Below the pieces are notes generated by a model. The model searched no databases and had not been told where the DNA came from. It worked only from the letters and a program-made list of their open reading frames with translations. A stretch of 64,000 nucleotides of DNA, from contig JBBEBM010000017.1 of the NCBI GenBank assembly GCA_040882355.1, forward strand, positions 62,001 to 126,000, in the 5' to 3' direction. Below are positions 1 to 64,000 of the stretch, in pieces (the first letter of the stretch is position 1; every line of letters begins with the position of its first letter). The DNA comes from Dehalococcoidia bacterium (GTDB lineage: Bacteria > Chloroflexota > Dehalococcoidia > DSTF01 > RBG-16-68-14). The position numbers and the translations under genes were made by a program.

Positions 1-2
1 AG

Positions 3-112
3 GATCAATCAAACGCCGCGTCAGATTCGCCGCCCGGATCACGTGCGCGCGGCCAGCTTCGGAGGTCGTCCGCTGAGAAAGACGTTTTTGCAAAACGGAC
101 TGGTCAATCAAA
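3..112 (-). repeat. ~110-bp dispersed repeat, copy A (inverted relative to 39000-39110)
   Basis: Reverse complement aligns by eye with 39000-39110 at about 93/111 identities. TCAATCAAA at 5-13 and 104-112; central GTTTTTGCAAAAC. Confidence 0.9.
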
Positions 113-120
113 GGGCGGCT

Positions 121-158
121 GGGCCTGTCCTGAGCTTGTCGAAGGGCCTGTCCTGAGC
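121..158. repeat. REP-like tandem repeat (CCTGAGCTTGTCGAAGG type)
   Basis: GGGCCTGTCCTGAGC at 121-135 and 144-158 (23-bp period), joined by TTGTCGAA. Confidence 0.7.
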
Positions 159-349
159 GGCCCCTGGGAGAAGGCGCTCTCCACCGGCGGAGGAACGCGG
201 GGAGCGTGCGGGCGAGACGCATGCCGCCCCACTTATGGGACGGTCGGGAAAGGACCGCCAGCCAGCGGTGGGCAGGTTGCCCGCGCTCCGCTTGCCTCGC
301 TCCGCCCTCGCGTGCCACACTCCATAGCACTACGTTCTTGGAGGAGCGA

Positions 350-2182
<1,833 letters not shown>

Positions 2183-2185
2183 CCG

Positions 2186-3559
2186 ATGGGTTCGGTCGCG
2201 CGGACCGTGCCCCGGTTCTGGGCTCAGCCGCACACGCGGTGGCTGGTCGTGATTCTGCTCGTGGCGCTGGTGCTGCGGATCTTCTGGGTTGCGAGCGTGC
2301 AGCCGGACCCGCGCGACGGCCGGCTGGACGACACGGTGCTGTACCATGGCGGCGGCCGGGGCCTGGCGGACGGGGACGGCTACATCAATCCCTATTCAGG
2401 ACTACCGACGGCCAGGTGGTCGATCGGCTACCCACTGGTTCTCTCCCCCCTCTACCTGCTTCCGGGTGATGACGTTGCGGCCGCAAGAGGGTTGAACGTC
2501 GCAGCCGGTCTCATCATGGTGGCAGGCGTGTACTACATCGGCCAGCGCCTCTGGGACAAGCGGGCTGGCCTGCTTGCCGCGGCGCTGATCGCCCTCTTTC
2601 CCAGCGCCATCTTCTTCTCCACGCTTGTCCTTTCGGAGGTTGTCTACGCCGCGTGCGCCGTCGGCGTCCTCGCGCTCGCGCTGGCGTGGACGACGCCCGG
2701 GCCCCCGCCGGCCCGGCGGTTGCTCCTCCTCGGCCTGGCGCTGGGCGGGACGGCGCTGGTGCGCCCGGAGGGCATCGTGTTCGTTGGCGTGCTGGGCGTC
2801 TTCTGGTGGGTGCACGGACGCGACTGGCGCCCGGCGGCGAAAAACGTCGCGCTTGTCCTGGTTGGCGTCGCTGTGCTCTTCATCCCCTGGACGGTGCGCA
2901 ACGCCGTCGAGCTGGGCTCGCCGGTGGTCGGCACAACGGGGCTGGGAGGGGTCCTGATCCAGGGGCACAGCCCGGATTCGGACGGCCAGCCCAACTTCGG
3001 CATTCAGGTCGCCCTCGAGAACCGGTTCCTGGACGTAGAGCTGCCCGAGCGCGAGGTGCGCGTCAACAACGCCGGCATCCAGGACTCGCTGGAGTTCGCC
3101 GTGAACAACCTTGGTCCGGAGGTGAGGCTCACTGCGCTTCGCTTCACCTACTTCGTTCGAAGCGACCGGGGCGCGATCGATTGGGTGCAGCACGCGCCCC
3201 TGCCCAGCACCGACAGTGAGGGCCAGCCTGTAGCCGGCCAACGGGCGCTCTCGGCGAGCACGGCCCGCGCGCTGGGGCTGGTCAGCGATCTGTATTACTA
3301 CGCGGCGCTCGGCATTGCGCTCGCCGGGGTTCCGTTCGTCTTGAAACAGCGCCGTCCGGAGCACATCCTGCTCCTGCTGCCGGTGCTTGTCTACCTGTCG
3401 CTTTGGTCGCTGCTGTTCGTTAGCGAGTCGCGCTATCACTTCCCGCTGCTTCCCTTCGTGAGCATCGCCGCGGCGATAGGCGCCATCGCCGCCTATGACG
3501 TTGTGCGCGAGCAGCAGGCTGAGCGCCGGCAGGCGAGTCGGGCCACCGGCGGACCGTAG
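2186..3559 (+). CDS. GT-C glycosyltransferase (ArnT/PMT family)
   Basis: Many TM helices; DD after TM1, GYP, SE, RPE, PWTVRN and RYHFP motifs. Confidence 0.85.
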   Translation: MGSVARTVPRFWAQPHTRWLVVILLVALVLRIFWVASVQPDPRDGRLDDTVLYHGGGRGLADGDGYINPYSGLPTARWSIGYPLVLSPLYLLPGDDVAAARGLNVAAGLIMVAGVYYIGQRLWDKRAGLLAAALIALFPSAIFFSTLVLSEVVYAACAVGVLALALAWTTPGPPPARRLLLLGLALGGTALVRPEGIVFVGVLGVFWWVHGRDWRPAAKNVALVLVGVAVLFIPWTVRNAVELGSPVVGTTGLGGVLIQGHSPDSDGQPNFGIQVALENRFLDVELPEREVRVNNAGIQDSLEFAVNNLGPEVRLTALRFTYFVRSDRGAIDWVQHAPLPSTDSEGQPVAGQRALSASTARALGLVSDLYYYAALGIALAGVPFVLKQRRPEHILLLLPVLVYLSLWSLLFVSESRYHFPLLPFVSIAAAIGAIAAYDVVREQQAERRQASRATGGP

Positions 3560-3623
3560 GGCGCGAGGCGGCGGGCGCGTTGCGGGGTCGGCGTCAGAAT
3601 CGCGCCGGCCGATCGCCTGCGGT

Positions 3624-5201
3624 ATGCTGGGCCACGATCGAGGTCCAGCATCTGTGGAAGCTTCCCAGGCCAGCACGACATTGCCCGATGCGCCCGTCGG
3701 GCCTGGCCTTCGCGTGCCGGCTTTCGAGCGGCTCGCGGCGCGGCCCGGCCTGCTCGTGTGGGGAGCCCTGGCGGCGGCGCTCGCCGCGATCTTCCTGGTC
3801 CACGTTCCGGTGCTCGACCATTACTTCTTCGGCGACGATTCCGTCCCGTTCGCGGACATCGAGTCGAAGAGCGCGTGGCGCTACATCAGCGATGTCTTTC
3901 TCATGCGCGACCCGACGCCAAACTGGCGCTTCCTGACGGGGATCGAGTACCTCATCGTCTATCGCGCCTTCGGCTTCAACGCGCTCCCCTTCATGCTCGT
4001 GGCCGTGCTGGCGCACACGGCCACAGCAGGGCTCATCTTCTTCTTCGTGTATCGCACGACGCGCGCGGTCTGGACGGCGTTCCTGGCGGCGTGCTTCTTC
4101 GGACTGACGTCGGCGTCGGCGCCGACGGTCGGGCAGGTGACCGCGGTCAACAATGTTCTCGCCGGCTTCTTCATCATGCTCGCCATCATAACGCTGTACG
4201 AAGGCCTCGACCGCGGGCCGCCGCTCGGCTGGTGGCTGGTGGCGTCCGTGGCGTCGTTCGCGGCCGCTATCGCGTCGAACGAGTCGTCGGCGGTGCTGGC
4301 GCCCGTGTTGGCGCTGATCATCGCCTGGAAGGCGACGGACTCACCAGAATGGTGGCGCGAACCGCAACAGTGGCTCCGCGTCGCGTGGCTCTCGGCGCCG
4401 TACGCGCTCCTCGGCGGGGCGGCGCTGATCGGCTTCGCGGCGTGCGGTTGCACGGAACAGGGGAAGGAAGGCGTCTCCTCGTTGGGCGATCACGTCGCGG
4501 GCAACTTCTGGATCTATCTGGGCCGGCTCCTCTACCCGGTGGGTATGGAGTTTCCCGGCAAGCCGGGCGATGCCCATCTGGTGGCGGGTCTCGTACTCTT
4601 AGGGCTGGTGGTGGCGATGGCGGTGCGAGGGCCGGCGCTCGCCAGGATCTGCGCCGTCTATCTGTTCCTGGCTCTCGTGTCCTATGTCACGATCACGTTT
4701 GCCCTCGCCCCACGCTACGTGTACGCGGCATCGATCCCGTTTTCGATCCTGGCAGCGCTGCTGTTTGCAGAGGTGGCCCGTTACGCCGGCCGGCTTTCGC
4801 CGGCGCTGCCCGTCGCGTTGGGAGTCGTTGCGCTGGGGGTGCTGGGCGTCTATAGCTGGCAGACGTGGACGCAGAACGGCGACTTCGAAGCGCGCACCGC
4901 CGAGTGGCGCGACCTGGTCGCGAACGTGCAGGAGCGCTACCCGGAGCCGCCACCGGGCAGCGCCGTCGTTGTGCGTGGCGGGCCCCTGACGAGCCCCCTC
5001 TGGCAGTTCACGGTCCTGCCCGCCTACGGCCGCGTCCTCTGGGGCGACGCCGGTCTGCTCACGGCGCCCGACGGCACGACGGAGTTCTGCCGGCCGTACG
5101 GCGGGCTCTTTGTCCTCGACTACGACGGCGGGCGCTACACGTCGGTCGCGCGGGACGCCGTCGCCGCGGTGGACTGCGAAGCGCAGCTCCAGCCCGAATG
5201 A
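3624..5201 (+). CDS. GT-C-like multi-pass membrane glycosyltransferase
   Basis: FFGDD motif after TM1, WRFL, SNE and PRYVY motifs, C-terminal soluble domain. Start uncertain (3624 ATG or 3681 TTG). Confidence 0.75.
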   Translation: MLGHDRGPASVEASQASTTLPDAPVGPGLRVPAFERLAARPGLLVWGALAAALAAIFLVHVPVLDHYFFGDDSVPFADIESKSAWRYISDVFLMRDPTPNWRFLTGIEYLIVYRAFGFNALPFMLVAVLAHTATAGLIFFFVYRTTRAVWTAFLAACFFGLTSASAPTVGQVTAVNNVLAGFFIMLAIITLYEGLDRGPPLGWWLVASVASFAAAIASNESSAVLAPVLALIIAWKATDSPEWWREPQQWLRVAWLSAPYALLGGAALIGFAACGCTEQGKEGVSSLGDHVAGNFWIYLGRLLYPVGMEFPGKPGDAHLVAGLVLLGLVVAMAVRGPALARICAVYLFLALVSYVTITFALAPRYVYAASIPFSILAALLFAEVARYAGRLSPALPVALGVVALGVLGVYSWQTWTQNGDFEARTAEWRDLVANVQERYPEPPPGSAVVVRGGPLTSPLWQFTVLPAYGRVLWGDAGLLTAPDGTTEFCRPYGGLFVLDYDGGRYTSVARDAVAAVDCEAQLQPE

Positions 5202-6703
5202 GTGGCGAAACACCGTCTACGTCGCCCACCGACATCTCGTGGTGGACGGAACGCCTGCGCGGCGCGTGGTCGCAGCGCGAGCTGCGCTGGCTCGCAGCGA
5301 TCGTTGTCCTCGCTGCGGCGCTGCGCATCGCGTGGGTGCTCTACGCGGCGCGCGAGCCCCAGGGCCTGCACGACCCGCTGCTCTTCAATCTGCTCGGCCA
5401 GCGGATCGCGGGCGGCGACGGCTACTCCTATCCGGAAGGCTCGACGGCGTACTACCCGGTCGGCTACCCGGCGACGCTTGGCGCCGTGTATTTCGTCGTC
5501 AAGCACACGTTCATCCCAGACAACCTGGTGCTGGCGAACGCGTTCCTTCAGGTCTTCCTGAGCGTGGCGACCGTCGCGCTCACGTTCGCGGTGGCGCGAC
5601 GGCTGTTCAACGAGACGGTTGGACTGGTAGGAGCAGCGTGGCTGGCCGTCTTTCCGAACCTGATCTACCACACGGCCAACTACCTGACGGAGACGCTGTT
5701 CAACTTCTTGGTGATGCTCGCGCTGCTGGTGCTCTTCGGAGCAAGCTGGCAGGAGCGGCGGATCGCGGCGTGGCGTCTGATCGCGTTCGGGGTCGCCCTC
5801 GCGGCGTCGGCGTTTGTGCGGCCGATCTCGCTGCTCCTGCTGCCGCTGTTGCTCGTCGCGTTCGTCTCCGGCGGCTTCGGCTGGCGGCGGTCGCTTGGCT
5901 ACGCCGGCGCGGTGCTCGGTGTAACGGCCGCGCTGATCGCGCCGTGGACGGTGCGGAACATTGTTGTGATGGACTCGCCGATCGTCATCTCGGCGAACAT
6001 CGGTGACGACCTCTGCATTGGCCACTACGCCGGCGCGCCCGGCTACTTCGCGCCGCCGCCGGTCTGCTTCGATGGCTACGAAGGTCTCGATCACACGGAG
6101 CTGGTCGTGCAGCGGAACGACGACAACCTGCGCCGCGCGCTGACGTTCATGCGGGAGCATCCGTGGTTCACGCTGCGCAACCTATCGCACAAGGCCTACT
6201 ACATGTGGGAGCACGATCACGATGGCATCATTGCTGTCGAGTCCTACGGCGACGACGGCTTTCTCGATCCAGGCACGAGGCGCTTCCTGACGAAGACGGC
6301 CGATCTGTTCTTCTATTTCACGATCAGCGTCGGCGCACTCGGCCTCGCGGGCTTCGTGGTCCGGCCGCTCGATCCGCGCAGGCTGTTCTTCCTGCTGGCG
6401 CTGCTGGCCTTCGCCGGCGTGCCGCTGGCCTTCTTCGGCGACTCTCGCTTCCACGTGCCGGTGCTGCCGTTCCTGGCGGTGTCGGCGTCGTGGTTTGTCG
6501 TGACGGTGGGCACCCTCGCTCTGCGGCTCGCGAAGGAGGGCGTCTCGGACACGCCTGGCACGCCCCGGAGAAGCGTCGCTACGCCGGGCGGCACGTTCGC
6601 GTCGCCGGGCGGACCGCCGAAGGACTCAGACGTAGAAGTCGCGGAAGGAGAGGCGCCGATGGCGGATGAGGATGCTCTCCAGGATGCCGAGGCCGACGAA
6701 TAA
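5198..6703 (+). CDS. GT-C glycosyltransferase (ArnT/PMT family), paralogue of 2186-3559
   Basis: ATG overlaps the previous stop (ATGA). YPVGYP, TE, RP, PWTVRN and RFHVP motifs. Confidence 0.85.
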   Translation: MSGETPSTSPTDISWWTERLRGAWSQRELRWLAAIVVLAAALRIAWVLYAAREPQGLHDPLLFNLLGQRIAGGDGYSYPEGSTAYYPVGYPATLGAVYFVVKHTFIPDNLVLANAFLQVFLSVATVALTFAVARRLFNETVGLVGAAWLAVFPNLIYHTANYLTETLFNFLVMLALLVLFGASWQERRIAAWRLIAFGVALAASAFVRPISLLLLPLLLVAFVSGGFGWRRSLGYAGAVLGVTAALIAPWTVRNIVVMDSPIVISANIGDDLCIGHYAGAPGYFAPPPVCFDGYEGLDHTELVVQRNDDNLRRALTFMREHPWFTLRNLSHKAYYMWEHDHDGIIAVESYGDDGFLDPGTRRFLTKTADLFFYFTISVGALGLAGFVVRPLDPRRLFFLLALLAFAGVPLAFFGDSRFHVPVLPFLAVSASWFVVTVGTLALRLAKEGVSDTPGTPRRSVATPGGTFASPGGPPKDSDVEVAEGEAPMADEDALQDAEADE

Positions 6704-7762
6704 CGTGATGAGCGAGCTGCCGCCCTGACTGATGAAGGGCAGCGGGATGCCGGTCACCGGCAGCAGGCGCACGTTCACCCCGACGTTGACAAACGTCTGG
6801 ACGAGGACGAAGACGACGAACCCCGTCGCGAAGAGACGTCCGAAGAGATCGGCGGAGGTCTCGGCGACGCGTAACGCTCGCCAGAGCAGGAGTAAGAACA
6901 GGCCGAAGAGCGCGAGCGCGCCGGCGAAGCCCAACTCCTCCCCCAGCACGCTGAAGATGTAGTCGGTCGTCTCGGTGCGGAGGAAGTCGAGCTGCGTCTG
7001 GGAGCCTTCGGTGAGGCCCTTGCCGAACAGGCCGCCCGAGCCGATGCTGATCTCTGCCTGCAGCGTGGGCAGGCCGGCCCCTTGCGCGTCGGCCTCGGGT
7101 TCCATCCAGAGCTCGAGCCGGTCGCGCTGGTAGTCGGACACCAGTCCGAGGAAGACGAACGGGATCGCGATGAGCGCGACGGCAAAGAGGCCGCCGATGT
7201 GACGCCAGCGCGCGCCCGCGACGATCACCATGCCCAGCCAGATCGCGGCGAAGATGACGGCGGAGCCCAGGTCAGGCTCCAGGAAGACGAGCACGGCGGG
7301 GATCCCGGCAAGAGCCAGCGACGTCGAGAACACGCGCAGCTCGCCGAGCGTTTCTTGATTGTCGGAGACGTATTTCGCGATCGCGATGATGACGATGAGC
7401 TTCGCGATCTCGGATGGCTGGATCTGCGTACCGCCGATCACGATCCAACGGCGGGAGCCGTAGGTCTCATCACCGACGATGAGCACGTACACCAGCGCGG
7501 CGAGGCTGGCGATGTAAAGTCCCGCGCTCAAGGCCCCCAGCGTCCGGTAGTTGAACAGCGTGAAGACGATGGCGAGCCCCAGCCCGATGGCGGCGAAGAG
7601 CGCTTGCCTTGAGACGGGATGCGAGAGATCGGTCAGGTCCGGCTCGCCGAAGCGGGTCAGGCTGCCGCTGTAGATGAGCATCGCGCCCAGGGTGACGAGG
7701 CCCAGCGCCGCGAGCATCAGCAGCGGGTCGAAGTCGCGCAGGCGGATCGTGCGGGCGATCAC
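6626..7762 (-). CDS. rodA: SEDS peptidoglycan glycosyltransferase RodA
   Basis: QPSEIAK, PDLGSA, TDYIFSVLGEELG and TGIPLPFISQGGSS; directly downstream of mrdA. Confidence 0.95.
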   Translation of the reverse strand: MIARTIRLRDFDPLLMLAALGLVTLGAMLIYSGSLTRFGEPDLTDLSHPVSRQALFAAIGLGLAIVFTLFNYRTLGALSAGLYIASLAALVYVLIVGDETYGSRRWIVIGGTQIQPSEIAKLIVIIAIAKYVSDNQETLGELRVFSTSLALAGIPAVLVFLEPDLGSAVIFAAIWLGMVIVAGARWRHIGGLFAVALIAIPFVFLGLVSDYQRDRLELWMEPEADAQGAGLPTLQAEISIGSGGLFGKGLTEGSQTQLDFLRTETTDYIFSVLGEELGFAGALALFGLFLLLLWRALRVAETSADLFGRLFATGFVVFVLVQTFVNVGVNVRLLPVTGIPLPFISQGGSSLITLFVGLGILESILIRHRRLSFRDFYV

Positions 7763-9678
7763 GGCAGCGCCTCCTGGGCCAGGCGCTGCCGCGCGAAGTA
7801 GTAGTCGAGGATCTGCGCGGCCACGGGCCCGGCCGTGCCCGCGCCGGTGCCCTTCTGGAGGAAGACGACCACGGAGATCTCCGGGTTGTCGAAGGGGGCG
7901 AAGCCGGTGTACCAGGCGTGCGTATCGTGCTTGCCGTCGGCTCGTTTCGGCCCGAACTCAGCGGTCCCGGTCTTGCCCGCGATCGGCACGAGGCGGCTCG
8001 CGCCACTGGCGGCGGTGCCCGGTGATACGGCGGCCTGGCGCATCCCTTCGCGCATCACCGCGAGGTTCTCGTCAGAGACCGCGACGTGGTGCGCCACCTG
8101 CCGCTCGATGCGCGTGATCACCGTGCCGTCCTCGTGGACGATTTCACGCGCGACGTGCGGGACGAGCACGTCGCCGCCGTTCGCGACGGCGGTGGTTACC
8201 CCCAGGAGCTGCAACGGCGTCACGGCCAGGTAGCCCTGGCCGATGCCGAAGGTGTACGTATCGCCGAGGTACCAGGGGTTGCCGACGGCCTCTTCCTTCC
8301 AGGCAGGGTCGGGCACGAGGCCGGCGGCTTCACCGGGGATGTCGATGCCCGTTGGCGCGCCGAGCCCATATTCGCGGGCATAGCGGGCAAGGCGCTCGGC
8401 GCCCAGGCCGCGGAAGTCCCCGAAGCCGCCGGACAGGTAGTAGAAGTAGACGTCGGATGACATCCTCACACCGCCGTAGAAGTCCAACGTGCCCAAGGCC
8501 GACCAGTCGCGGAAGACCGCGGGCTCGCCGCCGTACTGGTTGGGCACCGAGATCGCGCCGCGACTGGTGATGCGCGTGCTCGGGGTGGCGACGCCCTCCT
8601 GGAGAGCGGCGGTGCCCGTCACCATCTTGAACGTGCTGCCGGGGGCGTAGATCTCGGCGAGGACGCGGTTGACGAGCGGCTTGGCGGGGTCATTGACCAG
8701 CGATGGCAGCGCCTCTTGGTCGACGGGCTCGGTCAGTACATTGTTGTCGTACGCAGGCAAGGTAACCATCGACAGCATTTCGCCCGTCCGCACGTCCATC
8801 ACGGCGGCGGCCGCGTTCTGCGATCCCGATTCGGCCATGGCGGTCATCAAATACTCGGTGACCTGACGCTGGAGGTCGAGGTCCAGGGAGAGGACCAGGT
8901 TGCCCGCATTGCCCGGCGGTGACGAACGGATGGTCCGCAGCTCCTGGCCGGCCGCGTCGATCTCCACCTGGCGGTAGCCGGCTGTGCCTCGCAGCGCCTG
9001 CTCGTACGTAAGCTCGACGCCTGTCTTCCCCAGGCGATCGTTGAGCTGGTAGCCCGACTCGTGCAGCCTGGCGTACTCGTCCTGGTCGATCCGGCCGACG
9101 TAGCCAAGGACGTCGGCGGTGAGCGCGCCGGTGGCATAGTTGCGCACGGACTCGGCGAGGACCTGGACGCCAGGGAGCTGCGCCTGGCGTTCTCGCAAGC
9201 GGAAGAGGGTTGACTCGTCCAGGCCCGCCTTGATGATGACGGGAGTGAAGGGGTCGTCGCTGTTGCGCGCCTGCGCGACCTTGGTAGCGATGTCGGCCGC
9301 GGGCACGCCCGTCTCGCGCGAGAGCTCGTCGATGACGACGAGGAACTTGTCGCCGGGCACGTCGGCGGCAACGACGCCTGCGGAGTAGATGGGCACGTTC
9401 TGGACGAGCTGCTCGCCGTTGCGGTCGTAGATCAGACCGCGCGCGGGCAGGTCCGGCACGATGCGGAGCCGGTTCGATTCAGCGCGCTGCTGGTAGGCCT
9501 CGTGCTCGATGAGCTGCATGCGCGCGAGCTGGAGCAACAGCAAGCCGAAGAGGAGCAGCATGAGGCTTTTGAGGAGGAAGAACCGCCTGGGAAAGACCTC
9601 CGCTGGCTTGTCTTCCGGGTCGCGAGCGCGCCAGCGGCGGCGTTGATTGGGGTTGGCCAGTCGCAGCTCGGAGCGCAT
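7759..9678 (-). CDS. mrdA: Penicillin-binding protein 2
   Basis: RGLIYDRNG, GKTGVE, SxxK (STFK), SxD (SSD) and KTGTAE. Confidence 0.95.
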   Translation of the reverse strand: MRSELRLANPNQRRRWRARDPEDKPAEVFPRRFFLLKSLMLLLFGLLLLQLARMQLIEHEAYQQRAESNRLRIVPDLPARGLIYDRNGEQLVQNVPIYSAGVVAADVPGDKFLVVIDELSRETGVPAADIATKVAQARNSDDPFTPVIIKAGLDESTLFRLRERQAQLPGVQVLAESVRNYATGALTADVLGYVGRIDQDEYARLHESGYQLNDRLGKTGVELTYEQALRGTAGYRQVEIDAAGQELRTIRSSPPGNAGNLVLSLDLDLQRQVTEYLMTAMAESGSQNAAAAVMDVRTGEMLSMVTLPAYDNNVLTEPVDQEALPSLVNDPAKPLVNRVLAEIYAPGSTFKMVTGTAALQEGVATPSTRITSRGAISVPNQYGGEPAVFRDWSALGTLDFYGGVRMSSDVYFYYLSGGFGDFRGLGAERLARYAREYGLGAPTGIDIPGEAAGLVPDPAWKEEAVGNPWYLGDTYTFGIGQGYLAVTPLQLLGVTTAVANGGDVLVPHVAREIVHEDGTVITRIERQVAHHVAVSDENLAVMREGMRQAAVSPGTAASGASRLVPIAGKTGTAEFGPKRADGKHDTHAWYTGFAPFDNPEISVVVFLQKGTGAGTAGPVAAQILDYYFARQRLAQEALP

Positions 9679-9686
9679 CTACCCGC

Positions 9687-10190
9687 TCACGCTCCGAAGG
9701 CCGGACTGGGCCGGAGCTCCGGCCGGAAAAGGCGCATGACGCCGTATACGGGCAGGAGGAGCAGCGCGTTCGCTATGGCCGCCGGCAGGAGCACGTCGAT
9801 CAGGCTGTTGAGCCAGTCGACGCGTTCGCCGGTGACGGCCAGACTGATCAGCATCACGCCCTCGTAGGCCCACGTTGCCAGGACGGTCAGAAGGATCGCG
9901 GGCAGCAGGTCGGACTCGACGAGCTTCCATTCGCGCACTTCCGTCATCACGATCAATGGAGCGAGGGCGAGCATGGCGAGGCCAAGCGGCTCGCTGTCGA
10001 GCAGGCCCTGCAAGAATCCCGCAATCACGATGAGCGGCAGCGCTTCCTGCTTGCCGCGCACGCTCATCCAGGCGACGAGCACGACGATAAGGAGGTTCGG
10101 CTGGACCCCGAAGATGGAGAACTCAGGCAGAACGGCGGCCTGAGCGAGGGTCGCCGCGACGATGAGCAGCACTCCGATTACCGCACTCAC
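9687..10190 (-). CDS. mreD: Rod shape-determining protein MreD
   Basis: Hydrophobic, GVQPNL motif, located between mreC and mrdA. Confidence 0.9.
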   Translation of the reverse strand: MSAVIGVLLIVAATLAQAAVLPEFSIFGVQPNLLIVVLVAWMSVRGKQEALPLIVIAGFLQGLLDSEPLGLAMLALAPLIVMTEVREWKLVESDLLPAILLTVLATWAYEGVMLISLAVTGERVDWLNSLIDVLLPAAIANALLLLPVYGVMRLFRPELRPSPAFGA

Positions 10191-11008
10191 GGAGGCGGCT
10201 CCTCCTGGGGAGTGAAGCTCTCGAGCACCAGGACCCGTTCAATGCGCGACAGGTCGGCCAGCGGCTCCACACGCACGCTCTGGAACAGCTCCTGCGCCGT
10301 ACGCTCCACATTGACGACGCGCCCGATCACCTCGCCCTGGGGGTACCGGCCGCCGAGGCCGGACGTAAGCACGAAATCGCCTTCGCTGACCTCCGCAGTC
10401 TCTTGAACGAACTCCATCTCGAGGCTGCCGTCGGCGGCGCCCGCGACAACGCCCGGAGCGCGCGACTCTTGCACGACAGCGCTCACGGCGCTGTCGACGT
10501 CCGTGATGAGCGTCACCCAGGCGTAATTGTCCAGCACCTTGCTGACGGATCCGATCAGGCTGCCCTGTTGAGTGAGCACGATCATGCCCTCGCGGATCCC
10601 GTCCGACGACCCGCGATCGATCGCGATCGCTTCCCTCGTGTTGGTCTGGTCACGGGCGAAGACGCTCGCGGCGACGAAGGTGTCGTCGGGCGACTGCCTG
10701 ACGCCGAGCAACCCCTGGAGCTGCTGGTTCTCAGCCTCCACTTCGCGCGACTGGCTGAGCTGCTCCAGCAGGCGCTCGTTCTCTTCGCGCAAGGAGCGGT
10801 TCTCGTTGGTGAGGCTGTTGATGTCGGTGAGGTTGTTGACGAAGTCAGCGACCGGCCTGGTGGCGTCCTGGAGCGCGGACTCGACAGGGGCGACGGCGAC
10901 GAGGACGGCGTTCTCCAGCGGGTCGAAGATGCCGAAGCGGCTCCCCGCCATGAACAGGAGGCCGGCGATCACCACAAAGCTGAGCCAGGTGCGGGTGCGG
11001 ACGTGCAC
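10187..11008 (-). CDS. mreC: Rod shape-determining protein MreC
   Basis: TM helix plus coiled coil, IDRGSSDGI and LTSGLGGRYP. Confidence 0.95.
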   Translation of the reverse strand: MHVRTRTWLSFVVIAGLLFMAGSRFGIFDPLENAVLVAVAPVESALQDATRPVADFVNNLTDINSLTNENRSLREENERLLEQLSQSREVEAENQQLQGLLGVRQSPDDTFVAASVFARDQTNTREAIAIDRGSSDGIREGMIVLTQQGSLIGSVSKVLDNYAWVTLITDVDSAVSAVVQESRAPGVVAGAADGSLEMEFVQETAEVSEGDFVLTSGLGGRYPQGEVIGRVVNVERTAQELFQSVRVEPLADLSRIERVLVLESFTPQEEPPP

Positions 11009-11091
11009 TGTTCCTCTCCCTCGGAAGTCGGCAAAAACGCACCCGAGCGCAGGGCCCTGTGCTAGCGCACTCGGGGCTCCCTTGGCCTAGT

Positions 11092-12153
11092 CTAGCGAGG
11101 CGGCTTGCGGTTCGCCAGGGCCGATTGCACCTTAACCAGCATCGCTGCTTCCTCAAGCATTTCGCCGGTGCCTCGCACGACGCTTGAGAGCGGCTCATCC
11201 GCCACGTAGACCGGAAACTTGGTTTCCTGGGCGAGACGCCGGTCCAAGCCGCGCAGCAGGGCGCCGCCGCCTGCGAGCGCAATCCCCCGGTACATCAGGT
11301 CCGCCACAAGCTCCGGCGGCGTCACCTCAATGGTCGAACGCACCGCCTCGACGATGGCGCTGATCGAGCCGGAGAGGGCATCGCGCAGCTCCACGGTGCT
11401 CACCTCGACCGACTTCGGCAGGCCGGTGGCGAGATCCCGCCCTCGGATCTCGATCGATTCCTCTTCGTCCAGCGGAAACGCTGATCCGGCCTGAATCTTG
11501 ATCTCCTCCGCCATTCGCTCGCCGATGAGCATGTTGTGCACCTGGCGGGCGTAGGCGATGATCTCCTGGTCCATCTCGTCGCCGGCGACCCGGATCGACG
11601 TGCTGACGACGATGCCGCCGAGGGCGATCACCGCGACCTCCGTCGTGCCGCCGCCAATATCGACGATCATGCAGCCGTGGGGCTCCATCACCGGCAGGCC
11701 CGAGCCGATCGCAGCCGCCATCGGCTCCTCGACGAGGAACGCGGCGCGGGCGCCGGCGTTGAGGGCGGCGTCGTGCACCGCGCGCTTCTCTACCTCGGTC
11801 ACGCCGCTGGGGATGCCGATGACCACCCGGGGCCTCGGGATGCCGAGCCCGAAGCGGGCGTGGACGGCTCGGATGAAGTAGTGGAGCATCCGCTCGGTGA
11901 CCTCGAAGTCGGAGATGACGCCGTCCTTGAGGGGGCGGACCGCGACGATGTTGGCCGGGGTGCGGCCGACCATCCGCTTCGCTTCGGCGCCGATGGCGAG
12001 GATCTTCTTCGAGATCTTGTCGATGGCGACGACCGAGGGCTCGTCGATGACGATGCCGCGGCCGCGCACCATCACCAGGGTGTTTGCGGTCCCCAGGTCG
12101 ATGCCCACATCGTGCGAAAAGAAGCCAAGTAACGTCGTAAGCGGGTTGATCAA
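11092..12153 (-). CDS. mreB: Rod shape-determining protein MreB
   Basis: GIDLGTANT, EPMAAAIG and DIGGGTTE. Confidence 0.97.
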   Translation of the reverse strand: MINPLTTLLGFFSHDVGIDLGTANTLVMVRGRGIVIDEPSVVAIDKISKKILAIGAEAKRMVGRTPANIVAVRPLKDGVISDFEVTERMLHYFIRAVHARFGLGIPRPRVVIGIPSGVTEVEKRAVHDAALNAGARAAFLVEEPMAAAIGSGLPVMEPHGCMIVDIGGGTTEVAVIALGGIVVSTSIRVAGDEMDQEIIAYARQVHNMLIGERMAEEIKIQAGSAFPLDEEESIEIRGRDLATGLPKSVEVSTVELRDALSGSISAIVEAVRSTIEVTPPELVADLMYRGIALAGGGALLRGLDRRLAQETKFPVYVADEPLSSVVRGTGEMLEEAAMLVKVQSALANRKPPR

Positions 12154-12260
12154 GGCGCGTCCCTACGCTGAAAGCGAACCACCAGCGGGCTGCGTACGAA
12201 ACGGATTATATCGAATGGGGCGCGTAGTGCAAAGAGGGTCGCGCGGAAGACTCGTGTTTG

Positions 12261-12294
12261 CGCTTCGAAAACTCCGCAGACCGTTTTCGAAGCG
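12261..12294. terminator. Perfect 12-bp inverted repeat (terminator or operator)
   Basis: CGCTTCGAAAAC-N10-GTTTTCGAAGCG, just 3' of the ligA/PNPOx genes. No U-tract. Confidence 0.5.
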
Positions 12295-12305
12295 TCGCAG
12301 AGCGC

Positions 12306-15403
<3,098 letters not shown>

Positions 15404-15404
<1 letters not shown>

Positions 15405-15499
15405 CACGCGGCGCCTTCAACCGAGAGGCGCACCGCGGTCGCCCGGCCGATGCCAGAGCCGGCGCCTGTGACCAGCGCTACCTTACCCGGAATGGCCAT
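15404..15499 (-). pseudogene. Truncated short-chain dehydrogenase (N-terminal 31 aa only)
   Basis: Reads MAIPGKVALVTGAGSGIGRATAVRLSVEGAA*, containing the TGxxxGIG Rossmann motif. Not in the ORF track. Confidence 0.8.
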
Positions 15500-15941
15500 T
15501 GTTCGACGAGAGGATTCGCGCTGTCGCGGTAGCCGTCGCGATCACCTCGCTGTCCTCTCGCATGAGCGTGCCTTCCAGGAACGCGATGGCCGAGGTCCTG
15601 TGCGCGACGCGTCCTTCGGCGACGAGCGGCCCGGGCCGCGCGGGCCGGAGGTAGGTCACCTTCATCTCGAGCGTCGGCGCAGCCTGGCCCGCGTCAAGTA
15701 GGGAGAAGATAGCCGGCCCCATCGCGTCGTCGAGCATGGCGGCGAGGAAGCCGCCCTGGACCGTGCCCTGCGGATTGCAGAACTCATCTCGCGCGTTGAA
15801 GCGCACCAGAACGCGTCCCGGCTCCAGGCTGATCGCTTCCCAGCCCAGCAGGGCGCTGCAGTTAGGCATGGGCACCGGCCCGTTACCTTCCGCCACCTCG
15901 CGGAGGACATCGAGACCGGTGCGAACCGTGGTCATAGTCAT
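15483..15941 (-). CDS. PaaI family thioesterase
   Basis: NPQGTVQGGFLAAMLDD and TYLRP. ATG at 15941. Confidence 0.9.
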   Translation of the reverse strand: MTMTTVRTGLDVLREVAEGNGPVPMPNCSALLGWEAISLEPGRVLVRFNARDEFCNPQGTVQGGFLAAMLDDAMGPAIFSLLDAGQAAPTLEMKVTYLRPARPGPLVAEGRVAHRTSAIAFLEGTLMREDSEVIATATATARILSSNNGHSG

Positions 15942-15951
15942 GGCTGCCCCT

Positions 15952-16311
15952 TTACGCCGGCTTGTATTCGATGAGCTGGCAGTAGTTGCCGTCCGGGTCG
16001 AGGAAGGTGGAGATGACGCCGCCCCACTCCTCGCGTCCGGCCGTGCGGATGAACGACACGCCCTGCTGCTCCAGCCGCTTCTGCTCCGCCGCGAGGTCAT
16101 CGACGAAGAAGTCGATCAGGACGCGCTGGGGCTCCTTGGCGGCGCCTTTGGTGTCGCTGTGGCCGTCGATCATGAAGGCGGCGCCGGCCGCATCGAACGC
16201 GCCCTCTCCCATCTCCGGCCGTGGCGGCAGGCCGACCACGTCCTTGTAAAACCCGACGAGGCGCTCTGGCTGCTCACTGGTGACCGTGATGACAAACGAT
16301 GTGACCTTCAT
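15952..16311 (-). CDS. VOC/glyoxalase family protein
   Basis: FYKDVVGL, VDDL and DPDGN motifs; AGGAGG-like RBS. Confidence 0.9.
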   Translation of the reverse strand: MKVTSFVITVTSEQPERLVGFYKDVVGLPPRPEMGEGAFDAAGAAFMIDGHSDTKGAAKEPQRVLIDFFVDDLAAEQKRLEQQGVSFIRTAGREEWGGVISTFLDPDGNYCQLIEYKPA

Positions 16312-16339
16312 TTCCTTCCTCCTTCAGTGTGGTAAGGCC

Positions 16340-16372
16340 ACGTTACACCGCCTTCGTGACAGCAGCGTGTCA
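16340..16372 (-). promoter_or_regulatory. WYL/PafBC-like promoter: TGACA-N6-TGTCA palindrome plus -10 TAACGT
   Basis: Minus strand reads TGACAcgctgcTGTCAC-N10-TAACGT upstream of the VOC gene. Confidence 0.6.
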
Positions 16373-16437
16373 GTAGTGACCGAGGAGGACGCGAAACGCC
16401 GCGACCCCTCGACCCGGGGTGGGGCACTGGTGAGGGG

Positions 16438-19400
16438 TTAGGCGCAGGTGTGGCCGAACTGGGCGGCGACGGCCGCGAGGTCGCCCGCGGTGATCGAGCC
16501 GTTAGCCGGTAGGAGGTCCCACGCTTGCTGCGCGGGCATCGACCCGCCCCGGTCGTAGGCCGGGTGGTAGTTCTCGCGCGAGCCGGAGGGCACGATCGGC
16601 GGGTTGGGTGTGGAGAACGGGTCGATGCCGCGGTCGAAGTCACCAGCCTCGAAGTCGGTCGCGCCGAAGCGGGCGACGATGCCCGCCAAGTCGGCGGCGG
16701 CGATGGCGCCGTCGCGTTGGAGCGAGGCGCCTGTGGGCACGTCGAAGAAGTCCCAGAGGTTGTGGGAGTTGCGCTGGCCGCCCTGCAGGGCGTCCGCGCC
16801 GGCTTCGCGCACGTCCGTGCAACCGTCGTTGTCGTCGTCGGGATCGCTCCCGTTGGCGATCCCGTCGTGATCGGTGTCGGCGGCCACCTCCTTGCGCGTG
16901 ATGAAGCGAACATCGTCGATGCCGGCGTGAAGGCGCGCGTAGAAGCTGTCCACCACGGCGAAGCGCAGGCAGACGTCTTGCCCAACGAAAGCTGAAGCGG
17001 TGCCGGCGATCAGGCTGTAACCAAAGATCGAGGGCTCGTCCTCCTCAGTCAGATAGAGGTTCGCCAGGATGTGCTCCGGCCGCAGCGTGAACGGATCGGC
17101 CGACATGCCCGCAGCACTAACCAGGTCTGCGCGGAACTGCTGATTGGGCGAGCGCCGATAGTCGAGCGACTGGACAGGAATGTAGGTGATTGCCTCGTTC
17201 GCCAGGAACAGGCGGAACACGATCGTGCCGACATCGAGCACACCGCAGCGATAGAGCAAGTGTGAGCCGGGGCCGGACGCATTGGTCATCGCGGCTTGGA
17301 CGCCTTCAGGCGGAGTCGGGAAGGTCCCGCTGGCGAAGCCGTCGCAGTCGCCGCTGGGTAGCTGACTGCCGGCCTGGATGCACCAGCCTCCATCGCTCCC
17401 CGCCTGATCAAGGCCCGTCCAGCAAGGAATGAGCTTCGTGCTCTGGATGCCGGCCTCGAACCCGCTGTTGTCGCCTGGAGTGCCTCCCGGCGCGCAGGGC
17501 GGGGCAGGGACGCCGTGGAGCGTCAGGATCAGATCGCCGACAGCCGGGGGCTCAAACGGGCTGTCCATACCGCCAAGCTGGACGTGATAGGTGACACCCG
17601 CGGTGGCGGTGAAGCTGATCTGCGGGCCCTGCGGCGGGAAGAAGCCGTCGATGAAGAAGCCGCTTTCGTCGGTCGCGCAGGCGATGTTTTGGAGCGCGGG
17701 GAGTGTGCTGCCCGTGTAGGCGGCGATGCCGACGCCGCCGAACGCGCTCCCGCTGGCCCGGGCCAGGAACAGCGTTTCGGAGCTGGGAGTGAAGGAGTAC
17801 CAGACCGTGTTCCGCAGGGCGCCGCACGGCTGCGGCTCGTCGGGCTCCAGCGTGGCTAGCCGGGCGTTCTCCGAGAGCCTGGCCGGCGGCGAGAACGGCT
17901 CGGCGATCTCCGTGGCGAAGTCGAAGTCGTCGTTGGGCGGGGGCGGCGGCGGCGGCAGCTTTTCGCAGTCGCCGGCGCTGCACGAGAGCGACGTGCCGTT
18001 CGGCGCGCAATCCGTTGGCTGGAGTTGCGTGCCCAGCACCATCGTGAAGTCGAGCGCGTCGTCACCGCTCAAGAAGTCGAGTGGGATAATCGCCGTCAGG
18101 GTGCGTTGCCCGTAGACGACGGGGGCGGCGCCTATCGTGCCGAAATTCACGTCGTAGATGAATAGGAGGTTGCTCGGGAAGAACAGCTCGCCGAAGGCGT
18201 CCGCGCCGGTCATGCCCGGCGGTAGGTTGGGTGCAGGACCGCAGTTGGAGTCGGCGGCCGACGTGATGCCCGTGGAGGCGTTCTGGTCGGTGTCGAAGTC
18301 GATCACGCCGGCGACATCGCCGGGGCTGATCGGGTCCTGGAACTCGACAGTGAGGTAGAAGTCGTCGGCGTCGAACGAGCCGCGCACTTCCGTAATGTCC
18401 GGCGCCAGGCCGCCGAACGAGTCGCCGCCGGGATCGTCGTTCGAAAACGTCGCCGGCGGCAGGAAGATCACATCGGTGTCCGCGCAGGAGGTGTTGTTCG
18501 TTTCGACGCCCTCCGCGATATCGTTGTCGGGGTCGACGGTGGCGCAGTTGGTCAGCAGGCCGGCTGTTACGGCCTCCAGGGGGAGTGCCACGATCTTCGT
18601 CTCGCCGGAATCGAGTGTGCCGGCGTCGCAGGTGACGGTGGCGCCCATCTGCGAGCAGACTGCCGGGAGCGGTCCGCCGACAGCGAGCTCGGGCGGGAGC
18701 GTGTCCTCGACGATGACAGGACCAGCCGAGACCGAGCCTCGATTGCGCACATGCAGCTCGTAATCGAACGTTTCACCAACGGCCACACTGGCAGGCGGCG
18801 AGAGGCGCACGTCGAGCTCCGGCAAGGGCGGGCAATCGATGATCGAGGCGGCTCCGGCCGGGTCGTCGTCCGGGATGGTCACGGGTGTGTCGAAGGCGCT
18901 GCAGAAGAGGCCGTCGGACTGCAAGGCGAAGTCGCTGATCGCGCCGTCGTCCGGGAAGAGGTCGTTATCGACGCCCTTGAGGAACCAGGGCGTCGCGACG
19001 CTAGGCGGCCACGACGCCGCGCACTCGCTGACGCCGAACGTGCCCGCGACGCGGCTCGCCAGGATGGGCGGGAAGTCGAGGATGACCGCCTCGCACGAGG
19101 GCGAGTTCGGGTTGCCCACGCCGACGGTGAGCTGGAGCGCGGGCGGGAAGGCGTGATCGACGAGCACCGGCGCGAAGACCGAGTCGCCGCCCAGTGCCGC
19201 CGTCACGTCAATGCGGCCCGCGCCGTCCCAGTTCGGTGTGTCGCCGTCGGGCAGGTCGTGAGCGGTGTCCTGCATGATCGCGCGCACGTCTTCGTTGGTG
19301 CGGGTGCCGTCCTGGGCGAGCAGGAGCGCCGCGAGGCCGGCGACCTGCGGCGTGGAGAACGAGGTGCCGCTACTGATCGTCGTGCGGCCGTCGTCCAGGC

Positions 19401-20664
19401 AGTCGCCCAGGAAGTTGCAGAACGCCGGCGGGACGGCGGAAACGATGTCGACGCCCGGCGCCGTGACCGATATCTCCGGTCCATACTGCGAGAAGTCGGC
19501 CTTGCCGTCGAAGTTGTCCAGGTAGCCGGATGCTGAGACCGCGATCGCGTTCGGGTCGGCGGCGGGCATGCTGACGCAGCCCTGGCCGCTGTTGCCTGCG
19601 GCCACGACAATGGTGACGCCGAAGTCATCGTGGGCGACTTCCATCGCGTCCTGGATCACGGGGTCGCTTGGGGGGATGCCGGGTACGCAGCCGGACCCCA
19701 GGCTCATGTTGATCACGTCCGCGCCGTTCTCGGCCGCGTAGATGATGCCCGCTGCGATGTCGGGCGAGTCGCCGCCGCCGAAGGTGAGCACCTTCACCGG
19801 CATGATCGTGCAGTCGAACGCGACGCCCACGCCGCTCACGTCGTTGTTCGCCTCGCCGCACGCGACCCCACCGACGAACGTGCCGTGGCCGAAGTCGTCT
19901 GAAGGGTCCCCAGACGATGAGCCGCCGAAGAAGTAGCAGCCGTGCACGTCGTCGATGCAGCCGTTGCCGTCGTCGTCGATGCTGTTGCCAGCGATCTCGC
20001 CGGGGTTCGTCCAGATCTGGCCGTCCAGGTCGGGGTGGGTGATGTCCACACCCGTGTCGACGACGGCCACGATGATGCTGTCGTCGCCGGTCTCGATCTG
20101 CCAGCCGGCCGGCGCGTTGATCGCGTGGTAGTACCAGTGCTGGATGGCGGTGTAGGCAGGGTCGCCCGGCGGGCCGCCGGAGGTGGTGTAGCGATAGCTC
20201 GGCTGGGCGAACTCCACGCGCGGGTCGAGTTCGTACGCGCTCACCGCGTGCGCCACGTTCGTACCCGGTGGCAGGCTGACGGTGATGGCGCCGGCCTGGT
20301 CTGTCTGCGAGACCTCAGTGCCGCCCAGCTCGCCGAGCGCGGCGCGACGCGCGTCCTGCCCGACGTTCGACTTGAAGCGCACGACGAGCCTGTCTGCGGC
20401 GGCGGTCGGGCCATGCTCGCGTGGCGCTGGCGGGATTTCGGCGAAGAGCTTGTCGCCCGGGCGGCGCGCAACGGCGTCGGGGTCGATCGCCGGCGTGGTC
20501 GGGGCCCAGTCGCGAGGGGGTAGCCCCGTGGGCTCCGACGGAGCCTGCGGCGCTGGCGCCGAGAAGCTTGTGCTGCCGAGGCCGGCGCTGACGAACTGCA
20601 CGGCTGCCAGGGCCGTTACGGCGGCGACGGCGAGCGCGCACGCAACGAGGATCTGTCGCCGCAT
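16438..20664 (-). CDS. Secreted S8 subtilase with DUF11-like domain and Chloroflexi-type (flexitail-like) C-terminal surface tail
   Basis: Signal peptide. Catalytic triad VVDTG / HGTFVGG / SGTSFSTP. PPNDDF module. C-terminal DTDHDG...LWDFFDVP...VARFG. Confidence 0.9.
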   Translation of the reverse strand: MRRQILVACALAVAAVTALAAVQFVSAGLGSTSFSAPAPQAPSEPTGLPPRDWAPTTPAIDPDAVARRPGDKLFAEIPPAPREHGPTAAADRLVVRFKSNVGQDARRAALGELGGTEVSQTDQAGAITVSLPPGTNVAHAVSAYELDPRVEFAQPSYRYTTSGGPPGDPAYTAIQHWYYHAINAPAGWQIETGDDSIIVAVVDTGVDITHPDLDGQIWTNPGEIAGNSIDDDGNGCIDDVHGCYFFGGSSSGDPSDDFGHGTFVGGVACGEANNDVSGVGVAFDCTIMPVKVLTFGGGDSPDIAAGIIYAAENGADVINMSLGSGCVPGIPPSDPVIQDAMEVAHDDFGVTIVVAAGNSGQGCVSMPAADPNAIAVSASGYLDNFDGKADFSQYGPEISVTAPGVDIVSAVPPAFCNFLGDCLDDGRTTISSGTSFSTPQVAGLAALLLAQDGTRTNEDVRAIMQDTAHDLPDGDTPNWDGAGRIDVTAALGGDSVFAPVLVDHAFPPALQLTVGVGNPNSPSCEAVILDFPPILASRVAGTFGVSECAASWPPSVATPWFLKGVDNDLFPDDGAISDFALQSDGLFCSAFDTPVTIPDDDPAGAASIIDCPPLPELDVRLSPPASVAVGETFDYELHVRNRGSVSAGPVIVEDTLPPELAVGGPLPAVCSQMGATVTCDAGTLDSGETKIVALPLEAVTAGLLTNCATVDPDNDIAEGVETNNTSCADTDVIFLPPATFSNDDPGGDSFGGLAPDITEVRGSFDADDFYLTVEFQDPISPGDVAGVIDFDTDQNASTGITSAADSNCGPAPNLPPGMTGADAFGELFFPSNLLFIYDVNFGTIGAAPVVYGQRTLTAIIPLDFLSGDDALDFTMVLGTQLQPTDCAPNGTSLSCSAGDCEKLPPPPPPPNDDFDFATEIAEPFSPPARLSENARLATLEPDEPQPCGALRNTVWYSFTPSSETLFLARASGSAFGGVGIAAYTGSTLPALQNIACATDESGFFIDGFFPPQGPQISFTATAGVTYHVQLGGMDSPFEPPAVGDLILTLHGVPAPPCAPGGTPGDNSGFEAGIQSTKLIPCWTGLDQAGSDGGWCIQAGSQLPSGDCDGFASGTFPTPPEGVQAAMTNASGPGSHLLYRCGVLDVGTIVFRLFLANEAITYIPVQSLDYRRSPNQQFRADLVSAAGMSADPFTLRPEHILANLYLTEEDEPSIFGYSLIAGTASAFVGQDVCLRFAVVDSFYARLHAGIDDVRFITRKEVAADTDHDGIANGSDPDDDNDGCTDVREAGADALQGGQRNSHNLWDFFDVPTGASLQRDGAIAAADLAGIVARFGATDFEAGDFDRGIDPFSTPNPPIVPSGSRENYHPAYDRGGSMPAQQAWDLLPANGSITAGDLAAVAAQFGHTCA

Positions 20665-20791
20665 TCACGTCACCTTGCTGGTGGGGGCCACAACACTTCC
20701 TCCGCTAGCCTGCCCCTATTCAGGGATCCTGCCAGGTGCGAACATAGCATCGCTTCCGCCGGCCCGTTTGTCAAGGGCCGTTTGGTCGAAA

Positions 20792-21730
20792 CTACCCCTC
20801 TACGTACCGTCCCGCAAGCGCTTCGGCTTCGCCTCGCAGCCGCTCGACGGCATCCGGCGGCGAGAGGACGCGCGCCGTGGCGCCCCTGCTCAGCAGCCAG
20901 GGGAGGAGACGCCGCAGGTCCCAGCAGGAGTAAACGAAGATCGAACCGCCTTCTGCCGGCTCCTCTCGCTCGAAGCCGAACGCCGGCGACTCGCGCGCCC
21001 ACGGCACGGCTGAGGCCTCGATCCAGACGCGGACCTCCAGAGGGGGCGTGTGAGCGCGGCCATCGTCGTGGTCGTGGAAGGCGATGCGCTCTGGCCGGGC
21101 GAAACGTTCGGCCAGCACCTCGGCGCCGCGAATGCGGACGGCGCGGAAGTCGCGCACGCTCTCGCGCAGGCGGCAGTAGCCGACCAGGTGCCAGTCGTCG
21201 CCGTAGAACGTCAAGAAGTGCGGCTCCACCTTGCGCTCCGTGATCTCGTCTGACGCGTACGAGTGGTAGCGCAGCCAGAGCACCCGATCGTCGAGCACGG
21301 CCTGCTGGAGCAGCGGCAACCAGGGCGAGGCGTCCTGTCGCATCCAGCGCGAGACCCGGATACGCTCTCGCAGCCGGTCGACCTCCAGACGCGTCTCGGG
21401 CCGCAGGGCGGCCTCGACCTTCGCGGCGGCGGCGCGGACGGCCTCGCGCTGCTCCGGCGTGCCAAGCCCGAGCGCGAGGTCGCTTCCGAGGAGGAGCTGC
21501 ACCGCCTCTTCCGCGGTGAAGGCGATGGGCGGCAGATGGTAGCCGGGCACCATGCGATAGCCCTCGCCGGGCAGCGCCGCGACGGGCACGCCGGCCTGGC
21601 AGAGCGCGTCGATGTCGCGGTAGACGGTGCGGACTGAGCAGCCGATCTCCTCGGCGAGGTCGGCGGCGCGCAGGGGCGTCTCCTCCCGCAGGCGCATGAG
21701 GATCAGCAGCCGGCGGTCCATCTGTTTCAT
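20792..21730 (-). CDS. HTH-WYL transcriptional regulator (YafY/PafB-like)
   Basis: SVRTVYRDI HTH, EP..L, WHLVG, RDFR..RI and a WCX-type C-terminus. TATAAT 7 nt upstream of the ATG. Confidence 0.93.
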   Translation of the reverse strand: MKQMDRRLLILMRLREETPLRAADLAEEIGCSVRTVYRDIDALCQAGVPVAALPGEGYRMVPGYHLPPIAFTAEEAVQLLLGSDLALGLGTPEQREAVRAAAAKVEAALRPETRLEVDRLRERIRVSRWMRQDASPWLPLLQQAVLDDRVLWLRYHSYASDEITERKVEPHFLTFYGDDWHLVGYCRLRESVRDFRAVRIRGAEVLAERFARPERIAFHDHDDGRAHTPPLEVRVWIEASAVPWARESPAFGFEREEPAEGGSIFVYSCWDLRRLLPWLLSRGATARVLSPPDAVERLRGEAEALAGRYVEG

Positions 21731-21811
21731 GGGCTTCTATTATACGGTGCCCTCGCTCAGGCCTTGCGAAGCGGTGCTATACTTGGCGCGCAACCGCCGC
21801 CGGAGGCCTGC

Positions 21812-23107
21812 ATGAACGTTAGAGAAGCCTTCCAGGATGTCCTGCAGAACACTGTGCTTCGCGCGATCGTGTCGGTGGAGCGGGTGCAGACTGGCGTGGC
21901 GTGGAACCCGCTGGACAAGCGCTACCGCAGCGACCCCTACCCTCTCTTTGCCAACCTGCGGACGAAGGACCCCTTCCACCGCAGCCGGCTGATTAACGGC
22001 TGGGTGCTCACGCGCTACGACGATGTCAGCGCCGTCCTCCGCGACGGACGCTTCCTCGCCGACGACCGCAAGCTGCCGGGTTTCGACCGCAGCCAGCGGC
22101 AGCTTCTCAAGTCGGGCGTTATCACCGAGGAAGAGGCCGAGCGGCGCAAGCGCACCGCCATGATGCTGCGCACCGACCCGCCGGACCACACGCGCCTGCG
22201 GTCGCTGGTGAGCAAGGCCTTCACGCCGAAGGCGGTCGAAGCGCTCCGGCCTCGGATCGAAGCGATCGTGACCGAGCTGCTCGACGCCGTCGCCGAACGG
22301 GGCGAGATGGACGTCATCCGCGACCTCGCCTATCCGCTGCCGGTGATCGTGATTGCCGAGATGCTCGGCTTGCCGGTCGAGGACCGCGAGCAGTTCAAGC
22401 GCTGGTCGGATGACCTCGTGCTCGGGCTCGGCATCCAGACGCTCGACGAAGTGCGACGCTCGTTCGCGGCACAGCGTGAGCTGGCCGCGTACATTCGCGG
22501 CCTCGCCGAGGAACGCCGGGGAGAGCCGCGCGAGGACCTGCTGAGCGCGCTGGTGGCGGCTGAGGAGGAGGGCGACAAGCTCACAGACGAGGAGGTCTTC
22601 ACCACGGTTAGCCTGCTGCTGGTGGCAGGCAACGAGACGACGACCAACCTGATCGGCAACGGCCTGCTCGCTCTGCTGCGCCACCCCCACCAGGTCGATC
22701 TGCTGCGTGACAGCCCCGACCGGCTGGAGAACGCGATCGAGGAGCTGCTGCGCTTCGATAGCCCGGTGCAGGCGACGACGCGTTTCGTGCTCGAGGATAC
22801 GCAGCTCGACGGGCACACGGTGCGGGCGAACCAGCAGGTCGCGCTCCTGCTGGGCGCAGCCAACCACGACCCGGAGCGCTTTCCTGACCCCGACCGCCTC
22901 GACGTCACGCGCGAGAACGTGCAGCCGCTCTCGTTCGGCCACGGCATTCACTACTGCCTGGGAGCGCCCCTCGCCCGTGTCGAGGGCCGGATCGCCTTCG
23001 GTGCGCTGCTGGAGCGCTTCCCGCACCTCCGTCTTGCGACGGACCACGCCGAGTGGTCGAACAACCTGATCCTTCGTGGCCTGACATCGCTGCCGGTGAT
23101 GTTCTAG
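21812..23107 (+). CDS. Cytochrome P450
   Basis: DPPDHTRLR, AGNETT, EELLR and FGHGIHYCLG. GGAGG precedes ATG 21812. Confidence 0.96.
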   Translation: MNVREAFQDVLQNTVLRAIVSVERVQTGVAWNPLDKRYRSDPYPLFANLRTKDPFHRSRLINGWVLTRYDDVSAVLRDGRFLADDRKLPGFDRSQRQLLKSGVITEEEAERRKRTAMMLRTDPPDHTRLRSLVSKAFTPKAVEALRPRIEAIVTELLDAVAERGEMDVIRDLAYPLPVIVIAEMLGLPVEDREQFKRWSDDLVLGLGIQTLDEVRRSFAAQRELAAYIRGLAEERRGEPREDLLSALVAAEEEGDKLTDEEVFTTVSLLLVAGNETTTNLIGNGLLALLRHPHQVDLLRDSPDRLENAIEELLRFDSPVQATTRFVLEDTQLDGHTVRANQQVALLLGAANHDPERFPDPDRLDVTRENVQPLSFGHGIHYCLGAPLARVEGRIAFGALLERFPHLRLATDHAEWSNNLILRGLTSLPVMF

Positions 23108-23149
23108 CGGCCCGAGTCCGCAGGCCGTTCGTGCTACAATGCGCTTGCT

Positions 23150-23776
23150 ATGGGCCGAAAACGAGTCATCGTGCTGGATTACGGCGCCGGGAACCTGCGC
23201 AGCGTCGCTCGCGCGGTCGAGCACGTCGGCTTCACCGCCGACGTTTCGGACAACCCGCGCGCGCTTGATGACGCGGACGCAGTCGTGATGCCCGGCGTCG
23301 GCGCCGCCGCCGACACGATGCGCCACCTCCAGGACGGCGGCTTCGTCGAGCCGCTTCGAGCCTACATCAAGGGAGGACGCCCGTTCCTGGGCGTCTGCAT
23401 GGGCTTCCAGGCGCTGCTCGACGTGAGCGAAGAGGGCGGCGAGCACCCCTGCCTGGGCATCGTGCCGGGCCGGGTACGGCGCTTTGCCGGCGGCGAGGGC
23501 CTGAAGGTGCCGCACATGGGCTGGAACAACGTCGCGCAGACGCGGGAGCACCCGGTCTTCGCCGGCATTCCGGACGGCAGCTACTTCTACTTCGTTCACG
23601 GTTACTATCCAGACCCGGAGGACGAATCGCTGGTTGTGGGGCGGACGGAGTACGGCGTGACCTTCGCGTCGGCCATCGCCCGCGACAACCTGGTGGCGAC
23701 GCAGTTCCACCCGGAGAAGAGCGGTCGCGCCGGCCTCCAGCTTTACCACAATTTCCTGACCGGCTCCTGCAACTAA
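23150..23776 (+). CDS. hisH: Imidazole glycerol phosphate synthase subunit HisH
   Basis: DYGAGN, PGVG, GVCMG, PHMGWN and QFHPEKS. Confidence 0.97.
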   Translation: MGRKRVIVLDYGAGNLRSVARAVEHVGFTADVSDNPRALDDADAVVMPGVGAAADTMRHLQDGGFVEPLRAYIKGGRPFLGVCMGFQALLDVSEEGGEHPCLGIVPGRVRRFAGGEGLKVPHMGWNNVAQTREHPVFAGIPDGSYFYFVHGYYPDPEDESLVVGRTEYGVTFASAIARDNLVATQFHPEKSGRAGLQLYHNFLTGSCN

Positions 23777-23785
23777 GGTGTCGCG

Positions 23786-24187
23786 GTGAGCAGACGTCGC
23801 GAGCGTGTCGAAGTCGATTTGCCGTTCATCCACGTCTTCGTGGATGGCGACGGCGTGCGGATCGGCTCGAACGACGACGAGGGGGTGATCGACTTGGAGA
23901 TGGACGACAGCGGCGAGTACCGGGCCGTGCGACGCTCAGTCCGCAAGCGCCTCCGGTTCTTCCGGCACGCCTTCACGTACGTCGCGCTCAACGGCGTCTT
24001 CGTACTGCTCGACTGGTCGACGGGCGGATCGGGCGTTGGCATCAACTGGGCGCAGTGGGTGGCGCTGATCTGGGGCGTCTTCCTGGCGTGGGAGTTCATC
24101 TCCAACTTCGTCGGGCCGAACCTCTGGGGCCGCGAGGCCGAGGAGCGCCTGGTCGAACGCGAGCTGCGCCGCCGCCGCGACGCCTAG
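23786..24187 (+). CDS. 2TM-domain membrane protein
   Basis: FFRH..TYV..N, two TM helices and a EERLVERE tail. Confidence 0.75.
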   Translation: MSRRRERVEVDLPFIHVFVDGDGVRIGSNDDEGVIDLEMDDSGEYRAVRRSVRKRLRFFRHAFTYVALNGVFVLLDWSTGGSGVGINWAQWVALIWGVFLAWEFISNFVGPNLWGREAEERLVERELRRRRDA

Positions 24188-24206
24188 GGCGCCCACGAAC
24201 CTCCGA

Positions 24207-24932
24207 ATGGAAGTCATCGCCTCCATCGACGTGCGCGGCGGGCGCTGCGTCCGCCTGGTCCAGGGCGACTACGACCGCGAGACCGTCTTCTCCGACGACC
24301 CCGTCGCCATGGCGCGACGCTGGGAGGCGGAAGGCGCGCCTCGCATTCACGTCGTCGACCTCGACGGCGCGCGTGAGGGGCGCCCCGTGAACGACCAGAC
24401 CGTTCGGAGCATCATCGAGGCCGTCGCTGTGCCCGTGCAGGTGGCGGGCGGCGTGCGCACGCTGGAGGCAGTCGAAGGCTGGCTGGCCGCGGGCGCCGAC
24501 CGCGTCGTGCTGGGCACCGCCGCCGTCCGCGATCCGTCGCTCGCTGAGGAGGCGGCGCGGCGTTACGGCCAACGCATCATCGTCTCGCTTGACGCGCGCG
24601 ACGGCTTCTTCGCCGCCGAGGGCTGGCGCGAGGTGACCGACCAGCGCGCCGACGACTTGCTGCGTCGCTTCGCGGAGCTTGGGGTGCAGCGCTTCGTCTT
24701 CACCGACATTGGCGTCGATGGCACGCTGACCGCGCCCAACTTCGACGCGATCGAGGCGCTCGTGCGCGCCTCGCCGACGAAGATCATCGCCTCGGGCGGC
24801 ATCGCGCAGGTCGCGCACCTCCTCCGGCTCGCGGAGATCGGCGCTGAGGGCGCCATCCTCGGCCGCTCGCTCTACGATGGCCGCGTCGATCTACGAGAAG
24901 CGCTGCGCGCGGTGAGGGGCTTTCCGAAATAG
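24207..24932 (+). CDS. hisA: ProFAR isomerase HisA
   Basis: VRLVQGD, HVVDLDGA, TDI..DG and IASGG. Confidence 0.96.
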   Translation: MEVIASIDVRGGRCVRLVQGDYDRETVFSDDPVAMARRWEAEGAPRIHVVDLDGAREGRPVNDQTVRSIIEAVAVPVQVAGGVRTLEAVEGWLAAGADRVVLGTAAVRDPSLAEEAARRYGQRIIVSLDARDGFFAAEGWREVTDQRADDLLRRFAELGVQRFVFTDIGVDGTLTAPNFDAIEALVRASPTKIIASGGIAQVAHLLRLAEIGAEGAILGRSLYDGRVDLREALRAVRGFPK

Positions 24933-25056
24933 ATTAGAATGGCGCTGACGTGTCATCCTGGGCAAGCGAAGGAACTTTCGGAGCTTCGTTCACAAGGTTC
25001 GATTTCGGAAGAAGCGCAATTAGCCTGGAGGCAACGCTGGGCCCGTCAATCTGATT

Positions 25057-25815
25057 ATGCTCACCAAGCGCATCATCCCCTGCTTCGACGTCGATAACGG
25101 GCGTGTCGTCAAGGGCATCTCCTTCGTGGAGCTGCGCGACGCCGGCGATCCGGTCGAGCTCGCCCGTGTGTACGAGGAGCAGGGCGCCGACGAGCTGGTG
25201 TTCCTCGACATCACTGCCTCATCGGACGATCGCCAGACCGTCTACGACATGGTCGCGCACGTCGCGGACCAGGTCTTCATCCCGTTCACGGTCGGCGGCG
25301 GCGTGCGCAGCGCCAACGACGTGCGCGTGCTGCTGGAGCTGGGCGCGGACAAGGTCTCGCTCAACACGACAGCCGTCGCCGAACCGGAGGTCGTGGCTCG
25401 CTGCGCAGAGCGCTTCGGCAACCAGAACATCGTCGTCGCGATCGATGCGAAGGCCGTCGGCGAGGGCAAGTGGGAGGTGTTCACGCATGGCGGGCGCCGC
25501 CCGACCGGCCTGGACGCCATCGAATGGGCGAAGCGCGTGGTCGAGATCGGCGCGGGCGAGCTGCTGCTGACGTCGATGGACACCGACGGCCACCTCACCG
25601 GCTACGACCTGCCGCTGACGCGGGCCGTGTCGGAGGCGGTGTCAGTGCCCGTGATCGCGTCGGGCGGCGCGGGCGAGCCGCGCCATCTGGCGGACGCGAT
25701 CACGCAAGGCAAGGCCGACGCTGTGCTCGCCGCGAGCATCTTCCACTTCGGCACGTACAGCGTTCGGGAAGTCAAGGAGTATCTGGCCGCGCAGGGCATT
25801 GCCATGCGGTTATAG
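25057..25815 (+). CDS. hisF: Imidazole glycerol phosphate synthase subunit HisF
   Basis: [22 protein letters not shown] and AASIFH. Confidence 0.98.
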
Positions 25816-25831
25816 GAGACGAGGCGAAGGA

Positions 25832-26158
25832 ATGGCAGACGAGAGGATGGAGTTGGATTTCGCGAAGGGCGGAGGACTGATCCCCGCGATCATCCAGGAC
25901 GCGGACACCGGTGAGGTGCTCACGCTCTTCTATATGGATGAGGAGGCCGTCCGCAAGACGCTGGAGGAAAAGCTGGTCTGGCGCTTCAGCCGCGCTGAAA
26001 ACAAGCTCATGCGCAAGGGCGATTCGTCAGGCCACGTCCAGCACGTCGACAGCGTGGCGACAGACTGTGACAGCGATGCGCTGGTGGTGCGGGTGCACCC
26101 CGTCGGACCCGCCTGCCACACGGGCGAACGCACCTGCTTCCACAACCCGCTGACCTAG
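25832..26158 (+). CDS. hisI: Phosphoribosyl-AMP cyclohydrolase (no HisE domain)
   Basis: GLIPAIIQD, DCDSD and ACHTG..TCF. Confidence 0.92.
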   Translation: MADERMELDFAKGGGLIPAIIQDADTGEVLTLFYMDEEAVRKTLEEKLVWRFSRAENKLMRKGDSSGHVQHVDSVATDCDSDALVVRVHPVGPACHTGERTCFHNPLT

Positions 26159-26202
26159 AGCGTCGCCGTCGTCGGTAAGTCGAACCTCGCTACCCGTAGA
26201 GG

Positions 26203-26252
26203 CGTAGTCCGGCACTACGTGCTTCCTGGGCAAGCTGAGGGGCCGGACTACG
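26203..26252. repeat. GTAG-type REP-like inverted repeat
   Basis: CGTAGTCCGGC-N28-GCCGGACTACG. Confidence 0.6.
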
Positions 26253-26316
26253 ATTGTGCCTGCGTATCACTCGCGAGGGTTCTCCGTTAGACTAAAGAAG
26301 CTTTTTTCGGGAGCTG

Positions 26317-28398
26317 GTGATGATTCTCTTTCTCGTTGGCCTCGCTTTCATGGCGCCGGTGTTGATCTTGTTCGTCGACCCGACGCATGACTATCTGCCG
26401 GTGATGCAGGACATGCGCGACTTCGTGGTGATCACGCGGCTCGCTGCGACGGTGGCGTTCACAGGCGGCGCGTTGCTGTGCGGCGCGGTGCTCCTGGCGC
26501 TCGATCGCTGGCCGGCGGCGCGCTGGCCGCGGCTGCTGGTCGTGACGACGCTCGCGTTCGTTGCGGTCAACGTGCTGGCGCTCATCTTCGCGGAGGACTG
26601 GCGGACCAGCTTCTGGGGGGTGTTCCAGCGCTATCAGGGCTTTGCTACGACGCTCGTCTACGTGCTGCTCTTCATCGTCGCCGCGTTCGCCGTCCGCTCG
26701 ATGCGCGACCTGCGCCTGCTCCTCTGGGCCGTCTTCGCGGGCGCGATGGTCGCTGTGGTGTACGCGCTGGCGCAGAAGGCAGGATGGGAGTGGATCGAGT
26801 GGTCCGGCCGCTCGATAAGCCGCCCATTCTCGACGATGGGCCAGGCGAACAACTTCGGCGCGTACCTGGTTGCCGTGGTTCCGGTAGCCGCCTTCCTGGC
26901 GCTCACGCTGCGCCAGCGCTGGCAACTCGCGGCCATTGGGGTGGCGATTGCCGCCATGCTCGCAGCGCTGCTGTTCACGGTGAGCCGCTCCGCCTACATA
27001 GGTCTCGCTGCCGTGCTCCTCATCTGGGGCTTCGCAGCAGCGCGCTGGTTCCTGCCGTCGCTCGTGCCGGACGAGCAGCGACGCCGCGGCCTGCAAGTCG
27101 GCGTCATTGCCGCGGCAGCGGCGCCTCTGGTGCTCGCATTCGTGGTGGTGTTCTTCGTCGGCCTTCCACAGGGGCGCGTCGCGGTCCTCAGCGAAACGAA
27201 CGACGAGGCGATTTCGGGCCGCCGCACGCTCTGGGTGATGGCTGCCGAGATGACCTTCGACCGGCCGCTGCTCGGCTACGGGCAGGACGCATTCGCCACC
27301 AAGTTTTCGGACTACCGCGACCGCCCGGACCTGTCGGGCATCGGGTTCCGGTCCGTCAATCCGGAGAGCGCGCACAACTTCTTCCTCGACCTGTCGTCCG
27401 GCACGGGGATCCTCGGCCTCCTCTCCTTCCTTGCGCTGGTCGGGGCGGTGCTCTGGCTTGCCGCGCGTCGTGCCGACTCGACCGAGAACGTGACGCTGCG
27501 CCTGGCGATCGTCGGACTGGGGAGCGCGGTGATCGGCTACCTCGTCACGATCTCCTTCGGGTTCGCGGAGGCGATGACCACATGGCTGTTCTGGTTGCTT
27601 CTTGGGGCGCTTGCTGGCCTGCTCCTGGAGCGCCCGGCCGGGACCGAAGATGGCAACCCGAGCCGCGCTTCAGCGTTCGATAGCAGCGATGAGCCGCTGA
27701 CCCGCCGCCAGCGGCGAGAGCAAGCGCGCCGCACTGACAAGCAAGCGCGCCGCGCCGCGGAGATGCAGTCCAGCCTGCTGGTCACGGGCGTCGCGGCGGT
27801 GAGCCTTTCGTTGGTGGGGGCGGCGCTGCTGGCGTGGGCGGCTATGATCACGGCGGCGGACCTTGCGGCGGGCCAGGCCGACGCGGCGGCGGAGCGGCAG
27901 GAGTTTGATCCTGCCGTAGACCTGGCAAGCCGGGCCGTGAGCCTGAATCCGTTCAGTCGCCTGTACCTGTACGACGAAGCGCAATACCGGCAGCGCTCCG
28001 GCGCCAGCGACGCTGCTGGCGAGGCGAAACTAGAAGGAGCGATCGCCACGTACGAGGACCTCATCGACCGCTTCACGCCCGAAGCCAACGACTATCTGGG
28101 CCTTGCGACGGCCCACCTGATGAGGGCGGAGGTCACAGAAACGCCGGTCGAACAGGTTGCCCCTACGGTGAAGACGCTGCTCGAGCACGCGTTAGACGCC
28201 GAGCCGTTCAACGGCGAGGTCTGGCTGGCCATTGCGAATACGTACCAGTTCCAGCTCAACGATCTACAGCGCGCCTATGAGATCCGTGTCGAGGCCTACT
28301 GCTGGGGGGTCGACTGCGAGAACGCGGAGCCGCCTGAGGACGGTCTGCTCCCGCCCGAGACGCCTTCCCCGACGCCTTCACCGTCAGCGGTGCCTTAG
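26317..28398 (+). CDS. O-antigen ligase-like (Wzy_C) membrane protein with TPR-like C-terminus
   Basis: STMGQANNF, SRSA, RPLLGYG and AHNFFL motifs. Confidence 0.85.
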   Translation: MMILFLVGLAFMAPVLILFVDPTHDYLPVMQDMRDFVVITRLAATVAFTGGALLCGAVLLALDRWPAARWPRLLVVTTLAFVAVNVLALIFAEDWRTSFWGVFQRYQGFATTLVYVLLFIVAAFAVRSMRDLRLLLWAVFAGAMVAVVYALAQKAGWEWIEWSGRSISRPFSTMGQANNFGAYLVAVVPVAAFLALTLRQRWQLAAIGVAIAAMLAALLFTVSRSAYIGLAAVLLIWGFAAARWFLPSLVPDEQRRRGLQVGVIAAAAAPLVLAFVVVFFVGLPQGRVAVLSETNDEAISGRRTLWVMAAEMTFDRPLLGYGQDAFATKFSDYRDRPDLSGIGFRSVNPESAHNFFLDLSSGTGILGLLSFLALVGAVLWLAARRADSTENVTLRLAIVGLGSAVIGYLVTISFGFAEAMTTWLFWLLLGALAGLLLERPAGTEDGNPSRASAFDSSDEPLTRRQRREQARRTDKQARRAAEMQSSLLVTGVAAVSLSLVGAALLAWAAMITAADLAAGQADAAAERQEFDPAVDLASRAVSLNPFSRLYLYDEAQYRQRSGASDAAGEAKLEGAIATYEDLIDRFTPEANDYLGLATAHLMRAEVTETPVEQVAPTVKTLLEHALDAEPFNGEVWLAIANTYQFQLNDLQRAYEIRVEAYCWGVDCENAEPPEDGLLPPETPSPTPSPSAVP

Positions 28399-28949
28399 CG
28401 AACCCCGCTCCAGGCTCGCACCAGCCGCCGCGACTCCGGCTCGACCAGCGCGACATCAGGAAACCCGATCTGCTCCCACTGGCCGTACGCGGCGGCGCTG
28501 TCGAGGTCGAGTAGGTCGCTCAAGTAGAGGGTGAGCAGCAAGCCGTGCGAGACGATAGCAGTGTCACGCCCGCCGGCGCCTTCGTTGATCCTCGCGACAC
28601 AGCGACGCACCCGCTCCAGCGCTGCCGCGCGCGCCTCCCAGCCGGCGACCGCCTCGCCCGCGAGGTAGCGCCGCACGAGGTCACGATACCCCTCGCCGGC
28701 CCAGGGACGCTCCACTTCACGCAGGTCCGGCTCGATGTAGACGGGCAGGCCGTGGCGCGCCGCGATGCGTTGGGCGGTGCCCGTTGCTTTCGGCTCAGAG
28801 CTGCAATGGAGGGCATGGACCTCCGCCCAGTAGGGTTCGGCGGCGAGCGCTTCCGCGGCGGCGCGCCCCTCCTCCGACAGGTACCACTGCGAAGAGGGGC
28901 GGTCCTCGCGCACGGCGACAGCGGCGTGTCGAACGAGGTAGAGGCGCAT
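28395..28949 (-). CDS. Histidine phosphatase family protein
   Basis: LYLVRHA, LRE and IVSHG. Confidence 0.9.
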   Translation of the reverse strand: MRLYLVRHAAVAVREDRPSSQWYLSEEGRAAAEALAAEPYWAEVHALHCSSEPKATGTAQRIAARHGLPVYIEPDLREVERPWAGEGYRDLVRRYLAGEAVAGWEARAAALERVRRCVARINEGAGGRDTAIVSHGLLLTLYLSDLLDLDSAAAYGQWEQIGFPDVALVEPESRRLVRAWSGVR

Positions 28950-28950
28950 G

Positions 28951-29658
28951 TTAGGGGTCGATCAGGTCGAGCACTTCGAGCAGCGAGGTGACGACCGGGC
29001 AATCGACGGCTGGCGCGTTGCATTCGCGGTCGATGAGCACCGGGGCAATGCCCACCGTCCGCGCGCCAAGCACGTCCGAGACGTAGGAGTCGCCCACGTA
29101 GACTACCGCGCTCGGCTCCAAGCCGGCGCGCGCGAGCGCGAAGCGGAAGATGTCGGGATGCGGCTTGGCGGTGCCTACCGCGGCCGACGCGACGACGAAG
29201 TCGAGATGGCGCGTGACCTCGTGCGCGTGGAGGATCGGCACCAGGTCCGTCCCCCAGTCGGAGACGACCCCCTGCCGCAGGCCGCGTTCGTGCGCGCGGT
29301 CGAGCGTGGCTAGCACCTCCGGGTAAGGCTCCCACTGGCTCGGCTGCTGGTACCAGTCGTAGAGTGCGTCGCCCGCCGACAGCAGCTCCTGGCGGGGCAG
29401 GTCAGCGCCGGCGTCGAGCAGCGCCCGCACGTAGTACTCGGTCCAGAAGCTGCGGGCGCGTTCGTCGGAGTCGTACGCGCCGAGGCCGTCCTGATCGACG
29501 CGGGCGTAGAAGAAGTGGCCGACGTCCGGCAACGGCCGTTCTCGCGCGAGGTCGATGCCGAGCTGATGCGAGAGGAACTCCCAGATGTCGCGGGCCTCAG
29601 GCCGTGGCCGCATGAGGGTGCGGCCTGCATCGTAGAGGATCGCGCGGACGGTGCTCAT
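28951..29658 (-). CDS. HAD-IA hydrolase
   Basis: D(AGR)TL motif I, KP.P.IF and VGDSY..DV.GA. Confidence 0.88.
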   Translation of the reverse strand: MSTVRAILYDAGRTLMRPRPEARDIWEFLSHQLGIDLARERPLPDVGHFFYARVDQDGLGAYDSDERARSFWTEYYVRALLDAGADLPRQELLSAGDALYDWYQQPSQWEPYPEVLATLDRAHERGLRQGVVSDWGTDLVPILHAHEVTRHLDFVVASAAVGTAKPHPDIFRFALARAGLEPSAVVYVGDSYVSDVLGARTVGIAPVLIDRECNAPAVDCPVVTSLLEVLDLIDP

Positions 29659-29785
29659 GAGGGGCTACGGCTACATGATAGCGGCTGCGCGACGATGAAC
29701 GCAGGCCCGCGAGTTGATCGTTGGGCGTCCTGCCGGTTACGGTAGGCGCAGCAGCGCTGCGAGCGCTGGAGGCGTATCGAGAGGG

Positions 29786-32365
29786 ATGGCAGAGTCGTCG
29801 CGACCGTGGACCGGGCCCGCCGTCGGGGCTGAGCGCCCCGCGTTCGGTTCAAGGCTCACGACGCTCGCGCCTACCGCGCGCCGCGCCCTGGACCTCGCGG
29901 TGGTGGCGATCGGCGGCGCCTGGCTGGGCTACTACCTGATCACGCCGCTCCCCTTCATCGACCTCGAGGCCTTCCGCGCCACGGTGATGTTGCACATCGT
30001 CACGGGGCTGGTGCTCCTGCCGTACCTGGCTTCGCTGGTAGTGACGCGAAGGTTGCCGGGCGGGAGCGTGCTTGACGTGCCGTTGCTGGCGCTGCTGGGC
30101 GCCTACGTGCTGGCGACCGTCGCTTCCGAGAACTGGCGCGTGAGTCTGGAGGTGACGCTCGTCGCTGTTATGGCGATGGCCGGCTTTTACGTGCTCTCGG
30201 ACGGCTGGCTCCTTCGCCGCTGGCAGGTCGAGACCGCGTTCATGCTCGCGGCCCTGGCCGCGGCGATGAAGGCGATCTGGATCGTGGGCGGCGATTACCA
30301 GGACTGGTTGCAACTAACCCGCGCCGTCGAAGGCGGCCTGTCGCTGGGTGACCTGATCCCGCCGACGGTGCCCAAAGTGCATGACGTGGGCGATCACCCA
30401 AACCTGCTCGGCGCGATCCTGGCGATGAGCCTGCCGTTCTTCCTGGTGACGGTGCTGCGGCCGGTGCCGCTGGCTCTGCGGGCGCTCGCGGCGGTGGGAG
30501 CGGGCGTGCTCCTGCTCGCGATCTTCCTCGCCCTGTCGCGCGCGGCGTGGCTGGGGGCCGGTCTCGGCTGCCTGACCACGGCAGGCCTGCTGTTCGCGGC
30601 CACGCCTCGCTGGCGAGAGCTGCTGCGTAGGGCATGGCCTGAGACGCCGCACCGGCGCTGGGCGCTCGGGTTCGCCGCGTTCGCGCTGCTGCTCCTCTGC
30701 GCGGCGGTCGCGCTCTACTTCGTGAGCTCCGTGGAGTCGCGGCCCCTCTGGCTCTTCCGGCCGTCGGGCGGGCCGCGCTGGGACGTGATGACCGCCGGCG
30801 CGGAGATGGTGCAAGACTACACCCTGCTGGGCACAGGGCCGGGCGTCTTCGCGCTGCTCTATCCCCAGTACAGCGGCCTCTATCCGAACCACGCCTTCCA
30901 CTCGCACAACGGCTACCTGCAGACGATGGTTGACCTGGGCGTGCCGGGCGTGTTGGCGATGCTCGCGCTGGCTGGAGCGCTCGGCTGGCTGCTGGTGCGC
31001 TCGCTCTGGCGCGCGCCAGACGAGTCGAAGCTCACGCTCGCCGCGTGCGGCGGGGCGCTCGTCGCCTTTGCCGCCTTCAGCACGCTGGACGCGCCGAACG
31101 CGTTCAAGGGCCCGCTCATGGCGCTCGCGGCGGTGGCTGCCCTTGTCGTCCTCAGCGCGCGAGACGCCGGTGCGCGAACGGACCTGCGCGTCGGCTGGGC
31201 GCCCTGGGCGCACGCGGCGGTTCGCGTCGCGATCCCGGTCGTGCTCGCGGGGCTGCTGATCACGTGGGGCCGGCTCGACTTCGCTCACTACTACTACAGC
31301 AACGCGCTGGGCAACGCGAACGCCGGCCGCTGGACGGACGCCATCGATGAGGCGGACCACGCGGTGGAGCTCGATCCGGACTTCGCGGTCTACCGGTTGG
31401 AGTTGGGCACCATCCAGGGCCAGGCCTACCTGGACACCAACAACCCATCGTTGTTGCGGGACGGGATGGCGCAGCTCGATCGAGCCGTGGAGCTTGAGCC
31501 GCGCAGCGCGATCGCCCACGTGAACCTGGCCCGCCTGCTGGCGGAGTCGGGTGACCGGGACGGGGCGAGAGACGAGGCGCTCGCGGCGCTCCGCTACGAC
31601 AACAACGACGCCGCGGTCGCGCTGGCCGCGGGCACGGTGCTGGAGGCCGCGAACTGGGGCGATGACGCGGTCACCGCCTACGCGCGCGCTCTCTTCCACG
31701 ACCTCAACCTGGCGGAATCGCCGTTCTGGTCAGGCAGCGCTTTCAGGCGCACGCGCTTCGCCGACATCATCGCCAGCTCGGCGCTGATCTTCAATCCGTG
31801 CGCCCTGCTGAGCCTTTCGACCGCCGGTCTGCCCCAGGGACCGCTGACGAGGGACGAGGCGTTCGCCGCCTGTCGCGAACGGGCGGACAGCAACGCGAAC
31901 GACGCGGCGGCGCGCGTCGAAGTCGCCGAGGCGTTGATCGCGGCCGGCGCGCTGGAGGAGGCGTTCCCGTACCTGGAAGCGGTGCTGGCCTTGCAGCCGG
32001 ACAACGGTCCGGCGCGCACGGCCCTCGGGCGCTTGTACGCGGAGCAGGATCAGACCGAGCAGGCGCGCGACCAGTGGCTGCGCGCAGCGCAGCTCGGCGA
32101 GACGGACGCGCTGGTGCTGCTGGGCGACTCGTATCCGGAGGGCGAAGTGCCCCACGCGGTCGTTTCGTCGCTGCGATCGGATCTGGACAGGGCGGGCAGC
32201 GAGGTGCAGTTCCACCTGGTTGGTATCCTCTACTACCGCTTCAAGTTCTTCCGCGCCTCGCCGATCACGATCCTCCTGCCCGGGCCGTGGCAGGAGGCCG
32301 TGCCCGCGCGCTACGCCCGCGCCCAAGACGCGCTGGAGCGCTGGACGGGTGGGACCCCTCCGTGA
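29786..32365 (+). CDS. O-antigen ligase-like protein with multiple TPR repeats
   Basis: HPNLL, SRAAW, LLGTGPG, HSHNGYLQ and a TPR-like C-terminal half. Confidence 0.85.
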   Translation: MAESSRPWTGPAVGAERPAFGSRLTTLAPTARRALDLAVVAIGGAWLGYYLITPLPFIDLEAFRATVMLHIVTGLVLLPYLASLVVTRRLPGGSVLDVPLLALLGAYVLATVASENWRVSLEVTLVAVMAMAGFYVLSDGWLLRRWQVETAFMLAALAAAMKAIWIVGGDYQDWLQLTRAVEGGLSLGDLIPPTVPKVHDVGDHPNLLGAILAMSLPFFLVTVLRPVPLALRALAAVGAGVLLLAIFLALSRAAWLGAGLGCLTTAGLLFAATPRWRELLRRAWPETPHRRWALGFAAFALLLLCAAVALYFVSSVESRPLWLFRPSGGPRWDVMTAGAEMVQDYTLLGTGPGVFALLYPQYSGLYPNHAFHSHNGYLQTMVDLGVPGVLAMLALAGALGWLLVRSLWRAPDESKLTLAACGGALVAFAAFSTLDAPNAFKGPLMALAAVAALVVLSARDAGARTDLRVGWAPWAHAAVRVAIPVVLAGLLITWGRLDFAHYYYSNALGNANAGRWTDAIDEADHAVELDPDFAVYRLELGTIQGQAYLDTNNPSLLRDGMAQLDRAVELEPRSAIAHVNLARLLAESGDRDGARDEALAALRYDNNDAAVALAAGTVLEAANWGDDAVTAYARALFHDLNLAESPFWSGSAFRRTRFADIIASSALIFNPCALLSLSTAGLPQGPLTRDEAFAACRERADSNANDAAARVEVAEALIAAGALEEAFPYLEAVLALQPDNGPARTALGRLYAEQDQTEQARDQWLRAAQLGETDALVLLGDSYPEGEVPHAVVSSLRSDLDRAGSEVQFHLVGILYYRFKFFRASPITILLPGPWQEAVPARYARAQDALERWTGGTPP

Positions 32366-32382
32366 CGCAGGCCGCTCGGGCC

Positions 32383-32408
32383 GGACAGCCCTAAGGGTCT
32401 GTCCCTAC
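32383..32408 (-). repeat. GTAG-type REP-like hairpin overlapping the sulfotransferase stop
   Basis: Minus strand GTAGGGACAGACCCTTAGGGCTGTCC. Confidence 0.55.
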
Positions 32409-33668
32409 CAGGCCTTTCGCCCGCTCGCGCTCCCGAGCGCGGGCCTTTGCCGCGGCCGACGCGACCTCCGGTGAGCAGAGCTTTCGCCAGGCTGTGATCG
32501 TATTCGTCAGGCGCTCGCGGTCGAGATCGTCGCCTTGCGTCAGACTCTGGAAGAAGTAGGCGACGAGCCGCTCCGTGTCGACGAACTCGCGCGCCAGCTC
32601 GTGGTAGCGCTCGAAGCCGGGCGGCGGGAAGAGCGCATCGAGCTGCGCCTGCGCCTCGCCCAGCGCATCGAAGTAACGCGTCGAGGTGTTGTGCGCGGCT
32701 CGTATCGCCGGCGCGGCCGTTTCGCTGGAGCCGTTCGCGCGCGCCAGGGCGGGCTCCGGCATGCCGACGGCGTCGTTCCACGCCGCCTTCGCTGCCGCGA
32801 CGCGTTCCTCCAGCGCGAGCATGGCTTCGACGTAAGCGCGCGCCGTATCCGGCGAGACAGGCGGCGCGCTGGGGCGGACGCCGCCCAGCGTGCGCACGCG
32901 ATCGTACAGGCCGGCGAAGCGCGGCGAGACCGGTTGGACGAACTGCCGCAGCTTGCCCTCGACGTATTGCGGATCGAGCTCTCGCCCGACGAACTCCGAG
33001 AGAGCCCGCACCGTCTCGTCCGGCTGCTGGATCAGGGCGTCGTACTCGACGCACGTCGCGTCGAGATGGTAGTCGCGCACGACGTCGAGGAGGCGAGTGA
33101 GCTGCCACTCCCACGAACGCTCGATCACTCCGCGGTCGACGAGGCCGTAAATGCGCACGACCGAATGCAGGTACGCGTCCGGGCTGCGCAGACAGATCAC
33201 GATCTTCGGACGCCGCGGCAGGTGCGGCAGCCACGCCTCAAGCGTCGTGCTGAAGCGCGGGTCCTTCCAGCCGTCGACGGATGTCTTCGCCACGAGCTCG
33301 CGCATCTGTGCGGCGTAACGCTCGCCCACGGCGAGTACCGCCGCGCGCGAAGGCCAGCGATCGAAGCGCTCCATGCCCAGCTCCAGCAGGATGCCGTCGT
33401 TGAGCAGGACGACGGGCTCCTCTTCGTAGAAGCCGACCGGGTTGAACTCGGACGCCGGGCGCAGGGCATCCCCCATCGTCACGCCGGACTCGTGCAGCAC
33501 GCGGGCGACCGCGCTGGTGCCGGACCGGCCAGGCCCGGTCACCATGACGAAGTCGCCATCGGCGGGGTAGGAGAGGCTCGCCGCGAGCCCGCCGGGCATG
33601 ACCCGCCGGGCCGCGCTCAAAAGCGCGCGGCGAACGGTGGGCAGCGTGTACTCGAAGCGGCTGGCCAT
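32391..33668 (-). CDS. Sulfotransferase family protein
   Basis: VTGPGRSGTS (PAPS-binding loop), NPVGFYE, GWKDPR and VEYDAL. Confidence 0.85.
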   Translation of the reverse strand: MASRFEYTLPTVRRALLSAARRVMPGGLAASLSYPADGDFVMVTGPGRSGTSAVARVLHESGVTMGDALRPASEFNPVGFYEEEPVVLLNDGILLELGMERFDRWPSRAAVLAVGERYAAQMRELVAKTSVDGWKDPRFSTTLEAWLPHLPRRPKIVICLRSPDAYLHSVVRIYGLVDRGVIERSWEWQLTRLLDVVRDYHLDATCVEYDALIQQPDETVRALSEFVGRELDPQYVEGKLRQFVQPVSPRFAGLYDRVRTLGGVRPSAPPVSPDTARAYVEAMLALEERVAAAKAAWNDAVGMPEPALARANGSSETAAPAIRAAHNTSTRYFDALGEAQAQLDALFPPPGFERYHELAREFVDTERLVAYFFQSLTQGDDLDRERLTNTITAWRKLCSPEVASAAAKARARERERAKGLVGTDP

Positions 33669-33714
33669 GGCCTCGCCACCATGATAACCCGCGTGTCAGT
33701 CGGGTGTAACGGCG

Positions 33715-36207
33715 CTACGAACTCTCGGCGAGGATCGACGAGATCGTCTCGCGCACCTCGCGCACGCGGAAGGGCTTGGCGAGGCAGGGGTTGCTCACCT
33801 GCTGGAGGAAGTCGCGCGTTTCCGGGCTCACGGTGTCGCCTGTAATGAAGATGGTGCGCCGGGCGAGGTCCTGGTCGAGGTCGAGCAGGGCCTGATAGAG
33901 ATCGCGGCCGTTCATGTCGGGCATCTTGATATCGGTGATGATCACGTCGTAGCGTCGCTGAGCGATGAAGTCGAGCGCCTCACGGCCGTTCCGCGCCGTG
34001 TCGACGACGTGGCCGTCCATCTGGAGGATGCTGCCGAGCAGCCGCTGGATGCTCTGCTCGTCGTCCACGACGAGGATCGAGCGCGCGTCAACAGGGAGCG
34101 CATCGTCGGGATCCTCCACCGCGAGGCGCCGGCTCTCACCGCGCACGATGGGCAGCTCGATGATGAACGACGTGCCTTTGTCGGGCGCGCTCTCGGCCCA
34201 GATGCGCCCGCCGTGGTCTTCGATGATGCCGTAGGAGATCGTGAGGCCCAGGCCCGTGCCCTCGCCGACCTCCTTGGTGGTGAAGAACGGGTCGAAGATG
34301 CGGCGCAGCGTCTCCGGCGACATGCCGGGCCCGTCGTCCCGCAGGCTGAGGCGCACCGTGTCCTTCTGCTTGCGAGAGGTGACTGTGAGCGTGCCGCGGT
34401 CGCGCGCGGCGAGCATCGCCTGCTCCGCGTTGACGATCAGGTTGAGGAAGACCTGCTGGATCTGGTTCGTATCGACCATCGTCTCCGGCAGCTTCGAGTC
34501 GAGGTCGAGCTCGACGTCGATGTTCTTGACCCGCAGGTCGTAGCTGCGCAGCTCCAGCACGCGCTGGAGGAGCGCGTTCAGGTCTGCCGGCTCCTTCTCG
34601 GCGCGTTTGCGGCGGGCGAATGAGAGCAGGTTCTGGACGATCTTGGAGGCGCGGTCCGCCTCGCTCAAGATCGTCTCCACGTCCTGACGGGTGCGCTCGT
34701 CCTGCTCGCGCCCGAGCAGGAGCTGCGCGAAGCCCATGATGCCGGTGAGCGGGTTGTTCAGCTCGTGCGCGACTCCAGAGACGAGCTGGCCTACGGACAC
34801 CATCTTCTCCGACTGGAGAAGCCGCTCCTGCATCAGGCGCTCTTCGGTCACGTCGCGCAGGATCACGACGGCGGTTGAGCCTTCGCGCGAGCCGGCCAGA
34901 GGCGCCGCCATGCCCGCCAGGTAGCGCCGGCCTGCCGGGTCGCGACTGGGCGCGGCAGGCAGTTCGCGCAGTGAGGTCTGCGTAGCCGTGGTGAGCGCCT
35001 CCTCGGCGAGCGCGGCGAGCGCCGTGTCGATGAGCGACGCGCCTTCGGCGAGCTGGACCGCGCCCAGCGCGTCCGACAGGTCGCGCGCGGCCTTGTTGAG
35101 CGACGTCACGCGCAGCGCGGCGTCGACGAGGACGATGCCGTCGCTCAGGCTCTCGGCGAGCGAGGCGAGCTGTGCCCGCTCCGCCTGGCGTTGGGCAGCG
35201 ACACGTTCAAGGGCGAGCGATACCTGGTTCGCGACGGTGAAGAAGGTGCGTTCTTCGATAGCACCAAACGCGCTCGGTCGGGCAGCGGCGATTCGCACCA
35301 GGCCAACGACTTCGCCATCGATTACGAGCGGCGCATCGAGCGTGCTCTGAGCGCCCGTTGCCGGTGACGGTGACCCGGCGTAGCTTAGTGTTGCGGTCTG
35401 GAAGGCTGGGCGGTTGCACGAGTCGTGCTTCTTGCCCGTGAGCTTGATGAACGCATCAAGCGCTCCGGCGGCGGCGCTGATTGCGAAGGTTGCGTCGGGC
35501 TGGGGCCCCGAAAAGACGGTCGTAGTGTCTTCGTCGCCGCTGCAGAGAACGCTCGCCGCGAGCTGGAAATCGAGCGTGGGCGCCAACACTTCCAGCGTGG
35601 CGTGGATCGCTTCAGCGCCTGTCAGCGAGTAGCTCAGGCGTCGGGTGAGCTCGTGGAAGAGCGAGAGGTCGTCGCCGGCTGGCTGGCGTCGCTGGTCGGG
35701 CGTGGTTGGGCGGCGCAGGGCCGCCCCTACCTGGAGGGCGAGCCCCCAGACAGCGGCGATGTCGCGCTGAGAGAGGTCGCGGGAGGCGAGGCAGAGCACG
35801 GCGCCAGCGTCGGCGTCGGCCCGGAATGGCGCGGCGATGAGCGTGCCGGAGCTTCGTCCCGTCAGCAGGCGTCGTCGTTCGCCGTTCAGGGGCGCCTCAG
35901 CGAACGCTTCGTCGGCGTCTGAGTAGGAGAGGGGACGGCCTCGAGACAGGCAGGCGGCGATTCGAGGCAGTCGAAGCGGGCGGCCCCAGACGTCGGGCGC
36001 GAGGGACAGGGTGGAGCGTTCGACGCGCAGATCGGGACCATCCTCCAGTAGGAGGGCATAGCCGACGCCCCGGTCGGTGAGCGCGCCGGCGAGCCGGTCG
36101 AGCGCGCCTTCCCGCGACTCCTCTCCCTGCAGCGAGGCGGCGAGTGTGAGCAGGACCTCGGGCAACGCCTGCTCGGCCGCGCGTCGCTCGAACCTCCGGA
36201 TGATCAT
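33715..36207 (-). CDS. Hybrid sensor histidine kinase (GAF-PAS-HisKA-HATPase-REC)
   Basis: HELNNPL, NAEQA, DDGPG, GTGLGL, and receiver ILVVDDE/DIKMP/KPF. Confidence 0.95.
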   Translation of the reverse strand: MIIRRFERRAAEQALPEVLLTLAASLQGEESREGALDRLAGALTDRGVGYALLLEDGPDLRVERSTLSLAPDVWGRPLRLPRIAACLSRGRPLSYSDADEAFAEAPLNGERRRLLTGRSSGTLIAAPFRADADAGAVLCLASRDLSQRDIAAVWGLALQVGAALRRPTTPDQRRQPAGDDLSLFHELTRRLSYSLTGAEAIHATLEVLAPTLDFQLAASVLCSGDEDTTTVFSGPQPDATFAISAAAGALDAFIKLTGKKHDSCNRPAFQTATLSYAGSPSPATGAQSTLDAPLVIDGEVVGLVRIAAARPSAFGAIEERTFFTVANQVSLALERVAAQRQAERAQLASLAESLSDGIVLVDAALRVTSLNKAARDLSDALGAVQLAEGASLIDTALAALAEEALTTATQTSLRELPAAPSRDPAGRRYLAGMAAPLAGSREGSTAVVILRDVTEERLMQERLLQSEKMVSVGQLVSGVAHELNNPLTGIMGFAQLLLGREQDERTRQDVETILSEADRASKIVQNLLSFARRKRAEKEPADLNALLQRVLELRSYDLRVKNIDVELDLDSKLPETMVDTNQIQQVFLNLIVNAEQAMLAARDRGTLTVTSRKQKDTVRLSLRDDGPGMSPETLRRIFDPFFTTKEVGEGTGLGLTISYGIIEDHGGRIWAESAPDKGTSFIIELPIVRGESRRLAVEDPDDALPVDARSILVVDDEQSIQRLLGSILQMDGHVVDTARNGREALDFIAQRRYDVIITDIKMPDMNGRDLYQALLDLDQDLARRTIFITGDTVSPETRDFLQQVSNPCLAKPFRVREVRETISSILAESS

Positions 36208-36282
36208 GGGCCAGCCTCCTGCTTACCCGGCCGCGGGCACCCGTGCTGGGCGACCTTGATGGCGAATGGAATGACTCACTTC

Positions 36283-36310
36283 ATTATGCACTCTGACAAT
36301 AGAGTGTCAA
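36283..36310 (-). promoter_or_regulatory. Sigma70 promoter of the kinase, overlapped by a TGACA-N6-TGTCA palindrome
   Basis: Minus strand TTGACA-N16-CATAAT; palindrome at 36294-36309. Confidence 0.6.
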
Positions 36311-36449
36311 TCCGCGATCTTGTCCCCCGTGCTGGATATTGACCGGTGAGCCAGGGCGATTTAGACTGAGGTCAGAAGGCGAGTCCCCCAACGGGACGGG
36401 CTAGGGAAGGGCTAGAAGAGGCCGCATGCGTCCGCAGACAGGTCGATAG

Positions 36450-37160
36450 GTGGGTTCGTCGTTGCCGGATGAGGAGAGCCGGCAGGGACGCGCTCGGCAA
36501 GTCGCAAGGACGCCTGTCGTGGGAGCGTGCCTGGCGCTCTTTTCGGGCGCGCTGGTGGCGATCATCGCGGTGACCGGCTGCTTCGGCACGGGCTACGTCT
36601 GGACCAGCGTCGCCACGGCGACGCCAACGCCGACCCCCACTTACACTCCCACACCTACGCCAACCTTCACTCCTACGCCGACGCCCACATCGACGGCGAC
36701 TCCCACGCCCACGCACACGCCGAAGCCGACTCCCACAAGGACACCACGTCTGTCGCGGCCGCTACCGCCGGGCGAGGACGAACGCTGGATCGAGGTCGAC
36801 ATCGGCAACCTGGAAGCGCGCGCCATGGTGGGCGACGAGGAGTGGTACAGCGCACCCGTCACCACCGGTCGAGACGGGCACAACACGCCGACCGGCGAGT
36901 TCACGATCCTCTCCCGCGTCTACAACGAGACGATGACGAACGGCGCCGTCGGCGCCGAAAGCTACTACTACGTGGAAGACGTGCTCTTCACGCAGTACTT
37001 CACCAGGCGCGGCCACGCCCTGCACCTGAACTACTGGCGGCCTAACTCCGTCTTCGGCAACGAGCGCACGAGCCACGGCTGCGTAGGCATGCGCTATGAG
37101 GACGCGCTGTACTTCTGGGAGTTCGGGCGGGTGGGCATGCGCGTCGTCATCCGCCAGTAG
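36450..37160 (+). CDS. L,D-transpeptidase (YkuD) with TM anchor and Thr/Pro linker
   Basis: TPTGEF, HALH and SHGCV catalytic motifs; (TP)n run. Confidence 0.9.
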   Translation: MGSSLPDEESRQGRARQVARTPVVGACLALFSGALVAIIAVTGCFGTGYVWTSVATATPTPTPTYTPTPTPTFTPTPTPTSTATPTPTHTPKPTPTRTPRLSRPLPPGEDERWIEVDIGNLEARAMVGDEEWYSAPVTTGRDGHNTPTGEFTILSRVYNETMTNGAVGAESYYYVEDVLFTQYFTRRGHALHLNYWRPNSVFGNERTSHGCVGMRYEDALYFWEFGRVGMRVVIRQ

Positions 37161-37210
37161 CCGAGACGGTTGACGCAGGCGGTGGCGGCGTGGCTCAATA
37201 GGCCGTAGCA

Positions 37211-37375
37211 ATGACGGCCGGCCAGCGCACCCTCGTTCTCTATCTGGTGGTCGGGGCCGCATACATCACGCTGGGTGTGTTCTTCCCGCGCTTCCTGCTC
37301 TCCTGGATCGAGGGCGCCGGGGCGCTGTTGCTGGGCGTCTGGCTCGTACCCGCCGTCCTGCGTCGACGACGATGA
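37211..37375 (+). CDS. Small membrane protein (54 aa)
   Basis: MTAGQRTLVLYLVVGAAYITLGVFF...VLRRRR*. The stop overlaps the next ATG. Below the ORF-track cutoff. Confidence 0.75.
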   Translation: MTAGQRTLVLYLVVGAAYITLGVFFPRFLLSWIEGAGALLLGVWLVPAVLRRRR

Positions 37376-38160
37376 GCTGGGCCGCCCACGACCTGGAACC
37401 GTATGCCATGCAGCGCCACCTGGGCCGGCGCGTGGCGATCATCCCGCTCATCATCGGCTCGTACGCGCCTGACCTGAGCACGAAGTGGTTCGTGTACGGG
37501 ATCAACCTCTTCGGCCTGGAGTTCAAGGCCGACAACCCCGCGCAGTTCCACCGCGGCTGGCCGGGCGCCGGCTTCACGCACTCGCTGGCGTTTGGCGTGG
37601 TCATCGGGCTGCTACTGCTGCTGCTGACTCGAAAGCCGATCTGGGGCTTCAGCTTCATGGTCGGCCAGTGGGCGCACGCCCTCACGGACACTGGCGACAC
37701 CGTGGGCACGATGCTGCTCTTTCCGTTCACGACGCATCACTTCAGTGTGGGAGCGTGGGCGTACGCAGGCCAGACCGGCCGCTTCAACGATGCGGGCGCG
37801 TATTTCAGCGGCCTGGGCTTCGTCTGGGACGGCGTGTGGGTGGTGCTGGCGACGATGAACTGGCAGGTGCTTACGCGCTCCTACTTTGAGGAGATGGTGC
37901 TCCCGGCCGACCCGGTCTGGAGCTGGGCGCAGGGAACGCTCCCGCTGGCGGCGGTGCTGGCGCTGTACCGGGCGAGCTACTTCTACGGCGTGACGCGATG
38001 GATGGCGTGGATCATCTGGGCGCACGTGGTGAACAGCTACCAGTTCGACCTGACGTGGGGCGGGCCGAACTGGGTGCCGGCGCTGACCGCGTCGCTGCCG
38101 CCGGTGCGAGCGGGGCCGGGGCGGATGGCGTTCCTGTGCCCCTGCGGTTCGTGCTGCTGA
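37372..38160 (+). CDS. Membrane-bound metal-dependent hydrolase (YdjM/DUF457-like)
   Basis: H near the N-terminus, PD, HRG..THS and H..TD motifs. Confidence 0.75.
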   Translation: MSWAAHDLEPYAMQRHLGRRVAIIPLIIGSYAPDLSTKWFVYGINLFGLEFKADNPAQFHRGWPGAGFTHSLAFGVVIGLLLLLLTRKPIWGFSFMVGQWAHALTDTGDTVGTMLLFPFTTHHFSVGAWAYAGQTGRFNDAGAYFSGLGFVWDGVWVVLATMNWQVLTRSYFEEMVLPADPVWSWAQGTLPLAAVLALYRASYFYGVTRWMAWIIWAHVVNSYQFDLTWGGPNWVPALTASLPPVRAGPGRMAFLCPCGSCC

Positions 38161-38161
38161 G

Positions 38162-38884
38162 CTAGGGGCCGGCGCCGTTCGCGAGGATGGCGCGCACTTC
38201 GCGCGGGTGGTCCGTGACGACGCCGTCCAGGCCGGCCGCGACCTTCTTCGAAACGCTTTCGAGGTCGCGGTTCATGGAGAAGACGCGCAGGCCGCGGTCG
38301 TGCGCTTCGCCGACGAACTGGGGCGTGATGGCGGCCCAGTGGGGTGAGATGGCGCGCGCGCCGAAGCGGACGGCGTCGTCGAGGAAGCGGGTGAGGCCCT
38401 CCGGGTCGGTGTCGTCGCGGAGGAGGGCGGCTTCGACTTCGGGCGCCCACTTCGCGAAGTAGCGCACGACGCGCTCCTGGTAGGACCAGACGAGGGCGCG
38501 CTCTTCCAGCTTCCGCTCCTGGATGAGGCGTCGCGTTGACGCGGCGGCGGCGGTCTCCTTGACCTCGACGGCCATGAAGAGGGGCGCGGGCAGGGCGTCG
38601 AGGGCGTCGGCGAGCTTGGGGACGTGTTCGCCCTCACGGGCGCCCTCCTCCTGGAGCGAGGGGCAGCGAAGGACGGCGTACGGGTAGAGCCACGTTGGGC
38701 CGGGCAGGCCGGTGGTGCGCCGGGGCGACCAGTCGTGCATGAGGACGGGGGTGCCCTCGAGCGTGCGCCGCACGTCGATCTCGACGCCGTCCGCGCCCAG
38801 CTCCGCCGCCTTGCGGATGCCGGCGATGCTGTTCTCGGGGGCATCCAGCGGGCAGGTGCGGTGGGCGACGACGTGAACGGGCAT
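38162..38884 (-). CDS. Glycerophosphodiester phosphodiesterase family protein
   Basis: VAHR..APENS, EIDV, MHD, EVK and GVVTD.P. Confidence 0.9.
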   Translation of the reverse strand: MPVHVVAHRTCPLDAPENSIAGIRKAAELGADGVEIDVRRTLEGTPVLMHDWSPRRTTGLPGPTWLYPYAVLRCPSLQEEGAREGEHVPKLADALDALPAPLFMAVEVKETAAAASTRRLIQERKLEERALVWSYQERVVRYFAKWAPEVEAALLRDDTDPEGLTRFLDDAVRFGARAISPHWAAITPQFVGEAHDRGLRVFSMNRDLESVSKKVAAGLDGVVTDHPREVRAILANGAGP

Positions 38885-38999
38885 AGGCCTGTGCGCATAT
38901 CATAGTATGGCGGCGCGCCTGAGGGAAGGGCGGCGAGGGTCAGGGGTGCAGGGTCAGGGGTCATGGCCCCTCCCCGCCCCTGGCCGCGCCTGGGCGGCG

Positions 39000-39110
39000 T
39001 TTGATTGACCGGTCTGTTTTGCAAAAACGCTTGTCTCAGCGGACGACCTGCGAAGCCAGCCGCGCCCGCATGACGCCGATGGCGAATCTGAACGGGGCGT
39101 TTGATTGATC
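39000..39110 (+). repeat. ~110-bp dispersed repeat, copy B
   Basis: GGCGTTTGATTGA at 38996-39008 and 39096-39108. Matches the reverse complement of 3-112. Confidence 0.9.
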
Positions 39111-39352
39111 TCTCGAGCCAGGAACCAGGAACCGGGAACCAGGCCTGGGCCCGGCCGGCTGCCGCGCGCAAGTCAAGCGCTTCATTTCGTTTCGCAAAAC
39201 GCCTTCGTAGTGGACATAATCTGAATCAGCCTCCGCGAGCGAACCTGGCATGGGCCGGGTTTGGGCGCCGATGCCACGATTCGTTGTCGAAGACAGGGTA
39301 GGGCCGCGGCCGCAGAGCGCGAAGGGGCGGGTGGCGCTGGTCGCGGAGAGCG

Positions 39353-39906
39353 CTATTCCGGGATGGGCTGGAGGTTCTCCGCGACGACCTGGATGAGGAG
39401 GTCTTTGTCGAGCAGGGGATTTACGTCCGTGCCAAAGGGACCAGTGGGACTTGGGATGACAATGAGCGTGCTCTCCCAGGCGCCCACGGTCACGGGCTCA
39501 GATGAGACGTCTGGCGGAGAGAGTGCTCTACTCAGCCTCTCAGGAGCGATGCGGCCCCCGGAGCATAGCTGTCCACGAGGAGAAGTACGAAGCCATTGCC
39601 GATGTGCCTCTGTAGTCGAACCGAGACTCACACCCGCGCTGTTCCCGTCAGCCTCAGCAGCCCCGCTTGCGCTGAATTCGACTCCGGCAGCTTCGAACTC
39701 ATGACCCAGCCAATATGGAACCGCACCTGCCGCGCGAGCCTCAGCCACGGGCGTGAGGAGTCCGGGTTCTCCAACGGGTCTCTGGATGAGTTCTTGGATT
39801 CGCCAGATCCGGGCGCCCCGCCACATGCCACTGCGACGAGCGCCAGGCCGAGAGTGGCCCAGCCTAACACAAGGGCGCTCTTGACAGATCGAAACGAGCC
39901 GGGCAT
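39353..39906 (-). pseudogene. Frameshifted putative lipoprotein
   Basis: Signal peptide with lipobox AVAC in one frame. The protein-like sequence continues in another frame (...GAVPYWLGHEFE...ENLQPIPE) after a shift near 39770. Confidence 0.55.
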
Positions 39907-39991
39907 CACGGCGTGATCTTCGGCGTACGCAGCGCCCGGCCGCATCGAAGGGCGCCGCCTTGCCCCTTTGAATGGCACGGGGCTTCTCTAG

Positions 39992-41341
39992 CTACCGGTC
40001 CGCGGCACGCTGCCAGGCATCGTAGCCGCCATCGAGGTTCATCAGATCGCTGAGCCCGGCGCGCTCGAGCAGCGATACGCCCGTTGAGGAGCGCTCGCCG
40101 TGGCCGCAGTACACGATGACAGGTCGGTCCTTAGGCACCTCCTCGATCCGGGCTGCGAGCTCGCCCAGGGGGATTGCGATGGCGTCGTCGACTCGTCCCG
40201 CGCGCACTTCCGTCGGTTCGCGCACGTCGAGCGCCACCGCGCCGTCGGCCAGGAGCCGCTGCGCCTGGCTCGCGTCGACGAGGCTGTGGTCCTGCATGGG
40301 CTTGCCGGCAGCTTGCCAGGCTGGAACGTTGCCCTGGAGCCAGCCCGCAAAGCGTTCGTATCCGACAAGCAGCGACTCGTCCGTCACGTCTTCGAGTGGA
40401 ACGTCGCCAAGGACGAAGAGCAGGTCTGTTTCAGGCGAGACCAGCCAGCCCAGCCACACGGGGTAGACATCACGAAACGGAATGCTGAGCGATCCGGGGA
40501 TGTGCGCGCGAGCGTACTCCTCCATCGTTCGGACATCGATGATCAACCCTTGGCGAGAGAGACGCTCGAAGTCGTCCGGCGACAGTGGCTTTGCTGTTGC
40601 TATCTCGGCTCGCAGGCGAGGACCGGCCTGGTTGAACGCGCGCATGCGGAAGAAGTAGTCGGGCGCGGCGGGGAACGTTGCGGGGAACCAGCGGACGAAT
40701 TCGTCTTCATCGATGGCTGCGAGCGCGGGATTGTCGCTGCGCTGCTCACCGAGCGTCGACGAACGCTCGCCGCCCGCGCCGGCCGAGCAGAACGAGCCGC
40801 CGCCGTGCGTCGGGTAGAGCAGCGTCTCGTCGGGCAAGGCGCTGAACGCTTCACGCAGCGTCCGGTACTGTTTGCGCGTGAGCTCCTCCGTGCGCTCCGG
40901 CGAGATCAAGTCCGTCCTTGCGGCGCCCCCGACGATGATGGAACCGCCACTGAACAGGACCGGCGGGCGGGAGCCTGAGCGCAGCACGTAGCTCAGGTGC
41001 TCCGGCGTGTGGCCGGGCGAAGCGATGGGTTCGATCTGGGCGCCGGCAACACGGATCGGTTCGCGCGGGCGCGCGGCCTGGTGCGGATAGCGGCACCCCG
41101 AGTCCGCCGGTACGAAGACCGGCGCATCGACCGCGTCCAGGGCTTCAACCGCGCCCGTGACGAAGTCAGCGTGGACGTGCGTTTCGAGAACGCCCGCGAT
41201 GCTCCAGCCGCGCTCTTCGGCGGCGCGGAGGTAGCGGTCGAAGGAGCGATCGGGGTCGACCAGCAGGGCGTCGCCATCGCCGACCTCGACAAGATACGAG
41301 CTGTTGCCAAGCCCCTCATGGACGAACGGTAGAACCTTCAT
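39992..41341 (-). CDS. MBL-fold persulfide dioxygenase-rhodanese fusion (CstB-like)
   Basis: THVHADF, PGHTPEH, PTHGGGSFC and two rhodanese domains (last with CGHGERS). Start MKVLPF overlaps the MFS stop. Confidence 0.9.
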   Translation of the reverse strand: MKVLPFVHEGLGNSSYLVEVGDGDALLVDPDRSFDRYLRAAEERGWSIAGVLETHVHADFVTGAVEALDAVDAPVFVPADSGCRYPHQAARPREPIRVAGAQIEPIASPGHTPEHLSYVLRSGSRPPVLFSGGSIIVGGAARTDLISPERTEELTRKQYRTLREAFSALPDETLLYPTHGGGSFCSAGAGGERSSTLGEQRSDNPALAAIDEDEFVRWFPATFPAAPDYFFRMRAFNQAGPRLRAEIATAKPLSPDDFERLSRQGLIIDVRTMEEYARAHIPGSLSIPFRDVYPVWLGWLVSPETDLLFVLGDVPLEDVTDESLLVGYERFAGWLQGNVPAWQAAGKPMQDHSLVDASQAQRLLADGAVALDVREPTEVRAGRVDDAIAIPLGELAARIEEVPKDRPVIVYCGHGERSSTGVSLLERAGLSDLMNLDGGYDAWQRAADR

Positions 41342-42612
41342 GTCGGTAGTCTCCTCTTCCTGGGCTTCGACGCCATTGTACCAGCGGCAACCAGGCCGGA
41401 CGCGATCGTCAGCGCGGCGACGGTATCGATTGCCGGCACCAGGCCGAAGACGTCCGCGATGGCGCCAGCCACGAGGGCCCCGGCTATCGCGCCTGCGTCG
41501 CGCCAGAACCGATAGACGCCCAGCGATGTAGCGCGCGCTGCGGGATGAACTGCGTCGGCGATCGCGGCCATAAGCGTTGGATACACCAAAGCCGTCCCGA
41601 CCCCCAGCAACATCACGGCCATGAGCCAGGTTGCAAACACGTCGCCCCTTGCTACGAGCAGGATCGCCGCACCTTGAACCAACATGCCACTCACCACGAG
41701 AACCCTTCGACCGAGAAAGTCGCTGGACCAACCAGCCGGGACCTGCAGCGCCCCCCACACGAGTGGGTAGGCAGCGGCCAGGATCGCCACCTGCCGTAGG
41801 CCGAGCCCGCGGCTGACGAAGAAGATGGGGAAGATGCCCCAGGCCAGCGCGTCGTTCAGATTGTTGACGAAGCCGGCTTGCGACACGCCGAAGAGTGCCG
41901 GCCGCCGCCACGTGGTCTCGGCGAAGCTTCGACGAAGCGACATGCGGGGCGCCAGATCCGGATGCTGCGCCGTCTCCAACTCGACGAACGATGCGGTGTC
42001 GCGAACGAGAAGGAGGCTCAGCGCCAACCCGCACGCGGCGAAGCCGATTCCCAGATAGAACGGCTCCGGCCGCAGGCCCCAGCGTTCCGCCATGACGCCC
42101 GTTAGGAACGCGGCCACCGCGACGGCCAGGTATCCGGCGGCCTCGTTCAGTCCCAGGGCCAGGCCGCGGCGCTTCGGTCCCACCAAGTCGACCTTCATGT
42201 TCACCGTCATCGACCAAGCCAGACCCTGGTTCAGGCCCAGGAGCACGTTGGCTCCGATGACCCAGCCCCAGCTCGGCGCCCAGATCAGGAGGAAGGGGAC
42301 CGGCAAGGCGAACAGCCAACCGGCGACGAGGACGGACTTCCGCCGATAGCGTTCGGACAGCCGGCCGGCAAACAGATTGGCGATCGCCTTGGCCAGCCCG
42401 AACGTCGCGATGAACGAGACGGCCGCCGTCTTCGACGCAATGCCGAACTCTTCCCTGGCGAGGAGCGGAACGATGGTCCGCTCTAGGCCGATCATGCCGC
42501 CGACGAAGGCGTTCACAGCCACGAGCAGCGCGAACTGCCGCCAGTTCGCGCTCAGGCCGAGCGCAACACGTCCGCCGTCGAGGCTGCCCCTCTGCAGTTC
42601 GCTCGTCGCCAA
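41338..42612 (-). CDS. MFS transporter
   Basis: LGLSANWRQF, GLERT, GRLSERYRRK (motif A) and GVYRFWRD. Start uncertain (TTG 42612). Confidence 0.9.
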   Translation of the reverse strand: MATSELQRGSLDGGRVALGLSANWRQFALLVAVNAFVGGMIGLERTIVPLLAREEFGIASKTAAVSFIATFGLAKAIANLFAGRLSERYRRKSVLVAGWLFALPVPFLLIWAPSWGWVIGANVLLGLNQGLAWSMTVNMKVDLVGPKRRGLALGLNEAAGYLAVAVAAFLTGVMAERWGLRPEPFYLGIGFAACGLALSLLLVRDTASFVELETAQHPDLAPRMSLRRSFAETTWRRPALFGVSQAGFVNNLNDALAWGIFPIFFVSRGLGLRQVAILAAAYPLVWGALQVPAGWSSDFLGRRVLVVSGMLVQGAAILLVARGDVFATWLMAVMLLGVGTALVYPTLMAAIADAVHPAARATSLGVYRFWRDAGAIAGALVAGAIADVFGLVPAIDTVAALTIASGLVAAGTMASKPRKRRLPT

Positions 42613-42632
42613 GGATTCGCTCTCATCGCCGC

Positions 42633-43418
42633 TCAGCGCGGCTTCACCCCCGCGAACGTCACGCCGCGCGTGTCGAACTCTCTCGCGTCGGACTCGTGCC
42701 TTGAGCCGGAGAAGACGTCCACCTGAGGGCCCCATCGCACATCCACAAAGCCTGTTTGGGCTAGCACCCAGCCCCACTCTGCCTCCAGCAGAGCTCCGGC
42801 TATTCAGCCTGACCAGAGGTCGATATCGTCCCTGGCGTCCTGCGGCACTTCCTTGTGGACGACGATGTCTGCGATCAGGAATCTGCCGCCGGGCTTCAGC
42901 ACCCGATGTACCTCGTTCATCACGGCCGTCTTGTCGGGACAGAGATTGATCACGCCGTTACTGATGACCGCATCAACGGACGCATCGTCAGCAGGCAGCG
43001 CTTCAGCGTAACCCTCCCGCACGTCCAGGTTGCTCAGCCCAAGCGCCCGCGCACCCGCCCGCGTCTTCTCAAGCATCGCCGGCGTCATATCGACCGCAAT
43101 GACGCGTCCGGTCAGCCCAACCTGCTTCGCTGCAAGGAGCGAATCGAAACCCGCGCCGCAGCCGATGTCGAGCACCGTTTCGCCTTCGCCGAGGCGCCCC
43201 ATCGAGAAGGGGTTTCCGGTGCCAGCGAACGAATCGACGGTGTCCCTCGGCAGCCAGTCGATGCTCTCGCTGTCATAGCCAAGCATCGCTGCGAGGGGCC
43301 GGCCTGTGTGAAAGTGAAAGCCTTTCTCGGGTTCATCCGCAACGTCGGTGTATTTCGCCTGGATCTGGCAACGCAATTCTTCGCGGTCCAGGGCCGCGGG
43401 GACCACTCGTCCTACCAT
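42633..43418 (-). CDS. ArsM-like SAM methyltransferase, putative selenoprotein (UGA at 42804-42806), with a probable 1-bp frameshift near 42732
   Basis: VLDIGCGAGFD, VDMTPAML and ISNGVINL. DLWSG*IAGALLE corresponds to the ArsM W.GC.AGA motif. GGAGG RBS before ATG 43418. Confidence 0.8.
42770..42801 (-). promoter_or_regulatory. Putative bacterial SECIS element
   Basis: UGA-AU-AGCC-GGA-GCUCUGC-UGGAG-GCAGAGU-GG-GGCU. The G-containing apical loop begins 16 nt after the UGA. Confidence 0.7.
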
Positions 43419-43624
43419 CTGACTACCTCCAACACGCCGTCCTGCGCCGGCGCCCTCTTCCGAGGCATCCCGCGCGTCGGCTCGCACCCGCTCCCAGATG
43501 TGGTCGTCGGTGCGCTCCATCTCCTGCTGGTCCCGGTCGACATGGTCGCCAGCAAATCGAGAGAGGTCGCTGTCGTCCTCACCGAGTAGCTCGTGCCCAC
43601 GCGGCAGTCGATGATTCGTGCCAT
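43412..43624 (-). pseudogene. Small DUF1059-like Cys/His protein with indels
   Basis: MARIIDC- then, after a shift near 43600, GHELLGEDDSDL...DHVDRDQQEMERTDDHIWERVRADARDA. Confidence 0.55.
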
Positions 43625-43663
43625 GCTTTCGCTCCTTCCTCTACTGTTCGCTTGATAAGGGGA

Positions 43664-43738
43664 ATTATGCCCTTTAGCACGTCTGATGTCAAGTCTTCAA
43701 TTGAATAGCTTGCAAAGCGATCCTGACCGTAGTATGCT
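43664..43738. promoter_or_regulatory. Divergent sigma70 promoters with central palindrome (ArsR operator candidate)
   Basis: Minus strand TTGACA(43692-87)-N17-CATAAT. Plus strand TTGCAA(43710)-N17-TATGCT, 6 nt before GTG 43745. TTCAATTGAA at 43696-43705. Confidence 0.75.
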
Positions 43739-43744
43739 GGGCCG

Positions 43745-44416
43745 GTGAGCCATCGCACGTTCAAAGAGCGCCTCTACGGCGAGTTCGGCAGGATCGGGAG
43801 CGCCCTGGCGAGCGACAAGCGCCTTGAGCTCGTCGACCTGCTGGCCCAGGGACCCCGGCACGTCGAAGCGCTTGCTGCTGAGGCGGACATGACCGTCGCG
43901 AACGTCTCGCAGCACCTCCAAATACTCCGCCGGGCGCATCTCGTCGAAACGGACCGCGAAGGCACGCGAATCTTCTACCGCCTGGCCGATCAGAAGGTCG
44001 TCGATCTCTGGCTGTCGCTCCGCGCGGTTGCTGAAGCGCAGCTCGCTGAAGTGGGACAGCTCTCGCGCGAGTACGCATCGGATAGCGGCGACGGGGTCGA
44101 GGTGTCACGCGCCGATCTAGAGAAGAAGCTGGAGCGGGGTGAGGCCTACGTGATCGACGTGCGGCCGGAGTTGGAGTATGCGAGCGGGCACCTTCCCGGC
44201 GCCTTCTCCCTGCCGGTCGAAGATCTGCCGGAGCGGCTCCAGGAGCTGCCGCGCGACCGGCTGATCGTCGCGTACTGCCGCGGGCGGTACTGCTTGTTTG
44301 CCGACGAAGCCGTGGCCCTGCTGCGCAGTCACGGGTTCGATGCTCATCGAATGGAAGGCGGCTGGCCTGAGTGGTCGTCCGAGGGCCGGGCGAGGCAGCC
44401 GGTACAAACGCCGTAG
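43745..44416 (+). CDS. ArsR/SmtB HTH-rhodanese fusion regulator
   Basis: ANVSQHLQ.LR HTH; DVRP..EY..GHLPGA and YCRGRYC. Confidence 0.93.
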   Translation: MSHRTFKERLYGEFGRIGSALASDKRLELVDLLAQGPRHVEALAAEADMTVANVSQHLQILRRAHLVETDREGTRIFYRLADQKVVDLWLSLRAVAEAQLAEVGQLSREYASDSGDGVEVSRADLEKKLERGEAYVIDVRPELEYASGHLPGAFSLPVEDLPERLQELPRDRLIVAYCRGRYCLFADEAVALLRSHGFDAHRMEGGWPEWSSEGRARQPVQTP

Positions 44417-44434
44417 CCGAGCAAGGAGGACGCG

Positions 44435-44887
44435 ATGGTAACCACCGATACGCAGTTCGACAGCGATTTGGCCCGCCTCCGGGGCGATCTCGAACACGCG
44501 CGAGCAGACTTTCTCGCCGTGCTCGGTCGTTTCTCGGACGATCAGCTTCACCTGGCAAAGCGCGGCGGTTGGACGGTACGCCGGGTCCTGGAGCACGTCA
44601 TCTCCTCCGAGCAGGCCTACGCTCGAGTGATCGGTCACTTGCGGGGCCAGCCCATCGAAGGTGAGCTGCCACCGAGCTCTCCTGCTACGCTCGACGACGC
44701 CAGAGCGAAGCTCTCCGCGGCGCGGGAGGCCCTCCTTCGCGCGTTAGCCGGCGTTGACGAGGACGCGTTCTACGCCCTCCAGCAGATCGGGCGTGAGGAG
44801 TACAGCATTATCAGTGTGCTCGAAAATGCGCGCGGCCACGATCACGAGCATGCCGAGCAGCTAGCCGAGACCCTGCAACGTTCATAG
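44435..44887 (+). CDS. DinB family protein
   Basis: WT...VLEH and HDHEH metal motif; AGGAGG RBS. Confidence 0.85.
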   Translation: MVTTDTQFDSDLARLRGDLEHARADFLAVLGRFSDDQLHLAKRGGWTVRRVLEHVISSEQAYARVIGHLRGQPIEGELPPSSPATLDDARAKLSAAREALLRALAGVDEDAFYALQQIGREEYSIISVLENARGHDHEHAEQLAETLQRS

Positions 44888-44944
44888 GGCCCTGAGCGCC
44901 GGCCCTCTCCCGGTGGGCAACGGAAGCTATTGAGGACCGTTGGC

Positions 44945-44968
44945 GTCCAGGCTAAAGGCCTGGACTAC
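44945..44968 (-). repeat. GTAG-type REP-like hairpin
   Basis: Minus strand GTAGTCCAGGCCTTTAGCCTGGAC, between convergent genes. Confidence 0.65.
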
Positions 44969-45006
44969 GGGAACACAGAACGCTATCAGGCTCCCGGCCG
45001 CGGCAG

Positions 45007-45777
45007 CTAGACGTTGGGGAAGTCTTCGACCTTGCGTTCGCCGCTGCGCCAACCCTGAATGCCACCGATCGTTTCGCCGGAGCGGATGACGTCGAGGCCG
45101 CGCTCGGTCTCGTTGCGGAGGGCGGTGGTGAGATCGAGGTCCCACTGCTCGTACGCCGACCGGCGGTCGGAGCGAAGGCAGGTCTGCGGGAGGGCGGCGA
45201 GCGCCTGCGCCAGCGCGCGCGCGACGGCCAGGCTCTCGCCGGCCTCGCAGAGGCGGTTCACCAGGCCCATGCGCCACGCCTCTTCGCCGCCGACGCCGCG
45301 GCCGGTGAGGATCATGTCGAGCGCGTGGCTCTGGCCGATGAGGCGCGGCAAGCGGACCGTGCCGCCGTCGCACAGCGGCACGCCCCAGCGACGGCAGTAG
45401 ACGCCGAACGTTGAGTTGCGCGCGGCGACGCGCAGGTCGCACCAGAGGGCGAGCTCGAGACCGCCGGCGACGGCGTGGCCCTCGACAGCGGCGATCACGG
45501 GCTTCGAGAGCACCATGCGCGACGGCCCGAGCGGGCCATCGCCGTCGGGCGTGACGACGATGCCGCCGCCGTCGAGCATCGCTTTCAGGTCGCCGCCGGC
45601 GCAGAACTTGTCGCCGGCGCCGGTGAGGATGGCGACGGAGAGCGCCGGGTCGTTGTCGAACGTGTCGAACGCATCGACGAGCTGCTGGGCGGTATCGCGG
45701 TCGACGGCGTTCGCGACCTCGGGCCGGTCGATGGTGACGGTCGCGACCGCGCCGTCGGTTTCGTAGTGAACAGCCAT
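45007..45777 (-). CDS. Enoyl-CoA hydratase/crotonase family protein
   Basis: FCAGGDL, KPVIAAVEG.AVAGGLELAL.CD and DGGTVRLPR. Confidence 0.95.
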   Translation of the reverse strand: MAVHYETDGAVATVTIDRPEVANAVDRDTAQQLVDAFDTFDNDPALSVAILTGAGDKFCAGGDLKAMLDGGGIVVTPDGDGPLGPSRMVLSKPVIAAVEGHAVAGGLELALWCDLRVAARNSTFGVYCRRWGVPLCDGGTVRLPRLIGQSHALDMILTGRGVGGEEAWRMGLVNRLCEAGESLAVARALAQALAALPQTCLRSDRRSAYEQWDLDLTTALRNETERGLDVIRSGETIGGIQGWRSGERKVEDFPNV

Positions 45778-45791
45778 GGCTTGCTCCTCCT

Positions 45792-46952
45792 TCAGAACGT
45801 GACAGGCAACGCGACGAGGCCGCGCAGCACGGCGGCCGGACGCCAGCGCAGGTCGTCGCCGGCGAGTCGCAGGTCGGGAAAGCGTCGCACGATGGCCGCG
45901 AGCGCGATCGCGCCCTCTAGCCGGGCGAGCGGGGCGCCCAGACAGAAGTGGATGCCGGAGCCGAACGCCACCTGCGGATTCGGATCGCGCGTGAGGTCGA
46001 GGCCTTCGGGATCGGCGAACACGGCCGGGTCGTGGTTCGCCGCCGCGACGATGGCCCGCACGCTCTGGCCCGCCTCGATGCGCCGCCCGCCGACCTCGAG
46101 GTCTTCCTTCGCGAGGCGGCCACTGTACTGCACCGGCGAGTCGTAGCGGAGCAGCTCCTCGACCGCGCGGCTCTCACCGCCTTCGTCGCGGCGGAGCAGC
46201 GCCAACTGATCGGGGTGGCGGAGCAGCGCGAGCAGGCCGTTGCCGATGAGGTTGACGGTCGTTTCGTGACCGCCGACGAGCAGGAGCAACAGCATCGCGA
46301 GCAGCTCCCCGCGGTTGAGCATGTCGCCGGCGTCTTCGGCCCTGACGAGCGCGCTCAGCAGATCGTCGCGCGGGTCAGCGGTGCGCTGCGGGATGAGCTC
46401 GTTGAAGTAGCCGATGAGGTCGTCGCGGCCCTCGGCCGCGCGGCGGGCGACGTCGGGGTCGGTGATCGGGCCGAGCGCGACCGCGATCTTCTCCGACGCT
46501 TCGCGGAAGAATGCGCGCCGGTCCGGTTCGACGCCGAGCAGCTCCGCGATCACCGTGATCGGCAATGGGTAGGCGAACTGGGCGATCACCTCCATGCCAC
46601 CGTCGTTCGCCACCGCGTCGAGGAGGCCGTCGACGAGCTCCTCGACCCGAGCGGTGAGCCGGCTCACGGTTCGTGGCGTAAACGCCTTGCTGACCAGGGT
46701 GCGGAGGCGGGTGTGATCGGGCGGGTTGGAGACGAGCATCGAGCCGGTGAGGCCGTGCTCGGCGGAGAAGAGCGTGTCATCGCGGAGGACTCGCACGACG
46801 TCGTCGTAGCGGGTGAGGATCCAGACGCTGCGAGTCTCGTCGAAGTGGACCGGGTCGGACTCGCGCAGCTCGCGGTAGTAGGGGTACGGGTCGGCCAGGA
46901 AGGCATCTGAGAGCCAGTCCACGGACTTGCCTGGCCGCTGTTGCGTGGTCAT
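45792..46952 (-). CDS. Cytochrome P450
   Basis: NPPDHTRLR, GGHETT, EELLR and FGSGIHFCLG. Confidence 0.96.
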   Translation of the reverse strand: MTTQQRPGKSVDWLSDAFLADPYPYYRELRESDPVHFDETRSVWILTRYDDVVRVLRDDTLFSAEHGLTGSMLVSNPPDHTRLRTLVSKAFTPRTVSRLTARVEELVDGLLDAVANDGGMEVIAQFAYPLPITVIAELLGVEPDRRAFFREASEKIAVALGPITDPDVARRAAEGRDDLIGYFNELIPQRTADPRDDLLSALVRAEDAGDMLNRGELLAMLLLLLVGGHETTVNLIGNGLLALLRHPDQLALLRRDEGGESRAVEELLRYDSPVQYSGRLAKEDLEVGGRRIEAGQSVRAIVAAANHDPAVFADPEGLDLTRDPNPQVAFGSGIHFCLGAPLARLEGAIALAAIVRRFPDLRLAGDDLRWRPAAVLRGLVALPVTF

Positions 46953-47113
46953 CGCAAGGCGCATTGTAGCATCGGCCGATTAGCGGAGGCGGGCGCCAGC
47001 GGGAAGCGCGGTAGGCTCGCTTGACAGCTCTGCTACAATGGCGGTGCTCCGGATGGGCGAGTCTGCCGATACTACTGTAGACTCGCCAGGCGTGGCTTGA
47101 CGGAGGTGACATC

Positions 47114-49087
47114 GTGCGCCGGCTTCCCCTTCTTGTGTTCGGGACTATTTCAATCGTCGTCATTGCGGCGGTGGTGACGTTCCTCTGGTCGCTCGGCTCG
47201 GGCGCGGCGGAGCGCACCCCCTTCTCGACCGCCGACATGGTGCCGCGAGACGTCGAGCTGTACGTCGCCGTCAACACGGAGCCGTCGTCGCCGCAGTGGA
47301 TGGCGTTTGCGGATGTGCTCTCGCAGCTCAACGTGGAAGACTCCGCGCGCGACGCGTGGAACGAGCTGCTCGAAGAGGAAGACCTGCGCTGGGACGAAGA
47401 CATCGTCGCGCTGCTCGGCGACGAAGGTTACTTCGCGATCACCGACTTCAGCGCGCTGGACGACGGCGAGGGCGCCGTCGGCGCGTTCAAGCTGCGCGAC
47501 GCGGGCAAGGCGGAGGAGACGGTGCTGCGGCTGGTGCGCGAGGCGCTCGAGGACGACGGTTCGGAGCTGCTGGAGCAGGACTACGAAGGCGAGACGATCT
47601 ACTACGTCGAGGAGGACGACGGCCTCTCGGGCTCGGAGGGCGATGAGGTCTTCTTCGATGAGGACACGTCGTTCGAGGGCAGCTCGACATCGTTCAACGG
47701 CGGCGCGATCGCGTTCCTCGATGGCGTCGCTGTCGCCGGACTGGCGCCGGAGGACGTGGAGGGCGTGATCGACGTGATCCAGGGGCGCGCGCCGAACGTG
47801 CTCGCGAACCCGCGCGTGGAGGAGCTGCGCGCCCAGCAGTTGGAGGACTTTCTCATCTGGGGCTACGCCGACCTCGCGGCCGCCTGGGACGCCATCGACG
47901 AGGCTGTCGAGGAGAACAGCGAGGAGGGCGAAGACCCGTTCGAGGCGGACGACCTGGAAGAGCTGCGCGCAAACGCGGACCGCGCGACGTTCGTCGTCTC
48001 CATGCGGAACGATGGCTTCGTCGTCGACGCGGCGGTGCTGCGCGCTCCCGTCGCTCCCGTCGAGGACGGCTACGGGTTCGACGAGGTGTTCAACAGCCAC
48101 TACGCGCAGCAGGTGCCGGAAGACACGCTGGCCTTCGTCGCCGGGCGCGACCTCTACAACGAGGTCTACGTACCGATCAGCGACAGCCTGTCGGGGGTCG
48201 ACCTGAACCTGGCCGACCCATACTGCGGCGGCTTCGGTTCCTATTTCCCGACGGGCGAGTACAGCGAAAAGGACGACCCGGTCTACCGACAGTTCTACGA
48301 TGAGACGGGCGAGTTCGACTACGAGGCCTACGAGGAGTGGGACGGCAACCTGCAGCGCTTCTTCACCGATGCCGAAGGCAACATGGACTACGATGCCTAT
48401 TCCGAGTACATGAACGGTCTGTACGAGGGGTACTGCGAGGAGGAGTCGCAGACCATCGAGGAGGCGATCGCGGAGTTCGAGCAGGACGTAGGGTTCGACC
48501 TCGAGGACGACCTGCTTGGCCTGCTCACCGGCGAGTTCGCGGTCGCGGTCAACGCCGGCAACTTCGACGCCGACAAACCGGACTTCGACGTGCTAGGGCT
48601 GCTCGACGTGACGAACGCGGCGCGCGTCGAGGAGAGCATGACGTTGCTCGGCCAATACCTGGAGCGCGAGGAAGGCTGGCAGATCGACGGCCCGGACGGC
48701 TCCGGTGTGCGCCTGGTCCGCGAGGGGGCTGGTTCGGACGACGTCGGCGCTTGGGCGGTGACGGACGACAGCCTGGCGCTCAGCTACCCCGATACGCCCG
48801 CCTCGGCGTTCGTGAGCGGGTTCGAAGGCGACTCGCTGGCGCAGAACGAAGACTGGCAGGACATGATGGAGCTGCTGCCCGAGGAGAAGACGTTCGTCGC
48901 CTACGTCAGCCTGGCGCGGCTGATCGAGGAGCTGCGCAAGGTCGAAGACGCCGAAGCGGAGTTCGCGGACGCCACCGACGGCGAAGTGACCTTCGACGAC
49001 CTCGAGCCGATCCGTTCGCTCGGCATCGCCACGACCAACGTCGAGGGCGGCTGGGGGATGCGCATCGCGGTGCTGATCAACGACTGA
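47114..49087 (+). CDS. DUF3352-like membrane-anchored, very acidic extracellular protein
   Basis: N-terminal TM helix, VP.D..LY, L.W..DI...LG.E and D.E.DLL..L.GEFA repeated architecture. Confidence 0.7.
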   Translation: MRRLPLLVFGTISIVVIAAVVTFLWSLGSGAAERTPFSTADMVPRDVELYVAVNTEPSSPQWMAFADVLSQLNVEDSARDAWNELLEEEDLRWDEDIVALLGDEGYFAITDFSALDDGEGAVGAFKLRDAGKAEETVLRLVREALEDDGSELLEQDYEGETIYYVEEDDGLSGSEGDEVFFDEDTSFEGSSTSFNGGAIAFLDGVAVAGLAPEDVEGVIDVIQGRAPNVLANPRVEELRAQQLEDFLIWGYADLAAAWDAIDEAVEENSEEGEDPFEADDLEELRANADRATFVVSMRNDGFVVDAAVLRAPVAPVEDGYGFDEVFNSHYAQQVPEDTLAFVAGRDLYNEVYVPISDSLSGVDLNLADPYCGGFGSYFPTGEYSEKDDPVYRQFYDETGEFDYEAYEEWDGNLQRFFTDAEGNMDYDAYSEYMNGLYEGYCEEESQTIEEAIAEFEQDVGFDLEDDLLGLLTGEFAVAVNAGNFDADKPDFDVLGLLDVTNAARVEESMTLLGQYLEREEGWQIDGPDGSGVRLVREGAGSDDVGAWAVTDDSLALSYPDTPASAFVSGFEGDSLAQNEDWQDMMELLPEEKTFVAYVSLARLIEELRKVEDAEAEFADATDGEVTFDDLEPIRSLGIATTNVEGGWGMRIAVLIND

Positions 49088-49632
49088 TGCTGGCAGACGA
49101 GCGCTTGCCGGCGAAGGAGCGCCCGCAGGTGGGTCTCGCGCTGAGTCCTCGCATCGCACCACTCCTCACCATCGTCGCCGCCGCGCTGGCGGTCGCGGGC
49201 TTCTTCCTCCCCTGGATGAACGGCGCAGGGCCGTTCGACCTGCGCAGCTTCTCGGGCTTCGACTTCGCGCGGCTGGTGCGCAACTTCGAGATCACGGCCG
49301 ACTCGGCGTCGTCGAGCGCGCAGGTGCGCGGGACGGCGGTGGCGCTCTACCTGGTGCCGGCGCTGGCGCTGAACGCGGCGGTGCTGCACGCGGCCGCGCC
49401 GCTTCTCGGCCTGCAGCGACGCCTCGTCGGCTGGGCGCTGCTGGTGAGCGGGGCATACGCGCTCGCGATCCTCGGACTGCTGCTCCTCCTGAGCCTCGCG
49501 CCGCTGAACGACTTCCAATCGAGTGTTGGGCTACCGTCGTGGGGCTTCGCGCTGAGCGCGGCGAGCGGGGCGCTGCTGGTGTGGCTCGGACGGCGGGAGC
49601 TGAGCCAACAGAAGGAGCTTGACAGGGCGTAG
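49087..49632 (+). CDS. Hypothetical 4-TM membrane protein
   Basis: ATG overlaps the upstream TGA; FFLPW...SG motif and hydrophobic helices. Confidence 0.75.
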   Translation: MLADERLPAKERPQVGLALSPRIAPLLTIVAAALAVAGFFLPWMNGAGPFDLRSFSGFDFARLVRNFEITADSASSSAQVRGTAVALYLVPALALNAAVLHAAAPLLGLQRRLVGWALLVSGAYALAILGLLLLLSLAPLNDFQSSVGLPSWGFALSAASGALLVWLGRRELSQQKELDRA

Positions 49633-50141
49633 TCATCTCCGTCAGAAACCGGACGCGGTCGTGGCGCAATTCGGGCACACCTGCGCCTGACGGCTCGGGT
49701 CGCGAGGTCGAGCCACACCCCACCGGTCGCGGCTCCGCAGCGCGCAACAACGCCTGCATCGCCGGCCGGCGGCCTTCCCGACGGCTCGCGAAGCTGAGGA
49801 TATGCGGCTGAGTGGGGCGGCTAAGTGCGGCACGATATTGCCTCCTGAAGTCGGGAGGGCGAGTCGGCCATAGTTGGGTCTGGGTATCCGCGAAGCTACA
49901 GGTGGGCGAAGAAGTCGGTGTTCTCCTCATATTAGCTCTTGACAAGTCGATCTAGAGTGATAGCATAGTCTTGAGTACGATCTGCATCCCGAGTGGGAGG
50001 GACGAGGATGTGGTTCTCTCGTATGCGCAGCGAACGATCGGCGGCCGTCGGACCTGCCGCCACTGTTCCACCGTGTTCCCATCACACCGCCTGCAGGCGA
50101 CAATACTAAACCCTGGCGCAGGAGCAGGAAGGGGGAGTCAC

Positions 50142-50675
50142 ATGAAACACGCTGTAGCCTGGATGCTCGTCGTTGCGCTGCTCGCAGGCATGAGCGTCGC
50201 CTGCAATGAGGGTGGCGGCGACGCAGACACGACGGCTACGGCACCATCCACACCAAACGTGGACATACCGGAACCAACGCCAAGCGAAGCAGTAATGCAG
50301 TCGTTGGCTAATCAGATCGGCACGGGCGACCGATTGGAGTCCCAGTGGGCGTTGGTACTGTGGGAGCTAAACGAGAGCCATCCAACATGGCTCTGCGTCA
50401 CGCCGACAGATCTGAGAGGCCGTATCTACACGTCCTTCGCTGATGGGTACGATCTTGACGTGCCAACCGCCCCGCTCACGGACGAGTTTCAGAACGCGCT
50501 CGACCTTGACGACGATGACAACTGGGTCTACGCTCCTGGTCTCGTCGGCGGGGCAGGCTTCATGCTCATTGCCGTCAACGCGAAGCCCCTGTTCGCCACC
50601 GACCGCGAGTTTATCGAACGCACCCACGCCTTTGACGGCCACGACTACCGCTGCGTCGCACCAACCACCACCTAA
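50142..50675 (+). CDS. Hypothetical lipoprotein
   Basis: GGGGGAG RBS; MKHAVAWMLVVALLAGMSVAC lipobox. TTGACA and TAGCAT boxes near 49939-49966. Confidence 0.75.
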   Translation: MKHAVAWMLVVALLAGMSVACNEGGGDADTTATAPSTPNVDIPEPTPSEAVMQSLANQIGTGDRLESQWALVLWELNESHPTWLCVTPTDLRGRIYTSFADGYDLDVPTAPLTDEFQNALDLDDDDNWVYAPGLVGGAGFMLIAVNAKPLFATDREFIERTHAFDGHDYRCVAPTTT

Positions 50676-50698
50676 GAGAAACGGAGGCAATCCTCGTC

Positions 50699-51157
50699 AT
50701 GAAACCACGCATCGTACCGCTCGCCGTGATCGTCACCGCAGCCCTTACGCTGGCGTTCATGGCCTGCGACCTTCCCCCCATGCCGCCCGGTTGGCAGATG
50801 CCAAGCGCGGATCAGGCACCGGCACCCGATCCGCCTGCGGTTGACTGCTCAGACCAGCAGGGCGGCCCAAGTCCCGACAAGACATGGGAACAGGTTTGCG
50901 ACGAGTTCATGGGCACGGCGCAACTCGGCCTGCAAGCCATCAACGAATACTACTGTTCGCCGATTCCTGGCGCACAGGGTGGCTGCGGAGGCGGCGGGCA
51001 AGCCGAAGTGCCCGTCTGCATCCATCAAGGCGGGTACTTCGAGCCGCCCAACATGCTCCTCGATGAGACCGCATTGGACGACGGGATCGTGATCCTGACC
51101 GATCTGAATGGCGAGAATCCTGTCGAGGTGGCGTGCCCTCCGGAGATGGGCCAATGA
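50699..51157 (+). CDS. Hypothetical Cys-rich lipoprotein
   Basis: GGAGG RBS; MKPRIVPLAVIVTAALTLAFMAC lipobox; six further Cys. Confidence 0.75.
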   Translation: MKPRIVPLAVIVTAALTLAFMACDLPPMPPGWQMPSADQAPAPDPPAVDCSDQQGGPSPDKTWEQVCDEFMGTAQLGLQAINEYYCSPIPGAQGGCGGGGQAEVPVCIHQGGYFEPPNMLLDETALDDGIVILTDLNGENPVEVACPPEMGQ

Positions 51158-51624
51158 CCGTCCTGATTCGGAACCTCGCGGCAATGGTAAGTATTGCCAT
51201 CGTTGCGCCTTGCCGTCGGCTTGGGCACTGCGGACGCCTCGCATCTCGCCAGCACCACGTCAAGCGCAGTCCTCGTGCGGGACATGACCCCTGCCCCGAA
51301 CATCGACCTGTTGCTCACGAATGAGGCCCACCTGAGCGGCAGCCAGCAGACAGTCGATCAGTTGTGGAACTTCGGCATCATCTCTATCGCTTCGCTTGGA
51401 GCCCGGGCATGACCGGCACATGGGTAACGGAGGACTTGTACGATTGGCCGGGCGGCTACTGCGAGAGTTGCCGGTTCCTGATCGGTCCAACCAACGACGA
51501 CTGGGCTTGGCCGTCCTACTTCGGTTTCGTTTGCTTCACGGCATGGACGGTTCACGCCTACCGTGGGCACCCCGCAGATCAACCCATTCACTTCTACAAG
51601 CTAGCCCCGCCTAAGTGCGCCTGA
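51154..51624 (+). pseudogene. Frameshifted secreted hypothetical protein
   Basis: ATGA-coupled start and signal peptide. Protein-like text spans three frames (shifts near 51205 and 51390) and ends ...FYKLAPPKCA*. Confidence 0.55.
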
Positions 51625-51719
51625 TCCCCGCGCAAACTGTCAGGCCAATAAACAAGGCCCGCGAGCATGCTCCCCCGCTCGCGGGCCTTGGCCCTATCCG
51701 GCGGTGCCGGTCTACACTC

Positions 51720-51896
51720 CAGGCGTGGCGTTCCGTAAGAAACCTCATGCGGCAGGTATCTGTGAGCCGGAGCGCCCATGAACTGAAACGGGAGGCCGAC
51801 CCTTCGTGGAAAAGATGGGGTCGGCGTCTCCCGTGCTGTCCCGATCCGGGACAGTTAGGCGATCCTGGGAACGTTCGGCGGGTCGCGCCACGCCTG
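51720..51896 (+). ncRNA. Putative structured non-coding RNA (unknown family)
   Basis: An 11-bp perfect closing stem encloses four internal hairpins. Wobble pairs are G-U on the + strand. Confidence 0.5.
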
Positions 51897-52248
51897 CACC
51901 CGGTCGGCCATCAGCCCGACCGCCGAGTGCCAGCCGGTCGCCTTGCCTTCGGCGCGGGCCAGCAGGTCGGCGCGTAGGTGGCCGTAGCGTTCATCGTCCG
52001 GCAGGCGGCGGGCCGCAGGCGCAGGCCGAGCCGCCGCCGAAGATCGAGTGGAAGGTGGTTGGTACGACGACCGCACCCCATCTCGAAAACGAGGAACAAA
52101 TCTACATGAACGATCTCACCGGAGCCTATCAGGTCGTGCCTTCGCTGGCCTGCCTGAGCGAGCCGGCGGACAAGATCGGCACGGGCGCGTGTCCGATCAT
52201 TGCTGAGGTCACGTACGCGGACGTGGCGGCGGCGGCTGGGGGTGGACA

Positions 52249-52800
52249 GTGAAGAAGCTAGCCGTCATCCTGCCCGCCATTCTGCTTGCCGCGGTCGTCC
52301 TCGCGATCACGTCATCATCGCCGGAACCCGCGTCGGCGCCGCACCTCAACGCTTGCCCCGTCACGCCAAACCATCGCGCCTGAACGACGGACAACATGGA
52401 TGGGAGTACCGCTACTGGTGGCACGTCTACTGCACTTACGATGCGGGCACTCCGCCGTCCCAGGAGAATGTCATCCTGCTCACCGGCTCGGTGTTCATTG
52501 CGCCCATCGACTGGACACCGTACCTCCAGAGCGGAGGCCAGAACCCGCCCGTCTGGGGGCCGGACAAACGGTATGACCTGGCCGGTTGTCCGTACCCGCC
52601 GCCGCCATGTCAGAAGCTCGGATCGCAAGCGCCTGGAACGATGGACGGCGATGTCATTCCGCTATCCCCACCCATCGTACGCAGGCATCATCTGCCGCAA
52701 GGGGCACGGTGGCGGCGGCATCATTCACCACCCGAACCAGACATTCTGTTCGACAGCCCCGCCAGGTGGAAATGCGGTTGACGCGACACCGGAGGCCAAG
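52249..52800 (+). pseudogene. Frameshifted secreted Cys/Pro-rich hypothetical protein
   Basis: MKKLAVILPAILLAAVVLAIT signal peptide; continues in other frames (HGWEYRYWWHVYC...; YAGIICRKG...). End approximate. Confidence 0.5.
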
Positions 52801-52891
52801 CAGAGAAGACGAGGGCCCGCGATGCTATGCCAAACTCGCTGGCCCTCCCCGTCGTTGACAGGTGCCAGGCCTATCGGTAGGCTCTCGTGGC

Positions 52892-53653
52892 ATGACGCGT
52901 TCGCTTGAAGGGAAGGTCGCGCTCGTGACGGGCGCCGGCTCCGGCATCGGCCGGGCAGCGTCGCTCGCCTTCGTCGCCGCGGGCGCGAAGGTGCTCGTCG
53001 CCGACGTCGACGGCGCATCGAACGCGGAGACGGCGCGTCTGATCGTCGACGAGGGCGGCGCGTCGCTCGCGGTCCAGGCGGACGTGACGGACGAGGACGC
53101 CGTCGAGGCGATGGTGGCGGCGGCGGTGCGCGAGTGGGGCCACCTCGACTGCGCGCACAACAACGCGGGCATCGCGGAGCCGCGCGTGCTGACGGCCGAC
53201 ATCACGGCCGAGACGTTCGACCGCGTGATCGAGATCAATCTGAAGGGCGTCTGGCTGGGCATGAAGTACGAGATCCGTCAGATGCTGGAGCAGGGCGGCG
53301 GCGCGATCGTGAACACGGCGTCGGTGGTGGGGCTGGCGGCTGTCCGTCACCAGCCGGCCTACGTCGCGAGCAAGCACGGCGTGATCGGCCTGACGAAGGC
53401 GGCGGCGCTGGAATACGCGGAGTCGGGCATCCGCGTCAACGCCGTCTGCCCTGCGGCGGTGCACACGCCGTCGCTGGACGGCTTCTTCAAGGCGAACCCA
53501 TACCTCGAGAAGGCGCTGATCGACTCGAACCCGAGCAAGCGGATCGCCACGGCGGACGAGGTCGCCGCTGCTGTCGTGTGGCTGTGCTCGGACGAGGCAT
53601 CGTTCGTGACCGGACACGCCCTCGCCATCGACGGCGGCGTGCTGGCGCAGTAG
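52892..53653 (+). CDS. Short-chain dehydrogenase/reductase
   Basis: TGAGSGIG, NNAG, YVASK and DGG. TTGACA-N17-TAGGCT promoter just upstream. Confidence 0.95.
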   Translation: MTRSLEGKVALVTGAGSGIGRAASLAFVAAGAKVLVADVDGASNAETARLIVDEGGASLAVQADVTDEDAVEAMVAAAVREWGHLDCAHNNAGIAEPRVLTADITAETFDRVIEINLKGVWLGMKYEIRQMLEQGGGAIVNTASVVGLAAVRHQPAYVASKHGVIGLTKAAALEYAESGIRVNAVCPAAVHTPSLDGFFKANPYLEKALIDSNPSKRIATADEVAAAVVWLCSDEASFVTGHALAIDGGVLAQ

Positions 53654-53663
53654 AGACGCATCG

Positions 53664-55175
53664 ATGGGCACCCTGGTCATCGACGAAGCGAAGTGCATCG
53701 GCTGCGGGCTCTGCGAGATCGCCTGCGCGTACGACGCGATCGACGTGTACATCAAAGCGCGCGTCGACAACACGCTCTGCACCGACTGCGGCGTCTGCCC
53801 CGACTACTGCCCGACCGATGCGATCACGCTGACGGCCGTGCCCCATCGCCCGGCCGCGACGCTGCCCGCAACCGCCGATTACGACGCGGTGGTGATCGGG
53901 AGCGGATTGGGCGGCATCTGCTCTGCCGCGCTGCTGGCAAATCGCGGCTACAAGACGCTGGTGATCGAACGGAGCGCGACGGTGGGCGGGCGCTTCTCGT
54001 CGCTGCGACATCGCAACGTGATGATCCCGACGGGAGGATCGCTGATCGGGCTGGGCGGGCCACTGGAGCAAGTGTGGCGAGAGGTGGGCGCGCCGTTCGA
54101 CGTCGCGCCGTTCGAGACGTCGGCCTACTGGGTGAAGGACAAGGGCTGGCTCAACCCGGGTTCGGGCGGCGGGCAGTTCCGTCGCGCCTTGACCGAGATG
54201 GCGGGAGACGTCGACGCCGCGAACACCGTCATGGCCGGGATGCGAGACGTGCTAACGAACCAGCGCTATCCGCCGGGCACCGTGCTGGAGTGGCTGGCCG
54301 GGTTGACAGACAACCGCGGCATCGAGCAGATGTTCCGCGCGGTGACGGCGGCGGCGTTCGGGCCGGAGGACGTGCCCGCCGCCGACTTCTTCGCGCTGCT
54401 CGCCGCGGCCGCAGGGAAGGGGATGGGGCTGGCTCGTCGCGGCCAGCTCCACCTGCTGCGCGAGCTGTCGGAGACGATCGTCGCGCGCGGCGGCGCGGTC
54501 TGGACGCGAAGCTCGGCGACGGCGATCACGACCGACGGCGACCGCGCGACGGGCGTCGTCGTCGAGCGCGACGGACAGACCGCGCACGTCAGGGCGGGGC
54601 TGGTGGTGAGCAACGCCGGGCCGCACCAGACGGTGCGCTTGCTCGGCGGCGACCGCTTCGACAACGAGTTCCTCAGCGAGCTCGACGCGCAGGTCATCTC
54701 GATGAGCAGCATCTCGGTGCACCTGATCAGCGAACGCACGCTGCTCGGCGACATTCCGGGCGCCGTCTACACCGCGATCGGCGCGCGTCGCATCGCGATG
54801 ATCTTCGACGCGAGCCTGACGGCGGAGTGGGCGGGCAACGACAAGCACCTGACCGAGATCTACCCGCTCACCGCGACCGACCCGTCGGTGGAGGTGGACT
54901 GGGAGGCCCAGATCGAGGAGATCAGGCAGGACCTGGACGAGATGTGCCCGGACTGGCGGGAGCGCGCGGAGATGCGCGTGATCACGCTGCAGAGCGAGTA
55001 CCCGGGGCTGCGCGCGTGGCCCGGCAAGGGCGCGTCCGTCGAGACGCCGGTCCCGAACGTGTTCTTGGTCGGTGACGGCTGCCAGAGCCAGGGCTACGCC
55101 GGCGGCGCGGCAGCGGCGTCATCGGCGCAGCGAGCCGTCGCGCTGATCAGCGAGCGGTTCGCGCCGCGAGGGTGA
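53664..55175 (+). CDS. 2x[4Fe-4S] ferredoxin fused to a phytoene-dehydrogenase-like FAD oxidoreductase
   Basis: CIGCGLCEIAC and CTDCGVCPDYCP, then VIGSGLGG...E...VGGR and a C-terminal FLVGD. Confidence 0.85.
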   Translation: MGTLVIDEAKCIGCGLCEIACAYDAIDVYIKARVDNTLCTDCGVCPDYCPTDAITLTAVPHRPAATLPATADYDAVVIGSGLGGICSAALLANRGYKTLVIERSATVGGRFSSLRHRNVMIPTGGSLIGLGGPLEQVWREVGAPFDVAPFETSAYWVKDKGWLNPGSGGGQFRRALTEMAGDVDAANTVMAGMRDVLTNQRYPPGTVLEWLAGLTDNRGIEQMFRAVTAAAFGPEDVPAADFFALLAAAAGKGMGLARRGQLHLLRELSETIVARGGAVWTRSSATAITTDGDRATGVVVERDGQTAHVRAGLVVSNAGPHQTVRLLGGDRFDNEFLSELDAQVISMSSISVHLISERTLLGDIPGAVYTAIGARRIAMIFDASLTAEWAGNDKHLTEIYPLTATDPSVEVDWEAQIEEIRQDLDEMCPDWRERAEMRVITLQSEYPGLRAWPGKGASVETPVPNVFLVGDGCQSQGYAGGAAAASSAQRAVALISERFAPRG

Positions 55176-55177
55176 GG
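55123..55177 (+). repeat. 55-bp direct repeat, left copy (3' end of oxidoreductase gene)
   Basis: 51/55 identical to 56746-56800. Confidence 0.92.
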
Positions 55178-56686
55178 GTTGAACGTGAACCAGATGAGAC
55201 GCGCCGCCGGCGGAGACTGATGGCCGCCGGCATGGACGACCCCCAGATCGGGACGGAATACCGTCCTCCAGTGGCGATCGGCCTTCCCAAACCGGGCTGG
55301 TCGGCGAAGGCGAATCGCTTCTTCGGTACCTTCAAAGCGTTCGCCGGACACGCGGCTCCGGCGATGGCGCGCCAGCTCGCGCAACGGGCTCGCAACGACC
55401 ACGCGACCGCTCGAGCGATCCGTAGCGCCTTTGAGGAGCTGGGCGCCACCTACGTGAAATTCGGTCAATTCGTCGGGTCCGCGCCGGACATCGTTGGAGA
55501 CGAGGCAGCCCGGGAGTTCCGGAGCTGCCTCGACACGGGGCCCGCGATTCCTTTCAGGGCCGTACGCTCAATCGTCGAGGAAGATCTCGGTCAGCCTCTT
55601 GGCGAGGCTTTTGCCACGTTCGATGAGACACCGCTGGCCGCCGCGTCCATCGCCGTCGTACATCGCGCCACGTTGCATGATGGCCGAGCGGTTGCTGTGA
55701 AGATACTTCGCCCAGGAATGGATGAAGTGGTGGCCACCGACCTTGCCCTCTTGGAGGCGCCAGTTCGCTTCCTCGCCAGCCAGGGAAGCGACCTGGCGAT
55801 GACAATCCTCGGCTACCTTGTCGGTCTGCGAGAACAGATCGCGGAGGAACTGGACCTACGGAACGAAGCGCGTTCGATGGTCCACTTTCGCCGGCTGTTC
55901 GCTGAGCTTGGCCTGTCTCGCCTTGAGGTCCCGCGCCCGCACGAAGCTCTGTCGACACGACATGTCATGACGATGGACCTTCTGGAGGGTGTCGCGATCG
56001 ACGATCTCGCCGGGATCAAGGCGATGGGCGTGGGAAGTCCGGAGGAGCTCGTGAGGGACCTCTTCCGGGCCTGGATCCTCACGGCTGTTCGCTTTCGCGC
56101 CTTCCACGCGGACATCCACGCCGGCAACCTCATCCTCATGCCGGACGGCCGCCTCGGGATTGTCGACTGGGGTATCATCGCGCGACTCGACGATGAGACG
56201 CACCAGTTGTTGTTCAGCCTGATCGAGGCGGCATTGGGCAGGGATCATGCGTGGGATAGGATTGCCGAGTACATCATCGGCATACAGGGAGCGAGTCTCC
56301 GCGACGGTCTCGGCCTCTCCGACGACCAGATCCGGCGGCTCGTGCGGGTTCAGTTGGAGCCGATCCTCACCCGGCCTGTCGGAGAGGTGAGCATGTCGTC
56401 GCTGTTCGCCGGGTCTGAAGAGGCGATCGTTCAGGCGACCGGGGAGCCGCCGTTGAAGCGGTCGGTCGTGGACCGCCTCAGGCTTCTCAGGAAGACCCGG
56501 CGCGCGAATCAACTGATGCTCAAGCAAGGCACCTTAGATGTTGGCTCTCAGCGTGCCGGCTTTCTCGCTGCGAAACAGCTCGTCTACCTGGAGCGCTACT
56601 GGCGCATGTACCTGCCGGACACGCCATTGATGAGTGACCGCGAGTTCTTCGAGAGATTGCTGGCGAGTCACGGCGCGCCTTCATAG
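55172..56686 (+). CDS. ABC1/AarF/UbiB family atypical kinase
   Basis: ELGATYVKFGQ, AAASIA.VH, VAVK, HADIHAGN and DWG. Confidence 0.92.
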   Translation: MRVEREPDETRRRRRLMAAGMDDPQIGTEYRPPVAIGLPKPGWSAKANRFFGTFKAFAGHAAPAMARQLAQRARNDHATARAIRSAFEELGATYVKFGQFVGSAPDIVGDEAAREFRSCLDTGPAIPFRAVRSIVEEDLGQPLGEAFATFDETPLAAASIAVVHRATLHDGRAVAVKILRPGMDEVVATDLALLEAPVRFLASQGSDLAMTILGYLVGLREQIAEELDLRNEARSMVHFRRLFAELGLSRLEVPRPHEALSTRHVMTMDLLEGVAIDDLAGIKAMGVGSPEELVRDLFRAWILTAVRFRAFHADIHAGNLILMPDGRLGIVDWGIIARLDDETHQLLFSLIEAALGRDHAWDRIAEYIIGIQGASLRDGLGLSDDQIRRLVRVQLEPILTRPVGEVSMSSLFAGSEEAIVQATGEPPLKRSVVDRLRLLRKTRRANQLMLKQGTLDVGSQRAGFLAAKQLVYLERYWRMYLPDTPLMSDREFFERLLASHGAPS

Positions 56687-56745
56687 GGGCGGCGCTTGCG
56701 CGCTTCCTCCTGTCCTGGATACGTCGCCCTTCAGCGGGGCCTCCC

Positions 56746-56800
56746 CGGCGCAACGAGCCGTCGCGCTGATCGCCGAGCGGTTCTCGCCGCGAGGGTGAGG
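56746..56800 (+). repeat. 55-bp direct repeat, right copy
   Basis: Encodes AQRAVALIAERFSPRG* versus AQRAVALISERFAPRG* in the left copy. Confidence 0.92.
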
Positions 56801-56931
56801 ACCGGCACCGTGTCAGCCTGAAGGCTGACCTGCTGTGGGGAGGGGCCGATCCGCGCCACGGGCGGCGGAAGCTGGCGGCGAAGCTGAGACGAGCCGATAA
56901 TTCTCGTAGACCTATCTCTCGGAGGCCAGAC

Positions 56932-57408
56932 ATGCCCCTTTTTGGTCGTAGGCAGACGGACAAAGCGCCTGAGGCAGAACCCGATGACCCGATGGGCCAG
57001 AACCGGGTGTTTTACTCGCGCGAGAACGGCATCGTCACGTACTGGTACCTGGCCCATCGCTGCGAGGAGGAGTGCTACCGCGCGCAGCGCTACGAACGCC
57101 CGCTGTCGCTGCTGATCGTCCGCCCCGCGCCGGAGACAGGCGGACTGGCGCCGCGCCTCCAGCTCGCGGCCACGCTGCGCACCGCGCTGCGGGCCGCCGA
57201 CGTCGCGGCCTATTCGGGGACCGAGTACATCATCCTCCTGCCCGAGACGAGCAAGGAGCAGGCGGAGGAGCTTGCCACCCGGCTCCGCGCCGAGGTGCCG
57301 AACACGGTGACGGGCCTCAGCGCGTTCCCTGAAGACGGCGCCGACCTGGCCACGCTGACGGAAGTCGCCCGCACGCAGCTTCCACCCGAGCAGGAAGCCG
57401 CCGCCTAG
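56932..57408 (+). CDS. Degenerate GGDEF-domain protein
   Basis: EE..RA.RY.RPLSL, LR.AD, YSGTEY in place of GGDEF, LLPET and FPEDG. Confidence 0.8.
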   Translation: MPLFGRRQTDKAPEAEPDDPMGQNRVFYSRENGIVTYWYLAHRCEEECYRAQRYERPLSLLIVRPAPETGGLAPRLQLAATLRTALRAADVAAYSGTEYIILLPETSKEQAEELATRLRAEVPNTVTGLSAFPEDGADLATLTEVARTQLPPEQEAAA

Positions 57409-57472
57409 GCGAGGCCATCGCCCTGCCCCCTCCCTCTCCAGCGCGCTAAGATCAGCGGAGGAGGGAGAGCCG

Positions 57473-58570
57473 CTGGCACGAGTCTACCTTGAGAACGTGG
57501 CGAAGCGGTTCGGCAGCGTCGTCGCGCTGAGCGCGCTGACGCTGGAGATCCCGGACCGCGAGTTCTTCGTCCTGCTCGGCCCGTCGGGCTGCGGCAAGAC
57601 GACGGCGCTGCGCATCGTCGCGGGGCTGGAGGAGCCGAGCGAAGGCTCGGTCTACATCGGCGACCGGCTGGTCACCGACGTGCCGGCGAAGGACCGCGAC
57701 CTGGCGATGGTCTTCCAGTCCTACGCGCTCTACCCCCACATGACCGTCTACGACAACCTCGCCTTCGGGCTGCGCATGCGCAAGCAGAGCCGCGACGAGA
57801 TCGACCGGTTGGTGCGCGATGCGGCGTCCACGTTGGGGCTGGATCAGCTCCTGAAGAGGCGCCCGGGCGAGCTGTCGGGCGGGCAGCGGCAGCGCGTCGC
57901 GCTGGGGCGCGCCATTGTCCGGCAGCCGGCCGCGTTCCTGATGGACGAGCCGCTCTCGAACCTCGACGCGCAGATGCGCGTGCAGACGCGGACCGAGCTG
58001 ATCAAGCTCCACCAGCGCCTGGGCACGACGTTCATCTACGTCACGCACGATCAGGTGGAGGCGATGACGATGGGCCAGCGGGTAGCGGTGATGGCCGCCG
58101 GCGAGCTCCAACAGGTCGCGCCGCCGCAGGAGGTCTACGACCGGCCCGCGAACCTCTTCGTCGCGAAGTTCATTGGCAGCCCGTCGATGAACTTCCTTGA
58201 GGGCGAGCCGGTGCAGGTCGATGGCCAGGCGGGCGTGAGCACGCCGAACGGCTTCGTGCGGCTGCCGCCGGAGCGCTGGGCCGCGCTGAAGGACGCGGGC
58301 GCGACCCGTGTGGCGATCGGCGTGCGGCCGGAGCACCTGGTGCCGAAGGAGGGCGCGGAGGGCGCGGCGGCGAGCTTCGACGGCCAGGTCGAGATCGTCG
58401 AATCGCTGGGCAGCGAGCAGCACGTGACGGTGGCGATGGCGGAGGGCTCGGCTGTGGTGCGGCTGCCGACGAGCCTGCGGCTGGAGATAGGCGCGCCGCT
58501 CCGGCTCGCGGTCGACGCTGCGCACCTTCACCTGTTCGATGCCAGGACGGGCGTGAGGATCGGGTCGTGA
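57473..58570 (+). CDS. Sugar ABC transporter ATP-binding protein (MalK/UgpC-like), probable CTG start
   Basis: GPSGCGKTT, LSGGQRQR, DEPLSNLD and a TOBE domain. (M)ARVYLENVAKRF begins at a CTG after GGAGGAGG. Confidence 0.92.
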   Translation: MARVYLENVAKRFGSVVALSALTLEIPDREFFVLLGPSGCGKTTALRIVAGLEEPSEGSVYIGDRLVTDVPAKDRDLAMVFQSYALYPHMTVYDNLAFGLRMRKQSRDEIDRLVRDAASTLGLDQLLKRRPGELSGGQRQRVALGRAIVRQPAAFLMDEPLSNLDAQMRVQTRTELIKLHQRLGTTFIYVTHDQVEAMTMGQRVAVMAAGELQQVAPPQEVYDRPANLFVAKFIGSPSMNFLEGEPVQVDGQAGVSTPNGFVRLPPERWAALKDAGATRVAIGVRPEHLVPKEGAEGAAASFDGQVEIVESLGSEQHVTVAMAEGSAVVRLPTSLRLEIGAPLRLAVDAAHLHLFDARTGVRIGS

Positions 58571-59544
58571 GCGCGCCAACGCGCGCCGCGCGCAGGCTGC
58601 TGCTGTCGAAGCCGGTGCGCCAGCTCCTGGAGGCGCTGCTCTTTCTGGCGCCTTCGATCGTGCTGTTCGGGACGTTCGTCTTCTACCCGCTCGGGAAGTC
58701 GGTCTACCTGGGCTTCTTCATCGACAACCCGTTCCACACGCGGCAGATCTACGTCGGCTTCGACCAGTACCGCGACGTGCTCACGTCGACCGAGTTCGCC
58801 GCCAGCCTGATCGTGACGGTGACGTTCACGCTCTACACGGTGGCGCCTGCGGTGGTGATCGGGACGTTGCTGGCGGTGCTGGCGAACCAGCGGCTGCCCG
58901 GCATCTCGATCTTTCGCACGATCTTCTCGTCGACGCTCGCCGCGTCGGTGGCGATCACGTCGGTGCTGTGGCTGGTGTTCCTCCACCCGGAGATCGGCAT
59001 TGCGAACGAGATGCTGAACGCGCTCGGGCTGCCGGACGTGGGCTGGCTCAAGGACGGCGGCTGGGCGGTGGCGGAGCACGACAGTGCGTGGGCGATGGTC
59101 GGCGCGTGGTTCTACGACCCGAACTGGGCGCTGCTCTCCGTTTCGATGGCGACGCTTTGGATGAACACGGGGCTGTTCACGGCGATCCTGCTGGCGGGGC
59201 TGCAGACGATCCCCGACGAGCTGTACGAGAGCGCGCGAATGGACGGCGCGGGCCGCTGGGACGAGTTCCGGCACGTCACGCTGCCGATGCTCTCGCCGTC
59301 GATCTTCTTTGCGTCGGTGGTGGGGGTGATCTTCGCGTTCCAGGCGTTCGGGCAGTTCAACATCCTGACGCAGGGCGGGCCCGTCGATTCGACAAACGTG
59401 GTGCTGTACTCGATCTACGAGGAGGCGTTCCAGAACTTCCGCGTCGGCGCCGCGTCGGTGCAGGCGCTGGCGCTGTTCGCGATCATGCTAGGGCTGACGC
59501 TGGTGCAGTTCCGGCTGCTGGAGCGGAGGGTGTTCTACCGATGA
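58567..59544 (+). CDS. Sugar ABC permease (UgpA-like)
   Basis: EAA loop LYESARMDGA; YVGFDQY and LTQGGP. Confidence 0.92.
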   Translation: MSAPTRAARRLLLSKPVRQLLEALLFLAPSIVLFGTFVFYPLGKSVYLGFFIDNPFHTRQIYVGFDQYRDVLTSTEFAASLIVTVTFTLYTVAPAVVIGTLLAVLANQRLPGISIFRTIFSSTLAASVAITSVLWLVFLHPEIGIANEMLNALGLPDVGWLKDGGWAVAEHDSAWAMVGAWFYDPNWALLSVSMATLWMNTGLFTAILLAGLQTIPDELYESARMDGAGRWDEFRHVTLPMLSPSIFFASVVGVIFAFQAFGQFNILTQGGPVDSTNVVLYSIYEEAFQNFRVGAASVQALALFAIMLGLTLVQFRLLERRVFYR

Positions 59545-60386
59545 TCGCGGCGCGACAGGTCTTGCGCCGGCTGCCGGCGTACGCGGTGCTGATCGCGTGC
59601 GCGGCGCTGCTGCTCTTTCCGCTCTTCGTGACGTTCGCCTACAGTCTTCATCCGGTCGTCGACTTCGTCGAGAATCCGCCGCCCAGCCTGTGGCCCGACG
59701 ACCCGCAGTGGGGCAACTACTTCGGCGGCGGCGCATCCTCGGGCGCGATCGAGGGGAACTTCCCGCGTTATCTGCTGAACAGCTTCGTGATGGCGGGCGT
59801 GATCACGCTCGGCCAGCTCGTTACCTCGTCGATGGCCGCGTACGCGTTCACATTCCTGCGCTTCCCGGGCCGTGACTACCTCTTTCTGGTCTTCCTGGCG
59901 ACGATGATGGTGCCGCTTGAGGTGGCGATCATCCCGAACTTCCAGACGATCCAGTGGCTTGGATGGACCGACACCTACCAGGGCCTCGTCGCGCCGTTCC
60001 TGGCGACGGGCTTCGGCACGTTCCTGCTGCGCCAGTACTTCCGCACGATCCCGACGGAGCTGCGCGACGCGGCCGAGATGGACGGCTACGGCCACTTCCG
60101 CTTCCTCTGGCGGGTGGTGGTGCCGCTCTCGGGTGGGGCGCTGGCGACGCTGGCGGTCTTCGCGTTCATTCAGGCCTGGAACCAGTACCTCTGGCCGCTG
60201 CTGGTGACGAACGACCCCGACATGCGTACGGTGCAGATCGGCATCGCGAGCGAGACGGCGCAGATCGACAAGATCAGCGTCGCGTTCGCCGGCACGATCA
60301 TCTCCTTCCTGCCGATGCTGCTGCTGGTCGTCGCCTTCCAGCGCTACCTGGTGCGCGGGCTGCTCGGTGGGGCGGTGAAGGGGTGA
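59541..60386 (+). CDS. Sugar ABC permease (UgpE-like)
   Basis: ATGA-coupled start; ELRDAAEMDG and WNQYLWPL. Confidence 0.92.
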   Translation: MIAARQVLRRLPAYAVLIACAALLLFPLFVTFAYSLHPVVDFVENPPPSLWPDDPQWGNYFGGGASSGAIEGNFPRYLLNSFVMAGVITLGQLVTSSMAAYAFTFLRFPGRDYLFLVFLATMMVPLEVAIIPNFQTIQWLGWTDTYQGLVAPFLATGFGTFLLRQYFRTIPTELRDAAEMDGYGHFRFLWRVVVPLSGGALATLAVFAFIQAWNQYLWPLLVTNDPDMRTVQIGIASETAQIDKISVAFAGTIISFLPMLLLVVAFQRYLVRGLLGGAVKG

Positions 60387-60532
60387 CTCGAGCCCTGGTA
60401 GGCTGGCCGGGCGGGGCGTTACAATTGCTCACCCGAAGCGCGTTATGCTATAGTGTGCTCGCTTCGACCGTACCCTCAGCTTCGCATATCCTGTAGGGAC
60501 GAGGAGCCACCGAGAGGAGGCATAGCGCAAGC

Positions 60533-61294
60533 TTGGAAACCGCAATCACCATGAAGGCGCTGCTGGAGGCCGGCGTTCACTTCGGCCACCAGACCCGGCG
60601 CTGGAACCCAAAGATGCGCCCCTACATCTTCACGGAGCGCAACGGCATCCACATCATCGACCTGCAACAGACCGTGAGCCGCCTGGGCATCGCGCTCGAC
60701 TTCGTGCGCGACCTGGCGTCTACCGGCGAGCAGCTCCTGTTCGTCGGCACGAAGAAGCAGGCGCAGGAGTCGATCGAGACCGAGGCGAGGCGCTGCAGCA
60801 TGCCCTTCGTGACGAATCGCTGGCTGGGCGGCACGCTCACGAACTTCAGCACGATCCAGCGCCGCATCGACTACCTGGTGCGCCAGGAAGAGGCGCGAGA
60901 GCGCGGCGACTTCCACCGGCTGCACAAGAAGGAGCAGCTCAAGATCGACAAGGAGATCGACAAGCTGAACCGCCACCTGGGCGGCATCAAGAAGATGTCC
61001 CGCCTGCCCGGGGCGCTCTACATCATCGATCCGGCCATGGAGGGCATCGCTGTCGCCGAAGCGCGGCGCGTGGGCGTGCCGATCGTCGCGATGTGCGACA
61101 CGAACTGCGATCCCGACCTCATCGACTACCCGATCCCGTCGAACGACGACGCCATCCGCGCGGTGAAGCTGATCACGGCTCGCGTCGCCGACGCCTGCCT
61201 CGAAGGCCTGACGATGCAGGAGTACGAGGAAGAGCCCGCGCCGCCGGCGGCAGCGAGCGTTGCAGCGTCCGCTGATGGAGAGCCGGTCGGGTGA
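60533..61294 (+). CDS. rpsB: 30S ribosomal protein S2
   Basis: [19 protein letters not shown] and DTNCDP. Confidence 0.98.
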
Positions 61295-61806
61295 GCGGCA
61301 AGGCCGCCATCTCTGCTGACGACGTCAAGGCGCTGCGCGAGCGCACGAACGCGGGCGTCATGGAGTGCAAGCGCGCGCTCGAGGAGGCGGAAGGTGACTT
61401 CGAACGCGCGGAGCAGGTGCTCCAGGAGCGCGGGCTGGCGATGGCGGAGAAGCGCATGCACCGCGAGACGATGCAGGGGCTGGTGGAGTGCTACATCCAC
61501 GCCGGCGGGCGCATCGGCGCGATGGTGGAGCTGAACTGCGAGACGGATTTCGTCGCGCGCACGGACGACTTCAAGGCCCTGGCCCACGATATCGCGATGC
61601 AGGTCGCAGCGACGAATCCGCTCTCCGTATCGGAGGAGGACCTGCCGGCGGGAGCGGAAGGAGAGCCGGTGGAGCTGTGCCTGCTCCGCCAGCCTTTCAT
61701 CAAGGACCCATCCAGGAACATCGAGGACGTGGTGAAGGACGTGATCGCCAAGACGGGCGAGAACGTCCGCGTGCACCGCTTCTCCCGGTTCGAACTCGGA
61801 CAGTAG
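61291..61806 (+). CDS. tsf: Elongation factor Ts (short form)
   Basis: [18 protein letters not shown] and GEN..V.RF.R. Confidence 0.96.
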
Positions 61807-61817
61807 GAGGCGACCAG

Positions 61818-62561
61818 ATGGTCGGCGCCGCTTACGGGCGCACCCTGCTGAAGGTGAGCGGCGAAGCCCTCATGGGCAGCGCCGACTACGGCATCGACGC
61901 GGCGACGGTCGCGCCCATCGCCCAGCAGATCCAGGCAGCGCAGCAGGCGGGCACGCAGATCGCCGTCGTCGTCGGCGGCGGGAACATCTTCCGGGGCGCC
62001 GACGCCTCCGCCGCGGGCATGGACCGCGCTAATGCCGACTACGCCGGCATGCTTGCCACGATCATCAACGCTGTGATGTTGCAGGACGCGCTCGAGAAGA
62101 TCGGTGTGACGGTGCGGACGCTGACGGCGATCAACGTCCAGCAGCTCGCCGAGCCGTACATCCGGCGCCGGGCGATCCGGCACCTGGAGAAGGGGCGGGT
62201 GGTGCTCTTCGCCGGCGGAACGGGTAACCCCTACATGACGACGGACACCGCCGCCGCCCTGCGCGCGATCGAGATCGGCGCGCAGGTGCTGCTCATGGCG
62301 AAGAACCAGGTAGACGGCGTCTACGATGCCGACCCGCGCAAGGAGCCGGGCGCGCGTCGCTTTCGCACGCTGACCTATATGGAGGCGCTCAGCCGCAGGC
62401 TGGCGGTGATGGACAGCACGGCGCTCTCGCTGTGCATGGAGAACGAGCTGCCGATCATCGTGTTCGACCTGCAGGGTGAGGACAGCATCGTGCGGGCCGT
62501 CAGCGGCGAGGAGATCGGCACCCGCGTCGGCAGCCAAGAGTCGGTCTTGCTGGGAGTGTGA
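61818..62561 (+). CDS. pyrH: UMP kinase
   Basis: [17 protein letters not shown] and [16 protein letters not shown] before ATG 61818. Confidence 0.97.
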
Positions 62562-62581
62562 CGGTCGTGGCGGAGACGGCG

Positions 62582-63139
62582 ATGATCGACGAGACGCTGA
62601 CGGACGCGGAGCAGCGCATGGCCAAGGCAGTGGAGGCGCTACGGAGGGAGCTCGCGACGGTGCGCACCGGCCGCGCGAGCCCGGCCCTGATCGAGCACCT
62701 GCGCATCGACTACTACGGCACGCCGACGCCGCTCAACCAGCTCGCCACGATCGCGGTGCCGGACGCGCGCCTGCTGACGGTCCAGCCGTGGGACAAGAAC
62801 GCGCTGGGCCCGATCGAGAAGTCGATCCAGAAGTCGGACCTGGGGCTGAACCCGTCGAATGACGGCAACATCATCCGGCTGGCCATCCCGCCCCTCACGG
62901 AGGACCGGCGCAAGGACATGGTGAAGACCGTCCACAAGAAGGTGGAGGACGGGCGCGTATCGATCCGCAACGTCCGTCGCGACGCGCACGAAATGCTGCG
63001 CGAGCTGCTTCGTGAGAAGGACGTCTCCGAGGACGAGGAGCACCGCGCCCAGGAGCAGCTCCAGAAGGTGACAGATCGCTTCATCGCCGAGGCCGAGAAC
63101 GTCGGTCTGGAGAAGGAGCGGGAGCTGATGGAGGTCTAG
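62582..63139 (+). CDS. frr: Ribosome recycling factor
   Basis: RTGRA, DYYG, PPLTEDRR and RNVRR. Confidence 0.97.
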   Translation: MIDETLTDAEQRMAKAVEALRRELATVRTGRASPALIEHLRIDYYGTPTPLNQLATIAVPDARLLTVQPWDKNALGPIEKSIQKSDLGLNPSNDGNIIRLAIPPLTEDRRKDMVKTVHKKVEDGRVSIRNVRRDAHEMLRELLREKDVSEDEEHRAQEQLQKVTDRFIAEAENVGLEKERELMEV

Positions 63140-63146
63140 GGCCGCC

Positions 63147-63926
63147 GTGGTCGTGCAGCCGGTCTCGAAGGAAGCGCCTCGTCTCACGCTGGAGAACGTG
63201 CCGCAGCACGCCGCGATCATCATGGACGGCAACGGCCGCTGGGCGAAGGAGCGCGGCCTATCGAGGCAGGCGGGGCATCGCGCGGGGACGGAGAACATTC
63301 GCCGCGTGATCGAGACCTTCGCCGAGTACGAGGTGCCGGTGTTGACGCTGTTCGCGTTCTCGACAGAGAACTGGGCGCGCCCGAAACGCGAGGTGAACGC
63401 CCTGATCCGGCTGGTCGGGCGCACAATCGACAAGGAGCTGAACGCGCTGCATGAGAACGGCGTCCGCTTGCGTCACCTGGGCCGCCTCGACCCACTGTCG
63501 CCGGATCTGCGCAAGCGCGTCGAGCACGCCATCGAGCAGACGAAGGAGAACACGCGGATCACCGTCAACCTCGCCTTCAACTACGGCGGCCGCCAGGAGA
63601 TCATCGAAGCGGTGCGGCGTATCGTCGAGGACGGGGTGCCGGCGGAGCGCATCGATGAGGCGCTGTTCGCGTCGTACCTGTACACGGCCGGTCTGCCGGA
63701 CGCGGACCTGGTGATCCGCACCGCCGGCGAGGTGCGGCTCTCGAACTTCCTGCTGTGGCAGTCCGCTTACGCCGAATACTACGCCACGCCGGTCTACTGG
63801 CCCGACTTCGGCGTCGAGGAGATCGAGCGGGCGCTGCTCGCCTTCAGCCAGCGCCAGCGCCGCTTCGGAGGCCTGCCGGGCGATTCGCCCGCCAACGGCC
63901 GCCCCAAGCGCGCGAACGGCCCCTAG
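63147..63926 (+). CDS. uppS: Polyprenyl (undecaprenyl) diphosphate synthase
   Basis: IIMDGNGRW, FSTENW, YGGR and RLSNFLLWQ. Confidence 0.97.
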   Translation: MVVQPVSKEAPRLTLENVPQHAAIIMDGNGRWAKERGLSRQAGHRAGTENIRRVIETFAEYEVPVLTLFAFSTENWARPKREVNALIRLVGRTIDKELNALHENGVRLRHLGRLDPLSPDLRKRVEHAIEQTKENTRITVNLAFNYGGRQEIIEAVRRIVEDGVPAERIDEALFASYLYTAGLPDADLVIRTAGEVRLSNFLLWQSAYAEYYATPVYWPDFGVEEIERALLAFSQRQRRFGGLPGDSPANGRPKRANGP

Positions 63927-63936
63927 CTCCCGCCAC

Positions 63937-64000
63937 ATGCTCGCCCAGCGGGTCGCGAGCGCAGCCGTCGGCCTCCCCCTCGTCTTCCTGCTGATCTGGG
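63937..64000 (+). CDS. cdsA: Phosphatidate cytidylyltransferase (5' partial)
   Basis: MLAQRVASAAVGLPLVFLLIW at the canonical position after uppS; runs off the window. Confidence 0.75.
   Translation, partial: MLAQRVASAAVGLPLVFLLIW

Follow-up and report, generated by a model that had tools for sequence, protein, structure and literature searches.

Does the methyltransferase gene on the minus strand of this stretch of DNA (the window, 64,000 nucleotides of a Dehalococcoidia genome) end at the TGA codon where gene callers end it, or is that codon read as selenocysteine (Sec), and what would the complete protein then do? A first-pass annotation, made from the sequence alone, had proposed a hidden, ArsM-like selenoprotein whose open reading frame (ORF) only seems to stop at DIDLWSG-UGA, with a SECIS-like hairpin directly downstream of the codon, and had suggested looking at homologues of the read-through product, at the Sec machinery of the genome and at independent reads. 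Here we take up the reading frame, the homologues, the hairpin and the decoding machinery in turn, before turning to the type of enzyme and to its likely substrate.

The upstream ORF ends with ...DIDLWSG at an in-frame TGA at 42806-42804 on the minus strand. When TGA is translated as Sec (U), the frame continues past this codon with IAGALLEAEWGWVLAQTGFVDV..., and 56 codons follow in an unbroken frame, IAGALLEAEWGWVLAQTGFVDVRWGPQVDVFSGSRHESDAREFDTRGVTFAGVKPR, up to a second TGA at 42635-42633. The first-pass annotation had recognised this continuation and had placed an indel near position 42732; no such indel is needed, because the small ORF listed at 42633-42767 shares the frame of the upstream ORF, and a single frame runs from the first TGA to the second. 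The second TGA (42633-42635, minus strand) is the true stop codon, since the Cys-form homologues terminate at this point of the alignment and the tails of 21 orthologues measure 55-64 codons. Two start codons come into question, ATG 43520 and ATG 43418, of which the latter, already the end coordinate of the gene in the first-pass annotation, is most likely the true one, since a ribosome-binding site read from the sequence, GGAGG (43426-43430, minus strand), lies 7 nt upstream of it and its methionine aligns with the first residue of homologues. The full gene would then occupy 42633-43418 of the minus strand and, judging from its translation with TGA as U, its Pfam matches and the starts of its homologues, encode a 261-residue SAM-dependent ArsM-like methyltransferase, followed by the stop codon, with Sec at residue 205 (U239 in the longer ORF, counted from ATG 43520). 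Gene callers give products of 238 residues (P0002) and 204 residues (P0003) for this gene. A promoter-like TTGACA-17-CATAAT element, identified by consensus match (11 of 12 positions), is found in the divergent intergenic region at 43664-43692 of the minus strand.

Both UGA and cysteine codons are found at this position in homologues. In a set of 61 genomes, comprising that of the window and 60 relatives, we collected 21 orthologues, all with the in-frame tail, in which the codon is TGA in 14 cases and TGC in 7 (one unpublished genome, G044, is counted only within this overall tally and within that of selA co-occurrence below). A scan of species-representative genomes returned 570 relatives, and among the best 80 of these 570 loci 72 carry TGA and 3 carry TGC, the remaining 5 being without a match to the motif pattern, so that 75 loci are usable. 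The best 80 loci span Chloroflexota (Dehalococcoidia, Limnocylindria, Anaerolineae), Gemmatimonadota, Actinomycetota, Acidobacteriota and Eisenbacteria, among others, and include a cultured carrier of the TGA form, Actinomycetospora cinnamomea DSM 45771 (L133).

The same two forms appear at the protein level. Homologous proteins of about 260 residues (59-72% identical) have a cysteine in the Sec column in all 12 aligned cases, and those of about 204 residues (77-81% identical) end at DLWSG in all 7. Among the 120 best protein matches, a list that favours full-length proteins as the score grows with length, 98 carry the cysteine, 18 end exactly at LWxx and 4 follow neither pattern. Public protein sets thus contain forms cut at this codon, as the first-pass annotation had expected of standard annotation. 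The codon itself is reproduced in independent assemblies: contigs of two further runs from other samples of the same study, X2 (42639-42924) and X3 (42617-43117), span it with 0 differences and carry TGA, not TGC or TGT.

The sequence downstream of the UGA aligns with that of the Cys forms and is as constrained as the sequence before it. Across the 14 close Sec forms, the median dN/dS of the tail (codons +10 to +54) is 0.155, compared with 0.159 for the 150 codons that precede the UGA, and the tail has no in-frame stop, against 26 and 13 stops in the other two frames. Purifying selection is as strong on the tail as on the body of the gene, and the tail is translated.

Directly 3' of the UGA lies a candidate SECIS hairpin (42776-42794, minus strand), with a 7-bp stem GCUCUGC/GCAGAGU (arms 42794-42788 and 42782-42776) and a 5-nt loop UGGAG (42787-42783), the stem beginning 9 nt and the loop 16 nt past the UGA. 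The 14 close Sec forms all carry this 7-bp stem unchanged and none of the 7 Cys forms has it, a G is conserved in the apical loop of the 14, and the consensus folding energy is -13.4 kcal/mol for the 14 Sec forms versus -4.3 kcal/mol for the 7 Cys forms. Codon usage follows the same pattern: in the gene region examined, 81 degenerate columns have a conserved amino acid, just 6 of them keep a single codon across the 14 Sec forms, and 4 of these 6 are the stem codons +4, +5, +8 and +9, which use 2-4 codons in the Cys forms.

While the stem is invariant within the 14 closest relatives, a wider set of 73 Sec-form sequences provides covariation. Over this set the stem is 96.5% paired, with compensatory changes on both sides in 4 of the 7 stem pairs, including swaps from C-G to G-C in 8 sequences and from G-C to C-G in 5, and the alignment is gap-free in all 73, which fixes the spacing between UGA and hairpin. 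None of 500 shuffles matched the observed pairing, and controls with slid partners were 30-50% paired; as the 73 sequences are codon-aligned coding sequences of related organisms, the shuffle counts overstate independence and are not to be read as probabilities. Folding of the single sequence, over 71 nt around the UGA, was not significant (z = -1.15), so that the case for the hairpin is carried by the comparative evidence, and an Rfam search of 42600-42900 at a permissive threshold produced only snoRNA-type matches no better than chance, with no SECIS family among them.

The hairpin of the first-pass annotation holds in its upper stem, loop and 16-nt spacing, and less so in its lower part. 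The lower stem it had added, AGCC/GGCU, can form here, but only 36.3% of its cells are paired in the 73 Sec forms, within the 28-48% of the slid controls, and we do not retain it. Tentatively, a further small helix (42796-42811, minus strand), with 5 pairs in the family and 4 here, would enclose the UGA in a 6-nt loop; 82.7% of its cells are paired in the 73 sequences, and one pair changes from GC to CG in 4 of them. Such a conserved helix, directly preceding the SECIS hairpin, may serve to present the UGA in its loop, in a signal that is confounded by coding constraints. As a separate observation, the X2 and X3 samples also contain several short contigs of greater depth, derived from other organisms, that match the window only at 42776-42809, which corresponds to the UGA and the hairpin.

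Bacterial SECIS elements of the type known from Escherichia coli fdhF are hairpins located just 3' of the UGA, within the coding sequence. The hairpin described here shares this location and a fixed spacing with them, and differs in its short stem (7 bp), in the possible second, small helix and in the lack of an Rfam match.

The genome of the window (3.33 Mb in 82 contigs, 93.9% complete) encodes the machinery for Sec insertion, the presence of which the first-pass annotation had left to be looked up: tRNA-Sec (79.5 bits; anticodon tca according to ARAGORN), selA (570 bits), selB (322 bits) and selD (373 bits) are all found above the curated cut-offs. In the TGA-form genomes, selA scores above the cut-off in 12 of 14; G003 has a selA fragment at a contig end together with a full selB, and in G030, which is 93% complete, neither selA nor selB was found. 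In the TGC-form genomes, selA was not found in 6 of 7, and G023 has both selA and selB. The genomes of the two forms are kin, and this co-occurrence is a pattern rather than a test. As for other selenoproteins, formate dehydrogenase alpha (TIGR01591) was not found in the 93.9% complete genome, and a relaxed, noisy search of the whole genome for coding frames broken by a UGA produced 141 candidates. Most of these were antisense shadows; of 8 picked by eye and translated with read-through, only one looked like a real selenoprotein.

In line with the proposal of the first-pass annotation, the pairing of UGA with cysteine in homologues, the selected tail, the covarying hairpin and the Sec machinery make it very probable that the in-frame UGA (42804-42806, minus strand) encodes Sec. 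The hairpin at 42794-42776, held 9 nt past the UGA, would act as a bacterial SECIS element: by analogy with E. coli fdhF, SelB carrying Sec-tRNA(Sec) would bind it as the ribosome reaches the UGA, and after insertion of Sec translation would run through 56 further codons to the stop at 42635-42633. With scarcely less confidence, we would explain the locus as a whole as coding for a 261-residue SAM methyltransferase of the ArsM clade whose codon 205, a UGA, is decoded as Sec by means of the hairpin, and whose function is of the kind suggested below.

Other explanations of the codon fare poorly. If a nonsense mutation had turned TGC into TGA, leaving a pseudogene or truncated gene that yields only a product of 204 residues (238 if counted from the longest ORF), then the two products reported by gene callers would be the correct ones and the non-significant fold of the single sequence would be no surprise; however, the same TGA recurs in independent orthologues, 14 of the 21 and 72 of the 75, selection on the tail equals that on the body, the hairpin is conserved and covarying only in the TGA forms, and a truncated product would lack both the residue aligned with a substrate-binding cysteine and the strand that follows it, all of which makes truncation highly improbable. 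An open and conserved frame past the UGA does not by itself specify the inserted residue, and the codon could in principle be read as Trp or Cys, by near-cognate decoding or in a reassigned code. To this reading we give just as little credence, as TGA is a normal stop in this genome (it terminates the gene itself, and the frames of selA, selB and selD are free of internal stops), TGC is the only other codon seen at the site, the TGA forms accompany selA while the Cys forms mostly lack it, and a SECIS-type hairpin follows at a fixed spacing. A sequencing or assembly error, finally, can practically be dismissed, given the identical contigs of X2 and X3 and the recurrence of the codon in dozens of other genomes.

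Turning to the type of enzyme that decoding of the UGA as Sec would complete, the protein matches the Pfam domains Methyltransf_31, Methyltransf_25 and Methyltransf_11 (117 bits for Methyltransf_31), and its best matches among solved structures are ArsM chains (5evj, E = 4.5e-30, with residues 90-263 aligned). It thus has a class I SAM methyltransferase core homologous to that of ArsM. Three conserved cysteines of ArsM bind As(III) or act in catalysis. In the alignment to the solved ArsM chains, the cysteine of GCGNP is replaced by T and that of SNCVINL by G, and that of GEC.(A/G)GAL, the third As(III)-binding cysteine, falls on the Sec position, so that only one of the three remains, in the form of Sec. 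T and G occupy the first two positions in all 21 orthologues, in the branch motifs FAGTGNP and SNGV, and no Cys-type position other than the Sec/Cys column is conserved throughout the 21. Canonical ArsM/AS3MT proteins (5evj, 4fr0/4fs8, 5eg5) and this branch therefore have in common the class I SAM core and the column in which the former carry the cysteine of ...GEC(L)(A/G)GAL..., and differ in the two exchanged cysteines and in an N-terminal GFHFHTGRP stretch that is conserved in this branch.

Profile searches place the protein in the same way, near ArsM but outside it. On the arsenite methyltransferase model NF008823 it scores 227.3 bits, below the cut-off of 263, and a second copy in the same genome (contig C67), with the canonical cysteines and TGC at the site, passes with 296.9 bits. 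The top NCBIfam matches are the ArsM-type double-selenoprotein models NF041537 (ArsM/AhpD, 233 bits), NF041536 (ArsM/DUF2284, 228 bits) and NF047649 (methyltransferase/UXPK-star, 217 bits), all of which fall far short of the respective cut-offs (510, 575 and 460); the canonical ArsM of the genome scores lower still on the three (168, 160 and 174 bits). While these are the best-scoring models for its methyltransferase domain, the protein differs from the double selenoproteins in standing alone, with a single Sec, a tail unlike their extra domains and a second TGA that is a real stop; it has neither a second Sec nor a fused C-terminal domain and ends where the Cys forms end. A search for longer homologues returned mostly proteins of two domains, several of which bear the name arsenite methyltransferase, and 112 of 120 fall outside the branch by the motif test, the other 8 having the branch motifs. 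The label "ArsM-like" of the first-pass annotation agrees with the fold and with the Sec column, but because two of the three aligned cysteines are missing, it should not be equated with "arsenite methyltransferase".

Two of the neighbours of the gene carry rhodanese domains. Divergently upstream of it lies a regulator in which an ArsR/SmtB-type helix-turn-helix is fused to a rhodanese (43745-44416, plus strand; Pfam HTH_5 and Rhodanese, NCBIfam HTH_metalloreg 77.5 bits), and downstream, on the minus strand, follow an MFS transporter (41338-42612, with the start near 42612 inferred; Pfam MFS_1, 142.8 bits) and then a metallo-beta-lactamase (MBL)-fold protein with two rhodanese stretches (39992-41401, start inferred; Pfam Lactamase_B and Rhodanese), which matches only weakly to the GloB and Blh models. 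At the loci of the 21 relatives, we found MFS transporters in 12, MBL-rhodanese proteins in 12, ArsR-rhodanese regulators in 11 and a DUF4395 protein in 8, as well as DsrE and TusA genes at three Cys-form loci. Across phyla, an ArsR-rhodanese gene adjoins in 26 of the 75 loci, an MFS gene in 12 and a DsrE gene in 10, counts that refer to flanks of 1.5 kb, with many contigs ending nearby. The conserved neighbour clusters, formed by rhodanese, MBL-rhodanese, DsrE and TusA proteins, include no arsenic-specific gene, although the ArsR-family regulator and the MFS transporter are present. Natural fusions of the branch are also found, to an MFS transporter (P0190), to a DedA-rhodanese protein, to a fatty-acid-hydroxylase-like membrane domain and to an ICMT/PEMT-like domain; each of the four stops at DLWTG or DLWTD, and all are therefore cut at the same codon. 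Such neighbours would suggest a part in the traffic of sulfur or selenium more than one in arsenic metabolism.

What, then, would the enzyme methylate? The selenolate would hold or activate the methyl acceptor next to SAM, a role suggested by the location of Sec at the site of the third As(III)-binding cysteine of ArsM and by its column being the only one in which Cys or Sec is kept in the 21 orthologues. With regard to the acceptor, the ArsM-like branch probably does not methylate arsenite. Methylation of reactive sulfur or selenium species for export is about an even bet, and we infer that it is likelier than methylation of arsenite, which we consider rather unlikely, because two ArsM cysteines have been lost and the neighbours are ArsR-rhodanese, MFS and MBL-rhodanese proteins and, elsewhere, DsrE and TusA. 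This functional reading draws on absent residues and on gene neighbourhood, and a metalloid system, too, could have a regulator of the ArsR family next to an MFS pump. In its most specific form, that of a non-arsenic, selenium-dependent methyltransferase for sulfide, persulfide or selenide, controlled by the ArsR-rhodanese protein as a sensor and coupled to the MFS exporter and to a persulfide-dioxygenase-like MBL-rhodanese protein, it is a tentative proposal that we hold to be possible but more doubtful.

The competing view is that the protein is a genuine arsenite methyltransferase, in which Sec replaces one of the As(III)-binding cysteines and which detoxifies arsenic. It would account well for the ArsM chains as the best matches among solved structures (5evj, E = 4.5e-30), for the ArsM-type models at the top of the NCBIfam matches, for the ArsR/SmtB family of the divergent regulator and for the name "arsenite methyltransferase" that reviews give to the Sec family. 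Nevertheless, it has to contend with T and G in place of two of the three aligned cysteines in all 21 orthologues, with a score of 227.3 against the NF008823 cut-off of 263, with a canonical ArsM of 296.9 bits in the same genome, and with conserved neighbour clusters that consist of rhodanese, DsrE, TusA and MBL-rhodanese proteins and hold no arsenic-specific gene. On this balance we regard it as unlikely, and we prefer a sulfur or selenium acceptor.

A precedent in role for methylation of sulfur species is provided by MddH, MddM1 and MddM2, which the pertinent passages of two papers describe as cytosolic SAM-dependent S-methyltransferases of H2S and methanethiol, with a proposed function in the detoxification of reactive sulfur, and as enzymes of the UbiE/UbiG family (PMC11445057, PMC12904073). 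The likeness concerns the proposed role only and is drawn from descriptions, not from sequences. A link from these enzymes to the present family by way of their papers was considered and dropped, since neither arsenite nor ArsM is mentioned in PMC11445057 or PMC12904073.

The gene is not new in kind: although wrongly truncated in annotation, it belongs to a type of selenoprotein that has been known since 2007. In the relevant sections of two reviews, "arsenite methyltransferase" (PRK11873/NF008823, motif UxxG), with WP_011987699.1 as the example protein, is listed among the established bacterial selenoproteins, with reference to Fomenko et al. (2007, Science 315:387) (PMC13188914, PMC9312934), and a passage of a 2008 paper on the GOS data also mentions a Sec arsenite methyltransferase (PMC2398784). 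The three double-selenoprotein models NF041537, NF041536 and NF047649 are attributed, in the corresponding passage of a review, to Haft and Tolstoy (2025), and a passage on BSepDB describes the Dehalococcoidia as rich in selenoproteins. With the known Sec family the protein described here shares the fold, the Sec column (U-I-A-G, which is UxxG) and the SECIS hairpin that follows; it differs in lying below the NF008823 cut-off and in lacking the two other aligned cysteines.

The consequences are both practical and biological. Public protein sets that cut the gene at the Sec codon lose the residue aligned with the substrate-binding cysteine together with 56 further residues, and the gene will be miscounted wherever "arsM" genes or the selenoproteins of sediment Chloroflexota are inventoried. 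Because the branch mostly encodes Sec across phyla, lacks the arsenite-binding cysteines and stands beside genes of sulfur relay, its use as a marker of arsenic methylation is probably wrong. If the proposed function in the methylation of sulfur or selenium species is true, the branch would represent a widespread "methylate and export" detoxification module.

Beside the selenocysteine (Sec) enzyme, the ArsM-like methyltransferase gene with an in-frame TGA, the genome from which the window derives encodes a canonical, Cys-type ArsM paralogue outside the window, on the plus strand of another contig (C67:7568-8389; locus L072:569-1390). Its product carries the CCG, GCGNP, SNCVINL and GCIAGAL stretches, has a cluster of Cys residues at the C-terminus and scores 296.9 bits on the NCBIfam arsenite methyltransferase model NF008823, above the cut-off of 263; besides the Sec enzyme, the genome therefore retains an arsenite methyltransferase of the classical type. 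A candidate second selenoprotein, also outside the window, is found on the minus strand of contig C73 (TGA at about 16108; locus L071), where a lipoprotein-like, thioredoxin-fold product would contain a UxxC motif (...DQDT-U-VYC...). Counted from the first base of this UGA, the loop of an accompanying 7-bp hairpin begins at 29 nt, and the Pfam Thioredoxin match, at 26 bits (cut-off 23.5), includes the U within its span. The Sec machinery is complete in this genome (93.9% complete), but no formate dehydrogenase alpha subunit (FdhA; TIGR01591) was found in it; FdhA thus seems not to be the centre of its selenoproteome.

In the Sec enzyme itself, a small GC-rich helix may form around the UGA (window 42796-42811, minus strand; columns 2-6 and 13-17 of A5, our alignment of 73 Sec forms), which would place the UGA in a 6-nt loop. 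This tentative helix is 82.7% paired across the 73 Sec forms, and in 4 of them one pair is changed from G-C to C-G, an exchange that requires a paired residue swap from ...G-U-I-A... to ...A-U-I-G.... The residue preceding the Sec/Cys position is Gly in all 14 close Sec forms, as opposed to Asn in all 7 Cys forms.

Upstream of the methyltransferase, the intergenic region spans about 330 nt in the window, compared with about 100 nt in several relatives. The stretch from the promoter-like site (43692-43664) to the methyltransferase start contains a 70-codon ORF (43412-43624, minus strand), which is preceded by a strong upstream GGAAGGAG and whose TAG overlaps the ATG at 43418. On the same strand, the frame of the MFS transporter (stop at 41338) overlaps by about 64 nt (41338-41401) with the MBL-rhodanese gene if the latter begins at its first plausible start codon (41401), and one of these two boundaries was probably misplaced by ORF reading.

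Among the relatives, one genome (G030, locus L041) carries a TGA form with an intact hairpin, and neither selA nor selB was found in this 93% complete genome, an absence that a gap in the assembly or faulty binning could explain. The TGA form is also present in a cultured actinomycete, Actinomycetospora cinnamomea DSM 45771 (NZ_QEKW01000001.1, locus L133), where the hairpin differs in sequence (GGGCUGC...GAGGGCU type) and is unchanged in register; as a cultured carrier of the TGA form, this strain would be suited to experiments.
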